Source of the DNA: Hyalangium minutum | GTDB lineage: Bacteria > Myxococcota > Myxococcia > Myxococcales > Myxococcaceae | Length of the DNA: 64,000 nucleotides | Assembly: GCF_000737315.1 (NCBI RefSeq) | Contig: NZ_JMCB01000006.1 | Location: 372,001 to 436,000, forward strand | Direction of reading: 5' to 3' | Shown: piece after piece, positions 1-64,000 of the stretch | Position numbering within the stretch: position 1 is the first letter of the stretch | Layout of the letters: each line of letters opens with the position of its first letter | Notes under the pieces: generated by a model | The model's input: the letters and a program-made list of their open reading frames with translations, nothing else | The model's database searches: none | What the model was told of the DNA's origin: nothing | Program-made: the position numbers and the translations under genes

Positions 1-1
1 G

Positions 2-1498
2 GGCAACCTCTCGGTGGAGGACGCGGCTCGAGCGTGGGTGCGCGGCATGCAGCAGGTGGCCTCCGGCCTGCAGACCGAGATGCTCCAGCGCATCACCTTC
101 GTGGAGGTGGACGCGGCCAAGGCGCGGGCGCTCCAGCAGGCGCTGGCGAACGAGGCGGCCCGGCTGCGCTCGGATCCGCGTCTGGAGCTCGACTTCGAGC
201 CCCTGTCACCCGCGGAGCTGCGCCGCACCCTGAAGTTCCCGAAGGAGCGCATCGCTGGCCCGCGCGCCGAGCGCAACCCCATCCCCACGCGCGTGACGCT
301 GGCGCTGGAGCACAAGCGCTACCGCTTCGGCGCCATCACCGAGGGCGCGGCCATCCCCGAGCGGGAGGTGCCCATCGATCCGCTGCTGGTGATGCAGGCC
401 AACGACGAGCTGGCCGCGGAGTGGAAGCCAACCAAGCAGCTCTACCATGGGCAGTTCCTGGAGCGGCTGCTCGTGCCCGCGGAGCTGCGCGCGGAGTTCT
501 ACCGGCACCGGGAGAGCCCGGTGGTGCTGATGCTGGACGCCTCCACGGCGCGCGTGCACTGGGAGGCGCTCGCCCAGTCAGACGCGGAGATTCCCGCGCA
601 GGAGCTCTCGGACAATGTGGAGGCCTCGCTCGAGCTCTTCCTGGGGACGAGCCGTGGGCTGACGCGCCAGCTTCGGACCACGTTCGCACCGCCACCCGAA
701 CCCCCGCCGCCGCCGCGCAAGGTGCTACGGGTGCTGGTGGTGGCAGACCCCGCCGAGGACAACCACCTGCCGGGCGCCGAGCAGGAGGGGCTGGAGGTGG
801 CTGACCTCTTCGAGGCCTTCAACCGCGTCTACGCGCAGGGGCCCAACCGGGTGGAGGTGGTGAAGCTGTTCGGGCCGCATGACGCGACACGGACCAACGT
901 GCTGCGCCACCTTCTGATGAAGACGGAGCCCTACGACGTGCTCCACTACGCGGGCCACTGCATCTACGACGAGGCGGACAAGGCCGCTTCGGGCTGGCTC
1001 TTCAGCCGGGGCGAGCGCCTCACGGCCAACGAGCTGCGGCGCCTGGATCGGATTCCACCCTTCGTCTTCTCCAACGCGTGCGAGTCCGGAAAGACGCCAG
1101 ACCGCTCGGAGCTGCGCTCGGTGGAGCTGGCACCCAACTTCGCCGAGTCCTTCTTCGCTCGCGGGGTGTCGAACTTCGTGTGCACGGCCTGGCCGGTGGA
1201 TGACTTCGCGGCACGCCAGTTCGCGCTCACGCTCTACGGGGGGCTGCTGGGCCTGCGGCGCCAGGAGGACCACTACGTGAAGGGCCCGATGCTGCCCATG
1301 CACGCAGCCATGATGGCGGCACGGCGGGCCATCGCGACCACCTCCTCCGGGACACGGACGTGGGGCGCATACCAGCACTACGGAAGCCCCTTCCTCCGCC
1401 TCTTCGAGCCCTCCGCCTTCCGGGAGCCCTCACCCACCCCACCCGCTCGCGCGAAGAAGTCCACCCCAGCCCGGCGGAAGCACCCAGCACGGCGGTGA
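2..1498 (+). CDS. CHAT-domain (caspase-like, clan CD) protein, 5'-truncated at window edge
   Basis: Frame is open from position 2 (GNLSVEDAAR...). CHAT motifs VLVVADP..DL.GAEQEG, VLHYAGH (His) and VFSNACES (Cys) are present. Confidence 0.85.
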   Translation, partial: GNLSVEDAARAWVRGMQQVASGLQTEMLQRITFVEVDAAKARALQQALANEAARLRSDPRLELDFEPLSPAELRRTLKFPKERIAGPRAERNPIPTRVTLALEHKRYRFGAITEGAAIPEREVPIDPLLVMQANDELAAEWKPTKQLYHGQFLERLLVPAELRAEFYRHRESPVVLMLDASTARVHWEALAQSDAEIPAQELSDNVEASLELFLGTSRGLTRQLRTTFAPPPEPPPPPRKVLRVLVVADPAEDNHLPGAEQEGLEVADLFEAFNRVYAQGPNRVEVVKLFGPHDATRTNVLRHLLMKTEPYDVLHYAGHCIYDEADKAASGWLFSRGERLTANELRRLDRIPPFVFSNACESGKTPDRSELRSVELAPNFAESFFARGVSNFVCTAWPVDDFAARQFALTLYGGLLGLRRQEDHYVKGPMLPMHAAMMAARRAIATTSSGTRTWGAYQHYGSPFLRLFEPSAFREPSPTPPARAKKSTPARRKHPARR

Positions 1499-1505
1499 GG
1501 AGGGG

Positions 1506-1619
1506 GTGCCCGGCACCACGCTGGCCAGCGCCGTGCTCGCAGGAGGGTTCCTCCTGGGCACGGCGGTGGTCCTGGTGCTCGCGCTGCGCGGGGTCACCTT
1601 CGAGCGGCTGCTGCGCTGA
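1506..1619 (+). CDS. Small single-pass membrane protein, 37 aa (MPGTTLASAVLAGGFLLGTAVVLVLALRGVTFERLLR)
   Basis: GTG at 1506 follows GAGGAGG, 7 nt after the CHAT stop. One ~22-aa hydrophobic stretch, GC3-rich codons, TGA at 1617-1619. Below the ORF-track cutoff. Confidence 0.6.
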   Translation: MPGTTLASAVLAGGFLLGTAVVLVLALRGVTFERLLR

Positions 1620-1625
1620 CGCCTC

Positions 1626-2327
1626 TCACTTCCCCGGCGGCAGGGGCAGGTACATCCCGAAGTTGGTGGTGTCCCGGTAGCCCATGCGCAGGTACACGGG
1701 GTGGCCCGCGTCGGTGGCGTGGAGCACCGTGCGATCGATACCCCAGTCCTTCTTGGCCATCTCCAGGCCGTAGCGCATGACGGCCTCGGCGTAGCCGCGC
1801 CGCCGGTACTCCGCGAGCGTGGCCACGAAGCCCACGTAGGCAACGCCGTCGACGTTGGTGACGGACGTCACCGAGACCGCCCTGCCCTCCACGTAGCCCA
1901 CGTAGCCACGGCACTCGTTCGCGAAGATGGCGGGTTGAACGACCGCCTCTCGCGCGTCCTCCAGCGGCGAGCCGTAGGCGTAGGCGTTGATGTCCGCCAT
2001 GTGGCGGATGGCCTCCGCCTCGGTGGCCCGGTGGACCTCGACGGGAGGCAGGGGCCGGGTGAGAGGCGCGAGCTGCTCGGCCACCATGCCCTGGGCGTTC
2101 ATGGCCCGTCCCATCCCGTGTGCCGCGAAGATGGCGGGCGCCGCCTCCTTCACGTTCGGGGGCAGCCACTCATCGCACGCGATATAGAGCCACCCGGCCT
2201 TGTTGAAGGCCAGATGACGCGCTGCGGTGGCCACGGAGCGCTCCAGCTCCTCCGGCGTCTCCACGGGCTTCGGGAGGAAGGCCGCGTTCATCATGGTCCA
2301 CGGGGCATTCGCGGAGGCGATGTACAC
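1626..2327 (-). CDS. GNAT-family N-acetyltransferase
   Basis: Acetyl-CoA motif VATLAEYRRRGYAEAVM and C-terminal LHATDAGHPVYLRMGY. The start may lie a few codons upstream. Confidence 0.85.
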   Translation of the reverse strand: MYIASANAPWTMMNAAFLPKPVETPEELERSVATAARHLAFNKAGWLYIACDEWLPPNVKEAAPAIFAAHGMGRAMNAQGMVAEQLAPLTRPLPPVEVHRATEAEAIRHMADINAYAYGSPLEDAREAVVQPAIFANECRGYVGYVEGRAVSVTSVTNVDGVAYVGFVATLAEYRRRGYAEAVMRYGLEMAKKDWGIDRTVLHATDAGHPVYLRMGYRDTTNFGMYLPLPPGK

Positions 2328-2507
2328 CTCGGGCGTATCAATCAGTGCCCCCTGGGGACAGGTGACAGCGAAGTGACGCCAGGCGTGACGGAACTGAGCG
2401 TTGGACTCCAGAGTTTCGGTGGTGGACAGGACAAGCCTCCAAGCAAGGGGGGACCCTCATCCTATCGAAGGAGGAGGCTGCCCACACCCATGGGGTCGGG
2501 TGCTTGC

Positions 2508-3014
2508 TCACTGACGGTTCAGGTACGACGCGTGACAGGAGACGCATGTCTCCACGAGGCGGCCATAGCTGTCGGCCAGCGCCTTGTCGTCCTTCTTCTC
2601 GGCGGCGGTGGCGACGGCCTGGGCCCGGCTGCGGGCCTCGTCCTGGAGGACGAAGAAGCGCTCGGGCAGCAGGGCGTTCAGGTCGTCCTCTCCCCCAGCG
2701 ATGGGGCGAACCAGCCTCGGCTCGGTCGAGATGCGCTGGGCGGCGGCCTTGGCCGCGTCGTACTGGAGCAGGGTCACCGCGAACATAAGGTCGCGGGCAT
2801 CCTGGCCGTGGCGCTCCATCTTCTTGCGGAGCAGGGCCCGGGCGGTCTCGGGAAGATAATCGGGCGGGGGAAGACCCGCCGTCTGGGTATCGGCGGCCTT
2901 CTTGGCGGTCTGGCCATTCTTGGGCTTGGGCGGCTCCGCGGCGGCATGGAAGAAGAATCCGGCGCACAGGAGCCCGGCGAGAACGAAAGGACGGCGAGAA
3001 CGAAGGCGTTTCAT
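2508..3014 (-). CDS. Exported class II (cytochrome c'-like) monoheme cytochrome c
   Basis: N-terminal signal peptide, helical body and one C-terminal CVSCH heme motif. Confidence 0.75.
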   Translation of the reverse strand: MKRLRSRRPFVLAGLLCAGFFFHAAAEPPKPKNGQTAKKAADTQTAGLPPPDYLPETARALLRKKMERHGQDARDLMFAVTLLQYDAAKAAAQRISTEPRLVRPIAGGEDDLNALLPERFFVLQDEARSRAQAVATAAEKKDDKALADSYGRLVETCVSCHASYLNRQ

Positions 3015-3177
3015 GCAGTGATCCTCCCGGCGCGGAGTGTATGCACGGAGGTGAAGCGGATCTGCTGGCCTCTCGGGTAGCCCGTGAGGACCGCAACAGT
3101 CAGCGACCTCGCGGGGCTCCCTTTTGTGTCAGCCCGGCCCGCTACTTTGGGTTCCGGCACGAAGGAGATTCCCCCGC

Positions 3178-4278
3178 ATGGCCCCATTTCCGGACGTGCT
3201 CCCGCTCGCCGAGGTGCCCCTGTTCGTGGAGTACCTCTTGCGCGAGTTCGGTGAGCCCTGCTCCCTCCGAGACGCCCCCGTTCAGCGCTCCTCCGAGCGC
3301 TCTTCCACGATGCCCCCCATGGAGTGGAACGTCTCCACATGGACACCCGGCCGCTGGGAAGTGCGCCTGTGCCGGCCCACCGCGCCCACCACGGAGCCTC
3401 GGCTCCAGATGAAGTCCCCCGAAGGTTGGTCCCTGCGCTGCACGGGGATGAAGCTCGGGCTGACCCGCTTCCGCATCGACGCGGACAGCGACACGTGGAC
3501 GCGCATCGACGAGGCCATTCAGAAGTTCTGGTCCCCCGAGCTGGACTGGAGCTGGCCTCCCAGCGCGCCCAAGAAGTGGCGCAAGTTTCCCTGCCGCAAG
3601 CCCACCGTCAGCATCGTCCGCCATGCGGATGTCATCCCCGGCGGCGAGGTGCTCCTCACGGGGCTCGCGCCCCAGCAGTTCTCCTTCGTGCTGAGCGTGT
3701 CCGGCGAGGGCCGCCCGCTGCCCGTCACCTTCTTAGGCCCTCTGGGGCTCCGGTCCTCGGGCAGCTCCGAGCGGTGGCGCTGCGAGCTGAAGCCCGGCGC
3801 TCCCCTGCCCCGCCTCGCGGATGTGTTCCCGGGCGCCACCGAGCACCCCTATGAGCTGCTGCCAGACGCGCCCAAGCGGGACCGGCTGCTGGAGGAGGGG
3901 GACATGCACGGCCTGCTCGTCACACGCCGGGGCGGCCCTGGGCGGGAGCTTCATGAGGTTCACCTCTCGCTGGGAGACCTCGTGCGAGAGTGCCGGTTCG
4001 TGCTCGGGCCGCCGGAGCAGGTGGCGGCGCTGGTGCCAGAGGATCCGACAGTGTGGACCGTGGAGTGGGCGGTCAACGGCAACTACAACTACGTGGCTGG
4101 CTACCCGGGCAGTTTCTCCAGCGTCTTCGGACGCTCCCTGCCGCCCGCGCCGGGGGCTCCTCGCACCTACGAGCTGCTGCTGCACGGGCTCTCGGAGTCA
4201 GCCTCCCAGGCCTGGGAAGCCCGTCTGGCCGACGGGGGGCTCGCCCTGCGCGAGCGGCAACCCATTCGAGGCCACTGA
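3178..4278 (+). CDS. Hypothetical protein
   Basis: Long ORF with host-like codon usage filling the gap. ATG 3178 is preferred over the track start at 3124. No motif recognised. Confidence 0.65.
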   Translation: MAPFPDVLPLAEVPLFVEYLLREFGEPCSLRDAPVQRSSERSSTMPPMEWNVSTWTPGRWEVRLCRPTAPTTEPRLQMKSPEGWSLRCTGMKLGLTRFRIDADSDTWTRIDEAIQKFWSPELDWSWPPSAPKKWRKFPCRKPTVSIVRHADVIPGGEVLLTGLAPQQFSFVLSVSGEGRPLPVTFLGPLGLRSSGSSERWRCELKPGAPLPRLADVFPGATEHPYELLPDAPKRDRLLEEGDMHGLLVTRRGGPGRELHEVHLSLGDLVRECRFVLGPPEQVAALVPEDPTVWTVEWAVNGNYNYVAGYPGSFSSVFGRSLPPAPGAPRTYELLLHGLSESASQAWEARLADGGLALRERQPIRGH

Positions 4279-4308
4279 AGCGCACGCGGCTGTGTCAGGC
4301 TCCCAGGG

Positions 4309-5331
4309 ATGACGCCCTATGCCGTGCTCGAGGAGCGGGCCCGTGCTGTCCTCCCGGAGCCCGTGTTCGACTACTACGCCGGTGGCTCGGGAGACGAAGA
4401 GACGCTCGCGGCCAACGCCCGCGCCTGGAGCGCGGTGCGACTGCGCCCCCGGGTCCTCCGGGACGTGAGCCGCGTGGACACGTCCACCACGGTGCTCGGC
4501 ACGCGGGTGTCGGCTCCGGTGCTGGTGGCGCCCATGGCCTTCCACCGGCTGGCCCATCCCTCGGGCGAGCTCGCGACGGCCGAGGGCACCTCCACGGCCG
4601 GGAGCCTGCTGGTGCTCTCCACCCGCTCCTCTACCCGCATCGAGTCCGTTGCGAAGGTCTCCGGGCCTTGGTGGTTTCAGGCCTATGTGCTCCAGGATCG
4701 CTCGCTCACGAAGGACCTCGTCCAGCGGGCCGCGGCGGCGGGGGCGCGGGCGCTCGTGCTCACGGGAGACACACCGTACGTGGGGCGCAAGCGCCGGGAC
4801 CGGGGCAGCCTCGCCATTCCGGACGAGGACTTCCGCGCCAACCTGGAGCGGCTCACGGACCTCACCCTGGCCGAGCAGGCCTCGAACGTCACCTTTGATG
4901 ACATCGGCTGGCTGCGCGAGCTGTCGGGGCTGCCTGTGCTGGTGAAGGGCGTGCTGCGCGGCGACGATGCGTCCCGCTGTGTCCAAGCAGGCGCCACCGG
5001 GGTGGTGGTCTCCAACCACGGGGGCCGTCAGCTGGACGGCGCGGTGGCCTCGGCGGAGGCCCTGCCCGAGGTCGTGAACGCCCTCGAAGGACGCGGCGAG
5101 GTGTTCGTGGACGGCGGAGTCCGCAGTGGCCGGGACGTGGTGCGCGCCCTGGCGCTCGGGGCTCGGGCCGTGCTCGTGGGACGGCCGGTGCTCTGGGGGC
5201 TCGCGACCGAGGGAGCAGCGGGCGTCCGCCGCGTGCTCACGGAGCTTCAGGAGGACACGGCGCACGTGATGGCGCTCGCGGGCGCGGCCACAGTGGCCGA
5301 AGTCTCCGCGGACCTCGTCTGGACTCCATAG
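4309..5331 (+). CDS. FMN-dependent alpha-hydroxy acid oxidase/dehydrogenase
   Basis: FDYYAGGSGDE, PVLVAPMA, LVKGVL, SNHGGRQLD (catalytic His/Arg) and DGGVRSGRDV. Confidence 0.93.
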   Translation: MTPYAVLEERARAVLPEPVFDYYAGGSGDEETLAANARAWSAVRLRPRVLRDVSRVDTSTTVLGTRVSAPVLVAPMAFHRLAHPSGELATAEGTSTAGSLLVLSTRSSTRIESVAKVSGPWWFQAYVLQDRSLTKDLVQRAAAAGARALVLTGDTPYVGRKRRDRGSLAIPDEDFRANLERLTDLTLAEQASNVTFDDIGWLRELSGLPVLVKGVLRGDDASRCVQAGATGVVVSNHGGRQLDGAVASAEALPEVVNALEGRGEVFVDGGVRSGRDVVRALALGARAVLVGRPVLWGLATEGAAGVRRVLTELQEDTAHVMALAGAATVAEVSADLVWTP

Positions 5332-5578
5332 CCTGGGTGGGGCGAATCCAGTTTGTCCTTCAACTTCTCAGGCAGCCACCAGCGCGAGGAGCAGGCGGGA
5401 TACCCCTTTTGTCCCCCTGCCCAGTCCGTTCGGACCCGGCATCCCCCCCAGCAGGGTGGATTTTCGCCGCGCGCTCATTGACTCCTTACGTTGTCCCCAC
5501 AGACGATTCGGTTCTGAACGGTCCATCCGCTAAGGTGGACGTTCCTCCGCTCCAATCCGTAACTGAGGTGAACACCGA

Positions 5579-8500
5579 ATGATGAAACGGGTGTTGATTT
5601 CGGGGTGCGCTGTCGCGCTCCTCGCATCCGAAGCCATGGCCCAGGACACGAGCACGGCCGCGCAGGCGCCCCAGACGCCTGCCGCCGCTTCTGCTCCCGA
5701 GGCCCCCGCGGCGCCTTCCGAGGCCGCCCCCACCCCTGCCCCGGCGGCTCCGGCTGCCTCGACGCAGACCGCGGCCCCTGGCATGCGCATGCTGCGCGGC
5801 CGGACGTTCGACAAGACGTCCAATGACGGTGTCCCCCTGGTGCGCGTCATCATCAAGGGCACCACGAAGGGCACGGAGACGGACGTCAACGGCTACTTCA
5901 CCCTGGAGATCCCCGAGGGTGCCGTCGTCCTCGACATCTCCAGCCAGGACTACAAGCAGCGCGACGTGCTGGTGCCGCCCGCCCAGAAGACCGTCAACAT
6001 CCCGTTGGACTCGAGCTTCACCGAGGAGCTCGTCGTCGTGGGCCGCGCCTCGGAAGTGGCCCGTAAGAACCTGGCCAACTCCGTGGCCACGGTGAACGCC
6101 GAGGCCCTCAACCGCGCCCCGGCCGCCACGGTGGACCAGGCCATCCAGGGCAAGGTGGCTGGCGCCAACATCCAGTCCAACTCGGGCGCGCCCGGCGGCG
6201 GCATGCAGATGCGGCTGCGCGGCGTGTCCACCATCACGGGCTCCACCGCCCCGCTCTACGTCATCGACGGCGTCATCATCAGTGACGTGGCCATCGCCTC
6301 GGGCGTCTACCAGGTGACGGCCTCCACGGGTGGCTCCAACCCACAGCCCACCCAGGACAACCAGGTCAACCGCGTCGCGGACATCAACCCCAACGACATC
6401 GAGAGCATCGAGATTCTCAAGGGTGCGTCCGCCGCCGCCATCTACGGCTCCAAGGCCAGCAACGGCGTGGTCATCATCAACACCAAGCGCGGCAAGGCCG
6501 GAGACGGCCCCCGGGTGGACGTCACCCAGCGCCTGGGCATGTACACGCTGGCCAACAAGGTGGGCTCGCGCATCTTCGCCTCCGAGGATGAGGCAGTCGC
6601 GACCTTCGGCGAGCAGGCGCGTGAGTACTACCGCCAGGGCCAGACGTTTGACCACGAGTCGGAGCTGGCCGGCCGCCGGGACTTGTCCTACGAGACGGTG
6701 GCCACCGTGAGCGGCGCCTCCGGAGACACGCGCTACTTCGGCTCGGCCATGGTGAAGGACGACAACGGCATCATCGGCCACACCGGCTACGAGAAGCAGT
6801 CCTTCCGCCTGAACGTGGGGCAGAAGCTGGGCGAGCGGGTGGACGTGTCGGCCTCGGCCAACCTCATCCACACGCAGAGCGACCGCGGCATCACCAACAA
6901 CGACAACGCCGGCATCACCTACCACATGGTGCTGCCGTTCACGCCGAGCTTCTACAACCTGAAGCCCAACGCGGACGGCACCTACCCCGCCAACCCGTTC
7001 CTCTCCAGTACCTCCAACCCGCTGCAGACGGCCGCGCTGGTGCGGAACGACGAGAACGTGTGGCGCATCATCGCCTCCGGTGATGCCACGGTGAACGTCT
7101 ACAAGGACAAGACCAGCGAGCTGCGCGTCCTGGCCAACTTCGGCCTGGACCGCTTCCAGCAGGAGAACAACGTCCTCTTCCCCACCGAGCTGAACTTCAT
7201 TCCGCCGGCCGACAGCGATCTGAAGGGCACCTCGCTGGCCGGCACCAGCCAGGTGCGCAACCTGAACGGTGGCCTGAACGTCGTCTACAACCTGAAGCCC
7301 GAGGGCACCGGCATCAACTCCAACACCTCGGCCGGCGTCTCCCTGGAGGAGCGGGCCCTGGACTCGCTCTACGTCGCCAGCCGCGGCCTGACGCCGGGCC
7401 AGGCCAACGTGGACCTGGGCCGGAAGGTCGAGGTGCTGCAGGACCGCCAGTTCGTGCGCGACCGCGGCTACTACCTGCAGGAGGAGGCCATCCTCCTGGA
7501 TGAGCGGCTGACGCTCATTGGCGCGCTGCGTGCCGAGCAGAGCAGCAACAACGGCAACGCCAACAAGCTGTTCATGTACCCCAAGCTCGCCACCGCCTAC
7601 CGCGTGCCCTCGTTCAGCCCGCAGGTGGACGAGTTCAAGGTGCGCCTGGCGTACGGTGAGACGGGCAACCAGCCCCTCTACGGCCAGAAGTACAGCCAGC
7701 TGCTGGCCAGCAACACCATTGGCGGCAACTCCGGCCTCATCGGCAGCGGCGTCGCGGGCGATCCGGACATCCACCCCGAGCGCCAGCGCGAGGTGGAGGC
7801 CGGCCTGGACGCCGTCTTCATGGGCGGCAACATCGTCACCGAGTTCTCCGTCTACCAGCGCAACATCAGCGACCTGCTGCTGCTGCGGAGCCCCGCGCCC
7901 TCCACCGGCTTCACCACCCAGTACACCAACGGTGGCTCGATGCGTAACCGCGGCGTCGAGGTCATGGTCCAGCTCAACCCGTTCAACGGCGGCGAGTTCG
8001 AGTGGGTCTCCAACACCACCTTCACCATCAACCGCAGCCAGGTGACGGACCTGCCGGTGCCCGCCTTCAACATGGGCGGCTTCGGCACCAGCCTGGGCAC
8101 CTTCCGCATCGAGAAGGGCAAGAGCGCCACGCAGATCGTCGGCAACTCCGGCCTGAATCCGGACGGCACCTGCTGCGCGCTGAAGAAGCTGGGCGACACC
8201 GAGCCGGACTTCCGGATGGGCTTCTCCAACACCTTCCGGTACCGGGGCTTCAGCCTGTCCTTCCTGCTGGACTGGCAGCAGGGCAGCGAGATCATCAACC
8301 TCACCCGCTTCATCTACGACTTGGGCCAGAACACGCCGGACTTCGCGCAGAACGGGGAGCAGCGCCTGAAGGACCAGGCCACCAACGCGGGCGTCTACAT
8401 CGAGGACGCCACCTTCCTGAAGCTGCGTGAGATTACGCTCACCTACCAGCTGCCGGACGCGTGGGTGGCGCAGGTGCCCAAGGTGAAGAGCGCGCGGCTG

Positions 8501-8656
8501 TCCTTCAGCGCCCGCAACGTGTTCACCCTCACCGGCTACACGGGGTTGGACCCGGAGGTGAGCAACTTCGGCAACCAGGCCATCGCCCGCAACATCGACG
8601 TGGCTCCGTTCCCGCCGAGCCGCAGCTTCTGGACGTCTATCGATGTGGGGTTCTAA
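5579..8656 (+). CDS. SusC/RagA-family TonB-dependent outer-membrane transporter
   Basis: Signal peptide, Pro/Ala linker and N-terminal CarboxypepD_reg-like domain. Plug signature PLYVIDGV...DINPNDIESIEILKGASAAAIYGSKASNGVVIINTKRG. EDATFLKLREITLTY and C-terminal Phe. Confidence 0.93.
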   Translation: MMKRVLISGCAVALLASEAMAQDTSTAAQAPQTPAAASAPEAPAAPSEAAPTPAPAAPAASTQTAAPGMRMLRGRTFDKTSNDGVPLVRVIIKGTTKGTETDVNGYFTLEIPEGAVVLDISSQDYKQRDVLVPPAQKTVNIPLDSSFTEELVVVGRASEVARKNLANSVATVNAEALNRAPAATVDQAIQGKVAGANIQSNSGAPGGGMQMRLRGVSTITGSTAPLYVIDGVIISDVAIASGVYQVTASTGGSNPQPTQDNQVNRVADINPNDIESIEILKGASAAAIYGSKASNGVVIINTKRGKAGDGPRVDVTQRLGMYTLANKVGSRIFASEDEAVATFGEQAREYYRQGQTFDHESELAGRRDLSYETVATVSGASGDTRYFGSAMVKDDNGIIGHTGYEKQSFRLNVGQKLGERVDVSASANLIHTQSDRGITNNDNAGITYHMVLPFTPSFYNLKPNADGTYPANPFLSSTSNPLQTAALVRNDENVWRIIASGDATVNVYKDKTSELRVLANFGLDRFQQENNVLFPTELNFIPPADSDLKGTSLAGTSQVRNLNGGLNVVYNLKPEGTGINSNTSAGVSLEERALDSLYVASRGLTPGQANVDLGRKVEVLQDRQFVRDRGYYLQEEAILLDERLTLIGALRAEQSSNNGNANKLFMYPKLATAYRVPSFSPQVDEFKVRLAYGETGNQPLYGQKYSQLLASNTIGGNSGLIGSGVAGDPDIHPERQREVEAGLDAVFMGGNIVTEFSVYQRNISDLLLLRSPAPSTGFTTQYTNGGSMRNRGVEVMVQLNPFNGGEFEWVSNTTFTINRSQVTDLPVPAFNMGGFGTSLGTFRIEKGKSATQIVGNSGLNPDGTCCALKKLGDTEPDFRMGFSNTFRYRGFSLSFLLDWQQGSEIINLTRFIYDLGQNTPDFAQNGEQRLKDQATNAGVYIEDATFLKLREITLTYQLPDAWVAQVPKVKSARLSFSARNVFTLTGYTGLDPEVSNFGNQAIARNIDVAPFPPSRSFWTSIDVGF

Positions 8657-8675
8657 CGCCATGAGGAATCCATTC

Positions 8676-10067
8676 ATGAAGAAGACCGTGCTTGTGGCGC
8701 TGTGCGCCTCCTCTCTGGGCCTCGGGGCGTGCGAGCTCGAGTTCCAGGATCTCAACAACCCCAGCCTGGAGTCCCTCCGGGACACGCCCACGCCCGCCGC
8801 TGTGAACTCCGCGGCCACGGGTCTGCTGATCGGCGCCCGCTCTGGTAAGTCGGCCCAGAACGGCTACGTGGCGCACCTGGGCATCCTGGGCCGCGAGTCC
8901 TACACGTTCGACGGCGCGGATCCCCGCTTCGTCACGGAGATGCTGGCCTCGCCCGCGCTGGCCGCGGGCAGCCCGGCCTTCGGCGGCAACCTGTGGGTGC
9001 AGCCCTACGCCAACATCCGCAACGCCAACACCCTGCTCACCGCGGTGGACAAGGTGTCGGGCGTGGCGGACGCGGACAAGGAGGCCATCCGCGGCTTCGC
9101 CAAGACGATGCAGGCGCTGGACTACCTGATGGTGGCCGTCACCCGCGACACCAATGGCGTCGCGTTGGACGTCGGCGGGGGCATCAACGACCTGAAGCCC
9201 CTCGAGAAGGACATGACGAAGGTGTACGCGTACATCGCCGGGCTGCTGGAAGAGTCCAAGGCGCACCTGGAGGCGGCCGGTGACACGTTCCCGTTCCCGC
9301 TCAGCGGCGGCTTCGCGGGCTATGACACGCCGGCCACCTTCGTGAAGTTCAACCGCGCCGTGAAGGCGCGGGTGGAGGCGTACCGGCAGAACTGGACGGG
9401 GGCGCTGGAGGCACTGAGCGGGTCCTTCGTGGACACGGCCAAGCCGCTGACGGAGGGCACCTACTACACCTACGGCGTGGGAACGGGCGACGTCACCAAC
9501 GGGCTCACCAGCCCCGCCATCTACGCGCACCCGTCCATCGTCACGGACGCGCTCCCCAACCCCGACGGGGGAGCCGCCAAGGACCCGGATCGCCAGAAGG
9601 CGGACTGCACGCCGGACGCCGCGCAGCCCTTCAAGTGCCTGGATGACCGCATCTCGGACAAGGTGGAGAAAGTGGCCCTGTCCGCGCCGTACCAGGGGCT
9701 CACCTCCGAGTACCAGTTCAAGATGTACGAGGGCAGCACGGCGTCGGTGCCCATCATCCGCAACGAGGAGCTCATCCTCCTGCGGGCCGAGGCCAACTTC
9801 CAACTGGGGAACCTGACCGCCGCGGAGGAGGACATCAACCTCATCCGCGCGACCGCGGGCGGGCTGCCGCCAGTGACGCTGATCTCGGAGAACGCGGTGG
9901 ACATCCTGCTGGCCGAGCGCCGCTACTCGCTGCTGTTCGAGGGCGGGCACCGGTGGATCGACATGCGCCGCTACAACCGGCTGCAGACCCTGCCCAAGGA
10001 CAAGCCGGAGCACTTCATCCACGAGCGCTTCCCCGTGCCCCAGGCGGAGCAGGACGCGCGTCAATAG
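8676..10067 (+). CDS. RagB/SusD-family surface lipoprotein
   Basis: AGGA RBS before ATG 8676 and lipobox LGAC. SusD C-terminal motifs IIRNEELILLRAEA and ERRYSLLFEGGHRWIDMRRY. Lies directly after susC. Confidence 0.9.
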   Translation: MKKTVLVALCASSLGLGACELEFQDLNNPSLESLRDTPTPAAVNSAATGLLIGARSGKSAQNGYVAHLGILGRESYTFDGADPRFVTEMLASPALAAGSPAFGGNLWVQPYANIRNANTLLTAVDKVSGVADADKEAIRGFAKTMQALDYLMVAVTRDTNGVALDVGGGINDLKPLEKDMTKVYAYIAGLLEESKAHLEAAGDTFPFPLSGGFAGYDTPATFVKFNRAVKARVEAYRQNWTGALEALSGSFVDTAKPLTEGTYYTYGVGTGDVTNGLTSPAIYAHPSIVTDALPNPDGGAAKDPDRQKADCTPDAAQPFKCLDDRISDKVEKVALSAPYQGLTSEYQFKMYEGSTASVPIIRNEELILLRAEANFQLGNLTAAEEDINLIRATAGGLPPVTLISENAVDILLAERRYSLLFEGGHRWIDMRRYNRLQTLPKDKPEHFIHERFPVPQAEQDARQ

Positions 10068-10087
10068 CTGAACGCCCGCCTGCTCCA

Positions 10088-10140
10088 GGGACCCCCGCCG
10101 CGCCGCGACACGCGGACTCGGTGTGGGGTCCCTTCTTTTT
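10088..10140 (+). terminator. Intrinsic terminator after susCD
   Basis: GGGACCCC (10088-10095) pairs with GGGGTCCC (10125-10132), with inner stems, followed by TTCTTTTT. Confidence 0.75.
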
Positions 10141-10246
10141 GCGGGCTCCACCGGGGGCGGAGGGTGTGGCGCTCGGGCTACAGTGCCTGCGGCCTCTGGG
10201 GTTTCACGGAATCGAGATAGAGGTCTTCCACTTTGGGAGGAGCATC

Positions 10247-12298
10247 ATGGGAATGAAGCGTTTCGCTTCCGCGGCGCTGTTGCTGTGGAGTGCGGCCCCG
10301 GCGATGGCGGCACCGCAGGAGACGGCCGTCACGCAGCAGGCCACGGACCGCGAGCAGTGGATCACCCTCGGCGAGGACACGCTGTTGCCGGTGTTGACGG
10401 CGCTGCGCGGGGCGGGCTGGCAGCAGCCGGGCCCGGTGCAGACGAAGAACGGCGTGGCGACGCTGCTGGTGAAGGAGTCGCTGCTGCCGGTGGTCGCCAA
10501 GGTGATGCACGACAAGTACAACCGGTGCGCGGGTTTCATCGCCCACGAGTCGGAGCAGGAGGCGACGCTGGCGATGGAGACGGCGGGGACGCCGGTGCCG
10601 TCCCGGGCCCAGGTCACCTATTCCATCGACAACGGGGTGACGGTGTACCCGCTGCTCGGCGAGCTGCAGGAGCTGAACATCCGCAACACCATCACCACGA
10701 TGTCCAACTACAACAACCGGTACTACACGGCGCAGACGGGCGTGGAATCCGCCAACTGGCTGAAGTCGCACTGGGAGAGCCTGGCAGCGGGGCGGCCGGA
10801 TGTGAACGTGGCCACGTTCACGCACCCGGGGTGGCCCCAGCCGTCGGTCATCCTGACGATGACGGGCACCACGCTGCCCAACGAGGTGGTGGTGCTGGGC
10901 GGGCACCTGGACTCGATCAACGGCAGCAACCCGACGACGGGCCGGGCTCCGGGCTCGGACGATGACGCGTCGGGGATTGCGTCGCTCACGGAGGTCATCC
11001 GCGCGGCGATGGCCATGGGCTACCGGCCGGCGCGCACGGTGAAGTTCATGGGCTACGCGGCCGAGGAGGTGGGGCTGAAGGGCTCGAAGGAAGTCGCCGA
11101 GTGGCACAAGAACAACGCGGTGAACGTGGTGGGCGTGCTGCAGTTGGACATGACGAACTACCACGGCTCGACCGTGGACATCGGCCTGCTGACGGACAAC
11201 GTGAACGCGGCGCAGAACACGTTCCTCACCAACATCATCGACACGTACCAGATTGGGAGGTGGCAGAACACGCAGTGTGGGTACGGATGCTCGGACCACG
11301 TGTCGTGGACGAACAACGGGTATCCGTCCTCGCTGCCGTTCGAGTCGCTGATGTCGGATGACAACCCGGCCATTCACACGACGAGCGACACGCTGGCGCA
11401 GAGCGGAGGGACGGCGGACCACGCGCTGAAGTTCTCGAAGATCGCGGCGGGCTTCATGGCGGAGCTGGCCAAGGGGATGCTGGCGGGCGGTGCGAGCGAC
11501 ACGACTCCGCCGATGGCGGCGCTGATGGCGCCGTCGAATGGGTCCACGGTGACAGGGACGACGACGATTACCGCGGGAGCCTCGGACGACGTGGCGGTGA
11601 GCCGGGTGGAGTTCTGGGTGGACGGGGCGCTGAAGGGCTCGGACACGACGGCGCCGTACAGCTACGCGTGGAACACGTCAGCGACGGCGAACGGGAGCCG
11701 GACGCTGCGGGTGAAGGCGTACGACGCGGCGGGGAACGTGGGGACGAGCACGGGGTTGACGGTGATGGTGAACAACGTGAGCACGCTGGCGGTGTACGAC
11801 GCGGAGCTGATGGCGCCGAAGTGCGGCACGGTGAACAGCGTGTGTGACTCGGGTCCGTCGCTGCTGAACGGGCGCGCGAACCTGGGACCGGAGCTGAGCA
11901 AGCCGAACACGCTGGGGGGGACGTGCGCGGATGGAGCTGCGGGCGTGTACCACGGTGACGAGTCGGTGGATCGGCTGAAGGTGTCGACAACGGACGGGAC
12001 GCCGTTCGCGGCGGGAAAGACGGTGCGCATCGAGGCCACGGTGTGGGCCTACTCCGTGTACGCGTCGGACAAATTGGACCTGTACTACACGGCGAACGCG
12101 AACAACCCGAGCTGGACGTTCCTGGGGACGCTGTCGCCGACGAAGGCGGGCTCGCAGGTGCTGTCGGCGACGTACACGCTGCCGGCGGGAGCGCAGCAGG
12201 CGGTGCGAGCGAACTTCCGCTACGGCGGCAGCGCGAACGTGTGCGCGGCGGGCTCGTACACGGACCACGATGACCTGGTGTTCTCGGTGACGCCGTAG
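10247..12298 (+). CDS. Secreted M28 aminopeptidase (Vibrio LAP-like) with bacterial Ig-like domain and C-terminal Cys-containing domain
   Basis: GGGAGG RBS and signal peptide. Zn ligands in GGHLDS, GSDDDASG, AAEEVGL, LQLDMT and SDH. Ig-like DTTPP...DDVAVSRVEFWVDG segment. The track start at 9953 is an over-extension. Confidence 0.9.
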   Translation: MGMKRFASAALLLWSAAPAMAAPQETAVTQQATDREQWITLGEDTLLPVLTALRGAGWQQPGPVQTKNGVATLLVKESLLPVVAKVMHDKYNRCAGFIAHESEQEATLAMETAGTPVPSRAQVTYSIDNGVTVYPLLGELQELNIRNTITTMSNYNNRYYTAQTGVESANWLKSHWESLAAGRPDVNVATFTHPGWPQPSVILTMTGTTLPNEVVVLGGHLDSINGSNPTTGRAPGSDDDASGIASLTEVIRAAMAMGYRPARTVKFMGYAAEEVGLKGSKEVAEWHKNNAVNVVGVLQLDMTNYHGSTVDIGLLTDNVNAAQNTFLTNIIDTYQIGRWQNTQCGYGCSDHVSWTNNGYPSSLPFESLMSDDNPAIHTTSDTLAQSGGTADHALKFSKIAAGFMAELAKGMLAGGASDTTPPMAALMAPSNGSTVTGTTTITAGASDDVAVSRVEFWVDGALKGSDTTAPYSYAWNTSATANGSRTLRVKAYDAAGNVGTSTGLTVMVNNVSTLAVYDAELMAPKCGTVNSVCDSGPSLLNGRANLGPELSKPNTLGGTCADGAAGVYHGDESVDRLKVSTTDGTPFAAGKTVRIEATVWAYSVYASDKLDLYYTANANNPSWTFLGTLSPTKAGSQVLSATYTLPAGAQQAVRANFRYGGSANVCAAGSYTDHDDLVFSVTP

Positions 12299-12322
12299 CG
12301 CGAGGTTCCGAGCGGTGAAGAC

Positions 12323-12360
12323 CGGTGGGCCTGGGACGTGTTCCCGGGCCCACTGTGTTT
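12323..12360 (+). terminator. Probable intrinsic terminator after the M28 gene
   Basis: GTGGGCCTGGGA pairs with TCCCGGGCCCAC, followed by TGTGTTT. Confidence 0.6.
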
Positions 12361-12376
12361 GTGGAGCGATCGAGGC

Positions 12377-12454
12377 ATGAACTCCTGGTCTTGGATCCTG
12401 CTGATGAGCCTCTGTCTTGGAGGTTGCGTCGACTGCCAACGGTTTCTGGCCTGA
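12377..12454 (+). CDS. Tiny lipoprotein-like ORF or lipoprotein gene remnant (MNSWSWILLMSLCLGGCVDCQRFLA)
   Basis: GAGG upstream of ATG 12377, hydrophobic core, lipobox-like LGGC, then TGA 8 residues after the Cys. Confidence 0.35.
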   Translation: MNSWSWILLMSLCLGGCVDCQRFLA

Positions 12455-12487
12455 GGCCATCTACACTTGGAACGGAGTGCGGCTGTC

Positions 12488-12997
12488 ATGCCCCGGCATC
12501 TGACACGCGCAGAGGAAGACCGGTTCATGGCGTGGGCGCGTGAGCGAGATCGCCTCATCCTTGTGCTTCAGAAAGCATCCATCCCGGAGAAGGTCCAAGC
12601 GTACAAGCGCCTGGAAAGACAAATTCTCAAGGAGGCGCGAACCCCTTACGAGAAGCGGGAGATGAAGAGACGCATCACCGAGGACCTGCTCATGGCGACC
12701 ATGGCAGGTCCCTGGAGGGGGTTCTCTCCATACCTGCGGCGGATGGAACGGCTCGGCTACTCCTCAATGGATTGCCGTTTGCTCGTCTGTTCCTGGGCAG
12801 CGCAGGCTTCTAAAGGATCTTCTGCGGGGCTGCGTAAAGCTGCTGCGCTCATTGCTGACTTCGAACGGCGAGCCCGTGGTCAGAAATTGCGGCCGGAGCT
12901 GCGCGAGCAGAGCAACGTCATTCTGGAGCGGGCCCGAAGATCTGCGGGTCTTGGGTCCGGGAAGAGCACGACCGAGAAGAGTACCTCACCGGAATAG
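12488..12997 (+). CDS. Hypothetical basic, helical protein
   Basis: Single sizeable ORF in this interval, with lower GC3 than the flanks. No motif assigned. Confidence 0.65.
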   Translation: MPRHLTRAEEDRFMAWARERDRLILVLQKASIPEKVQAYKRLERQILKEARTPYEKREMKRRITEDLLMATMAGPWRGFSPYLRRMERLGYSSMDCRLLVCSWAAQASKGSSAGLRKAAALIADFERRARGQKLRPELREQSNVILERARRSAGLGSGKSTTEKSTSPE

Positions 12998-13162
12998 AAC
13001 CCGGTGGGCAAGCATCGGCCAGAGGCATCGCAGGAGAACAGCCGTGCCATGCTTCTGGGAGTTGCCTGCGCCAACCCCGAGGGAACTGTCGCTGCTCTGC
13101 ACCGTCACAGGATCACATTTTGGCAGCCCGATATTGAACTCGGAAACGCTCCGTATCCGGCC

Positions 13163-13852
13163 TCAGATCAGCGCGTAGGCGCCGCGGAGGGTTCTTCCCC
13201 ACCCCTCGAAGGCGTCGCCATTCCGAGTGCCATCCTTCTTACGGCCGTAGTGATCAACGTACCCGTTCGAGGCATACACGGCGTGCTTGGAGGAGGCAGC
13301 GACCACCGCCTTGTAGTTGTCCAGGTCACGCGGGTTGATCTTCCGCATGTGGTTCTTGAGCCCCAGCCAGCGGGCACCCTCGAGATAGCTCTCACCGTCG
13401 TTCAAGCTCTGGCACGCCCTCTCGAAGGACATGTTCTTGCGGCCATCGTTCCCTTCGAGCTGGGCGCGGTTGGCCATCGCCGCGTACATCAGGTTCGCCT
13501 GGCGCAGGAGCGAGGGATCCTTCCCGGAGAAGCGGGAGAGACGGCTGGCGGTGGACAGCTCCGCATCGCTGACCCGCACTTTCACCCCGTCGCGCATGGT
13601 GACGTCGTACCCATTCCCGCTGCGCGTCACGCTCTTGAAGACCTGGTCCGGCCCGAACCTCGTCATCGCAGCCTTGATGGCGGCAACGCTGACGCAGTTG
13701 CCCGTTCCCCCTTGCTTGAACCCCGAAAAGTAGGCGTCGGGGTTCGTCACACGGCTGCCCTGCGAGGCGGGCACCTCCGGTTGGGACGGCCGCCCAGAGG
13801 GCTTGGAGGTGACTCGAGACGGCGCAGGAGCAGGGCGATTGACGAGGAACAT
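13163..13852 (-). CDS. Hypothetical protein with papain-like Cys/His motifs
   Basis: FKQGGTGNCVSVAAIKA places Gln six residues before Cys, as in papain Q19/C25. SKHAV..YVDHYG follows. Low-complexity N-terminus, no signal peptide. Confidence 0.65.
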   Translation of the reverse strand: MFLVNRPAPAPSRVTSKPSGRPSQPEVPASQGSRVTNPDAYFSGFKQGGTGNCVSVAAIKAAMTRFGPDQVFKSVTRSGNGYDVTMRDGVKVRVSDAELSTASRLSRFSGKDPSLLRQANLMYAAMANRAQLEGNDGRKNMSFERACQSLNDGESYLEGARWLGLKNHMRKINPRDLDNYKAVVAASSKHAVYASNGYVDHYGRKKDGTRNGDAFEGWGRTLRGAYALI

Positions 13853-14027
13853 GGGGGGCTTTGCGCACCGGCCAAAGAGACCCGTAGTGGCCGTCCTGCG
13901 TACATTCTCGGAGGAACTGGAGAAATGTTTCGTGCCTTTCTACGGAGGAGATTGCCGAAGGCGAACTCGAACGGCTGCATGCATACTTGCCCTCGAGGAG
14001 GCGGTTTCAGGGCGATGGAGGAGCAGG

Positions 14028-14657
14028 ATGATGCTGCGGGTGTCTGTAGCGCTGATGCTCCTGCTGGCAACAGGGTGTGGCAGCTCGCGCGTGGTGCGGC
14101 TGGAGACAGAGCCGGGACGAACTTTGGAGTACGCACCGGCCTCCTGGAACCGCTCCGTGGAGGTGGACCGTCACGCCTTCGAGGAAGCTCTGACGCAGCT
14201 GGTGCTGACAGAGCCCTTCACCCTGCGTCCCGCGCATTCAAGGGAGCTGGTACGCACCTCCTTCTGGAGTTCCCCCGAGGCTCCCCGCTGGCAAGACCTG
14301 GCGCACAAGAGTCTCGGCGGTCTGTGCCAGCCAGGACAGCCCAAGGAACACTGCCTCTCGGTGCTCGATGACGTCTTGCGCTGGAGCGAGATGGAAAAGC
14401 TGGCCATGGCCCTGGGCCTGTCGTTCGATCCCTTGCGAGACAGCATCGCCGCAGCCGTCCAGAACACGCTGGCCCCAGAACTCTGAATGAAGAATGGGAA
14501 GCCTCCGATCGGCCCGGACGGCCACCCCATGGAACTCCATCACAAGGTGCCGCTGGCGGAAGGCGGGACCAACTCGTTCGAGAACCTCGCCATCAAGACG
14601 CGAACCGAGCACCGCCTCGGACCCAACTACAAGCAGAACCATCCGAACTTGCCATGA
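14028..14657 (+). pseudogene. Internally deleted SitA5-like lipoprotein toxin: lipoprotein N-terminus (14028-14486) fused to HNH/EndoVII nuclease tip (14487-14657)
   Basis: GGAGG RBS, lipobox ATGC and SRVVRLET N-terminus. The frame stops at APEL*. The next in-frame codons give MKNGKPPIGPDGHPMELHHKVPLAEGGTNSFENL...EH, an HNH-type motif whose TGA overlaps the immunity ATG. Confidence 0.75.
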
Positions 14658-15097
14658 CGTTCGACGAACTTGCCCGGAGGCTTGAGCTGTCACCCGCGAA
14701 GACCCTGGGTTCAGGAGCGAGCGAGCCCACCATCGTTGCCGCCAGTGCTCGGCTGAGTGTGAGCCTGAACGGCGGCTATCGGTGCTTCTTGCAGCGCTTC
14801 GGCTGGGGAGGTGTCGGCTCCTTCGAACTCTACGGGCTGGGCTCGGATGTTCCGCCGTACTTGGATCTGGTCTCTGTCACAGAGAGCGAGAGAACGGAGA
14901 TGCATCCAGCCCTTCCTCCCTATCTCATCCCGCTCATGAATGATGGGGGTGGCAATCTCTACTGTCTGGACTCGAGAAGAGAGGGTGAGCCGCCTGTCGT
15001 CTTCTGGAATCATTCGGACAGCGCATCGCAAGAACCTGAGCGAGTGGCTGCGGATTTCCTCTCTTGGATGGCAGAACAGGTTGAGCGCCCTGACTGA
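14654..15097 (+). CDS. SMI1/KNR4 (SUKH) immunity protein
   Basis: GASEPTIVAASARL..SLNGGYRCFLQRFG and LIPLMNDGGGNLYCLD..PVVFWNH..AADFLSWM. ATGA overlap with the toxin remnant. Confidence 0.88.
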   Translation: MTFDELARRLELSPAKTLGSGASEPTIVAASARLSVSLNGGYRCFLQRFGWGGVGSFELYGLGSDVPPYLDLVSVTESERTEMHPALPPYLIPLMNDGGGNLYCLDSRREGEPPVVFWNHSDSASQEPERVAADFLSWMAEQVERPD

Positions 15098-16191
15098 TGG
15101 CTAAAGCACGCATGACCACAGAGACCCTGGAAGCACGGGCCCGCAAGCAGGGCTCCCCCCTCATCGACGGCGACACCGCCACCTTCGTGTGGCTCGGGCG
15201 CAGGCCCGTCTCTGTCACCGGTGACTTCCAGGACTGGACCGGCGAGCCGCTCCCCCTGGAGCAGGTGTCTCCCGGGGTATGGGCTCGGACCCTCACCCTG
15301 CCTCGCGATGCCTATATCGAGTATGCGCTCCTGGACTCGCGCGGCCGCCGCGTGAAGGACCCCCACAACCGCCACCGCGCTCCCAACGGCATGGGGGCCT
15401 TCAACCACTTCTTCTCCATGCCCGAGCACAGCCCCACCGAGCTGGCTCGCCCCTCCTCTGACCGGCTCCCCCAAGGCCGCGTCACCCGCCACACCGTTCA
15501 GACCTCCGAGTTCGCTGTCGGCCCGTCGCGCGAGGTCTTCCTCTATGCCCCCCCCGTCCCGGGGCCCTATCCACTCGTGGCCGTCCTCGACGGCACCGAC
15601 TACCTGCGCCGCGCCCACCTCGTCCCCCTCGTCGACAACCTCATCCGCCAGCAGCGCATCCGCCCCATCGCCCTCGCCATGGCCGCCAACGGCGGCTCCT
15701 CCCGCACCGTCGAATACTCCTGCAACGACGCCACCCTGGGCTTCCTCCTCCACCAGGTGCTCCCGCTCGCCAGGAAGAAGCTCCCGCTCATCGACGAGAC
15801 CACCCAGCCCGGCATCCACGGCGTGCTCGGCGCCTCCCTCGGAGGCCTCATGGCCCTCTACCTGGGCCTGCGCGCACCCCACGTCTTCGGGCGCGTGCTC
15901 AGCCAGTCCGGCGCCTTCGCCATCCCCGACCATGGAGACATGGCCGTGTTCGACCTGGCCCGCGCCTCGAAAAGCCGCCCCCTCTCCGTCTGGATGGACT
16001 GCGGCATCTTCGAGCGCCTCACCGATGGCAACCGGCGCATGCTCCCCGTCCTCAAGAAGGCCGGCCACCGCGTCCTCTACCGGGAGTACTCCGCCGGTCA
16101 CAACTACCCCGCATGGAGAGATGACGTCTGGCGTGGCCTCGAGTGGCTCTACCGCCCCAGGGTCCGCAGGTCGAAAGGCCCCTCCCTGTAA
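15097..16191 (+). CDS. Enterochelin esterase (Fes)-like alpha/beta hydrolase with N-terminal CBM48-like domain
   Basis: VSVTGDFQDW N-terminal domain, LDGTDY, nucleophile GASLGG and GHNYPAW. Confidence 0.88.
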   Translation: MAKARMTTETLEARARKQGSPLIDGDTATFVWLGRRPVSVTGDFQDWTGEPLPLEQVSPGVWARTLTLPRDAYIEYALLDSRGRRVKDPHNRHRAPNGMGAFNHFFSMPEHSPTELARPSSDRLPQGRVTRHTVQTSEFAVGPSREVFLYAPPVPGPYPLVAVLDGTDYLRRAHLVPLVDNLIRQQRIRPIALAMAANGGSSRTVEYSCNDATLGFLLHQVLPLARKKLPLIDETTQPGIHGVLGASLGGLMALYLGLRAPHVFGRVLSQSGAFAIPDHGDMAVFDLARASKSRPLSVWMDCGIFERLTDGNRRMLPVLKKAGHRVLYREYSAGHNYPAWRDDVWRGLEWLYRPRVRRSKGPSL

Positions 16192-16233
16192 CCCCCAGAG
16201 CGTGTACGCTGCGGGTGCGTCCCGGGAGTCCCG

Positions 16234-16824
16234 ATGGAACTGTCACCCTCGATGGTCGTCGAGGTCGCGAGCAACAGCGCCGCTGGCTTCGGCCTCCGCC
16301 TCGCCGCTCGCCTCATCGACCTGCTGTTCGGCGTCCTGCTCGTCTTCCTCGGCGGCGCGGCGGGCGCCCGGCTCCTCGGCGTGCTGGCCGAGCAGGGCCT
16401 CGTCCACGGCGACTGGGGCGCCGCCGCCCGTCTGCTCACCCCCGCCGGAATCGCGTGGGCCCTGCTGGGCGCCCTCCTCTACTCCATCACCTCCGAGGCC
16501 GTGGGCGGCGCCACCCTGGGCAAGGTCCTCCTCCGGCTGCGCGTCACCTCCGAGGACCTCACGCCCTCCACCTTCCAGGGAGCGCTCCTGCGCAACGCGG
16601 GGCTCGTCGTCGACGCGCTCGGTGTACCCGCTTACCGGGCCATGTCCCGCTCGCTCATGAGCCAGCGCCTTGGCGACCAGTGGGGCCACACCGTCGTGCT
16701 CCTCGCCAGCGCTGTCCCTCCGGACTCGCGCAAGAGCCTCGGCCTCCTCCTGCTGGGCCTCTTCAGTGGCAGCGTGCTCTGGGGCCTCTGCACCGCCCTC
16801 TCCGTGGTGCTCCGCGCCCTGTAG
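16234..16824 (+). CDS. RDD-family membrane protein
   Basis: AGFGLRLAARLIDLL, GATLGKVLLRLRV and SQRLGDQWGHTVV. Confidence 0.85.
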   Translation: MELSPSMVVEVASNSAAGFGLRLAARLIDLLFGVLLVFLGGAAGARLLGVLAEQGLVHGDWGAAARLLTPAGIAWALLGALLYSITSEAVGGATLGKVLLRLRVTSEDLTPSTFQGALLRNAGLVVDALGVPAYRAMSRSLMSQRLGDQWGHTVVLLASAVPPDSRKSLGLLLLGLFSGSVLWGLCTALSVVLRAL

Positions 16825-16849
16825 CCACCCCCTCCCCGCCCCGGCGCGC

Positions 16850-17260
16850 TCAGCTCCGGTGCAGGCCCAGCCACGCCGACACCAGCCCCACCACCACCGC
16901 CAGCCCCACGTTCGTCCAGCCGAGCACCAAGCCAGCCCGCGCCCACTCGCGCCCCGCTCGCGGCGTGTCTCCCCGCTCGATGCTCCGCAGCTCCGCGTAG
17001 GCCAGCACCAGCCCCAGCAGCCCCGGCACGAACGCCAGGCACAGCCCCGCGCCCCCGAGGACTCCCGAGGCCACGGCCCTCCGCGAGGCCGACCCCAGCC
17101 GTGCATGCTCCTCGCACGTCCGGCACCACCCGTGCGCTCCGGACAGGGCCAGGCACGACACACAGCTGAGCGCGGCACAGCGGCGGCACGGCGCCACCGC
17201 CCCCTGCTCGGGGTGCAAGTGGCACGGGGCCGGCGGCGGCTTCACCGGGGCTTCACGCAT
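16850..17260 (-). CDS. Membrane protein with N-terminal Cys/His zinc-binding motif and DUF4190-like domain
   Basis: CHLHPEQ..CRRC..SCVSC..CRTC, then two TM segments with GLVLAYAELRSIERG..GREWARAGLVLG. Confidence 0.7.
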   Translation of the reverse strand: MREAPVKPPPAPCHLHPEQGAVAPCRRCAALSCVSCLALSGAHGWCRTCEEHARLGSASRRAVASGVLGGAGLCLAFVPGLLGLVLAYAELRSIERGDTPRAGREWARAGLVLGWTNVGLAVVVGLVSAWLGLHRS

Positions 17261-17382
17261 GGGCAGGCCTTCCCACACCGCCCAGCGTAGCTCCAAGGCT
17301 CCATTCCGTGCATGTCCCCGCCAGGAATGCTACTTGAGAGGTAGTCCTGCTCTTCGCGAAGAGCTTCGGCCTGAGGTCACGC

Positions 17383-18192
17383 ATGTCGGATGCACTCATC
17401 GTGCTGGTGACGGGAGCAACAGCGGGGATTGGATTGCAGACGGCCACCGACCTGGCACGGCTGGGCGTCCAGGTCATCGTGCACGGCCGCAGCCAGGAGA
17501 AGGTCGACCAGGCCCGCCGCGCCATCGAGCAGGAGGGGGGCAGTACCTCTGGGGTGGTGTTCGAGCTGTCCTCGCTGGCGAGCATCCGCCGGGGCGCCGA
17601 GGACCTCGCGCGCCGCTTCCCCCGCCTGGACGTGCTGGTGAACAACGCGGGCGTCTTCATGAACGAGCGCGAGCTCTCGGAGGACGGCTTCGAGATGACC
17701 TTCCACGTCAACCACCTGGCGCCCTTCCTGTTGACGAACCTGCTGCTGCAGGGGCCGCTGAAGGGGCCTGGCGCCCGCATCGTCAACGTGAGCTCCATCG
17801 CCCACAGCCGGGGCCGGATGCGTTTCGAGGACCTCCAGCTCACGCGCGGCTTCCAGGGCTACGCGGCCTATGCGCAGTCGAAGCTGGCCAACATCCTCTT
17901 CACCTTCGAGCTCGCCGAGCGCCTCCCCGCCGAGCAAGTCACCGCGAACTGCCTCCACCCAGGCGTGGTGAGCACCAAGCTGCTCGTCGAGGGCTTTGGC
18001 ATGGAGGGCAGTGACACGGTGGAGGAGGGCGCGGAGACCTCGGTGTTCCTCGCCACCTCCGAGGACGTCACGGGCGTAACGGGCCGCTACTTCGCCCGCA
18101 AGCGCGAGGTGAACCCCGCGCCCCAGGCGCTCGACGTGTCCGCGCGCAAGCAGCTCTGGGAGATCAGCGAGAAGCTGAGCGGGCTGCGCTGA
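17383..18192 (+). CDS. SDR-family oxidoreductase (retinol dehydrogenase-like)
   Basis: TGATAGIG, LVNNAGV, catalytic YAQSK and LHPGVV. Confidence 0.92.
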   Translation: MSDALIVLVTGATAGIGLQTATDLARLGVQVIVHGRSQEKVDQARRAIEQEGGSTSGVVFELSSLASIRRGAEDLARRFPRLDVLVNNAGVFMNERELSEDGFEMTFHVNHLAPFLLTNLLLQGPLKGPGARIVNVSSIAHSRGRMRFEDLQLTRGFQGYAAYAQSKLANILFTFELAERLPAEQVTANCLHPGVVSTKLLVEGFGMEGSDTVEEGAETSVFLATSEDVTGVTGRYFARKREVNPAPQALDVSARKQLWEISEKLSGLR

Positions 18193-18229
18193 ACCCCGCC
18201 CACCCAGCTCCCCACCGCCCTGCCCCAAA

Positions 18230-19315
18230 CTAGAGCGTGCCGCCGTCCTTCGGCTGCTTCGCCTGCGCCCACGCCGCGCACGGGGCCCGCGCCGGCTCCA
18301 GCTCCTTCTCCGTGCGCTGCGCGATGAGCGGGCACACATCCGCCTCGCTCCAGAGGCTGGCATCGTCGTGCTCGCGGTCGTAGTGCACGGCCTGGAGCCC
18401 CTTGCCGTCGAGCACGAGCAGCTCGTCGTTCCCGTCCCCGTCGAGGTCCAGCTCGGCCTGCGCCAGCTTCTGGCCCATGCGCTCCAGCGCCACCGCCTGG
18501 CGGCGTGCGCCCTGGCGCTGGTAGTCCCAACCTCCCGAGACCTTGATGACCTCGAGCCACGCCTTGGAGCTCACGTTGGAGGTGCCCGGCGAGGTAGGTG
18601 AGTCATCCTCTCCCGCGAGCACCCACACGTCGGGGCTGAACATGCGCACCGCGCGGTAGCGGTCGTGGCGGCTGCCCACGAGGTTCACCCGCGACAGCGA
18701 GCCCTGGTTGAGCCGAAGCACCCAGACCGAGTCCCCCTGGCTCATGCGGCACACCTGCGTGGTGTCATCCTTCGGGCCCGCCAGCGCGAGCGGCGTGCAC
18801 GAGAACGTCACCTCCGCCTTCGTGCAGGCATTGGCCTCGTCCGAGGGCTCCTCCGGCTCCGGCAGCGCCGTCACGGCGGTGTTCAGCTCCCAGTCGTCCA
18901 GCGCCGAGGCCACCTGTTCCAGGTCCTTCTCCTTCACGCCGTCCATGAAGAGGCGCTCCGGGGCGATGTCTCCCCGCTCCTCCTGGGCCTTCTGCAGCCA
19001 GGGCTGCAGCGCCTGGGGCACCTTCGCGGACGCGAGGCGCTCCTTCAGGACGGCCGGGTCTCCCCGCCAGCTCTGAGCAAGGGTGCCTCGCGCCAGCCCG
19101 AGATCGCGATCCACCGCCTCCCGGGACTTCTCCACCTCGCTCACGCGCTTGCGCAGCCAGTCCACGTCCTGGGACAGCGCACGGTTCTTCGCCTCCTGCT
19201 CGCGCTGGGCGCTCTTCACCGCCTCCACGCGCTTGCGGAGCTCCTCGTCCTGCTCTCCGGAGTTGCACCCCGCGAGCACGAGCCCCATCACCAGCGACAG
19301 ACCGAACCGCTTCAT
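18230..19315 (-). CDS. Hypothetical lipoprotein (coiled coil plus beta-rich domain)
   Basis: Lipobox LAGC and heptad-like segment. ATGA overlap with the upstream lipoprotein gene. Confidence 0.8.
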   Translation of the reverse strand: MKRFGLSLVMGLVLAGCNSGEQDEELRKRVEAVKSAQREQEAKNRALSQDVDWLRKRVSEVEKSREAVDRDLGLARGTLAQSWRGDPAVLKERLASAKVPQALQPWLQKAQEERGDIAPERLFMDGVKEKDLEQVASALDDWELNTAVTALPEPEEPSDEANACTKAEVTFSCTPLALAGPKDDTTQVCRMSQGDSVWVLRLNQGSLSRVNLVGSRHDRYRAVRMFSPDVWVLAGEDDSPTSPGTSNVSSKAWLEVIKVSGGWDYQRQGARRQAVALERMGQKLAQAELDLDGDGNDELLVLDGKGLQAVHYDREHDDASLWSEADVCPLIAQRTEKELEPARAPCAAWAQAKQPKDGGTL

Positions 19316-20961
19316 GGCGTCACCTCCCCCGCGTCCACTGCGGAGCCCGCATCCGCCGTGGCCTCCGGGGTCGCCGTGGCCTCCGGGGTCGCCGTGGCTC
19401 CCGCGGCTGGCTCAGCCGGAGCTTCCGCGACAGGCTCGGGGCAGGCCTTCAGGTACGCCTCCGGGAAGCGCTTCGGCTCGGCGCGCAGGGCCGTGCAGAC
19501 GGTCGAGGCATCCAGCTGCTTCACCGGCTCCGAGCCCTGCGTGGCCGAGAAGGCATAGGCCACCACCTTGCCCCCCTTCAGCCCCACGAGCGTGGGCTCG
19601 CTCTTCCCCGGCAGCGGCACCAGGGACGGCTTCTGGCCCGCACTCACCACCTCGTCCAGCTCGCCCACCGGCTCGAGCGTCCCCAGCAGCTCGCTGGAAG
19701 GCGGCGAGAGCTTCTTCCAGACTGTCACGAGCGCCGGGTGCCGCAGCACCAGCGTGCTCTTCTCCTCTGTCAGCACCTGCTGCGAGGGGCCCAGCGCGCG
19801 CACCACCCGCGACACCACGAAGATGCCCGGAGCGGGCGTCGCCTCCAGGTTCGCCGTCACCGTGGTGGACACTGGATCCGGAGGCGCTGCAGGGTCCACC
19901 TCCGCCGTCTCCTCCTCTTCCTCACTCGGCTCACAGGTGGCCAGACACTCCTGATAGGCCACCTCCTGCCGGGCCTCCTCGGCGCGCTCACTCGCGGCCT
20001 GTGCCTCCGCCTCCGCCTCCGCCGCGGCCAGGCGTGCCTGCCTCACCTCGGGCGGCTCGTCGCTCTCGTCGTCCTCCGTCTCCTCCGAGTCGTCATGATC
20101 GTGCCCGTACCCGTCGTCCGGCTGGCACGCGCACGGATCCTCGTAGCGGTTGAAACGGACCTCGCAGTCGTGGATGCACGCGCTGCGCGACGTCGTAGCC
20201 GTGCACGCGACGAGCGGCTCCACATTGGGCGGGTTGTAGAGCGAGGGCTCCGGCTTGGGGTAGTCGCTCACATAAAGGCGGCCCTGGTGAACGAAGGCCA
20301 CGCGCACCACGTCCAGCGCGGTGGGCAGTCCCAGCTCGGCATAGGGTGAGTCCACGCTCGTGCCGGGCGCCGGGTGCTCAATCGTCGAGGTGCAGAAGGC
20401 CGCCGGAGGCAGGCCCTCTCCCGTGGCCGCCAGCGAGGCGCAGCCCCAGTTCGGTGAAGAGGTGGTGTTCTTCTCCACGTCCGCGCAGGCGTCCTCGTAG
20501 GGGGCCACGTCACATGGGCCGCACCCACCCTCGCCCGCCCCCTCCTCGTCCCCCTGAGCAACACACGGGCGCTCATCCGCCAGGACCCTGGCGGCCAGCC
20601 CCACGACGCCCTTCGGCTCCTTCTGACGCACTGCTTCCGCCAGCTGGAAGCCCTCGCGCGCGGCGTTCATCTCCCACGTCATCGCGAGCCCATTGCCCTC
20701 CTCGGCCCCGAGGTACGCGGCCGCCGCCAGCGTGCCGTGGTAGGCCGCTCGGACCTCGCCCAGGCGAGCCTGCGCCTCCGTCAGCTTCGTGGTGATCAGC
20801 TGCTTCTCTCGCGCCATGTCCTCGCCGAAGGTCTTGGCCTCGGCCAGCTTCTTCTCGGCGGTGGCGAGCTCCTGCGCCTGCTTCTCGCGCTCCTGGCTGT
20901 TGCCACAAGCAGCGAGCACGAGCAGCACGGCGGCGGCTCCTGCGACTCCTGGACGGCCCAT
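19312..20961 (-). CDS. Hypothetical Cys-rich lipoprotein (coiled coil, acidic linkers)
   Basis: ATG 20961 after GGGAGGGAG and lipobox LAAC. Many Cys, with a Pro/Ala/Thr tail containing an 18-nt tandem repeat. The track start at 21078 is an over-extension. Confidence 0.8.
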   Translation of the reverse strand: MGRPGVAGAAAVLLVLAACGNSQEREKQAQELATAEKKLAEAKTFGEDMAREKQLITTKLTEAQARLGEVRAAYHGTLAAAAYLGAEEGNGLAMTWEMNAAREGFQLAEAVRQKEPKGVVGLAARVLADERPCVAQGDEEGAGEGGCGPCDVAPYEDACADVEKNTTSSPNWGCASLAATGEGLPPAAFCTSTIEHPAPGTSVDSPYAELGLPTALDVVRVAFVHQGRLYVSDYPKPEPSLYNPPNVEPLVACTATTSRSACIHDCEVRFNRYEDPCACQPDDGYGHDHDDSEETEDDESDEPPEVRQARLAAAEAEAEAQAASERAEEARQEVAYQECLATCEPSEEEEETAEVDPAAPPDPVSTTVTANLEATPAPGIFVVSRVVRALGPSQQVLTEEKSTLVLRHPALVTVWKKLSPPSSELLGTLEPVGELDEVVSAGQKPSLVPLPGKSEPTLVGLKGGKVVAYAFSATQGSEPVKQLDASTVCTALRAEPKRFPEAYLKACPEPVAEAPAEPAAGATATPEATATPEATADAGSAVDAGEVTP

Positions 20962-21149
20962 GTGGTGGACACTCCCTCCCATCCCCCAGCATGGCCCATC
21001 CCTGGGGTTCCTGTCAGTGCCAGCCCTCGCTCCCAGTGAAGGGTGACCTGTCCTCCAGCACAGGGTAGAGCGAAACATGTATCTGCGGCATTCTGTAGGT
21101 GTGACAGCCTTTGGCAGCCTCCCAGGTCTGGCACCTGCGACGAGACCTC

Positions 21150-24100
21150 ATGAGTAAGGACGACCCTACCCTCAGCATCGTGGCCCCTCCCCCCAAGGGG
21201 GAGACGGGCGGCTCTGGGTTGGATTCGACCTTGCCGGGGCGCACCGCCCGGACCATGGAGGTCTCCAAGGCGCTGCCCAAGGGCGAGACGGACCGGTACG
21301 ACATCTCCGGGGAGTTCGCCCACGGCGCCATCGGCCGCATCCTCCACGCGCGCGACAGGCGGCTGAACCGCCCCGTGGCCATCAAGGAGCTCATCTTCCC
21401 GGGCGGCACGGTGGAGGCGCGCTTCGTCACCGAGGCCTTCATCACCGCGCGGCTCCAGCACCCCTCCATCGTCCCCGTCTACGACGCCGGGCGCTGGGAG
21501 ACGGGCGAACCCTTCTACGCGATGAAGTTCGTCTCGGGCCGCTCGCTCGCGGACGTCATCTCCGAGACGAAGACGCTCCAGGATCGGCTCGCGCTGCTGC
21601 CCCACGTGCTCGCGGTGGCCGAGGCCATTGCCTACGCCCACACCGAGCGCGTCATCCACCGCGACCTCAAGCCCGCCAACGTGCTGGTGGGCGACTTCGG
21701 CGAGACGGTGGTCATCGACTGGGGCCTGGCGAAGGATTTGTCCGACAAGAACACCTCGGACATCGGAGGCATGACCACGCCCCTGGGGGTGGATCCGTCC
21801 CTGACGCACCTGGGCACGGTGGTGGGCACGCCTGCATACATGCCACCGGAGCAGGCCGCGGGCCGCGCCGTGGACGAGCGCGCCGACGTGTACGCCCTGG
21901 GCGCCATCCTCTACCACCTGCTGGCGGGCATCCGGCCCTATGACACGGGCTCCTCCGCGCAGGTCATCGATCAGGTGGTGCGCGGCCCGCCGCCGCCGCT
22001 CGCCAAGCGCCAGAAGGGCATCCCTGCGGACCTGTTGACCATCGTGGCCAAGGCCATGGCGCGGGACCCCGCGCAACGCTACGCCACCGCGCGCGAGCTG
22101 GCGGAGGACCTGCGGCGGTTCCAGACGGGGCAGATCGTCGCGGCGCATGCCTACTCCTGGCGCGAGCGCATGTGGCGCTTCATCCGGCGCTACCGGTCTG
22201 CGGTGCTCGTCTCGTCCGGAGCGTTTCTGCTGCTGCTCTTGCTAGGCACCGCGGGCGTCATCCGCATCATGGCCGAGCGAGACCGCGCCGAGAGCAAGCA
22301 GCGCGAGGCCGAGGTGGCCCGTCAGGACGCGGAGCGCGCGCGGCAGCTGGAGCGGGAGCGCGCCGACGAGCTGACGCTCATGCACGCGCGCACCTCGGTG
22401 GACCGGGACCCCAACGAAGTCATCCCCTGGCTGCGCAGCCTGTCGCCCAATTTCGCGCGCTGGTCGGCCGTGCGCACCATCGCCGCGGATGCGCAGGCAC
22501 GCGGCTTCGCCATTGTCCTCCGGGGACACTCGCAGACCGTGGATGACCTGGCCTTCACGCGGGACGGCCGGTACCTCGTCACCGTCAGCGACGACTCCAC
22601 GGTGCGCCGCTGGGACATGCGCGGCGGGGGCACCCGCGTCCTCACCGGGCACACCGATGAGGTGTGGCGCCTCTCCCTCTCCTCGGACGGCAAGCTGCTG
22701 GCCACGGCGGGCAAGGACCGGACCGCGCGCATCTGGAACCTGGAGACGGAAGAGAGCCGTGTCATCTCGGGCTTCCCGGGGCCGGTGGACAGCGTCCTCT
22801 TCACCCCGGACGACAAGCAGCTCATCGTCACCAACCGCGGCGATGGCTTGGTGCGCATCTGGAACGTGGCCACTGGCGCGCTGGACCGGACGCTCACCAC
22901 GGGGATGAGCCGCCTCAGCCAGCTCGCGCGCTCCCCGGATGGGCGCTACCTGCTCGTGCTCGCGCTCCAGTCTCCCCAGGCACAGCTGTGGGACTTGCAG
23001 CAGAACACCTCGAGGCTGCTGGACCATGACGGCACGGTGACGACCATTGCCTTCTCTCCGCGCGGAAACCTCGCCATCACGGGAGCGCTGGACCAGACGG
23101 TGCGCTCGTGGGATCCCGCCACCGGCAAGGGCCGGATCCTGGGCCAGCGGCTCGGCACCCTCTCGAGCCTGGCCTTCTCGCCCGACGGAGCGCAGCTGGC
23201 CGCGGGGACGCTGGAGGGCCAGGTCCGGCTGTGGAACCTGGACACCGGCAAGAGCGACCTGCTGGGCAGCCACGAGGGCCGCGTCAACGAGATCCTCTTC
23301 TCCCGCGATGGCCGGCTGATGGCCACCAGCAGCGACGACCGCACCGCGCGGCTGTGGGAGCTGGCCAACGGCCACAGCCGCATCCTGCGCGGCAACCAGG
23401 GCGCGGTGTACTCCATGGACTTCTCCCCGGACGGGGAGTGGCTCGCCATGGGCAGCTATGACAGCACGGCGCGCCTGTTCGCCGTGAAGGCCGAGCCCAA
23501 CCGGCTCCTGGTGAAGACCTCGGTGGCGCTGAACTCGCTGGTGGCCTCGCCCTCGGGGCAGCTGATGGCGGCCCTCGGAGGCGACGGTGCGCTGCGCCTG
23601 GTCGACGTGAACACGCGGACCGTCCTCTTCCGGGAGCAGCTCGGCACCGGCGAGCAGTTCCCCATCCAATTCTCGCCCAACAACCACTGGCTGGCGGCCG
23701 GGGACTCCGCAGGACGGGTGCGCCTGTGGGCGCTCTCCTCCGGGCAGCCCGCGCGCCAGCTCATCGGCCACGCGGGGACCGTCACCGCGATCGCCTTCAG
23801 CCAGGACGGCCTCAACCTGGCCACCGCGGACACCACGGGCGAGATCCGGCTGTGGGAGCCTGTCTCGGGACAAATGCGCCTGCTGGGCCGCCACGACCAC
23901 GAGGTGCTCCAGCTCACCTTCTCTCACGATGGCAAGAGCCTGGCCTCGGGCAGCAAGAAGGGCGAGCTGCGGGTCTGGGACATCGCCACGGGGAACTTCA
24001 AGGCGCTGCCCGGCCACGATGGCGAGATTCGCAGCGTGCTCTTCTACCCGGACGACAAGCGGCTCGTGAGCGGGAGCCTGGACCACACGCTGCGCATCTG

Positions 24101-24542
24101 GGACCTGGAGACCGGCAGCAGCCTGAAGGCCCCCGGCAGCGGCAACGGCGTGCAGAAGATCGTCATGTCTCAGGACGGCTCGCTGCTGATCAGCGCGAGC
24201 GTCAAGGACGGCATCCTGCGGCTGTGGGACGGCAAGACGGGTGCGTCCCGCGGTGTATTCCAGGGCCACCAGGGCGACATCACGGATGTGGCGCTCTCGC
24301 CCGATGGCCGGCGGGTGGCCTCATCGAGCGTCGACACCACGGTGCGGCTGTGGGACCTGGAGACCAACGAGAGCCGGGTGCTCCGAGGCCACGCCGCCCG
24401 AGCCACCGGCGTGGTGTTCCTGGACGACCAGCACCTGGCCTCGTGCGGCTGGGATGCGACGCTGCGCAGCTGGGCGGACGACCTGCCCACGGACCCCGAG
24501 GCTCTGCGCGCCTGGATGTCCACGGTCGGCAACATCCCCTAA
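21150..24542 (+). CDS. Hanks-type Ser/Thr kinase with one TM helix, coiled coil and about 16 WD40 repeats
   Basis: VAIKEL, HRDLKPAN, VIDWGLAK and GTPAYMPPEQ. TM helix AVLVSSGAFLLLLLLGTAGV, then repeated GH...WD units. Confidence 0.92.
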   Translation: MSKDDPTLSIVAPPPKGETGGSGLDSTLPGRTARTMEVSKALPKGETDRYDISGEFAHGAIGRILHARDRRLNRPVAIKELIFPGGTVEARFVTEAFITARLQHPSIVPVYDAGRWETGEPFYAMKFVSGRSLADVISETKTLQDRLALLPHVLAVAEAIAYAHTERVIHRDLKPANVLVGDFGETVVIDWGLAKDLSDKNTSDIGGMTTPLGVDPSLTHLGTVVGTPAYMPPEQAAGRAVDERADVYALGAILYHLLAGIRPYDTGSSAQVIDQVVRGPPPPLAKRQKGIPADLLTIVAKAMARDPAQRYATARELAEDLRRFQTGQIVAAHAYSWRERMWRFIRRYRSAVLVSSGAFLLLLLLGTAGVIRIMAERDRAESKQREAEVARQDAERARQLERERADELTLMHARTSVDRDPNEVIPWLRSLSPNFARWSAVRTIAADAQARGFAIVLRGHSQTVDDLAFTRDGRYLVTVSDDSTVRRWDMRGGGTRVLTGHTDEVWRLSLSSDGKLLATAGKDRTARIWNLETEESRVISGFPGPVDSVLFTPDDKQLIVTNRGDGLVRIWNVATGALDRTLTTGMSRLSQLARSPDGRYLLVLALQSPQAQLWDLQQNTSRLLDHDGTVTTIAFSPRGNLAITGALDQTVRSWDPATGKGRILGQRLGTLSSLAFSPDGAQLAAGTLEGQVRLWNLDTGKSDLLGSHEGRVNEILFSRDGRLMATSSDDRTARLWELANGHSRILRGNQGAVYSMDFSPDGEWLAMGSYDSTARLFAVKAEPNRLLVKTSVALNSLVASPSGQLMAALGGDGALRLVDVNTRTVLFREQLGTGEQFPIQFSPNNHWLAAGDSAGRVRLWALSSGQPARQLIGHAGTVTAIAFSQDGLNLATADTTGEIRLWEPVSGQMRLLGRHDHEVLQLTFSHDGKSLASGSKKGELRVWDIATGNFKALPGHDGEIRSVLFYPDDKRLVSGSLDHTLRIWDLETGSSLKAPGSGNGVQKIVMSQDGSLLISASVKDGILRLWDGKTGASRGVFQGHQGDITDVALSPDGRRVASSSVDTTVRLWDLETNESRVLRGHAARATGVVFLDDQHLASCGWDATLRSWADDLPTDPEALRAWMSTVGNIP

Positions 24543-26450
24543 TCAGCTCCCACCTTCGATGAAGGGACGGGCCTGGACGATCCAGATCTTCTCTCCCTCC
24601 AGCACCCACTCGATGTCGAGCGGGCCCGCGGTGGGGAAGACCTTCGTCAGCTTCGCGGCCGCCAGCGACAAGTCCCTCGCGCGCGCCTCCGACAGCACAG
24701 GGGCGGCGCTGGCGGTGGGCACCTCCTTGATGCCGCCCTGCGCGTCGAACACGAGCATCGTCGCGTCATCCGAGCGCGACAGCACGCGGGCGCCCGGGTA
24801 CTTGATGTCATAGAGGATCTGCTCGGGGACGGTGACGCCGGACACCACGCTCAGACCCAGCCCGCGCTTGGCGTTGATGGTGTACGTGTGGTTGTCGCTC
24901 GGGTCGTAGAGGTTCTTCGTCACGAGCACGCCGGCCGCAGTGGCGTTGACGCCCGTCTGCACGAGCACCCCGGAGAACACCGAGCGCGGCTCGATGCCGA
25001 AGCGCGTGCGCTCCTCCACGGCGTGGAAGTTCCAGAGCGAGGCCCACACCTGCTTGATGGCGGCGCCCAGCGCCTCGCGCCCCACCACGTTGGGCACCGT
25101 GTCGTAAAGACCCGCACCATTGAAGCCCTTGAGGTCCTCGGCGTTCGTGGACGAGCGCACGAAGACACCCTTGCCTCCGAGCGAACCGTTGATCTGCGCC
25201 TCCACCTGCTCGAGCAGTGCCGAGTCGATGGGCGCGGCGGTGATGCGGGCGCGGAAGGCTTCCAGGCGCTCCCGGCGCACCTTGGCGTCCTTCTGGAACT
25301 GGGGGTCAGCGAGCATCGCCTCCAGCTCCGTATCGATTCCGTTGCGCTTCAGGTGCTCCACGTAGAACACGAACGGGATACCAAACCCATCGGGGACGAA
25401 GACGCCCTTGAGGCGGGCCTGGATGATCTCCCCGAGGTTCGAGGCCTTGGTGCCAAAGAGACGGGCATCCCGGGCACGCATGGCGTTGAGTGAGCGGAGC
25501 TCGCGGACGGTGAGGTCGGCCTCGGGGACGAGGACCTTGCGAGCGGCCTCTCGGGCCTGCTTCCAGGCGGTGAGCTCCTGCTCGGTGGCTGGGCGCAGCA
25601 CGTGGCTCTGGTTGCGCACCTCGAGCCGGACGAACTGTCCGTCCAGTGCGACATACCGCGTGGCGGCGTCCTTGAGCGTGGCATTGGGGATGCCCCAGGC
25701 ACGGGCGCGCAGGTTCACGTGAGACAGCGGCGTGGAGAACCGCGTGGAGAGCACCCCGGCCACCGGGGGCAGATCCGGGTAGGACTCCTGGAGGACGACG
25801 ATGTCATCCGGCTCGAAGAAGAGGGACTCGTAAGGAGTGCCCGGCGGGACGATGCGCAGCCGGCCGAGCGCCTTGCCCACGTTGAAGGGCCGGTAGTCGG
25901 CCTCCTTGTAGAGCACGTCGCTGGTAACGGTGGGGATGTCCTTCAGCTCGTCGAGCAGGGACTCTTGCGCCGTGGACTCCGGGCGGAAGGCCACGTCCTT
26001 CACGAAGAAGGACTTCAGCAGGCGCTCCCGGGCGCGGCGCACATCGGCGGGGCGGATGCGGTCGCTCTCCCAGAAGCTGAACGTCCACCGCTTCGCGCCC
26101 CGGTGGTGGGTGATGTAGCCGAGGATGTAGTTCGGCTTCTCCGCACTGTAGTTCTTGAAGTACTCCGTCCGCTCCTCCGGCGACATCTTGTGCCGCAGGA
26201 TGACCTTCGAGACGAAGTCCTGGTGCAGCCGGTAGAGGTTGACGTCGAAGAAGTAGATGGCGTCCGACTTCAGATCGATGAGGAACTTGCCGACATCATC
26301 GGTCTCGACCGGGTGGGCGTAGGCGGAGAAGGTGGCCGCGTCGCGGATCTCCGAGATGAACGGAGCCCGCGCGCGAGAAGCCCCACTCGCCGGGCCGCCC
26401 AGCGCCAGGAGGAGAAGAAACCCGAAGGCCAGAGGAGCAGTGCGGAGCAT
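24543..26450 (-). CDS. Exported dikinase-like protein: signal peptide, N-terminal domain, phosphohistidine domain, C-terminal PPDK_N ATP-grasp
   Basis: Signal MLRTAPLAFGFLLLLALGGPASGA. TPLSHVNLRAR (His244), FGTKASNLGE, VRSSTNAEDLKGFNGAGLYD and DIEW. No pyruvate-binding TIM barrel. Confidence 0.8.
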   Translation of the reverse strand: MLRTAPLAFGFLLLLALGGPASGASRARAPFISEIRDAATFSAYAHPVETDDVGKFLIDLKSDAIYFFDVNLYRLHQDFVSKVILRHKMSPEERTEYFKNYSAEKPNYILGYITHHRGAKRWTFSFWESDRIRPADVRRARERLLKSFFVKDVAFRPESTAQESLLDELKDIPTVTSDVLYKEADYRPFNVGKALGRLRIVPPGTPYESLFFEPDDIVVLQESYPDLPPVAGVLSTRFSTPLSHVNLRARAWGIPNATLKDAATRYVALDGQFVRLEVRNQSHVLRPATEQELTAWKQAREAARKVLVPEADLTVRELRSLNAMRARDARLFGTKASNLGEIIQARLKGVFVPDGFGIPFVFYVEHLKRNGIDTELEAMLADPQFQKDAKVRRERLEAFRARITAAPIDSALLEQVEAQINGSLGGKGVFVRSSTNAEDLKGFNGAGLYDTVPNVVGREALGAAIKQVWASLWNFHAVEERTRFGIEPRSVFSGVLVQTGVNATAAGVLVTKNLYDPSDNHTYTINAKRGLGLSVVSGVTVPEQILYDIKYPGARVLSRSDDATMLVFDAQGGIKEVPTASAAPVLSEARARDLSLAAAKLTKVFPTAGPLDIEWVLEGEKIWIVQARPFIEGGS

Positions 26451-26454
26451 GTGC

Positions 26455-27486
26455 CTATCCCACCGGCCCCAGCACGATCTTCCCGATGGCCTTGCCGCTC
26501 TGGCTGTGCTGGTGCGCCTCGGCGAGCCCTGCCACGGTCCACGGCTTCTGGGTCACCAGGGTGGTGCGCAGTGTCCCCGCGTCCACCAGCGCCGAGACGT
26601 GGTCCAGGATGGCGCCCTGCATCTCGGGCTGCACGTTGAGCATGGGACGGGTGAACATGAGCTCGTACACCACGGAGATGCGGCGCACGTAGAGCGAGGC
26701 CAGATCCACCGGCTTGGTGATCGGATGGAGGCTGCAGATCTTCCCCATGGGGGCGATCAGCGCTGTCAGCGTGTCGAAGTTGATGTCCGGATTGATGGTG
26801 TTCAGCACATAGTCCACCGCGTCGATGCCGTTCGCGGTGAGCTGCGCCTTGAGGTCCTTCGAGTGGTCGATGACCACGTGAGCGCCCATCTTCCGGCAGA
26901 ACTCCACGCTCTCGGGCCGCGAAGCCGTGGCGACCACCTTCAGGCCACACACGCGCGAGAGAATCTGGATGCCGATGGAGCCCACGCCTCCCGCGCCGCC
27001 GATGATGAGGGCCCGCTTGGGAGTGCCGGGCTGAGGCCCGAGGGGAATGCCGCAGCCCTCCACCATGCCCTCCCAGACGGTGAGCGCCGTAAGGGGGAGC
27101 GCCGCCGCCTCGATGAAGGACAGCGAGGCCGGCTTGCGGCCGACGATGCGCGAGTCCACCACGGTGTACTCGGAGTTGCAGCCGCGGCGGGCGATGTTGC
27201 CCGCGAAGAAGACCTCATCGCCCTTGCGGAACCGGCCATCCGCCTGGGGGCCGACGTCCTCGACGACACCAGCGCAGTCCCAGCCAGTCAGGACAAGCTC
27301 CGAGTTCTGGAGCTTGCCGAAGTCCGCCACATTTTGCCGCACCATCGAGTCCGCGGGGTTGATGCCCACAGCCTTGACGCGGACCAGCAGATCAGAACCT
27401 TGGGCTTCGGGGACGGGCAGCGTGGCCTCATGGAGAACCTCGGTGCCACCGAACTTCGTCTGCCCCAGTGCCTTCATCGTCTTCAT
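26455..27486 (-). CDS. MDR-family (zinc-binding ADH / quinone oxidoreductase-like) protein
   Basis: VKAVGINPAD, GWDCAGVVE, AAALPLTALTVWE and IIGGAGGVGS. Confidence 0.9.
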   Translation of the reverse strand: MKTMKALGQTKFGGTEVLHEATLPVPEAQGSDLLVRVKAVGINPADSMVRQNVADFGKLQNSELVLTGWDCAGVVEDVGPQADGRFRKGDEVFFAGNIARRGCNSEYTVVDSRIVGRKPASLSFIEAAALPLTALTVWEGMVEGCGIPLGPQPGTPKRALIIGGAGGVGSIGIQILSRVCGLKVVATASRPESVEFCRKMGAHVVIDHSKDLKAQLTANGIDAVDYVLNTINPDINFDTLTALIAPMGKICSLHPITKPVDLASLYVRRISVVYELMFTRPMLNVQPEMQGAILDHVSALVDAGTLRTTLVTQKPWTVAGLAEAHQHSQSGKAIGKIVLGPVG

Positions 27487-27659
27487 GCGCAGCCCTCCCA
27501 GCGGATGTGCCGGGCAGAGCCTGCTACGAACCGCGCCCGGCTGCACGCGCGATGAGCGGCGCTCGGGAGGGCAGACTGCGGCCAGCCTGGGAGCCTGCCA
27601 ACCGGGTGCTCCCCACCGGTCCGCAGGTATGACAGGTTTGAGCCATGAACGAGGGCGCC

Positions 27660-29414
27660 ATGGATCTCATCATCGAAAATGGCTGGGTCTTCGATGGGCT
27701 CGGAGGTCCGCCCCGCGCGTGCCATGTCGGCATCCAGGGGAGCACCGTGGCCGCGCTCTCCGAAGCGCCGCTTCCCCGCACTCCCGCCACCCGGGTCATC
27801 GATGCGCGCGGGCACTGGGTCATGCCCGGCTTCATCGACCTGCACACGCACTATGACGCCGAGGTGGAGCTGGCTCCCTCGCTCTCCGAGTCCGTGCGGC
27901 ACGGCGTCACCACGGTGGTGCTCGGGAGCTGCTCGCTGAGCCTGGCGATGGGCCCGCCGGAGGATCTCGCGGACATGTTCTGCCGCGTGGAGGCCATCCC
28001 CTACGCCACCGTGCGCTCGCTGCTCGAGGAGCGCAAGAACTGGGACACGCTTGGCGGGTACCTGGAGCACCTGGACTCGCTGCCGCTGGGACCGAACGTC
28101 GCCTCCTTCGTGGGGCACTCGGCGCTGCGGGCGTATGTGATGGGCCTGCACCGCAGCCTCGACCGGAGTGAGCGCCCCAGCCAGGAAGAGCTGGCCCGGA
28201 TGGAGGCGCTGGTCAGCGAGGGCCTCGACCTGGGCTACCTGGGACTGTCCATCCAGACGCTCAAGTGGGACAAGATGGGCGGCACCCGGGACATCCGCAG
28301 CCGCCCTCTGCCCTCCACCTATGCCCACTGGAGCGAGTACCGCCGCCTCACGCGCTTGCTGCGCGAGCGGGGCCGCGTGTTCCAGGGCGTACCGAACATC
28401 AGCACCAAGGTGAATGTGCTGCTCTTCCTGCTGGAGAGCGTGGGCCTCTTCCGCAAGCCGCTGAAGACCACCGTCATCTCGATGATGGACCCGCGCGCCA
28501 GCCGGGGTGTCCATCGGCTCATTGGTGTGCTCTCGCGGACCTTCAACCGGCTGCTGGGAGCGGACTTCCGCTGGCAGGCGTTGCCCGAGATCTTCGACTT
28601 GTGGGCGGACGGTATCGACCTGGTCGTCTTCGAGGAATTCGGCGCGGGCGCCGCGGCCCTGCACCTCCAGGATGCCGCTTCGCGGTCGGAGCTGCTGAAG
28701 GATCCGGTGTACCGCGAGCGCTTCCGGCGGCAGTGGACGAGCCGCTGGTTGCCCAAGGCGTTTCACCGCGACTTCAACCAGTCGGAGATCCTCCAGTGTC
28801 CGGATGCGAGCCTGGTGGGCAAGTCCTTCGCGCAGGTGGCGAAGGAGCAGCATCGGCACGTGGTGGATGTGTTCCTCGACCTGGTGGCCACGCATGGGGA
28901 CGCGCTGCGCTGGTTCACGGTGATGGCCAATGACCGGCCCGACGAGCTGGACTTCATCTGCCAGCACCCGGACGTGCTCATGGGGTTCTCGGACGCGGGT
29001 GCGCACCTGCGCAACATGGCGCACTACAACTTCCCGCTGCGGCTGCTGCGCCGCGTGCGAGAGGCCGAGCGCCGAGGCCACCCCATCATGAGCACCGAGC
29101 GCGCCGTGCACCGGCTCACGGGGGAGATTGCCCAGTGGATGGGGCTGGACGCGGGCGTGCTGGCGCAGGGCAAGCGCGCGGACGTGGTGGTGGTGAACCC
29201 CGAGGGCCTGGACGAGAAGCTCGAGGTGGCCACCGAAGCCCCCATGGAGAACTTCGACGGCTTCGTGCGGCTGGTGCGCCGCAATGACGCGGCGGTGAAG
29301 GCCGTCCTCATCTCTGGACGCGAGGCCGTCCATGAGGGCTCGGTGACACCCTCACTGGGCCGGGAGCGCGGCTTCGGGAAGGTGCTGCGCGCCTACGGCT
29401 CGCCGTCCCAGTAA
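27660..29414 (+). CDS. Amidohydrolase, N-acyl-D-amino-acid deacylase family
   Basis: MDLIIENGWVFDG, MPGFIDLHTHYD, SDAGAH and GKRADVVV. Confidence 0.88.
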   Translation: MDLIIENGWVFDGLGGPPRACHVGIQGSTVAALSEAPLPRTPATRVIDARGHWVMPGFIDLHTHYDAEVELAPSLSESVRHGVTTVVLGSCSLSLAMGPPEDLADMFCRVEAIPYATVRSLLEERKNWDTLGGYLEHLDSLPLGPNVASFVGHSALRAYVMGLHRSLDRSERPSQEELARMEALVSEGLDLGYLGLSIQTLKWDKMGGTRDIRSRPLPSTYAHWSEYRRLTRLLRERGRVFQGVPNISTKVNVLLFLLESVGLFRKPLKTTVISMMDPRASRGVHRLIGVLSRTFNRLLGADFRWQALPEIFDLWADGIDLVVFEEFGAGAAALHLQDAASRSELLKDPVYRERFRRQWTSRWLPKAFHRDFNQSEILQCPDASLVGKSFAQVAKEQHRHVVDVFLDLVATHGDALRWFTVMANDRPDELDFICQHPDVLMGFSDAGAHLRNMAHYNFPLRLLRRVREAERRGHPIMSTERAVHRLTGEIAQWMGLDAGVLAQGKRADVVVVNPEGLDEKLEVATEAPMENFDGFVRLVRRNDAAVKAVLISGREAVHEGSVTPSLGRERGFGKVLRAYGSPSQ

Positions 29415-29543
29415 CTGAGCGGCCTCGTCTATGTCAGCTCCTCAGCACTGTTTGCCTGACCCCATGCGGCTACAGCTCACGGCCCTCGTCGCGGATGCGC
29501 CATGGTACGGTGCCCCTCTTTCGATGAACTCTTGGGAGGAGTA

Positions 29544-30482
29544 ATGGCTTCGATCCAAGCAGTGGTCGTGACTGAAGGGGCTCCCGCCCGACTGGCGATC
29601 ACCCGCGTCGATGCGCCGGCACCTGCGGCAAACGAGGCGCTGATCCGCGTCCGGGCCATCTCGCTCAACCGAGGAGAGATCCGTCGCAGCCAGTCGGCGG
29701 CCGTGGGCTGGCGTCCGGGTTGGGATCTCTCTGGAACTGTGGAGCAGGCCGCCGCAGACGGCTCAAGTCCACCGAAGGGGAGCCGGGTTGTCGGCTTCAT
29801 GCTCTCCGGCGCGTGGGCCGAGCTCGTTGCGGTGCCGTCGAACGCGCTCGCGGTCCTGCCAGAGAACGTGACCTTCGCGCAAGCGGCGACACTGCCAGTG
29901 GCAGGCCTGACGGCGCTGCTAGGAATCGAGCATGGTGGCGGGCTGCTGAGCCGTTCGGTCCTGATCACCGGAGCCTCCGGCGGCGTGGGTGACTTCGCGG
30001 TACAGCTGGCAAAGGCCGCGGGGGCGCGCGTCACGGCACACGTCCGCAGCGAGGCGCGCGCACAACGGCTGAGGGACGTCGGCGCGCACAGCATCGCGCT
30101 GGGCGAGAACCTCAGCGCCGCGCGTGGACCGTTCGACCTCGTGTTCGACGGGGTGGGTGGTGCGCTGCTGGGAGAGGCGCTCGGATTGCTGGGGAAGGGC
30201 GGCATCGCCGTGGCGTACGGCCAGACCGCCGGGCCGACGACGACGTTCAACCTGGCGCAGTTCTACGCGACGGGCGGCGCGCGACTCTACGGGTTCATCC
30301 TGTTCCACGAGCTGTTGAGCCAACCGGCAAGCGGGGGCTTGAAGCGGCTCGCCGAGATGATCTCCGACGGCCGACTCCAGCCGCTCATCGGAGCCGAGGC
30401 GAAGTGGACCGAGATCAGCTCGATGGCGCAGCGCCTTCAGGAGCGCGATTACGCGGGCAAGGCGGTCCTGCACTTCGACTGA
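29544..30482 (+). CDS. MDR-family NAD(P)H:quinone oxidoreductase-like protein
   Basis: GGAGGA RBS, VRAISLNRGE, GWDLSGTV, TLPVAGLTA and ITGASGGVG. Confidence 0.88.
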   Translation: MASIQAVVVTEGAPARLAITRVDAPAPAANEALIRVRAISLNRGEIRRSQSAAVGWRPGWDLSGTVEQAAADGSSPPKGSRVVGFMLSGAWAELVAVPSNALAVLPENVTFAQAATLPVAGLTALLGIEHGGGLLSRSVLITGASGGVGDFAVQLAKAAGARVTAHVRSEARAQRLRDVGAHSIALGENLSAARGPFDLVFDGVGGALLGEALGLLGKGGIAVAYGQTAGPTTTFNLAQFYATGGARLYGFILFHELLSQPASGGLKRLAEMISDGRLQPLIGAEAKWTEISSMAQRLQERDYAGKAVLHFD

Positions 30483-30539
30483 AGTGCGGCCGCGCTTTGG
30501 GCCCTCATAGGGATAGTCCAGGGATCAGAAGGAACATCC

Positions 30540-31175
30540 ATGAGATTGCGTCTCGCAGTGCTGGTGCCGGCAGCACTCCTTGTCGGTAACGGACCGGCGG
30601 ATGGAGCAGAACCTTCTCCTGGAGCAACTCCCGCATCAGGGAAGTGGGTAGGGCAACCAGTTCCAGGACCTGGGGGTGGCGAGGTTCAAACGACCATCTA
30701 CTATGGCCCCTGGCAGTACAGCCAACGGTGGATGGACCTCTGTCGGAGCAAATGCACCTCCGAGGGTCACAAACTCATGGGCTGTATCTGGGTGGCCGAT
30801 ATCAAGACGGACTGGAAGGGCCGGTATCTGGGCTTCCCTGTATACGGAGGAGGCCGGTACGCCATCACGCACTGCTGCTGCGATTACCCCGAAGTGGACG
30901 ACACGGCTTCGCTCCGAGAGCAGTGGACGAGCAAGCGAGAGTCGTTCCGTCGAAAATGGGGAGAAGAATTCGGAGGGTGGCCGAGGAACGGAGACACGAA
31001 CTATCCGGGGCATCACATCCGCGACCTTCTGCATGGAGGAGATCCCGTGGCGGAAGGAAACGTCCTGCCCACTCCTGGCAACGTGCACGACGTGCTCAAT
31101 AAGCAGTACCCCCTTTGCTACAAGGGAGGAGGTCGATGGAGCATGGTCGGTCCCGACAGGCCCTACACGGATTGA
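30540..31175 (+). CDS. Exported HNH-type nuclease toxin with Cys-rich N-terminal domain
   Basis: Signal peptide without lipobox Cys, then C-x3-C...C...CCC domain. C-terminal GHHIRDLLHGG...GNVLP...H motif. SUKH gene follows 5 nt later. Confidence 0.75.
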   Translation: MRLRLAVLVPAALLVGNGPADGAEPSPGATPASGKWVGQPVPGPGGGEVQTTIYYGPWQYSQRWMDLCRSKCTSEGHKLMGCIWVADIKTDWKGRYLGFPVYGGGRYAITHCCCDYPEVDDTASLREQWTSKRESFRRKWGEEFGGWPRNGDTNYPGHHIRDLLHGGDPVAEGNVLPTPGNVHDVLNKQYPLCYKGGGRWSMVGPDRPYTD

Positions 31176-31180
31176 ATCGC

Positions 31181-31657
31181 ATGCCCCTCCAGTCGCTCCT
31201 AGAAGAGCTCTCGCGCCATCACTTCCCGAACCCTCCTGCGACTCCCGATGACATCGACCAGTTCGAGCAGCGAGTAGGCTGGAAGCTGGATCCCGACTTG
31301 CGAACCTTCTACCTCCATTGCAATGGGGGAACGTTGTTCAAGCAGAGACCGGACGCGGACTATCGATTCCTCTCTCTGTCGGAGATTGTCCGCGCCCGGG
31401 TGGCTATCTTCGGCGAGGACAAGGACGAGGACGGCCCTGCCTCGATGTATACCCTCTGCGACCTACAAGACGGCGACTACGTCTTGGTGGAGGTAAGCCG
31501 ACAGGAAGATGGAAGGTACCCGCTGATGGATGGCTGGCACGAGGCTTGGCCCAATCCGAAGCACTGTCAGCAGATCGCCCGCTCCTTCGGAGAGTTCCTG
31601 GAACGGGCGCTCCAAAGCGGCGGGAGTTTCTTCTGGCTGAAGAAGGGCGGAAGCTAA
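31181..31657 (+). CDS. SMI1/KNR4 (SUKH) immunity protein
   Basis: PATPDDIDQFEQRVGWKLDPDLRTFYLHCNGG, FLSLSEI and IARSFGEFLERAL. Confidence 0.88.
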   Translation: MPLQSLLEELSRHHFPNPPATPDDIDQFEQRVGWKLDPDLRTFYLHCNGGTLFKQRPDADYRFLSLSEIVRARVAIFGEDKDEDGPASMYTLCDLQDGDYVLVEVSRQEDGRYPLMDGWHEAWPNPKHCQQIARSFGEFLERALQSGGSFFWLKKGGS

Positions 31658-31672
31658 GGCCGTCTGGATTCA

Positions 31673-33859
31673 TCAACTGTGAGGCACCGCCCGGGTGACG
31701 CGCACGGGCACTCCGCTGAATGCGGCGTTGCCGCAGAGCGCGTCCAGGTGCTGGTCGTCGGTGAGGTCATTCAGGCTCACGCCCGCGTGCTTCTCCGCCA
31801 CGGACAGCTTCACACCGTGGCGGCGGTGGCCATAGCCGTGCGGCAGGCTCACCACGCCTCGCATCACCTCGTCCGTCACGTTCACCGGGACGGAGACCTG
31901 GCCCACCCTCGAGGCGACCACAGCCTCGTCTCCCTCCCCCAGCCCGAGCGCCTTCGCATCCTCCGGGTGCATCATCAGCGTGCAGCGCGGCTTGCCCGTC
32001 ATCAGCATCGGCACGTTGTGCATCCAGGAGTTGTTGTCGCGCAGGTGCCGCCGGCCGATCAGCAGCAGCTCTCCGCTCCCCAACGGAGCCGCGTCTTCCG
32101 GGAAGGCCTCGCGCAGCCGCTTCACATCCTCCACGAAGACCGTGGGCGCCAGCTGGATGCGCTTATCCGGGGTGAACAGCCGCTGCGGCAGGCTTGGCTT
32201 CAGCGGACCCAGGTCCACGCCATGAGGCGCCCGCTTCAGCGCCGAGAGGCTCAGCCCCTTTCGGAATCCCCGAGTCCGGATTCCGTAAGGCCCGGCGCGC
32301 AGGCCCACGTCGAGGAGTCCCTCGGGGCCCAGCCGCTTCAGCGCTTGATAGCTCAGCGTGCCCTTCACGCTGCTCCCATGCCGAAGCACCCCCAACCGGT
32401 GCTTCAGCTCCAAGAGGATCCGCCAGTCGTGCATCACGCTCGGGGGCGGCTCGAACAGCGCGGGCGCGTACCGGGCCGTGTCCCGGATCGCCAGCGCGTG
32501 GAAGGCCACGTCATAGTGCGCACGCTCCAGCGGTGACGGCGGCGGCAGGATGAGGTGCGCGTGCCGCGTCGTCTCGTTGAGGTACGGGTCGATGGACACC
32601 ATGAAGTCCAGCGACGCCAGCGCCTTGTCGAGCTGCCCTCCGTTGGGCGTGGACAGCACCGGGTTGCCCGCGAAGGTGACCAGCGCGCGGATCTGCCCCT
32701 GCCCCTCCGTGAGGATCTCCTCGGCCAGCGCGGCCACCGGCAGCTCGCCCGCGAACTCGGGCAGCCCTCGCACCCGGCTCTTCCACCGCCCGAATCCACC
32801 CCGGCTGCTCGACAGCGCTTTGGGTCCTCCCACCAGGTCGAACGCCGGGCGCGTGAACATGGCACCGCCCTCGCGATCCAGGTTCCCGCTCACCACGTTG
32901 ATGACGTGGATGAGCCACTGGCACAGCCCCCCGAACGCCTGCGTGGACGTGCCCACCCGCCCGTAGCACACCGCCGAAGGCGCCTCGGCGAACTCGCGGG
33001 CAATGCGGCGGATCGTCTCCGCGGGAACTCCCGTCGGCCCCGCAGCCCGCTCCGGCGTGAACTCGCGCGCCAACTCGCGCACCGTCTCCAGCCCCTCCGT
33101 GAACGCCGCCAGGCGCTCCAGCCTGGGCCGCTGCAGCAGCTCGTGGAGCACCGCGAAGAGGAACAGCGCATCCGTGCCCGGCCGGATGAAGAGGTGCTCG
33201 TCCGCGATGCGCGCCGTCTCCGTGCGGCGCGGATCCACCACCACCACCCGTCCGCCGCGCTGCTGGATGCCTCGGAGCCGCGCCCGCACGTCCGGCGCCG
33301 TCATCATGCTCCCGTTCGAAGCCAGCGGGTTCGCCCCCAGCGCCAGCAGGTACCCGGTCCGGTCCAAGTCAGGAATCGGCACCAGCAGTTGGTGACCGAA
33401 CATCAGGTGCGAGGCCAGCAGGTGCGGCAGCTGATCCACCGACGTCGCGCTGTAGCTGTTGCGCGTGCGCAGCGTGCGCAGCAGTTGGGGAACGAAGAGC
33501 ATCGCCCCCACGTTGTGGACCGTAGGGTTGCCCAGGTACACGGCCACCGAGTCCCGGCCCTGCGTGCTCTGCAGCTCGTGCAGCCGCCGCGCCGTCTCGT
33601 CCAGCGCCTCCTCCCACGAGACCGGCACCCAGCCCTGGGCGGTGCGGCGCATCGGCTGGCGCAGCCGCTCCGGATCCTCGTGCAGCTCCTTCAGCGCCAC
33701 CGCCTTGGGGCAGATGTGCCCCCGGCTGAACGGGTCCTCCTCATCCCCTCGGATGGAGGTGATGCGGCCGTTCTCCACCTCGATGCGGACTCCGCACATG
33801 GCCTCGCAGAGGTTGCAGGCGCGGAAATGGGTCTGGGTTCCGGAGGAGGGAGAGGCCAT
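31673..33859 (-). CDS. Cytoplasmic molybdopterin oxidoreductase (DMSO reductase family) catalytic subunit
   Basis: N-terminal CNLCEAMC...CPK [4Fe-4S] motif, GANPLASNGS, VVVDPRRTETA and C-terminal LIGRRHLRDNNSWMH...MHPEDA. No Tat signal. Confidence 0.9.
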   Translation of the reverse strand: MASPSSGTQTHFRACNLCEAMCGVRIEVENGRITSIRGDEEDPFSRGHICPKAVALKELHEDPERLRQPMRRTAQGWVPVSWEEALDETARRLHELQSTQGRDSVAVYLGNPTVHNVGAMLFVPQLLRTLRTRNSYSATSVDQLPHLLASHLMFGHQLLVPIPDLDRTGYLLALGANPLASNGSMMTAPDVRARLRGIQQRGGRVVVVDPRRTETARIADEHLFIRPGTDALFLFAVLHELLQRPRLERLAAFTEGLETVRELAREFTPERAAGPTGVPAETIRRIAREFAEAPSAVCYGRVGTSTQAFGGLCQWLIHVINVVSGNLDREGGAMFTRPAFDLVGGPKALSSSRGGFGRWKSRVRGLPEFAGELPVAALAEEILTEGQGQIRALVTFAGNPVLSTPNGGQLDKALASLDFMVSIDPYLNETTRHAHLILPPPSPLERAHYDVAFHALAIRDTARYAPALFEPPPSVMHDWRILLELKHRLGVLRHGSSVKGTLSYQALKRLGPEGLLDVGLRAGPYGIRTRGFRKGLSLSALKRAPHGVDLGPLKPSLPQRLFTPDKRIQLAPTVFVEDVKRLREAFPEDAAPLGSGELLLIGRRHLRDNNSWMHNVPMLMTGKPRCTLMMHPEDAKALGLGEGDEAVVASRVGQVSVPVNVTDEVMRGVVSLPHGYGHRRHGVKLSVAEKHAGVSLNDLTDDQHLDALCGNAAFSGVPVRVTRAVPHS

Positions 33860-33896
33860 GGCGGGGTACTATACCCACCCGCCGCTCCTTCCCGCC

Positions 33897-35825
33897 TCAG
33901 CCCGTGGCTTGCAGCGTGTTGCCACCCTCGGGCACGTTCTTCGGCCCCGTCACGGTGTCCGCCGGCACGCCGACATCCAGCGTCTCCTGTAGCTCCTCGG
34001 ACAGCCCGTTCAGCAGCAGCAGCACCGACGCGTTCGTCCACGCGAAGCCCAGCGTCCGCTGGGAGCGAGGCTGCATATAAGGACCGCGGTCCGCGCCCTG
34101 GTTGCCGTACTCCACCGGCACGTCCGCCGAGCGCCTCACCACGTCGTACTTCTCCTTGATGAGACCGTTGTGCTGCCCCGCGATGTCCATCACCATCGAC
34201 AGCCAGCGGTACGCCACCTGGTCCGCCTCGGCGTGGAAGCCGTAGCGCCGCAGCCCCTCCACCACGATGATCTGGTGGGGCGCCCAGCCAAACGGCCAGT
34301 CCCACTGCAAGTCTTCCCCGCCCGCCGCCTCGCGCGAGGCCTTGCTGCTCGAGGACACGCCCCCTGGCTGCAGGAAGCGCGAGAGCGACGCGGCCACCGC
34401 CGCCGCCTCTTTGCGCGAAGCCCAGCCCGTCCACAGCGGATAGAAGGTGGCCAGCGACTCGTACTGCGAGCGGCGCCCGTTCACGAAGTCGTGGTCGAAG
34501 AACATCCCCCGCTCCTCGTCCCAGAACCGCGCGCGCATCGTCCGCGCCCGGGTCCTCGCCGCCTTCTCGTACGCGGCCGCCCGCTTCGAGCGGTCACCCT
34601 CCAGCAGCCGCAGGATGCGCGCCAGGTCCAGCTCGTACTGGTACAGCAGCGAGTTGAGGCACACCGGCTCGTGCTGGTGCAGCGCCGTGCCGAAGCGGTG
34701 GCACATGTCCCAGCCGCTCTCGCGGATGGCCCGGTCGTGCCGGTGGAACTCGGCGTTGTCTGGACGCTCGTTGTAGAACGCGGACACGTCCTCCGCGTCG
34801 GGGCCCTCCGCATCATCCTTATAACGAGAGAGCCCGCTCGGCGTGGCGCGAGGGCCGGTACGGAACACCGTCTCCAACTCCTTCATCGCCGCCTTCGCCA
34901 CCCGCTGCAGCATCCGCCGGTCGGGCTGCACCGCGTGGAGCTCCAGCGCCAGCCTCGGCAAGAGCGGCGGCTGCGTCCGCGACAGGTGGAAGCTCAGGTT
35001 CGAGTTGGGAATCTTCCCGTAGTGCTCCAGCGCGTAGACGTGGTTCTCCACCATGCCCCGCACCAGCTCCGCGCGGCCCGAGGCCAGCGCCCCACGCCCG
35101 TTGAAGTAGCTGTCCCAGCCGAACATCTGCATGAACCGGCCGCCCGGGACGATGTACGGGTTCGGCAGGTACGCCATGCCCGGCTCGCGCATCAGCCGCT
35201 GCCAGTCGGCCTGCTCGCGCGGCTTCCGCAGGGGCACCACCTCCCAGCCATGGCGCGCAGCCTGGGCCCGCAGCCGCTTCACGGCCTTCACGTCCTTGGC
35301 GGGGACATACAGGCGCCAGCGGCCATCCGGGCTCTTCACCCGCATGCCCTTGAGCGCCTCGTTCAACTGGTCGAACCGGTCCGCCCGGCGCACCAGCCCC
35401 TCCCAGTTCTGATCCAGGAGCTGCCGCATCGCGGTGGTGCGGCGCTCCAGCAGGCGCGCCACGGGCAGCCCGGGCACATCTCCCCTCCCCGCGAAGATCT
35501 CCTCGGCGAGCACGTCCGCGGCTTGCGCCAGCCGCTCCGGGCTCTTCAGCTCCACGCTCACGCCAGGGCCCAGCTGGAAGTCCACCGCGAAGCGCACCTG
35601 GTGCGCCCGCGCCAGCTCCGCATCCCGCGCCGTGATGCAGCCATCGCGGTCGAGATCCAAAGCCATGAGCACCTCGTAGGCGAGGCGCGCGGTGAAGGTG
35701 CTGGGCGAGAGCCGCGGGAGGGCGTGCGCCGGGGCGCCTGGGACGAGCAGCGATGCGGGAATGCGAGCGGACAGCGGCGCGGAGACCCGAGCCGCAACAG
35801 AGCGAGAATGTGTCAGGGGGGACAT
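33897..35825 (-). CDS. GH37 trehalase with N-terminal EF-hand-like motif (start uncertain)
   Basis: PGGRFMQMFGWDSYF, SRTQPP, RESGWD, QWDWPFGWAPHQ, EKYDV and GFAWTNA. DLDRDGCITARD lies near the N-terminus. Confidence 0.88.
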   Translation of the reverse strand: MSPLTHSRSVAARVSAPLSARIPASLLVPGAPAHALPRLSPSTFTARLAYEVLMALDLDRDGCITARDAELARAHQVRFAVDFQLGPGVSVELKSPERLAQAADVLAEEIFAGRGDVPGLPVARLLERRTTAMRQLLDQNWEGLVRRADRFDQLNEALKGMRVKSPDGRWRLYVPAKDVKAVKRLRAQAARHGWEVVPLRKPREQADWQRLMREPGMAYLPNPYIVPGGRFMQMFGWDSYFNGRGALASGRAELVRGMVENHVYALEHYGKIPNSNLSFHLSRTQPPLLPRLALELHAVQPDRRMLQRVAKAAMKELETVFRTGPRATPSGLSRYKDDAEGPDAEDVSAFYNERPDNAEFHRHDRAIRESGWDMCHRFGTALHQHEPVCLNSLLYQYELDLARILRLLEGDRSKRAAAYEKAARTRARTMRARFWDEERGMFFDHDFVNGRRSQYESLATFYPLWTGWASRKEAAAVAASLSRFLQPGGVSSSSKASREAAGGEDLQWDWPFGWAPHQIIVVEGLRRYGFHAEADQVAYRWLSMVMDIAGQHNGLIKEKYDVVRRSADVPVEYGNQGADRGPYMQPRSQRTLGFAWTNASVLLLLNGLSEELQETLDVGVPADTVTGPKNVPEGGNTLQATG

Positions 35826-35934
35826 CCGGGTGCGTACCTTCGGCGGATGGCTACGAGCCAGCCCCGAGGCTATACGACTTCACCCGTCATGAAGAGATGT
35901 GGGCCCGCAGTTTGACTGGGAGTCCATCCCATTT

Positions 35935-35959
35935 CAACTCAAAACTTTTGAACTCAAAT
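35935..35959. promoter_or_regulatory. AT-rich palindrome/direct repeat in a divergent intergenic region, candidate operator
   Basis: TCAAAA-C-TTTTGA (35939-35951) overlaps two AACTCAAA copies in an AT-rich tract between divergent genes. Confidence 0.35.
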
Positions 35960-36011
35960 AGCAGCGATTTTTGACGGGGTTTTCACAAATAAATCCGTTT
36001 TAACATGACTT

Positions 36012-36869
36012 ATGACGCGGCGCGGAGACGCGGGTTATATGAGCGTGCCTCCGTCAGGTTCACTTCGCGTCTGTCACCGCTTCACAGAGCCCGTGCCCCT
36101 CTCTACGCCTCTGAAATCACTGCTGGCAGTGGCGTCCCTGGTGACGGTCCCGGCGACCGTGGCGCGAATCCACCCCTCGGTCCCAGCGCTCCAAGAGAAG
36201 CTCTCGACGGCCCGGGCGCCTGTCAGCGCAGAGGGCACCTCCATCAGCCGCACCGAGATGAAGGAGGCGCTCGACGCCTTCTGGCGCGATGACGGGATGG
36301 TGGACCCCGATGAGCATGCCGTCGTGGACGGGATGTTGGTGGACCCGGCGTTCCTCAGCGGCGTGAGCGGACCGGCCCGGGAGTACCTCCTGGCGTTCGA
36401 GGAGCTGAACGACTCGAGCGAGGCCTCTCCGCTGTTGCTCCAGCGAGTCACCCGCTCCGGAGCAGAGCTGTTCGGCGCAGCCGGTCCCCTGGCGAGGACG
36501 GCGCGCATGGCCGAGGGGCTCGTCCCCGAGGGCCAGGGCATCATCAACCACGACACCCTGCTCGCCACCTACAGCCAGACGCTCGCGGACCCCGACGCCA
36601 CGGAGGAGCCGTTCTGGTTCGAGCCCATCACCCAGCGGCAGCTCGTGGGCCTGCTCCAGGGCAGCTCGCCCCAGCAGCCGCCGACGCCGGATGAGGTGGA
36701 CGGCGCGATGGCCTACCTCAACCAGGTGGCCCTCGGCAGCGCGCGACTCTACGCGGGGCACTGGCGCGCGCGGCTCCACGGCGAGGAGCTCACCGGCTAC
36801 GTGATCGCGGCCGTCAGCCCGGACCGGCGCATGGTGCGCATGGTGCGGGTACCGAGCGGCACCCACTGA
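36012..36869 (+). CDS. Hypothetical protein (start uncertain: 36012 or 36039)
   Basis: Long ORF with host-like codons, a hydrophobic stretch near the N-terminus and an acidic DDGMVDPDE loop. Confidence 0.65.
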   Translation: MTRRGDAGYMSVPPSGSLRVCHRFTEPVPLSTPLKSLLAVASLVTVPATVARIHPSVPALQEKLSTARAPVSAEGTSISRTEMKEALDAFWRDDGMVDPDEHAVVDGMLVDPAFLSGVSGPAREYLLAFEELNDSSEASPLLLQRVTRSGAELFGAAGPLARTARMAEGLVPEGQGIINHDTLLATYSQTLADPDATEEPFWFEPITQRQLVGLLQGSSPQQPPTPDEVDGAMAYLNQVALGSARLYAGHWRARLHGEELTGYVIAAVSPDRRMVRMVRVPSGTH

Positions 36870-37019
36870 CTTCCCCTGCCGGGAAGCCCGCTTCAAGTGA
36901 CAGCCACTGACCACACGAGGGGGCATCCCCAGCGCCCGCCGGGCTGCCGCCCTATGAATTGGGAGCATCTGTCGTAGAGTCGCGGGCAGCGTCTTTGCCC
37001 TCCCACGAGGAGATGACTT

Positions 37020-38132
37020 GTGAAGGATCTGGAGGACATCCTCCGCGCCCGTGGCCGCATTCAGGGGCCGCTCGTGCTGGCCACGGTGGTGGCGGTGTCG
37101 GGCTCGGCCTACCGGAGGCCCGGGGCGCGCATGCTGATGCATGAGGAGGGCTGGCTTGCGGGAGGTGTGAGCGGCGGGTGCCTGGAGGGAGACATCATCC
37201 GCAAGGCCTTCTTCTGGACGGCCAGTGGCCCTCGTGTGCTGCGCTACGACTCCACCGGCGACAACGCCGAGGACGAGGGCGGCCTGTCCTTCGCGCTGGG
37301 CTGCAACGGCGTGGTGGACGTGCTGCTCGAGCGCTGGGAGCCCGGCCCGCTGGATCCGCTCGCCTTCGCGGACGAGGCGCGGCGGCAGTCGCGGCGCGCG
37401 GTGGTGGCGACGGTGTACGCGGGGCCGGCCAACGCGGTGGGCGCGAGGCTGTTGCTGCGAGACAACGGGGTGGAGGTGAGCAATCTCTCCGGCCCGCTGC
37501 GGGATGCGGTGCGCACGGCGGCGGGCGAGGCGCTCGAGGTGGGCCGCACCTGGAGCGGCCCGTGCGGCGGCGCGGACGTGCTGGTGGAGGTGGTGGATCC
37601 GCCCACGCCGGTGGTGCTGTTCGGCGGAGGCTTCGACGTCGCTCCTGTGGTGACGCAGGCGGCGGCCCTGGGCTGGCACGTCACCGTGGTGGCGGACAAG
37701 CCCATCGACACGCTGAGGCGTCGCTTCCCCAAGGCCCACGCTGTCGTGGCGGCCAAGGCGCGTGAGATTCAGGAGAAGGTGACGCTCTCCTCTCGCACGC
37801 TGGCGGTGGTGATGACGCACAGCCTGCCGCAGGACCGCGAGCTGCTGGCCCGGCTGCTGCCGCTGCCGCTGCGCTACCTGGGCGTGCTGGGGCCTCGCTC
37901 GCGGACGGATCGGCTGCTCTCGGAGCTGACGCCCGCGCCAACACCCGCGCAGTTGGAGAAACTGCACGCACCCATCGGACTGGACCTGGGCGGCGAGGGC
38001 CCGGACGAGGTGGCGCTCTCCATCGTGGCGGAGATGCGCGCGGTGCTGGCCGATCGCGAGGGCGGCAAGCTGCGCGACCGGCAGGCTCCCATCCACACGC
38101 TCGCGCCACCGATGGCGCGGAGGCTCGCGTGA
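37020..38132 (+). CDS. xdhC: XdhC/CoxI-family molybdoenzyme maturation factor
   Basis: LATVVAVSGSAYRRPGARM, GGVSGGCLE, LGCNG, VVMTH, YLGVLGPRSR and HAPIGLDLGGEGPDEVALSIVAE. Confidence 0.92.
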   Translation: MKDLEDILRARGRIQGPLVLATVVAVSGSAYRRPGARMLMHEEGWLAGGVSGGCLEGDIIRKAFFWTASGPRVLRYDSTGDNAEDEGGLSFALGCNGVVDVLLERWEPGPLDPLAFADEARRQSRRAVVATVYAGPANAVGARLLLRDNGVEVSNLSGPLRDAVRTAAGEALEVGRTWSGPCGGADVLVEVVDPPTPVVLFGGGFDVAPVVTQAAALGWHVTVVADKPIDTLRRRFPKAHAVVAAKAREIQEKVTLSSRTLAVVMTHSLPQDRELLARLLPLPLRYLGVLGPRSRTDRLLSELTPAPTPAQLEKLHAPIGLDLGGEGPDEVALSIVAEMRAVLADREGGKLRDRQAPIHTLAPPMARRLA

Positions 38133-38701
38133 GCGTGGGCGTGGTGCTGCTGGCTGCGGGGAGCTCCTCGCGGCTGGGGCGTCCCAAGCAGCTCCTGGTC
38201 CACGGCGGGAAGACGCTGGTGCGGCGCGCGGCCGAGGCTGCGGTAGGGGCTCAGTGCGGCCCAGTGGTGGTGGTGCTTGGGGCGCAGGCGCAGGCCGTGG
38301 CCTCGGAGCTGGCCGGGCTGCCCGTGCACACGGTGCACAACGCGGCCTGGGAGCAGGGCATGGGCGTCTCGCTGCGCGTGGGCGTGCGAGCGCTCGACCC
38401 GGCGGCAGAGGCCGCGCTGGTGATGCTGTGTGATCAGCTTCGCGTGGAGTCCGGGCACCTGCGCGCGCTCGTGGAGGCCTTTGGCCGGACAGGTTCCCCC
38501 ATCGTGGCCTCGGGCTACGAGAGCGCACGAGGAGTCCCCGCGCTGTTCTCCCGCGCGATCTTCCCCGAGCTAGAGGCGCTCGCACCGGACGAGGGTGCGC
38601 GTGGCGTCATTGCCCGCGATTCCTCCCGGGTGGTGGAGGTGGCGCTGGCGGGCGGTGGCGAGGACGTCGACACCACAGCGGATCTCTCCCGCCTCACTTG
38701 A
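38129..38701 (+). CDS. Molybdenum cofactor nucleotidyltransferase (MocA-like cytidylyltransferase)
   Basis: LLAAGSSSRLGRPKQLL, WEQGMGVSL, MLCDQ and DVDT. Overlaps xdhC by 4 nt. Confidence 0.88.
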   Translation: MSVGVVLLAAGSSSRLGRPKQLLVHGGKTLVRRAAEAAVGAQCGPVVVVLGAQAQAVASELAGLPVHTVHNAAWEQGMGVSLRVGVRALDPAAEAALVMLCDQLRVESGHLRALVEAFGRTGSPIVASGYESARGVPALFSRAIFPELEALAPDEGARGVIARDSSRVVEVALAGGGEDVDTTADLSRLT

Positions 38702-38788
38702 CGGCGTGGCTCCTGGGCCACAGCTCTGACAAGCCCTGAGTGATTCCCGTGGGTTACACGGGCACAGAGGACTGGTCCGAGGGCTGCA

Positions 38789-39541
38789 ATGCGTCCGGGC
38801 ATGCGCCTTTCTCTCCTCTCCCGAACCCCGCTCCTGTCTGCCCTCTCCCTCTTCGTGCTGCTCGCCGCTCTCCCGGCGCGAGCCGACCTGCCGCATGAGA
38901 CGATCTACCTGCCTCGCGCGGAGATCTCTGACGAAGCCCTCCGCAACGTCATCGGCATTGCCTTCATCACCACCATGACCGGTCCAGAGGAGGAGCCCAC
39001 GGGTGAGCTCATGAGCTACCGGCCCGAGGGCGACGCCTTCGAGCCGGACGGCACTCTGGTGATCCAGGAACTGCGTGCCATCAGCGGCTGGGAGTACGAC
39101 CTTCAGTCGCTCCGCAAGCTCCCGGTGGTCGAGCGGCGCGGGCACTACCTCCACGTGGTCATCGACGCGCACACCAACGAGCGCACGTGGATCAGCGAGA
39201 TCCAGGAGTCCGAGACGGGCCCCGACGTCGAGTTCCTTGCGTTCGACTCGAAGCAGTGGGCGTGGAGCGGCATCGACCTCTACTCCCTGGCGCCTCAGGG
39301 ACAGACCCGCCTCCACCTGGCGCCGCGGCCCGATGCCCGCTCCTATCAACTCTCGCCGGCCTATCCTCCGCGCCGGAACGGCCAGAGCGTGGACGCGCGC
39401 ATCCTCCAGATTCGCGGCAACTTCCTGCAGCTCGGGGACATGGTCGACCTGGATCAGCCCTTGGTGCCGCTGGGCTGGGTGCCCCTCACCGACGAGAACG
39501 GCGTGCTCCTCATCTGGCCGGTGTTCGCGCCCATGTGCTGA
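38789..39541 (+). CDS. Hypothetical exported protein
   Basis: Signal peptide ending ALPARA and host-like codons. No family recognised. Confidence 0.7.
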   Translation: MRPGMRLSLLSRTPLLSALSLFVLLAALPARADLPHETIYLPRAEISDEALRNVIGIAFITTMTGPEEEPTGELMSYRPEGDAFEPDGTLVIQELRAISGWEYDLQSLRKLPVVERRGHYLHVVIDAHTNERTWISEIQESETGPDVEFLAFDSKQWAWSGIDLYSLAPQGQTRLHLAPRPDARSYQLSPAYPPRRNGQSVDARILQIRGNFLQLGDMVDLDQPLVPLGWVPLTDENGVLLIWPVFAPMC

Positions 39542-39570
39542 GACAGCACAGGGCGCTCACGGGACAGGGG

Positions 39571-41124
39571 CTACGGCCGGCAGGTCCTGGGGCTCTCCCT
39601 GCAGGTGAGGCCCGGCGCACAGTCATCGTTGCTCTTGCACGAGATGCCCTCTGAGCAGTCTCGTGCCACTCCGCCAGACATGCCGCTGATCTTGAGGATG
39701 TCATAGATCTGGTTCTGAGGCGTGCCAACGATGATTTGGTTTCCTCTCATGCCCTCAGCTACGTGCACCAGACTGATCGTGTGCGCTCCATCATAAGACG
39801 CCTCGACCTGAAGGGAGCCTGCCCACTGGATGGCGGTGTAGATCGCATTGGCGACATCAAAGCTGGTCATGCCGTTATTGATTGGAATGGCCTTGAATCC
39901 CTCGGTCACATCATCAGTATTCGGCTTGTCGAACTCGAAGCCCCTGGGAAGATTTTTGCCGTCGCTGATGGTGAACTTCCATTCATCCTTGATGAGCTTT
40001 CCAACCTTCTCACCGTCAGGCTCCTCCGCCATCACTTCGATGGATCCTCGGGCTTTCTGAATGGGTTGAACTTTCGTGCATGTGGCATTGCAGGTGCCGC
40101 ATGCGTCTCTGTTACCGTCATCGCAGACCTCACCCGGGTTCAGTTCCCCGTCTCCGCAGAGGTCACGCTTGCAGTTGGGGAGGCATCCATCCCGGTCCTG
40201 CGGGTTGTTGTAGTCACACTCTTCGTGTGCGGCCGCGTTGGTGTACCTATCACCGCAGTAGGAGACTTTGCATTCTCTGGTGCAGAAACTGTTCTCTCCG
40301 CCGCCCAAGTCGCACTGCTCACCAGCGGCTGCGTTGACGATCCCATCACCACATTGAGAAAGAGTGCAGTTGTAGTTGCACCCGACCGGATCGACTCCGG
40401 GGTCACACTGCTCTGTACTGTCGGGGGCCCGGTTCACGACCCCGTCTCCGCACCGCGCCAGCTTGCAGCTCGACGACAGACAATGGTCCTCGTTGTTGGA
40501 AGGCCCATCGTCGCACTCTTCTCCCTCGTCCCTCACTCCGTTGCCGCAGGTCTCGACAGAGAGACAGTCGGCACTGCACTGATCGCCATTCAGGTTGTTG
40601 CCGTCATCGCATACCTCACCCTTAACGAGGTCCTTAATTCTATTGCCGCAACTCTCATCGGACTTGCAATCCGCGCTGCAGCCATCTCCAGAGAGCGTGT
40701 TGCGATCGTCGCAGGCCTCGTCTTGGTCGATGATGCCGTTTCCACACTCTTCATCGGACTTGCAGTCAGCGCTGCATCCATCGCCAGGCTCGGCGTCGCC
40801 AAAGTCGCAGACCTCGTCCTTGATCTCATCAACGATGCCGTTCCCACATGTCTCGTCGGACCTGCAGTCCGAGCTGCACCCATCGCCGTTGATCTTGTTC
40901 CCATCATCGCAGGCTTCTCCCGCCTGCCGTACGCTGTCACCGCAGGAATCGGAGAGGCAGGATCGGCCATCCGCGGAGCACGTCATCCGCGAGGGGCAGA
41001 CGAGGCCGGAAGAGCAGGTGATGGTCCCGGACTCGTAGCAAGCCGAGAGAGTCAACGCCGTCAGCGCCAGCATGAACCGGACGCCGTGGACACAAAGAGT
41101 CCAACTGGGGGTCATTCGCTTCAT
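39571..41124 (-). CDS. Lipoprotein with about 9 Myxococcus Cys-rich repeats (DUF4215-like)
   Basis: Lipobox LSAC. Repeats CG[DN]G...E.CDDGN...GDGC..DC. Noticeably lower GC than the neighbouring kinase. Confidence 0.88.
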   Translation of the reverse strand: MKRMTPSWTLCVHGVRFMLALTALTLSACYESGTITCSSGLVCPSRMTCSADGRSCLSDSCGDSVRQAGEACDDGNKINGDGCSSDCRSDETCGNGIVDEIKDEVCDFGDAEPGDGCSADCKSDEECGNGIIDQDEACDDRNTLSGDGCSADCKSDESCGNRIKDLVKGEVCDDGNNLNGDQCSADCLSVETCGNGVRDEGEECDDGPSNNEDHCLSSSCKLARCGDGVVNRAPDSTEQCDPGVDPVGCNYNCTLSQCGDGIVNAAAGEQCDLGGGENSFCTRECKVSYCGDRYTNAAAHEECDYNNPQDRDGCLPNCKRDLCGDGELNPGEVCDDGNRDACGTCNATCTKVQPIQKARGSIEVMAEEPDGEKVGKLIKDEWKFTISDGKNLPRGFEFDKPNTDDVTEGFKAIPINNGMTSFDVANAIYTAIQWAGSLQVEASYDGAHTISLVHVAEGMRGNQIIVGTPQNQIYDILKISGMSGGVARDCSEGISCKSNDDCAPGLTCRESPRTCRP

Positions 41125-41132
41125 GGGGCACC

Positions 41133-42133
41133 TCAGAATTGAGTTGATGCCTGGACACCGGTCTGGCCGCCGCCCACCACGGGCGTGACAGTCAATTCGT
41201 TGTCACCCAGGGGAACGGGATGAAGCTTGGGCTGGAGCCGGTTCACATAGAGGAGCGCCACCCCCGTAAAGACCGCCGCTCCTCCCACCGCGTACGAGAC
41301 CGCCGCCACCCGTTGCAGCGTCTTCGCTCGGGGGCGCGCGTCTACGACCTGCGGGTCGGGCGGCATCCATCCCCCCAGCTCGTCGACCCGCGCATCGAAG
41401 GCCCGGAGATCATCGCGGGCCTTCATGTGGATCAGCCGCCCGCCCACGGCCAGCGCCGCGCCTGCTCCCATCACCGCCCAAGGCTTCCATGCAGCCCACC
41501 GGCGCTGCTCCTCGATTTCCAGCCGGTAGCCCAGCTTCTGCCCGGGCTCCACATCAAGCTTCAGGTCCGGGAGCTGGTAACCATCGTGGGTGGCGCTCAG
41601 CAGGTAGGGCCCGGGCCGAAGCAGCCGCTCAAACCGCTGGCACGAGACGGGCAGGTGCTGAATCTCGGACTTAAGCGTCACCGAGGTATCCGTCCGGCAC
41701 AGGAGCGTCATCCGCGCGTAGTCGTGCTCCATGCGCTCGATGTACTTCTGGGCGTGCTGATACCGGTCTGGACCGAGCGGCGCCTGCCCATGAGCAATGG
41801 ACACGTTCATGAGCGCATAGACCTCGTCGGGCTTGTCGAGGTTCATCATGGCCAGCGCCAGATTGTAGGAGGTGGCTGGATGATCCCAGTGCTGAAGCGA
41901 CTCGCGGTACTTCTTCGCCGCCTCGATGAAGAGCGACTCCTTCAGCATCGTATTGCCCTGCTCGAACGGCCCGACCGCCGCCTGCTGCTGCTCCAGGGAG
42001 ACGTTCTTCGCCCAGGCCGGCTCACGCGTCAGCGAGGGCACCGGTCCCGGCTGCTGCGCCGTGGCAGGCAGGGCGCTCAGCAGGAGCGCCAGGGCTATCC
42101 CCAGACAGTGTGTGTTCCCGCCCATACACGTCT

Positions 42134-42137
<4 letters not shown>
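41133..42137 (-). CDS. Exported TPR / PEGA-like protein
   Basis: Signal peptide, TPR-like FEQGN...AAKKYRESL..YNLALA and hydrophobic C-terminal segments ending in Phe. Confidence 0.75.
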
Positions 42138-45049
<2,912 letters not shown>

Positions 45050-45112
45050 GTCTGGCTTTGGCCTTTGAGTCGGTGGTCGTGGATCAACAGGGTGGATGCA
45101 TGAATCCGAGAG

Positions 45113-45153
45113 TCCTCGGGCCCCCGCCCGGAAATCCTCGGGCCCTCCCGCCC
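45113..45153. promoter_or_regulatory. Direct repeat TCCTCGGGCCC with 22-bp period upstream of the kinase operon
   Basis: Copies start at 45113 and 45135, each followed by C(T)CCGCCC. Located in the divergent region between the kinase and the LuxR-type regulator. Confidence 0.45.
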
Positions 45154-45426
45154 TCCGCTCGCCCAGCGCCCCCCGCCCCCGCCCTCAACCCTCACATCTC
45201 CTGGGATGATCAGGAGATGGGCCAAGTCGATCTATTCACCCTTAGTGGTAGCGGAAGGGGAGCGAGGACTCAGACAAGCGCTCTGTTCTCGGGTGGTCGC
45301 TCGCTCCCTGCGCATGGCTCACTGACCAACAACGCTGAGTACGACCCGGCAGGAGCGCCTCTGGAACGAGCCTGCCCCTCCCGGCACGAGTGAGTGCAGC
45401 TAAGGGACTGGCACGATTGACTTGGA

Positions 45427-46716
45427 GTGCGTCTTGGGACGTTATCGCCGTGGAATCAACATCTGTGCCCGTTCTCCAGGCCTCTCTTCAGGTGTCCCTT
45501 GCCTCGCGACGATTCTCCCCGTGCACCGCTCCAGGGCCCCATTTCGAGGGGATTCCTCCCCGGTAGCAAACTCTTCCAGCGGCGTGACTTCGTCCGCGAG
45601 CGTTTCGGGGAGCCGGCTTGGGACGCGGTCCTCACGCTCCTGTCCATCGAGGATCGCGATCAGCTCGGCTCGGCGGATCCTGGAGCCTGGTACGACATCC
45701 ACTTGATGGTGCGGCTCGTTGACGCAATGTGTCAAAAGCTCAGGTTGGATGAGGCGCTGCTGATGGAGATGGGCCGCTTCGATGCGGACCGGGAGCTGTC
45801 CACCGTGTACCGGTGGTTCCTGCGGTTGATCCGCCCCTCGTTCGCCATCCGCCACATGAACCTGTACTGGCGCCGGTCGCACGACACGGGCACGTGGCGC
45901 TCGTGGCGCACCGGCAACGAAGTCACTGCCGAGCTGAAAGACTGGGCCGCCATCAACCGCGCCATGTGCACCACGCTCGGCGGGTACCTGGGGCGCACGC
46001 TCGAGCTGTTCGGTGGGAAGGTGGGGCCCATCGAGCACACCGAGTGCCGCGCTGATGGCCATGCCTGCTGCATCTTCCGGACGCACGTGGAGCTGCCCGC
46101 GGACGAGCCCCGGTCCGGGCGCCGGCCCACGCGGGCAGATGTGTCCTCCCTGGCGCGCGAGCTGGCGCAGTACCCCAACCGCGAGGCGCTCGCCGAAGCG
46201 CTGGTGTCGTTGCTGCGCTTCCAGTTCGGCTGCTCCTTCGTGGAGCTGTGGGTCACTGGCATGGAGGAGCGGATGCAGCTCATGGGCATCTCGGGCGAGC
46301 GCGGCCCCGGAGAGCCGCGCCGCTTCGTGCTCGAGATGGCGGGCCGCACCGTGGGACGGCTCGAGGTGGAGCTGCCGCGCGGCCCTGGGCAGTGGGGCAT
46401 GGACGAGGTGCTCACCGAGCTGGTGCCGTGGGTGGCCATCGCGCTGGAGACTGCGGGCGCGGCCCGCGGCGAGCCCAAGGAAATCGAGGAGACGGAGCTG
46501 GCCCGCCGGCTGCGGCGCGCCCGGGAGATTGGCCAGCTCACGCCCCGCCAGATCGAGGTGCTGGAGCTGGTGGCCCGGGGCAAGACGAACAAGGAGATCG
46601 CCTCGGTACTCGGGCGAAGCGAGGGCACCGTGGAGGTCCACGTCACCAACCTGCTGCGCAAGTACGGAGCCAGCAACCGCGCGGGGCTCGTGGCCATGTT
46701 CTGGGGTGAGCTGTAG
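45427..46716 (+). CDS. LuxR-family HTH regulator with N-terminal V4R/H-NOX-like sensor domain (start uncertain)
   Basis: C-terminal LTPRQIEVLELVARGKTNKEIA..TVEVHVTNLLRK. V4R-like HTECRADGHACCIF. Confidence 0.82.
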   Translation: MRLGTLSPWNQHLCPFSRPLFRCPLPRDDSPRAPLQGPISRGFLPGSKLFQRRDFVRERFGEPAWDAVLTLLSIEDRDQLGSADPGAWYDIHLMVRLVDAMCQKLRLDEALLMEMGRFDADRELSTVYRWFLRLIRPSFAIRHMNLYWRRSHDTGTWRSWRTGNEVTAELKDWAAINRAMCTTLGGYLGRTLELFGGKVGPIEHTECRADGHACCIFRTHVELPADEPRSGRRPTRADVSSLARELAQYPNREALAEALVSLLRFQFGCSFVELWVTGMEERMQLMGISGERGPGEPRRFVLEMAGRTVGRLEVELPRGPGQWGMDEVLTELVPWVAIALETAGAARGEPKEIEETELARRLRRAREIGQLTPRQIEVLELVARGKTNKEIASVLGRSEGTVEVHVTNLLRKYGASNRAGLVAMFWGEL

Positions 46717-46767
46717 CGTCCTTCCCGAGGAAGACGTGCCTGCTCGGGGCGGCTAGCCTCCCCAGCC

Positions 46768-48489
46768 GTGAAAAACCTGCGCGTCCTCCTCTCTTGGGTC
46801 CTCGCCAGCTGTGGGCTGCTGCTCGCCGCCTGTGCCTCCACCCCGGCGGCTCCAGCCTCGCAGGGCCCCACGTATGACGTCATCCTCCGCGGGGGCACCG
46901 TCTATGACGGCAGCGGCGGTGCACCCTTCGTGGCCGACGTGGCCATTCAGGGAGACACGCTCGCCGCCCTAGGAGATCTCAAGGAGGCGCGAGGGCGGCT
47001 CGAAGTGGATGCCCAGGGCCTCGCCGTGGCTCCCGGCTTCATCAACATGCTGAGCTGGGCCACGGAGTCGCTGCTGGTGGATGGGCGCTCGCAGAGCGAG
47101 CTGCGCCAGGGCGTCACGCTGGAGATCTTCGGCGAGGGCTCCTCCATGGGGCCCCTGAACCCGGCGATGCGCGCGGAGATGATCGAGCAGCAGGGAGACC
47201 TCAAGTTCGAGGTGCCATGGACGACGCTCGGCGAGTACCTGGAGCACCTGGAGCGGCGCGGCGTCGCCCCGAATGTGGCCTCGTTCGTGGGCGCTACCAC
47301 CGTGCGCGTGCACGAGCTGGGCTATGCCGACCGCGCCCCCACCCCCGAGGAGCTGGAGCGGATGCGCGCCCTGGTGCGCCAGGGCATGGAGGAGGGAGCA
47401 CTCGGTGTCGGCGCGTCGCTCATCTACGCGCCCGCCGCGTATGCGAAGACGGACGAGCTGATCGCCCTGGCCCGCGTCGCCTCCGAGTATGGGGGCATCT
47501 ACATCGCCCACATGCGCAGCGAGGGAGACCGGCTGCTGGAGGCCATCGACGAGACGATCACCATCGGGCGCGAGGCCGGGCTGCCGGTGGAGATCTACCA
47601 CCTGAAGGCCGCGGGAAGAGCCAACTGGGGCAAGCTGGATCAGGCCCTGGCCCGCATCGAGCAGGCGCGGCAGAGCGGCCTGCGGGTGACGGCGGACATG
47701 TACCCATACACGGCCGGCGCCACAGGGCTGGATGCCTCGATGCCACCGTGGGTGCAAGAGGGCGGGCAAAAGGCCTGGGAGGAGCGGCTGAAGGACCCAG
47801 CCGTCCGCCAACGCGTGCTGAAGGAGATGACCACGCCCGGTGGGAACTGGGAGAACCTCTTCCTGGCCGCTGGCTCGCCGGAGAACATCCTGCTGATCGG
47901 CTTCAAGAACCCGGCGCTCAAACCGCTGACCGGCAAGACGCTGGCGCAGGTGGCCGCGCTGCGCGGCAAGTCCCCCGAGGAGACGGCGATCGACCTCGTC
48001 ATCGAGGACGGCAGCCGCGTGTCCACCGTGTACTTCCTCATGTCCGAGGAGAACGTGCGCAAGCAGCTCGCGCTGCCGTACATGAGCATCTGCTCGGACG
48101 TGGAGTCCGTGGCCGCCGAGGGCGTGTTCCTCAAGTCCAGCACCCACCCGCGTGCCTACGGCAGCTTCGCGAAGGTGCTCGGGCACTACGCCCGGGACGA
48201 GAAGGTGCTCTCGCTCCCGGAGGCCGTGCGCCGGTTGACTTCACTGCCCGCCGAGAACCTGCGGCTGGACCGGCGCGGGCGTCTGAAGCCTGGCCACTTC
48301 GCCGATGTCGTCGTCTTCGACGCGGCGAAGATCCAGGACCACGCCACCTACGACAAGCCGCACCAGTACGCCACGGGCGTGCACCACGTCTTCGTCAACG
48401 GGGTGCAGGTGCTCCGGGAGGGGGAGCCCACGGGCGCCACGCCCGGCCGCGTCGTCCGAGGCCCAGGTTGGAAGGGCGCCCGGAAGTAG
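46768..48489 (+). CDS. Lipoprotein N-acyl-D-amino-acid deacylase (D-aminoacylase) family amidohydrolase
   Basis: Lipobox LAAC, LRGGTVYDGSG, APGFINM, HMRSEG, HPRAYGSF and GHFADVVVFD. Confidence 0.9.
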   Translation: MKNLRVLLSWVLASCGLLLAACASTPAAPASQGPTYDVILRGGTVYDGSGGAPFVADVAIQGDTLAALGDLKEARGRLEVDAQGLAVAPGFINMLSWATESLLVDGRSQSELRQGVTLEIFGEGSSMGPLNPAMRAEMIEQQGDLKFEVPWTTLGEYLEHLERRGVAPNVASFVGATTVRVHELGYADRAPTPEELERMRALVRQGMEEGALGVGASLIYAPAAYAKTDELIALARVASEYGGIYIAHMRSEGDRLLEAIDETITIGREAGLPVEIYHLKAAGRANWGKLDQALARIEQARQSGLRVTADMYPYTAGATGLDASMPPWVQEGGQKAWEERLKDPAVRQRVLKEMTTPGGNWENLFLAAGSPENILLIGFKNPALKPLTGKTLAQVAALRGKSPEETAIDLVIEDGSRVSTVYFLMSEENVRKQLALPYMSICSDVESVAAEGVFLKSSTHPRAYGSFAKVLGHYARDEKVLSLPEAVRRLTSLPAENLRLDRRGRLKPGHFADVVVFDAAKIQDHATYDKPHQYATGVHHVFVNGVQVLREGEPTGATPGRVVRGPGWKGARK

Positions 48490-48518
48490 GCGCTCCCTCT
48501 CACCCGCTCGCCGCGGTG

Positions 48519-48725
48519 CTACCCGCTGGGCATCAGGATGCGGGACTTCTTGGCCGTACCCTTCTTGCCCGCCGGCATCAGGATGCGGGACTTCTTGCCT
48601 GCCGCCTTCTTCGCAGTGGACTTCTTGGCTGCGGACTTCTTGCCCGCCGCCTTCTTCGCGGGAGCCTTCTTCGCCGTCGACTTCTTCCCTGCCGCCTTCT
48701 TCGCCGTCTTCTTTCGAGTCGCCAT
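48519..48725 (-). CDS. Small Lys/Ala-rich histone H1-like protein, 68 aa
   Basis: MATRKKTAKKAAGKK... built from AKK pentads, ending in a duplicated KKSRILMP motif. Confidence 0.7.
   Translation of the reverse strand: MATRKKTAKKAAGKKSTAKKAPAKKAAGKKSAAKKSTAKKAAGKKSRILMPAGKKGTAKKSRILMPSG
48529..48597. repeat. Exact 24-nt direct repeat (45-nt period) encoding KKSRILMP twice
   Basis: GGCATCAGGATGCGGGACTTCTTG at 48529-48552 and 48574-48597. Confidence 0.85.
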
Positions 48726-48768
48726 GGTGACGGTGATGTTAGCGCAGATCGCGAAGCGGTGCGCAGCC

Positions 48769-49479
48769 TCACCCTGAAGGACGGCGGTGCTCCACGCCCT
48801 TCGGGCCCGCGATGATCAGCTCGGAGGTGATGCCGATGAACAGCCCGTGCTCCACGACACCGGCCCGCGCCTCCAGCTTCGCGGCCAGCTCGGCCGGACG
48901 GGCGATGGGGCCGAAGGCACAGTCGAGAATGAAGTTGCCCTGATCCGTCCTGTAGGGCGCTCCGTCATGGGCCTCGCGCCGGACGACCCGCGCGCCGAGC
49001 CCTTCCAAGTAGAGCGCCTGGGAGTTCCAGCCAAAGGGCAGCACCTCCACCGGCACGGGCCACCGTGTCCCGAGCTGGGGCGACAGCTTGCTCTCGTCCA
49101 CGACGATGATCTCCCGCTGGCTCGCCTGAGCGACGATCTTCTCCCGCAGCAGCGCTCCCCCCCCGCCTTTGATGAGGTTCAGGGCCGGGTCCACCTCGTC
49201 CGCGCCGTCGATGGTGAGCGCCAGGAACGGGTGCTCCTCCAGGGTCGTCAGCGGCACCCCGAGCGAGCGCGCCAGGGACTCGGTCTCCAGCGACGTGGGC
49301 ACTCCCACCACGTCCTTCAGCTTCCCCTCCCCGAGCAGCGCCGCCAGCCGGTGCACCACGAGCGCCGAGGTACTCCCCGAGCCGAGCCCCACCACCGTGC
49401 CAGACTGGATGAGCTCCACGGCGCGCTCGGCGGCCATCCGCTTGTAGCGGCTGGCCTCACTCTCCTGGAGAAGGGACAT
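48769..49479 (-). CDS. rpiA: Ribose-5-phosphate isomerase A
   Basis: GLGSGST, IDGADEVD, LIKGGGGALLREKIVA and TDQGNFILD. Confidence 0.96.
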   Translation of the reverse strand: MSLLQESEASRYKRMAAERAVELIQSGTVVGLGSGSTSALVVHRLAALLGEGKLKDVVGVPTSLETESLARSLGVPLTTLEEHPFLALTIDGADEVDPALNLIKGGGGALLREKIVAQASQREIIVVDESKLSPQLGTRWPVPVEVLPFGWNSQALYLEGLGARVVRREAHDGAPYRTDQGNFILDCAFGPIARPAELAAKLEARAGVVEHGLFIGITSELIIAGPKGVEHRRPSG

Positions 49480-49500
49480 GGCGGACGGCCTCCTGGGGCC

Positions 49501-50598
49501 TCAGCGCACGGCTCCAGGGCCCACCTCCAGAGCCTCGCTCTTACTGGCCAGACACGCCATGAGATCGTTCCAGGACTTCGAGAAGGAGTCCGCGCCCTCA
49601 TGCTGGAGCTGCTCGGCCAGGGCTTCTACGTCCACGCCGGCGGCCATGAACTCGGCGATGACGCTCCTGGAGTCCCCACCATCCCGAGGCAGGCTCTGCC
49701 CCACCCGCCCGTGGTCCACGAAGGCCAGCAGGGTGCTCTCCGGCAGGGTGTTGATGGTGTCCGGCGCCACGAGCGCCTCCACATAGAGCGTGTCGCGCGC
49801 GTTGGGGTCCTTGGTGCTGGTGCTGGCCCACACCAGCTTCTGCATGGAAGCGCCCTCGGCCTCCAGGTGGCGGACGCGGCGGCTCTCCCCCAGCCCACAG
49901 TACGCCCGGTAGGTCCGCTGTCCCACGGCGATGCCCAGCCGGTTGCGCAGCGCCTCGGGCACCTTGCCCTCCACCGCCTTGTCCCAGCGGCTGATGAAGA
50001 GCGAGGCCACCGACGGTACATCCGGCGAGAGCCCGTCCTGCAGCCGCCGCTCGATGCCCCGCATGTACGCGTTGGCGGCGGCCAGGTACTGCTCGGCCGA
50101 GAAGAGGAGCGTCACGTTGATGGGCACCCCCGCGTAGATGGCCTCCTCGATGGCTCGCAGGCCCGCGTGCGTGCCCGGAATCTTGATGAACAGGTTGGGC
50201 AGGCTGGCGCGCGCATGCAGCGTGAGCACCTGCTCCAGCGTGGGCACCGGCTGCCAGGCGAGCAGCGGAGACACCTCCAGCGACACCCAGCCGTCCTCGC
50301 CCTGCGTGCGCTGGTGGATGGGCCGGAAGAAGCTCGCCGCCCGCGACAGGTCCTCCAAGGCGAGCTGGAAGAAGAGCGCCTCCCCACGCAGACCCCGCTC
50401 CACCCCCATGCGGATAGACTCGTCATAGTCCCCACCCTTGCGGATGGACTGTTCGAAGAGGGTGGGATTGGACGTCATTCCCGTGACGCCCAGGTCCTCG
50501 ATGTAGTGCCGCAGCGTGCCCTCATTGAGCATCCGGCGGGTGATGGCATCCAGCCAGATGCTCTGTCCGGCCTCCTTCAGCGCCCGAGTCGCGATCAT
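49501..50598 (-). CDS. tal: Transaldolase (long, Tal2-type)
   Basis: GQSIWLD, GMTSNPTLFE, VSLEVSP, FIKIPGT (Schiff-base Lys), NVTLLFS, WASTSTK and TINTLP. Confidence 0.95.
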   Translation of the reverse strand: MIATRALKEAGQSIWLDAITRRMLNEGTLRHYIEDLGVTGMTSNPTLFEQSIRKGGDYDESIRMGVERGLRGEALFFQLALEDLSRAASFFRPIHQRTQGEDGWVSLEVSPLLAWQPVPTLEQVLTLHARASLPNLFIKIPGTHAGLRAIEEAIYAGVPINVTLLFSAEQYLAAANAYMRGIERRLQDGLSPDVPSVASLFISRWDKAVEGKVPEALRNRLGIAVGQRTYRAYCGLGESRRVRHLEAEGASMQKLVWASTSTKDPNARDTLYVEALVAPDTINTLPESTLLAFVDHGRVGQSLPRDGGDSRSVIAEFMAAGVDVEALAEQLQHEGADSFSKSWNDLMACLASKSEALEVGPGAVR

Positions 50599-50702
50599 GC
50601 CCCGCGCTCCTTCCCAGGGAGACGGTCGAGCCACGCCTCCTCTCTAAAGCGGAAGGTGTGCATCCTGGCGCGGGGCCGCAGTCCTTGGCGGGGACACCTC
50701 GC

Positions 50703-52166
50703 TCAGCCCTTGAGCACCGCCAGGGGCACCAGCCGAGCCACCTTCCCCGCGATGCCCGCGGTGTCCACCGTGTCCACCACCCGATCGACATCCTTGTAGG
50801 CCGTGGGGGCCTCCTCCGCGAGCTCCGCGTTCGAGGGGCACTCCACGCTGATGCCCTGGGCGCTCAAGGCCTTGCGCAGCTCCGCGCCGGCCACCTGCTG
50901 CTTCGCGGCGGCCCGGCTCAGCTGCCGCCCCGCCCCATGACAGGCGCTGCTGAAGGAGACGGCCTGGGACTCGCTCCGCCCCACCATCACGAAGGAGGCC
51001 GTCCCCATGCTGCCAGGGATGAAGACCGGTTGGCCCACCGGCTGGTAGGCCTCGGGCAGCTCCGGGTGCCCTGGACCGAACGCCCGTGTGGCCCCCTTGC
51101 GGTGCACGCACAGGCGCCGGCCACCGTACGTCTCCAGCTTGGCGATGTTGTGCGCCACGTCGTAGACGACATGCGGCCAGGCTTCGGGCCGAGGGCCCAG
51201 TCTCCGGCTGAACACCTCGCGCACACGGTGGGTGAGCACCTGCCGGTTGGCCCAGGCGAAGTTGGCCGCCGCGCACATGGCCGCGTAGTAGCCCTGGCCC
51301 TCGGCGGACGAGAACGGCGCGCAGGCGAGCTGCCGGTCCACCAGCCGCAGGCCTTCACGCGCCAGGGCCCGGTCCATCTCGCGCACCCAGTCCGTGCAGA
51401 CCTGGTGCCCCAGCCCGCGCGAGCCGGTGTGGATGAGGATCGTCAGCTGGCCCTCGAACAGCCCCAGCGCCTCCGCGGCCCCCGCGTCGTAGATGCGCTC
51501 CACCCGCTGCATCTCGATGAAGTGGTTGCCGCCGCCCAAGGTCCCGAGCTGATCACTCCCCCGCTCCCGGGCCCGGACGGAGACCTGGGCCACGTCCGCA
51601 CCCGCAAGGTGCCCTCCCGCCTCGATGTAGGAGAGGTCCTCCCCCGCTCCCAGCCCCAAGCCATGCACCACATAGGGCACCCCCTCCGCGAGCACCCGCT
51701 CGAGCTGCTCCGGGCTCAGGACCCACCGGCCGTGGCGGCCAAAGCCCGTGGGAATGCTCCGGGCCAGATCGTGCGCCAGGGCGGGCACCGCCTCCTTCAC
51801 ATCCTCGTGCAGGAGCCCGGTGGAGAGCAGCCTCACACCGCAGTTGATGTCGAACCCAATCCCCCCGGGAGAGATGACCCCATCGGGAAGCAAGGTGCCC
51901 GCCACACCGCCCACGGGGAAGCCGTAGCCCTCGTGCATGTCCGGCATGCCGATGGCGAACCCCTGGATGCCCGGCAGCGTCGTCACATTGACGAGCTGGA
52001 GCAGGCTGCGATCGCGGAACATCTGCCGGAGCAACACCTCATCGGCGACAATCCGGGCGGGCACGCGCATGTCCGAGCGGAACCGGGGATCCAGCTCGTA
52101 GAGCGCCGGACCCAATTGGCGGAGGAGCGGCTCGAGCCGTGTGAGGACTTCGGCGGTGGGTTCCAT
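50703..52166 (-). CDS. rtcB: RtcB-family 3'-phosphate/5'-OH RNA ligase (long archaeal/eukaryote-like type)
   Basis: MPDMHEGYGFPVGG, GFDINCGVR, GGGNHFIE, IHTGSRG, HNIAK, HRKGAT, SACHGAGR and C-terminal LKG. Confidence 0.96.
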   Translation of the reverse strand: MEPTAEVLTRLEPLLRQLGPALYELDPRFRSDMRVPARIVADEVLLRQMFRDRSLLQLVNVTTLPGIQGFAIGMPDMHEGYGFPVGGVAGTLLPDGVISPGGIGFDINCGVRLLSTGLLHEDVKEAVPALAHDLARSIPTGFGRHGRWVLSPEQLERVLAEGVPYVVHGLGLGAGEDLSYIEAGGHLAGADVAQVSVRARERGSDQLGTLGGGNHFIEMQRVERIYDAGAAEALGLFEGQLTILIHTGSRGLGHQVCTDWVREMDRALAREGLRLVDRQLACAPFSSAEGQGYYAAMCAAANFAWANRQVLTHRVREVFSRRLGPRPEAWPHVVYDVAHNIAKLETYGGRRLCVHRKGATRAFGPGHPELPEAYQPVGQPVFIPGSMGTASFVMVGRSESQAVSFSSACHGAGRQLSRAAAKQQVAGAELRKALSAQGISVECPSNAELAEEAPTAYKDVDRVVDTVDTAGIAGKVARLVPLAVLKG

Positions 52167-52199
52167 GCGTGCCTCGAAGCGGCGGGGGCCGCGCTGAGC

Positions 52200-52625
52200 T
52201 CAGACATCGAGCACGAGGGTGGCGGTGAAGCGATCCTCGTGCTCCCGAATCTCCAAGCCATGAAAGGTGGCGGCCTTCACCGCGGTCTTGAGCACCGTGG
52301 GCTCCTGGCCGCGAATCCGTGCGCGCAGCGTCCGGTCCGTCAGCTCATCCACCCTCAGGTGCGTGTAGACACGCTTCCACAGGTCCGAGCGGGAGATGAG
52401 CTCGTTGAGCCAGTCGACGAGCAGCGCCTCGGTGTCCACCGCCTCGAGCAGGACGAACTCCAGCTCGGCCTCGGGCGGTGTCTCCGGCAGCGGGTCGCCG
52501 AGCATGAGCTCGGCCAGTGCGTACCCCGCTTCCTCGAAGAGCTCGGGCAGGCTGGTGCCCGCGATGCGGATCTGCACCTCGCCGGTGTGTGGCTCGAACT
52601 GGTAGGAGCCCGGCTCCACGACCAC
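52200..52625 (-). CDS. Archease (RtcB activator); start may be GTG 52619
   Basis: FEPHTGE (HTAD-like), LLVDWLNELI, VKAATFHGL and C-terminal LDV. Lies 33 nt upstream of rtcB. Confidence 0.92.
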   Translation of the reverse strand: MVVEPGSYQFEPHTGEVQIRIAGTSLPELFEEAGYALAELMLGDPLPETPPEAELEFVLLEAVDTEALLVDWLNELISRSDLWKRVYTHLRVDELTDRTLRARIRGQEPTVLKTAVKAATFHGLEIREHEDRFTATLVLDV

Positions 52626-52732
52626 CTCCCTGGGCAGGCGTCTCCCCTCAAGGTGGAGGTGCCCCGGGATGCAGGCAACAGGTGGAGCCGGGAGACAGGC
52701 GGCAGGCCGTGCGAGCCGCTGCCCCTCCCGGC

Positions 52733-53200
52733 TCAGGGAGAGGCCGGGCTGTCCAGGTAGGCGCTGACGCCCTGCCAGGACTCATGCACCGCGCGATCAT
52801 TCGCGAGCGCGCTCTCATACGTGACGCCCTGGTGGGTGCGCAGCCGCAGGTGCGAGCGCAGCCGCTCGGCTTGGGCCAGCTCGATGCGGGACAGCGTCAC
52901 GGTGTGCGCGGGGAACAGGTAGTGCAGGCGCACCTCGTCATCGAGTAGCTCCACCCGGTAGAACCCCTGGAGCGTGGCGGCGTACATCACCCCGAACAGC
53001 AGCCCGAACACGCCCACGCACAGCACCGCCGCCAGCGGCGCGGGCAGTCCCGGCGCATCGCGGAAAGGCGACCGGCGCCAGGGCCAGCTCATCAGCCCCG
53101 CGTAGAGCGCCAGCGAGACGCCCAGCGCGAACATCAGGAGGATGATGAGCCCCACCGTGGCTCCCCAGGCACTGCACAGCTCGTAGATCATCGTCATCAT
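52733..53200 (-). CDS. Hypothetical membrane protein
   Basis: Two hydrophobic helices followed by a short beta-rich segment. Confidence 0.65.
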   Translation of the reverse strand: MMTMIYELCSAWGATVGLIILLMFALGVSLALYAGLMSWPWRRSPFRDAPGLPAPLAAVLCVGVFGLLFGVMYAATLQGFYRVELLDDEVRLHYLFPAHTVTLSRIELAQAERLRSHLRLRTHQGVTYESALANDRAVHESWQGVSAYLDSPASP

Positions 53201-53207
53201 GCGGAGG

Positions 53208-53732
53208 TCAGTTCAGGAAGTCCGGCAGCATGGGCAGGCCGTGGAAGAAGTTGCGGCCGTTCTCGAAGCGGCGGATGAAGCCGGCGCGGTCCAGCAGGAA
53301 CATGTCCGCCATCTCCGCCTCGCCGTATGAGCGGAAGAACGCGGCGCGGGCCTCGTCACAGGCGATCTCGTACTGGCGGGAGAGGGCCTCCCACTCCTCG
53401 GGGGCCTCACCGGGGGCCCAGCTCTTGTCCTCGGGCAGGCCGTAGTCCTGCTCCATCGTCTCCAGCTCGCGGCCCAGCTCGCGCACCTTCGCGTCTTCCG
53501 GGAGGGCCTCGTCCGCCATGGCCAGGAGGATGTGCACCACGAGGAAGAAGCCCGCGTCCACCGGCACCGCCCCCGTGTCCCGCGCCTCGCGGAACGTCAC
53601 CAGGAGCTGGGCGTCCAGCGCATCCCCGTCGAGATCCGACAGGCGCCGCGCCAGCTCCCTCAGCTCCTGCTCCCGCTCGGCCGGGTCTTCCGCGTCCGGG
53701 GCGGACGACTTGCCATGTCGTGTCTTTTTCAT
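53208..53732 (-). CDS. Hypothetical acidic helical protein
   Basis: ATG 53732 preferred over the track start at 53837. The next gene starts 7 nt after its stop. Confidence 0.6.
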   Translation of the reverse strand: MKKTRHGKSSAPDAEDPAEREQELRELARRLSDLDGDALDAQLLVTFREARDTGAVPVDAGFFLVVHILLAMADEALPEDAKVRELGRELETMEQDYGLPEDKSWAPGEAPEEWEALSRQYEIACDEARAAFFRSYGEAEMADMFLLDRAGFIRRFENGRNFFHGLPMLPDFLN

Positions 53733-53885
53733 GGTCTCTCCCGCGTTCACACCCCAGAGCGTCTCATGTGGGTCTGACTCCTTTTCCCCTGGGCTCTGAC
53801 GCTTGCCGGGGGGCTTCTTGTGCCCGGGGATGTCCAACTCACGACGTCGGATTCCCGTTGTGTGCGGCAGTGAAACGCACCGCGC

Positions 53886-54434
53886 GTGTCCCCGCGCTCA
53901 CACAGAGGCGCTAAGGTGGGCAAAGCCGTGTCCCACACCTTCTCCCTGCGCCCAGTCAGCCCCTCGGACGACACGTTCCTCTTCGAGCTGTACGCCAGCA
54001 CCCGCGCGGAGCTCGCGGCGCTGGGGCTCGGCGAGGCTCAGCGTCAGCTGCTCCTGAGGGTGCAGTGGATGGCGCAGCGGCAGGGCTACCAGTCGCGCTA
54101 TCCGCACAGCGAGCACCAGCTCGTGCTCGTGGAGGGGCGCCCCGTGGGACGCCTGTGGGTAGCGCGCGAGCCCGAGGAGCTGCGACTGGTGGATGTGTCG
54201 CTGCTGCCCTCGCACCGAGGCAGCGGCGTGGGCACCGGGCTGCTGCGAGCGCTCCAGCAGGAGGCCGCCACCACGGGCAAGCCGCTGCGCCTGAGCGTCG
54301 CGCGAGACAACCCGGCCCAGCGGCTCTATGCGCGGCTCGGCTTCACACCCGTGGGCGGAGCGGAGACCGGTGTGGATCCGTACCTCGCGCTCGAGTGGAG
54401 GCCCGCGCCGCGCGAGGGAGAGCGCGGGACCTGA
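53886..54434 (+). CDS. GNAT acetyltransferase of the type found with tail-collar (MdpB-like) genes (start may be GTG 53928)
   Basis: LRPVSPSDDTFLFELYASTR, QWMAQRQGYQSRYP, LVDVSLLPSHRGSGVG and NPAQRLYARLGF. Confidence 0.85.
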   Translation: MSPRSHRGAKVGKAVSHTFSLRPVSPSDDTFLFELYASTRAELAALGLGEAQRQLLLRVQWMAQRQGYQSRYPHSEHQLVLVEGRPVGRLWVAREPEELRLVDVSLLPSHRGSGVGTGLLRALQQEAATTGKPLRLSVARDNPAQRLYARLGFTPVGGAETGVDPYLALEWRPAPREGERGT

Positions 54435-54445
54435 GTCCCCTCTGG

Positions 54446-54483
54446 AAACACAACGGCCCGCGAGCAGGAGTGCCCGCGGGCCG
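54446..54483 (-). terminator. Hairpin between convergent GNAT and collagen-like genes, U-tract on the minus strand
   Basis: CGGCCCGCG (54454-54462) pairs with CGCGGGCCG (54475-54483). AAACACAA lies on the left, read as TTGTGTTT on the minus strand. Confidence 0.55.
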
Positions 54484-54511
54484 CTGAGCCCAGCAAGAGC
54501 GCCGCGCTACC

Positions 54512-56539
54512 TCAGAGCAGGTTCTCGGGCGCGGCCACCACGAGCTGGATGATGTGCCCGGCGCTGCCCGCTTGAGCGGCAGTCGGAGCACCCGCCACGC
54601 CCGTTGCCACGCCTCCACCGTTGCCTCCATTTCCACCGCAGGCGCCACCGCCAAAGCCTGCAATGTTGGACGCCGCGGCCAACGCGTCCGTCCCCGGAGC
54701 TCCACCGTTCGCCTGCACCGTTCCCGTCACGGAGATGGGGTTGACGGAGATGAGGTGGATGATGCCACCGCCACCGCCTCCGCCCGCGCCCGCGCCCGTC
54801 GTCGTGGTGCTGGTGTTGTCGTTGGCCGCTCCGCCGTTGCCGCCGTTGGCACGGATGGACCCTCCCACGGTGATGTTGCCCCGGGACGCGATGACGATGA
54901 TGCCACCGGCTCCACCGCCCGGCCCTCCCACGTCGGAGACGGAGACGCTCTTGGTGGCCGTGTTTCCATTGGCGTTGATGGCTCCACCCACGGGAATGGA
55001 CACGTTCCCCTGGGCCACGATCACGAGGAAACCGCCTCCCTCGCCGCCCGTTCCCATGTTGGTGCCTCCCCGGTCTCCCGAGCCACCCGCCACGGTGCTG
55101 GCCTTCGTGAGCCGCGCCGCCGCCATCAGCGACACCCCCGTGCCTCCGTGGAAGGCGCCCGGGATGCCGCGGGCGACACCCGGGTTCGGCGGACCGTTAC
55201 CCGCGTCCTCGGCCCCCGTCTGCACGGTGACGGTGCCCGTGATGGTGACATCCCCTGTCGCCCGCAGCACCGTCCCGCTGGGCACGATGAGGCCGCCGGC
55301 GATGTTGATGTTGGTGAACTGCGTGTTCGTCCTGAACGGCTGCGCGTTGACGACCGAGGTGTTGGAGAGGTCCAGCGTGTTGCCCAACGCGAGGTTGAGC
55401 GCCCCAGCTGAGCCATCGCCATAGGCGGCGAACGCTCCCGAGGGACCTTGAGGTCCCGCCGGGCCCTGCGAACCTTGGGGACCCGTGGCACCCGTAGCGC
55501 CCGCCGGACCCGTGGCACCCGCCGGACCCTGGATGCCCTGGGGCCCTTGCGCGCCATTGCACACGTAGCGCGTCAGCGCGGCGTTCACCTCGCTGGTGTC
55601 GAGCGTCCCGTTGCGGTTGCTGTCCGCACCCAGCTCCAGCTTGATGCCGCTCGTGGCGCAGTTGGCCCCCGCAGCCTCCGCCGCCGTCCGGGCCAGCGTG
55701 GCCAGACCGTCCGCGCCCGCCGGACCCGCCGGACCTGTCGCACCGGCAGAACCCGGGGCGCCCTGCGGACCCGTCGGACCCGCCGGACCTGCCGGACCCG
55801 TGGCTCCCGCTGGACCCGTCGCACCGGCTGCACCCGGAGTGCCCTGCGGACCTGCCGGACCCGCTTCGCCCTGCGCGCCCTGCGGACCCACGGCGCCCTG
55901 CGGACCCTGCGCGCCGTTGCACACGTAGCGCGTCAACGCGGCGTCCACCTCGTTCACATCCAGCGTGCCGTCCCGGTCCGTGTCGCTGCCCACTTCCAGC
56001 TTCGTGCCACCCGTGGCGCAGTTGGCTCCCGCGGCCTCGCTCGAGGTCGCCACCAGCGTGGGCACACCCGCCGGACCCGCAGGCCCCTGCGCACCCTGAG
56101 TTCCCGCCGGGCCCTGCGCGCCCGTGTCGCCCGTGTCACCCTTGGCGCCCGCAGCGCCTGCCGGGCCCTGCGCGCCGTTGCACACGTAGCGCGTCAACGC
56201 GGCGTCCACCTCGGAGTCATCCAGCGTGCCGTCCCGGTCCGCGTCCGGCCCCACCGTGAACCGCACGCCGCCCAGCGCACAGTTCGTCCCAGGCAGCTCG
56301 GCCGCCGTCGCCACCAGCGTCCGCAGGCCCTCCGGTCCCGCTGGGCCCTGGGGTCCTCCCGCCGGGCCAGGCTCACCTTGAGGCCCCGTCGGACCTGCCG
56401 GACCCACCGGACCCGATGGGCCGGCCTCTCCCTGAGGGCCCTGCGGCCCGGTGGAACCCGAGCACGCGGACAGCACCATCACCGCCGAGACCGGCAGCAC
56501 CCGGAACCAGTGCCAGCCGAAGAGACGCGTCTTCTTCAT
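54512..56539 (-). CDS. Collagen-like lipoprotein with three Cys-paired EF-hand-like repeats (DUF7151-like) and a Gly-rich C-terminal domain
   Basis: ATG 56539 and lipobox LSAC. Four G-X-Y blocks of 14, 12, 23 and 13 triplets are separated by E.PG.NC..GG...D.D.DGTLD..EV...YVCNG modules. The track start at 56758 is an over-extension. Confidence 0.88.
55441..56460 (-). repeat. Intragenic collagen (GXY)n tracts alternating with three ~50-codon modules
   Basis: Near-identical CCGTTGCACACGTAGCGCGTCAACGCGGCGTCCACCTC segments near 55915 and 56175, and a variant near 55555. Confidence 0.85.
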
Positions 56540-56835
56540 GAATGAACCCTCATTCCGGGAGATTCCCCCGGAGGGAGGCGGGGCGCCCAAGACACCCAAG
56601 GAGCCCCGCGGTGGACGAGACGTGCGGGGCTGCGCACGGTGCCTTGCGAGGAATTCACCGAGTCTCGCGCGGGAGTGAAACCGTGGCGAGCATTCAGCGG
56701 GTAGTCCACGCGGATCCGACCCGGCCTCCCGAGCAATCCGGGCTTTCACGGCCTCCACATCCAGCGAATCCTTTTCCCCCCTTCATCCTCGTGGTTTGTT
56801 CACCGCCCCACACTTTGTGCGAAAGGATGTGACGC

Positions 56836-57366
56836 ATGTCGGAGCCGTTCCTCGGAGAGATCCGGATGTTTTCAGGCAACTTCGCGCCGAGCGGCTGGGC
56901 TCTCTGCGATGGCCAGTTGCTGTCCATCGCGCAGAACTCCGCGCTGTTCTCCATCCTGGGCACCACCTTCGGAGGGAATGGGCAGACCACGTTCGCCCTG
57001 CCGGACTTGAGAGGCCGGGTGCCCATGGGATGGGGCCAGGGGCCAGGGCTGTCACCGCGAACGATAGGGGAGCAGAGCGGCTCGGAGACCGTCACGCTCA
57101 TCGCCACCCAGATGCCCGCTCACACCCACGCGATGATGGCCAACAGTGGCCAGGGCACTCAGTTCACCCCCGAGGGCGCCGTGAGCGCGGCGGCGGTCGA
57201 GTCGACGCAGCAGCCCCTGAACCTCTACAGCACCACGCCCAACACCACCATGTCCCCTCAGGCCATCGGCATCGCTGGTGGCAGCCAACCCCACCAGAAC
57301 ATGCAGCCCTTCCTGTGCATCAGCTTCATCATCGCGCTCCAGGGCATCTACCCCTCGCGCGGCTGA
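56836..57366 (+). CDS. Phage tail-collar domain protein (microcystin-dependent protein MdpB-like)
   Basis: PFLGEIRMFSGNFAPSGWALCDGQLL, LFSILGTTFGGNGQTTFALPDLRGRVP and PHQNMQPFLCISFIIALQGIYPSR. Confidence 0.92.
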   Translation: MSEPFLGEIRMFSGNFAPSGWALCDGQLLSIAQNSALFSILGTTFGGNGQTTFALPDLRGRVPMGWGQGPGLSPRTIGEQSGSETVTLIATQMPAHTHAMMANSGQGTQFTPEGAVSAAAVESTQQPLNLYSTTPNTTMSPQAIGIAGGSQPHQNMQPFLCISFIIALQGIYPSRG

Positions 57367-57367
57367 G

Positions 57368-57835
57368 TCAGTGTCCGGAGGCCGAGGGCGCTCGCGCGGC
57401 GCTCTCGGTCCCGGGGCCCTCGGGCGCGAAAGTGCGCCGGTAGAAGGGCCACGCGTCATAGAGATACAGCGTGAAGGGCGCCCACCAGATGAAGTCGTTG
57501 GTGAGGCAGAGCACCAGCGTCGCCGGGGGCCACTCGCCCTGGAGGATGAGGGCGGCCAGGCCGATGGGCCCGAGCAGCTTGCCCAGCAGACCCACCGCCG
57601 CCAGCAGGAAGCCGTGCTCCGGCCGCCGCGCCACCTCCGCGTAGCAGATGCCGTACACGCCAATCACCATGCCCAGGCACGCGAACATCGCCGGGTGGTT
57701 GAGGGAGGGCATGCCCGCGAAGCGGAAGAGCCACTGAGGATCCACCGCCGCGTACAGCCCCCACAGCACGTTGTAGACCGCGGCGGCCGAGAACACCGCG
57801 CGGTGCAGGGTGCGACGCTTCATCACCGGGAGCAT
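57368..57835 (-). CDS. Hypothetical multi-pass membrane protein
   Basis: About four hydrophobic helices and host-like codons. Confidence 0.75.
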   Translation of the reverse strand: MLPVMKRRTLHRAVFSAAAVYNVLWGLYAAVDPQWLFRFAGMPSLNHPAMFACLGMVIGVYGICYAEVARRPEHGFLLAAVGLLGKLLGPIGLAALILQGEWPPATLVLCLTNDFIWWAPFTLYLYDAWPFYRRTFAPEGPGTESAARAPSASGH

Positions 57836-57865
57836 AGCCGCACTGCCGCTCCGGGCGTTGCTTCC

Positions 57866-57916
57866 AAAAAATGCCGAGCCTCGGGCCGCTCCCTCTCAAG
57901 CGGCCCGAGGCCTCGG
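57866..57916 (-). terminator. Intrinsic terminator of the S8 peptidase gene
   Basis: GCCTCGGGCCGCT pairs with AGCGGCCCGAGGC (13-bp stem). The A6 run on the left is a U6 tract on the minus strand. Confidence 0.78.
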
Positions 57917-57944
57917 TCCCTTCACCAGGCGGGGGTATGCCTGG

Positions 57945-59858
57945 CTACGGGAGGGGAATCACCTGATCCACCTGCGCGGAGCCCGTGTAGCGGGTAGGGC
58001 CGTTGAGGAAGCCCTTGAGCTGGACGCGATAGGTGCCCGCCGCTGGGCGGGGAATGGAGACGGACTCACCCGTGGAGGTGCCCGAGGCACTGCTCGCCAC
58101 GAGGTTGCCGTTGGGACCGTAGACGAAGAGGTCCAAGTCGTACGCCGGGTTGCCCCAGTTGGTCTGGATGCGCAGGGCGCTCATGCCCGAGGGCACCACC
58201 ACGTTCTGGTTGTGCTCGGCCGACAGCAGCGACACGCCCGCGATGGGAATGTTGAGCGAGGGGCTCACGGTGCCTGTCCAGCCCGGCAGTGCGCTGGTGG
58301 TGGTGGTGTAGCGCGTGCCCGCGGTGGAGGCGGCCACCCGGACGGCCGCGTAGGCATCCGCGTAGCCAGCGCCCACTTCCCACTGTGCGAGCTGCCGCGT
58401 GGTGCCGTCCGCGTTCCGGGCGTAGATGGGCTTGGCCGTGGAGGTGAGCGCCGCCAGCACGCTGTCCATGTTCATGGCCGGGTTCACCTCGAGCATGAGG
58501 GCCACCACGCCGCTCAGGTGAGGCGTGGCCATGGAGGTGCCGGAGAGCGCCGCGTAGAAGGGCTCGGGCGACAGGCCATCCAGGCCCAGGTACGGCGCGG
58601 CAACGGCGGGCAGCGCCGTGGTGGCGCGCGCCGCGACGATGTTCACACCCGGCAGGGTGATATCCGGGTGGTGGAGCGCGTCGCCGGGGACGCCGCGGCT
58701 GGAGAAGTCCACCAGCTCGCCCGGCGCGTCCTGGGACAGCAGCGGGTTGGTGGCGTTGCGCGTGTCGCGCGAGGTGCCCGCCGCCACGGAGATGACGCAC
58801 GGCGAGGCGCTGTACGGGTTGAGCGTGTCCTCGCCCGGCCCGTCGTTGCCCGCGGCGAAGTTGACGATCATCCCCATGTCATACGCGCGCTTGCTGGCGA
58901 TGCTCACCGGGTCGAACGGCGCGAAGTGGCTGCCGCTGGTGCCCCAGGAGTTGGAGATGACGCGGACGTTGTAGGCCTCCTTCACATCCGGATCCAGGAG
59001 GAAGTCGAAGCCCTCGATGGCGAAGAGGATGCTGATGGCATCGCCCGCGCCCACACCAATGAGGCTGGCACCCGGCGCCACGCCCTTGTGCAGACCGTTG
59101 GAGCGCGCGCCCGAGCCGCCCACCGTGCTGGCCACGTGGGTGCCATGGCCGCCGGCCAAGTCGGTGTTGGGCAGGTCCAAGTAGAGCGCGCCGCTGAAGC
59201 CGATGCCCAGCACGTTGCCCACTGCCTTCACGTTCTTCACCACATTGGGGAAGTCGCCGTGGGTGCCGTCAATGCCGGAGTCGATGATGCCCACACCCAC
59301 GCCATGGCCGGTGGTCTGGAAGGTGGTGCGCGCGGTGTCCGCGCCAATGTAGGCCACGCTCTTGTCGAGGAAGTAGTGCAGCGGCCGGTCCTCATAGATG
59401 GAGAGCAGGCCCACCGGCTGGAGCACCTGCTTCAGCGTGTTGAGGAGGGTGGGCGTCACGGGCAGCGAGACGGCCACCATGGGCAGCTGCTGGAGCGCCC
59501 CGAGGTTCTGCCCCAGCACCAGGCCCAGCGAGCCGGTGAGGGTGTTCAGCGCTGCGGGGATGGCGGCATCCTCATTGAAGGAGAGGATGAGGGTGCGCAC
59601 GGAGCCGTCGGCCTGGAGGCGCGGATCCACGACGGCCTGCGTCAGGGCGGCCAGGGCCTGGGGGCTCGAGTAGAGGGCGGTGCAGGCGCTCTCGGCGGAG
59701 ACGGGCGGGTTGACGATCTTCTTCTTCCCGGACGCGACCGCAGCGGTCTGCGTGGCACGGCTCGGCGCGTCAGAGGCTTCCGTCTCGGAAGAAGAGCCCG
59801 CGCCACAGCCCAGGAGGGTGGTGGCGAGAACCATGCCCAGTGACTTGAAGCCCTGCAT
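57945..59858 (-). CDS. Lipoprotein S8 (subtilisin-like) serine peptidase with C-terminal PPC-like domain
   Basis: AAGGGAG RBS, ATG 59858 and lipobox LLGC. Triad motifs IIDSGID, GHGTHVAST and GTSMATPH. Confidence 0.92.
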   Translation of the reverse strand: MQGFKSLGMVLATTLLGCGAGSSSETEASDAPSRATQTAAVASGKKKIVNPPVSAESACTALYSSPQALAALTQAVVDPRLQADGSVRTLILSFNEDAAIPAALNTLTGSLGLVLGQNLGALQQLPMVAVSLPVTPTLLNTLKQVLQPVGLLSIYEDRPLHYFLDKSVAYIGADTARTTFQTTGHGVGVGIIDSGIDGTHGDFPNVVKNVKAVGNVLGIGFSGALYLDLPNTDLAGGHGTHVASTVGGSGARSNGLHKGVAPGASLIGVGAGDAISILFAIEGFDFLLDPDVKEAYNVRVISNSWGTSGSHFAPFDPVSIASKRAYDMGMIVNFAAGNDGPGEDTLNPYSASPCVISVAAGTSRDTRNATNPLLSQDAPGELVDFSSRGVPGDALHHPDITLPGVNIVAARATTALPAVAAPYLGLDGLSPEPFYAALSGTSMATPHLSGVVALMLEVNPAMNMDSVLAALTSTAKPIYARNADGTTRQLAQWEVGAGYADAYAAVRVAASTAGTRYTTTTSALPGWTGTVSPSLNIPIAGVSLLSAEHNQNVVVPSGMSALRIQTNWGNPAYDLDLFVYGPNGNLVASSASGTSTGESVSIPRPAAGTYRVQLKGFLNGPTRYTGSAQVDQVIPLP

Positions 59859-60143
59859 GCGTGCTCCCTTCAACCACGACGCGCTCCGGGAGGGGAAGTC
59901 CCGGCTTTTTCGCGCCCACGTGAAGCTCTTGTCGCGAGCCGCGCCGGTTGGATCTCGCCCACGCACGATTTGTCCGGGAGCCAAGCCCCCCTGTTGCCTA
60001 CATGGGCCTCTCACCGGGCGGGCGTTGAGCGCTGAACGGAAGAGAGCGAGCAGCCAGTCTCACCGGCTCCGGGCGAGGTTGCCCCCCTGCCAGAGGAGGC
60101 ACATCGGTGCAGTGGGGGGCGGCAGCAGCGAGGGGGAGGCACG

Positions 60144-61229
60144 GTGGCGGCGAGCGACATGATGAACTGGCGGAAGTCTCAGGTGACACCCCGGACGGTG
60201 TTCACCGTGGGCTTCTCGGTGCTGGCGGTGGTGGTGCTGGCGGTGCTGGTGGTCAAGACACGGGTGGCGCTCACGCTCACGGGTATCGCCGTGTTGCTGG
60301 CGATGGCGCTCGAGCATGGGGTGTCCCGGCTGGAGCGAGCGGGGTTGCGGCGGTGGCAGGCCATCGCGGTGGTGCTCACGGCGCTGATCGTGCTGGTGAC
60401 GGCGCTGGGGCTGCTGGTCATCCCCGCCGCCTTCGCGCAGGGCGAGGCGCTGCTCAACCAGTTCCCCTCCTTGATGAAGCAGGTGCGCTCACTGCGCATC
60501 TTCCGGATGGTCAACTCGCACCTGTCCTCCCTGTCGCAGTTCTTCAGCCCGAGGGACGAGGCGGCCGCGCCGGCCGAGGCGATTGGGAAGATCGCGGTGC
60601 CGCCGCTGCTGCATGCCATTGGCGGGGTGGTGAGCCTGCTGGCTGGGTCCCTCACCGTCTTCTTCCTGGTGCTGTTCATGCTGGTGTTCGGCGGAGGGCT
60701 GCTGCAGCGAATACTGAAGCAGGCCCCCCTCGCGCACCGCGAGCGCTACGAGCGGGTGATGGGAAAGATCTACCACGCCACGGGCGGCTACCTCTCCGGG
60801 CTGACGCTCATCTGCACCATCAACGCCACGCTGACGACGACCATGCTGGCGCTGCTGGGCATGCCCTTCTTCCTGCCGCTGGGCATCGCGAGCGGCTTCT
60901 CCAGCATGGTGCCGTACATGGGCCCCATCGTCGCGGGCGCCTTCATCACCCTGCTCACGTGGGCCACGGGAGGCGGCATCAAGGCGCTGGCGGTGCTCGT
61001 GTACTTCATCATCTACGGACAGATCGAGGGCAACGTGCTGGCGCCGCTGGTGTTCCGCCGCACCGTCCACGTCAACCCGCTGCTCATCCTGCTGGCGGTG
61101 CTCTTCTGCGCGGAGCTTGCGGGCGTCGTCGGCGCGGTGGTGGCCGTGCCGGTGGTGGCCACGGTGCAGATCATCATTCGCGAGCTGCTCCTGCTGCGGC
61201 AAGAGCGCGCGCTGGCGCCTCCGGTATGA
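60144..61229 (+). CDS. AI-2E (UPF0118/PerM) family transporter
   Basis: Multi-TM protein with GGYLSG, MVPYMGP, QIEGNVLAPLV and GVVGAVVAVPVVA. Confidence 0.9.
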   Translation: MAASDMMNWRKSQVTPRTVFTVGFSVLAVVVLAVLVVKTRVALTLTGIAVLLAMALEHGVSRLERAGLRRWQAIAVVLTALIVLVTALGLLVIPAAFAQGEALLNQFPSLMKQVRSLRIFRMVNSHLSSLSQFFSPRDEAAAPAEAIGKIAVPPLLHAIGGVVSLLAGSLTVFFLVLFMLVFGGGLLQRILKQAPLAHRERYERVMGKIYHATGGYLSGLTLICTINATLTTTMLALLGMPFFLPLGIASGFSSMVPYMGPIVAGAFITLLTWATGGGIKALAVLVYFIIYGQIEGNVLAPLVFRRTVHVNPLLILLAVLFCAELAGVVGAVVAVPVVATVQIIIRELLLLRQERALAPPV

Positions 61230-61246
61230 GGCGGCGGAGCTGAAAG

Positions 61247-61858
61247 ATGGATCGTGGACTGCTGGGCTACCTGCTCTCGCACGGCTCCTACGCGCTGCTG
61301 TTCGGGGCGCTGGTGGCCGGAGGCGTCGGGGTCCCGCTCCCCGAGGACCTCGTGTTGCTCACGAGCGGGGCGCTGGCGCACCTGGGGGTGGTGAAGCTCC
61401 CGCTGGCCATCGGCGTGTGCTACTGCGGGGTGCTCACCGGAGATCTGCTGCTGTTCCACACGGCGCGGAAGCTGGGCCCCAAGGTCTTCGAGCAGCGGTG
61501 GCTCCGGGGGCTGATCACCGCCGAGCGGCGCCAGCACATCACCCGGCTCTACGAGCGGCATGGGGGCAAGGTCATCTTCATCGGGCGGCACATGTCCGTG
61601 CTGCGCGTGCTCGTCTTCGCGATGGCGGCGGTGCAGGGCGTGCGCACCCGGACGTTCCTCTTCTGGGATGCGCTGGCGCTGACCCTCAGCGCGCCGCTGC
61701 TGGTGGGGCTTGGTTACGTGTTCGCCCAGAGCATCGACCGGGTGGCGGCGGGCTTTGGGCGGGCGGAGCACCTGCTGGCCATCGCCGTGGGCGGCGGACT
61801 GGCGCTCCTCATCCTGAGCCGGACCGTGATGGTCCGGCGGCACAAGCGAAGGGCCTGA
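61247..61858 (+). CDS. DedA-family membrane protein
   Basis: GVPLPEDLVLL, GVLTGDLLLF and KVIFIGRHMSVLR. Confidence 0.9.
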   Translation: MDRGLLGYLLSHGSYALLFGALVAGGVGVPLPEDLVLLTSGALAHLGVVKLPLAIGVCYCGVLTGDLLLFHTARKLGPKVFEQRWLRGLITAERRQHITRLYERHGGKVIFIGRHMSVLRVLVFAMAAVQGVRTRTFLFWDALALTLSAPLLVGLGYVFAQSIDRVAAGFGRAEHLLAIAVGGGLALLILSRTVMVRRHKRRA

Positions 61859-61864
61859 GGCCTC

Positions 61865-62581
61865 TCAGGCGGCGGGCGGGCTCCAGTCTCCGAAGTAGCG
61901 CTGATGGAACCGCTCGAAGTAGCGGACCAGGGTGGGCTGCTGCTGCGCGAACCGGCGCAGCGGCGAGTCCACCGGGAACGAGAGGATGCTCGCGAGGAAC
62001 GCGTACACCGTCGCGTCGAACGAGGTGGGGTGCTCTCCCTGCAGGAATGGCTTGTCACCCAGCAGCACTGCCACGGCGGTGAGGTCCGCCTTGCCCATCT
62101 CCAGGACCTCCTCGGGCTGGTGACGCCCCATCCCCTGGGCCCGGCTCGCCTTGATCATACCCCGGCGGATCAGCGACGGAACGACCTTGCCGACGACAGG
62201 TGGGAACAAGGACTCGAAGATGGGCCGGTTGACCGTCCACCCATCCTCCGCGATCCAGCGGTCATGGATGATGTTCCAATAGGTGCTCTCCTCCAGCATG
62301 CGGCGCACGGCGTGGCCCGTGGCGGACTGCTCCGGGGTGAGCTTCGCGTCCAGCACGTCCCCGTGCTTGCGCTTGAGGTGCTCGATGATGTGCTGGGAGT
62401 CCCCCAGGAACTTCCCGTCCTCCTCGATGAAGGGGATCTTCCCTTTCGGGGCCTTCCCGAAGCCCCCCACGGCCACCGTGTAGGGAACCTTCGTCATCCG
62501 GAGGTAGCTCTCCAGCTTGAGGCAATACGGGCTGATGTTGGCGACGCCCCAGGCGGCCGGTCCTTGATACAGGGTGATCAT
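61865..62581 (-). CDS. Glutathione S-transferase-like protein (metaxin/FAX type)
   Basis: NISPYCLKLESYLRM, APKGKIPFIE, DSQHIIEHL and LGDKPFLQGEHPTSFDA. Confidence 0.88.
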   Translation of the reverse strand: MITLYQGPAAWGVANISPYCLKLESYLRMTKVPYTVAVGGFGKAPKGKIPFIEEDGKFLGDSQHIIEHLKRKHGDVLDAKLTPEQSATGHAVRRMLEESTYWNIIHDRWIAEDGWTVNRPIFESLFPPVVGKVVPSLIRRGMIKASRAQGMGRHQPEEVLEMGKADLTAVAVLLGDKPFLQGEHPTSFDATVYAFLASILSFPVDSPLRRFAQQQPTLVRYFERFHQRYFGDWSPPAA

Positions 62582-62597
62582 TGTTCTCCCTCGTGGG

Positions 62598-63929
62598 TCA
62601 GCTCCCAGCCACTTCACGCAGCGAGGCCTCCACGCCGTGGAGCAGCTCGTCCAAGGCCTCGTCCGGGATGTTGAGCGCGGGCGCGATGTAGACCGTATCC
62701 CCCAGTGGCCTCAAGTAGAGACCGCGGCGGCGTGCGGCCTCGTACACGCGCCAACCCCCATGGGACAGGTACCCGCCGCCGCCCAGGTCCACCGCACCCA
62801 CCATGCCCAGCGCCCGGGGCCGCACCAGGCCCGGCACCGTGGAGGCCATCCGCTCGAAGGCGGCCTTCACCCGGATCGACTTGCGCGCCACCTGCCCCAG
62901 CACGTCCTCGTCCCGGTACACCGCGAGCACCTCGCGCGCCACCGCGGACCCCAGCGGGTTCCCGCAGTACGAGTGCCCGTAGTACAGCGCCCGGTCCTTC
63001 GCACCGAGGAAGCCCGAGAACACCCGCTCCGTCGCCAGCGTCGCGCCGAAGGGCAAGAGCCCGCCGCTCAGCGCCTTGGCCAGGCACAGCAGGTCCGGTA
63101 CCACGTCCGCGAGGTCCACCGCGAAGCGCGCGCCCGTGCGCCCCAGGCCGGTGAACACCTCGTCCGCGATGAGGAACGTGTCCACCGCGCGCGTGGCCTC
63201 GCGCACCGCCTTCACGAAGGCCGGGGAGTAGAGCTGCATGCCCGCCGCGCCCTGGAGCACCGGCTCGAGGATGACGCCCGCCACCGTGTCGCCCTGCTCG
63301 CGCAGCGTCCGCTCCACCGCCGCGAACGCCCGCTCCCAGCCACCCTCCTCCGCTGGCGAGGGCACGTGCACCACGTCGAACAGCAGCGGCCCGAACACCT
63401 CGCGGAACAGCGGCACGCCGCCCACGCTCGTGGCGCCCACCGTCTCGCCGTGGAAGGCGCCGGAGAGCGTGATGAAGCGCGTGCGCTGGGGCCGGCCGTT
63501 CTGCGCCCAGTACTGCGCGGCCATCTTGATGGCCACCTCCACCGCCGTGCTCCCGTTGTCCGAGTAGAAGACGCGAGAGAGCCGCTGGTCCGTGGGCAGC
63601 CCGGCCCGCTCCGCTCCGGGCGCAATGGCCACGAGCTCCTCCGCCAGCCGGGCCGCCGGCTCGTGGGTGATGCCCGCGAGGGACACGTGGGCCAGCGCCG
63701 AGGCCTGCTCCACCAGTGCCTTCACCAGCCGTGGGTGCCGGTGTCCCAGGGTGGACACCCACCACGAGCCGTTCGCATCCAGGTAGCGGCGGCCGTCCGC
63801 GTCATAGAGGTAGGGGCCCTCGGCGCGGACCACCACCATCGGGTCGGTCTGGGCGATGTAGGTCTCCATCGCCGTGTACGGGTGCCAGACGTGCCGCTTG
63901 TCCAGGGTGACGATGTCCGCTCGCTTCAC
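62598..63929 (-). CDS. bioA: Adenosylmethionine-8-amino-7-oxononanoate aminotransferase
   Basis: HVWHPYT, DANGSWWV, YSDNGSTAVEVAIKMA, FHGET, IADEVFTGLGRTG, LCLAKALSGG and HSYCGNP. Confidence 0.94.
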   Translation of the reverse strand: MKRADIVTLDKRHVWHPYTAMETYIAQTDPMVVVRAEGPYLYDADGRRYLDANGSWWVSTLGHRHPRLVKALVEQASALAHVSLAGITHEPAARLAEELVAIAPGAERAGLPTDQRLSRVFYSDNGSTAVEVAIKMAAQYWAQNGRPQRTRFITLSGAFHGETVGATSVGGVPLFREVFGPLLFDVVHVPSPAEEGGWERAFAAVERTLREQGDTVAGVILEPVLQGAAGMQLYSPAFVKAVREATRAVDTFLIADEVFTGLGRTGARFAVDLADVVPDLLCLAKALSGGLLPFGATLATERVFSGFLGAKDRALYYGHSYCGNPLGSAVAREVLAVYRDEDVLGQVARKSIRVKAAFERMASTVPGLVRPRALGMVGAVDLGGGGYLSHGGWRVYEAARRRGLYLRPLGDTVYIAPALNIPDEALDELLHGVEASLREVAGS

Positions 63930-64000
63930 GTGTGCTCCGGAAATTCACCGAAAAATCGGCCGGGAAGATCCTTCGCGCGCCCCGTTAGGTCAACGAACCT

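Follow-up and report, generated by a model that had tools for sequence, protein, structure and literature searches.

What kind of enzyme carries both a signal peptide and the motifs of a dikinase, where would it work, and on what? These questions are raised by one gene in the 64,000-nucleotide stretch of Hyalangium minutum DNA analysed here (the window). In textbooks, phosphoryl transfer from ATP takes place in the cytoplasm. Our analysis indicates that the gene probably encodes a Sec-exported three-domain phosphohistidine dikinase, which belongs to a separate and so far uncharacterised branch of the PpsA/PPDK/RPH/GWD superfamily.

Gene and domain architecture

The gene is complete and occupies positions 24543..26450 on the minus strand, with 635 codons plus a stop codon and an ATG start in the list of open reading frames. 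A preliminary description of the locus, made from the sequence alone, had proposed a dikinase and noted the motifs VRSSTNAEDLKGFNGAGLYDTVP and AIKQVWASLW in its ATP-grasp, and both are found in this 635-residue product. The protein matches cluster P0001 at 100% identity and, at 88% identity, a Hyalangium versicolor protein named "PEP/pyruvate-binding domain-containing protein". Its order is signal peptide, N-terminal domain, phosphohistidine domain and C-terminal PPDK_N ATP-grasp domain. In a Pfam scan PPDK_N matched residues 331-630 (E 6.2e-46), no significant match was obtained for residues 1-230, and the PEP-utilizers_C TIM barrel was absent, which agrees with the earlier statement that the protein has no pyruvate-binding domain. 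Two features mark it as a member of the superfamily: a PPDK_N domain with the nucleotide/Mg residues, and a conserved histidine on a separate domain.

Export signal

The signal peptide comprises residues 1-24 (MLRTAPLAFGFLLLLALGGPASGA; 26379..26450, minus strand) and was called heuristically from the n/h/c layout of the sequence. Its n-region is basic, the hydrophobic core has 15 residues, positions -3 and -1 are small, and the predicted cleavage site of MLRTAPLAFGFLLLLALGGPASGA, which Ser follows, lies behind G23 or A24. Upstream of the conserved domain there is no in-frame start (ATG, GTG or TTG) other than the ATG at 26450, and a mis-called start was rejected on this ground. By the same kind of heuristic, applied to the N-termini of full-length homologues only, signal-like N-termini occur in 106 of 117 close homologues (~91%) and 90 of 110 distant ones (~82%), with lipobox variants in 15 close and 28 distant sequences. 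The n/h/c pattern is kept among homologues just 53% identical although the residues differ, while a few homologues (e.g. P0011 and P0049) have no clear hydrophobic N-terminus. No Tat motif was present in the 117 close and 110 distant sequences scanned, and Tat export was rejected accordingly. The features of Sec export through SPase I or SPase II, namely n- and h-regions, suitable -3/-1 residues or a lipobox, and conservation in orthologues, are all found by sequence and heuristic. The signal peptide proposed in the preliminary description is thus upheld by its layout, by the single possible start and by its heuristic conservation, and conservation of the signal, on which that description was to be tested, gave the proportions above.

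Some relatives are fused to fn3, Calx-beta, LTD, CarboxypepD_reg or Por_Secre_tail-like domains. Since signals recur in the homologues and relatives carry such extracellular-type domains, export appears, on sequence evidence, to be a trait of the whole dikinase-like family.

N-terminal domain

The mature protein would begin with a domain of about 160 residues (27-186; 25893..26372, minus strand), which has an AF2 model of pLDDT 95 and is the presumed domain for acceptor binding or the second half-reaction. The preliminary description had placed an unassigned domain of about 190 residues here; the domain indeed has no Pfam match, but it is shorter. No NCBIfam model matched it either, and its profile found no match among PDB sequences. 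The fold search that had been recommended, run with the high-confidence model, returned nothing significant from the PDB (best E 0.055, TM < 0.3), and a search of BFVD likewise gave no significant fold match. His76, Phe79, Tyr101 and Asp130 of this domain are at least 85% conserved among 111 representatives at 50% identity.

Phosphohistidine domain and linker

The central domain of about 115 residues (187-300; 25551..25892, minus strand) was assigned as a swivel-type phosphohistidine domain by weak similarity to RPH and to GWD1_pHisD. The predicted phospho-acceptor, His244, lies in RFSTPLSHVNLRARAWG, and codon arithmetic places it at 25719..25721 on the minus strand, within TPLSHVNLRAR, exactly where it had first been noted. 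The stretch T240-P-L-S-H-V-x-L-R-A249 is invariant in 60 close homologues, and His244 is also at least 85% conserved in the 111 distant representatives. Residues 188-277 align weakly with residues 785-873 of RPH, the swivel domain of rifampin phosphotransferase. The Pfam model GWD1_pHisD (PF22973) gave 14.1 bits (E 0.036), below its gathering cut-off of 27; weak matches to it were obtained in 21 of 60 family members (best E 0.0017), and to PEP-utilizers in one of 60 (E 0.19). With hhalign, the domain matched the GWD-type His domain of a GWD-like gene on contig L089 (E 5e-4, probability 31%) and gave no match to Escherichia coli PpsA. By these comparisons the domain is closer to the GWD type than to the PpsA type, as a weak resemblance and not as membership.

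A linker (residues 301-320; 25491..25550, minus strand), defined by model confidence and conservation, joins this domain to the ATP-grasp. It is poorly conserved, and no other internal part of the full model has a lower confidence (block pLDDT 77-83). As modelled, a His domain flanked by two partner domains and a low-confidence linker has the layout that a swivel needs.

ATP-grasp domain

The C-terminal ATP-grasp nucleotide-binding domain spans residues 321-635 (24546..25490, minus strand) and contains the PPDK_N match. Foldseek searches of the PDB with the full model retrieved RPH (5hv1, E 1.5e-23), PpsA (2ols, E 1.4e-19) and 9goj (E 2.7e-19), and these matches run through the ATP-grasp only. 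The domain also matched RPH by phmmer (3e-22) and residues 13-339 of E. coli PpsA by hhalign (probability 99.5). Lys335, Arg432-Ser-Ser, Glu438, Asp439, GAGLY at 445-449, Asp612, Glu614, Gln626 and Arg628 are conserved across the family; Lys335, Arg432, Glu438/Asp439, Asp612/Glu614, Gln626 and Arg628 are invariant in the 60 homologues and at least 85% conserved in the 111 distant representatives. This pattern indicates that His244 and the nucleotide-site residues are under purifying selection.

BLASTP bit scores of the ATP-grasp were 98 and 77 for RPH and PpsA and at most 44 for GWD1, and the family HMM scored PpsA at 128, RPH at 124 and GWD1 at 60-75 bits. In a neighbour-joining tree, which sampled two PpsA/RPH sequences and neither PWD nor PPDK and so shows separateness and not sister relationships, the family formed its own clade in 90 of 100 bootstraps and GWD formed another in 100 of 100. 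The tree served as the clade check proposed earlier, and the family does not fall inside the PpsA/RPH group that it sampled.

Distribution and genomic context

The family comprises 2204 representatives at E <= 1e-30, the best 150 of which share the full architecture, and the architecture of the window protein recurs in no fewer than 150 clusters at 50% identity. Members occur in Myxococcota, in Bacteroidota (Aquipluma/Prolixibacteraceae) and in more than 581 soil-metagenome stretches. The order of a His domain followed by an ATP-grasp, known from plant starch dikinases, thus appears from these sequences to be common in bacteria.

In three distant-homologue contigs, 80 Myxococcota loci (neighbours clustered by all-vs-all BLAST), 80 soil-metagenome loci and six single contexts, no neighbouring gene is shared from one lineage to another. 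Synteny is lineage-specific: a lipoprotein methyltransferase and a 124-residue protein accompany the gene in Kofleriaceae, and in a soil group a PLP decarboxylase or carbonic anhydrase lies upstream and a TPR lipoprotein downstream. None of these partners has a homologue within the window. Among individual loci, a distant member on L086 has surroundings of the kind typical for host-associated bacteria, with Ank-repeat/UCH, phospholipase-like and PLD genes. The member on L092 adjoins genes for a PAP2 phosphatase, Fur, a phosphonate ABC transporter and a phosphate-selective porin, and that on L001 adjoins a His_Phos_1 phosphatase. The Bacteroidota member does not lie within a PUL.

Proposed mechanism and alternative explanations

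We propose that the protein would be exported and its signal peptide cleaved, after which the C-terminal ATP-grasp would bind a nucleoside triphosphate. His244 on the mobile central domain would attack the beta-phosphate, giving AMP and a pyrophosphoryl- or phospho-histidine, and the gamma-phosphate would pass to water. The His domain would then move over to the N-terminal domain by swivelling on its two linkers, and there a polar cluster of His76, Tyr101 and Asp130 may position the acceptor that receives the phosphate. Neither the searches with the N-terminal domain (PDB and BFVD) nor the gene neighbours gave an indication of the acceptor. The periplasm, like the cell surface, is generally held to be without ATP. 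An ATP-dependent enzyme in this compartment needs an explanation beyond the present data. ATP from lysed prey, as first suggested, is not an obvious source for the family at large, since members are also found in Bacteroidota and in numerous lineages from soil metagenomes.

The ATP paradox would vanish if the protein were an effector, exported by Sec and then delivered by T2SS, OMVs or the cell surface to phosphorylate a metabolite or polymer inside a prey or host cell, where ATP is plentiful. The richness of the family in predatory Myxococcota and the surroundings of the L086 member would fit such a role, which we nevertheless consider unlikely: the protein has no translocation or toxin-delivery domain, the examined loci show no conserved immunity-like neighbour and no linked secretion-system genes, and in soil lineages, too, the family is frequent, with housekeeping genes at its flanks. 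We give the same low weight to a true GWD/PWD-like glycan dikinase, along the lines first proposed, acting on an extracellular or periplasmic polysaccharide, such as EPS, a storage or prey glucan, or an envelope glycan. The domain order shared with GWD, the weakly GWD-like His domain and the beta-sandwich accessory domains of some relatives, often seen in glycan-active surface proteins, speak for it. Set against these are the absence of CBM45, CBM20 or any other recognised carbohydrate-binding module, an N-terminal domain unrelated to the pre-His region of GWD, an ATP-grasp outside the GWD1 group and the location of the Bacteroidota member outside any PUL.

In water dikinases one phosphate already goes to water, and the protein might dispense with an organic acceptor altogether, converting extracellular ATP to AMP and two Pi through phosphohistidine for phosphate scavenging or removal of an extracellular ATP signal, or it might act as an extracellular ATP sensor. 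The phosphate-related neighbours on L092 and L001 would suit this role, but they are single cases, simpler exported phosphatases exist for scavenging, and the strongly conserved N-terminal domain with its invariant polar residues argues for a specific bound partner; we regard it as improbable. We give the least weight to a cytoplasmic protein, whose start would have been mis-called or whose hydrophobic N-terminus would not serve for export. The heuristic nature of the signal call and homologues such as P0011 and P0049 could be cited in its favour, but the sole in-frame start, the n/h/c pattern retained at 53% identity, and the lipobox variants and extracellular accessory domains of relatives all oppose it.

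We retain the exported dikinase, with a presumed acceptor domain of its own, as the preferred reading. A large family keeps its export signal together with an intact ATP-grasp and phosphohistidine apparatus across Myxococcota, Bacteroidota and abundant soil lineages, and it supplies a presumed acceptor-binding domain without a relative in the PDB or BFVD. Our literature search found no description of exported dikinases. Activity outside the cell would point to a supply of extracytoplasmic nucleotide that has so far gone unrecognised, to a novel type of envelope or extracellular substrate modification, or to a delivered effector. More tentatively, and at somewhat less than even chances, the family could constitute a class of ATP-grasp/phosphohistidine enzymes, widespread in several phyla and acting outside the cytoplasm, that phosphorylate an envelope, matrix or environmental substrate in nucleotide-driven reactions through a new acceptor-binding fold. 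In that case nucleotide would have to be available for use in the periplasm or on the cell surface, or there would be a phosphoryl donor that has escaped recognition.

Comparison with known dikinases

PpsA and PPDK have a homologous ATP-grasp and, like the window protein, a central His domain between two partner domains. Their domain order is mirrored, however, they carry the PEP-utilizers_C TIM barrel that the window protein lacks, and PpsA has no signal peptide. The NCBIfam PpsA equivalogs scored 135-140 bits against cut-offs of 598-740 (139.8 against 598), and membership of PpsA/PPDK was rejected on the reversed order, the missing PEP-utilizers_C domain and these scores.

RPH (PDB 5hv1/5fbs) is the best match to the ATP-grasp in both sequence and structure, and it is likewise a three-domain dikinase whose swivelling histidine phosphorylates a non-pyruvate acceptor. 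It differs in being cytoplasmic, in its GGxxTHGAV-type His motif and in its order of ATP-grasp, RIF-binding domain and His domain; the window protein has no RIF-binding domain. Only the ATP-grasp aligns with RPH in Foldseek (318 columns of 847). The NCBIfam RPH model (NF041857), whose cut-off is 999, gave 123.6 bits, and this score and the domain order led us to reject membership. Phenylphosphate synthase/HpeI-type enzymes (PDB 9goj) also combine a PPDK_N ATP-grasp with phosphorylation of a non-pyruvate hydroxyl acceptor, but consist of separate cytoplasmic subunits with a different acceptor domain, whereas the window protein is a single chain with an export signal.

GWD1 is the plant and algal alpha-glucan, water dikinase (EC 2.7.9.4) and PWD the phosphoglucan, water dikinase. 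The window protein had been described as built like these enzymes, which holds for the domain order and the weak likeness of the His domains and fails for the carbohydrate-binding modules, the N-terminal domain and the ATP-grasp clade. It is half the size of GWD/PWD or less and has neither CBM45/CBM20 nor Ig_N_CWD1; no Pfam match to CBM45, Ig_N_CWD1 or CBM20 was obtained in it or in 60 homologues. Its N-terminal domain shares no similarity with the helical stretch preceding the His domain of GWD, and the N-terminal profile fails to align with the pieces upstream of the His domain in the L089 gene. Its ATP-grasp, compared with exon-sized plant GWD fragments of at most 314 residues, is about 23% identical and forms a separate clade. 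Export is predicted for the window protein, whereas GWD is a plastid enzyme. Membership of GWD/PWD was rejected on the absence of CBMs, the unrelated N-terminal domain, the separate ATP-grasp clade and the GWD1_pHisD score below cut-off, the sequences compared being those of GWD. The proposed RSSANxEDL..GAGLY likeness to GWD does not hold for GWD1: the RSS..EDL..GAGLY match is non-collinear, since in GWD1 the motif comes about 100 residues further along the domain. At the canonical site GWD1 has MKSSGMPWPGDEG, and its RSD-SNGEDLEGYAGAGLYDS motif sits elsewhere in the domain. The canonical-site motif RSSAN.EDL..AGLY may be PWD-like.

What the window protein does share with GWD includes a VWAS.WN motif and, with the His domain taken from the bacterial-type GWD-like contig L089, an LSHVxxRAR-type His motif (DLVSHVAVRARN in L089 and TPLSHVNLRARA in the window protein). 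In L089 a piece matching GWD1_pHisD precedes one matching PPDK_N, and the plant fragments end in ...VVQTRPQM. The placement of the His domain before a C-terminal PPDK_N ATP-grasp, as first described, therefore matches GWD and is the reverse of the order in PpsA and RPH.

Domain architecture and predicted structure

The dikinase gene (24543–26450, minus strand) begins with an ATG and encodes 635 residues. Pfam assigned the PPDK_N ATP-grasp to residues 331–630 (E 6.2e-46), and the sole other match, GWD1_pHisD at residues 230–291, was sub-threshold (E 0.036). PEP-utilizers_C was absent from the Pfam matches and residues 1–230 had no significant match. The N-domain (residues 27–186) is directly followed by the His domain (~115 residues), which carries His244 within TPLSHVNLRAR. 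The preliminary description was right about the architecture and export, and its coordinates of the His244 codon were correct. Its single correction concerns the N-domain, which is indeed unassigned in Pfam but, with ~160 residues, shorter than described.

NCBIfam models of PEP synthase (PpsA), rifampin phosphotransferase (RPH) and PigC/RedH matched via the ATP-grasp alone, with scores far under the curated cut-offs (e.g., 139.8 vs 598 and 123.6 vs 999). A phmmer search of PDB sequences matched residues 320–630 to RPH and PEP synthases, and weakly aligned residues 188–277 with the C-terminal His swivel domain of RPH; the N-domain had no PDB sequence match by profile search.

The AlphaFold2 model of the full protein (60-sequence alignment) had a pLDDT of 89.9 and a pTM of 0.84, and its confidence drops near residues 301–310, inside the linker (301–320). 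Foldseek matched RPH (E 1.5e-23), PEP synthase, HpeI and PPDK in the PDB, all via the ATP-grasp only. The N-domain modelled on its own had a pLDDT of 95, and the Foldseek search proposed for it in the preliminary description gave no significant match in the PDB (best E 0.055, TM <0.3) or in BFVD. The His domain sits between the N-domain and the ATP-grasp, and a position between two partners is the layout required by a swivelling phosphohistidine.

Predicted export

The N-terminus, MLRTAPLAFGFLLLLALGGPASGA followed by Ser, shows the n/h/c organisation of a Sec signal. At the DNA level, ATG 26450 sits 4 nt past the stop of the upstream gene and is the sole in-frame ATG/GTG/TTG ahead of the conserved domain; therefore, the hydrophobic segment must be translated. 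Among 120 homologues with 53–100% identity, the N-terminal residues vary freely within a persistent pattern (basic, hydrophobic and AxA), and lipoboxes replace the AxA-type signal in several. By a simple heuristic, N-termini are signal-like in 106 of 117 close full-length members and in 90 of 110 distant ones; they are lipobox-like in 15 close and 28 distant members, and a Tat motif was found in none. N-terminal CarboxypepD_reg, Por_Secre_tail-like or Lamin-tail domains occur in more distant members, and fn3 and Calx-beta domains in giant versions; all are typical of surface or secreted proteins. Predicted export thus appears to be a trait of the whole family. In a soil subgroup, nine members (P0141, P0144, P0151, P0155, P0156, P0158, P0163, P0175 and P0176) share a short motif, A-Q-x-A-R-K-P-S, right behind the signal peptide, which may serve as a signal for sorting or maturation.

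Distribution and conservation of the family

A protein database search with the dikinase returned 2258 matches. The best 120 are nearly all ~620–680 residues long; the few named ones, all "PEP/pyruvate-binding domain-containing protein", come from Hyalangium, Vitiosangium, Stigmatella hybrida and Kofleriaceae MAGs. When 1.84 billion representatives at 50% identity were searched with a profile, 2204 proteins reached E<=1e-30; among the best 150, which score at least 292 bits, nearly all align from the N-domain through the ATP-grasp. The N-domain was found in 113 species when one genome per species was scanned; the best 80 are all Myxococcota. Bacteroidota are represented in one distant cluster of the family, which includes Aquipluma nitroreducens and a Prolixibacteraceae MAG. 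A third subgroup was matched in more than 581 metagenome stretches, mainly from soil and rhizosphere samples. Two giant relatives, P0150 (3227 aa) and P0180 (2025 aa), each have IG_AIR9-like repeats and two PPDK_N-matching stretches, from the latter of which we infer two dikinase modules; P0150 further carries an N-terminal signal as well as fn3 and Calx-beta domains.

H244 in its TPLSHV.LRA context is invariant in 60 close homologues, as are K335, R432-S-S, E438, D439, the NGAGLY loop, D612, E614, Q626 and R628. The same catalytic and nucleotide-site residues are at least 85% conserved across 111 distant representatives, as are H76, F79, Y101 and D130 of the N-domain. Purifying selection therefore acts on the nucleotide site and the predicted phospho-acceptor His, which argues for an active enzyme and not a relic.

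Gene neighbourhood

A Zn-dependent alcohol dehydrogenase/quinone oxidoreductase-like gene (26455–27546, minus strand) ends 4 nt ahead of the dikinase ATG, suggesting co-transcription. Its product lacks a signal peptide (cytoplasmic), and the gene has no link to the dikinase in other lineages. MKTMKAL, the residues with which the relative P0002 begins, is also the likely start of this gene's product, a hint of a deletion or fusion in the genome of P0002. On the other side, a convergent gene (21111–24542, plus strand) encodes a 1143-aa Ser/Thr protein kinase with a long WD40 beta-propeller array; the two gene ends abut with zero intergenic bases (24542/24543).

In Kofleriaceae, the dikinase usually lies downstream of a lipoprotein-type methyltransferase and a 124-aa protein. 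The methyltransferase is of the class I SAM type, bears a lipoprotein signal (e.g., MSRVVLCLVLLVAACGDK) and is encoded upstream on the same strand at L002 (6752–7408), at L003 (6809–7420) and in ~50 of the 80 Myxococcota loci. It is a second cofactor-dependent enzyme with predicted export. In the soil subgroup, the order is PLP decarboxylase or carbonic anhydrase, dikinase, and small TPR lipoprotein. The last gene (~175-aa product) lies directly downstream at locus L091 (5411–5923) and in 23 of 80 soil-metagenome loci; at L091 the two genes share 4 nt at the dikinase stop, suggesting translational coupling. Among single contexts, one contains a PAP2 phosphatase together with Fur, another a His_Phos_1 phosphatase and a third Ank/UCH effector-like genes. 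The low-GC member P0126 (locus L086) lies amid Ank-repeat/UCH, phospholipase-like, PLD and NlpC/P60 genes, a set typical of host-associated or intracellular bacteria. Across the window, the Kofleriaceae/Myxococcota loci, the soil subgroup and the single loci, no neighbour is conserved between lineages, and none of them qualifies as a functional partner.

Putative function

In the proposed mechanism, the ATP-grasp would bind nucleotide, phospho-His244 would form, and phosphoryl transfer would take place at the N-domain. This chemistry is implied by the conserved residues, and our commitment goes no further, leaving acceptor and nucleotide source aside. Alternatively, the protein could be an effector delivered to a site with available ATP, a true glycan dikinase, or a scavenger or sensor that consumes ATP. 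Our literature searches found no description of exported dikinases.

Comparison with GWD, PpsA and RPH

The dikinase layout is the mirror image of PpsA, whose ATP-grasp occupies residues 13–339 of 792. In glucan water dikinase (GWD), the His domain, with the motif DLVSHVAVRARN, precedes a C-terminal ATP-grasp. The GWD1 comparison set comprised real plant ATP-grasp sequences and a GWD-like gene that confirmed this order; on its contig, L089 (87 kb), the latter is accompanied by genes of bacterial type (AtuA, enoyl-CoA hydratase and a DDE transposase). The L089 gene (7310–10900; Ig_N_CWD1, GWD1_pHisD, PPDK_N) is split over four ORFs by frameshifts or assembly errors, and its ATP-grasp is ~58% identical to plant GWD1. 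The family profile aligned with its His domain at 30% identity over 97 columns (E 5e-4, probability 31%) and returned no match to the His domain of E. coli PpsA. Moreover, Pfam gave weak GWD1_pHisD matches in 21 of 60 members vs PEP-utilizers in 1 of 60. The family His domain is therefore judged GWD-like rather than PpsA-like, though under family thresholds.

The GWD-like reading in the preliminary description holds for the domain order and, weakly, for this domain, but not beyond. The dikinase lacks a CBM, and the N-domain profile had no match in the part of GWD that precedes the His domain. The ATP-grasp scored 98 bits with RPH and 77 with PpsA vs at most 44 with GWD1 (BLASTP), and the family HMM gave 124, 128 and 60–75, respectively. 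The RSS..EDL..GAGLY resemblance, taken as a sign of GWD kinship, is non-collinear: RSSTNAEDLKGFNGAGLYDTVP matches RSDSNGEDLEGYAGAGLYDSVP of GWD1 at 64% over 28 residues, and GWD1 places the latter type of motif ~100 residues later in the domain, its canonical site being MKSSGMPWPGDEG. In P0392 and other plant GWD1 sequences, the SNGEDLEGYAGAGLYDS loop motif is shifted ~100 residues C-terminal relative to PpsA, RPH and the dikinase family, and the conserved Arg is gone from the canonical site. The GWD-like label is an over-interpretation.

A neighbour-joining tree of 47 ATP-grasp domains separated the family (90/100), GWD (100/100) and PpsA+RPH (100/100), with mean identities of 23–25% between groups. 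Thus, the family falls neither inside PpsA/RPH, a placement named in the preliminary description as contrary to its reading, nor inside GWD. The closest plant relative may possibly be phosphoglucan water dikinase (PWD), as the plant sequences compared here were those of GWD1. The dikinase is a real, well-conserved feature, and its family is best filed as a distinct, uncharacterised branch of the phosphohistidine dikinase superfamily with predicted export.
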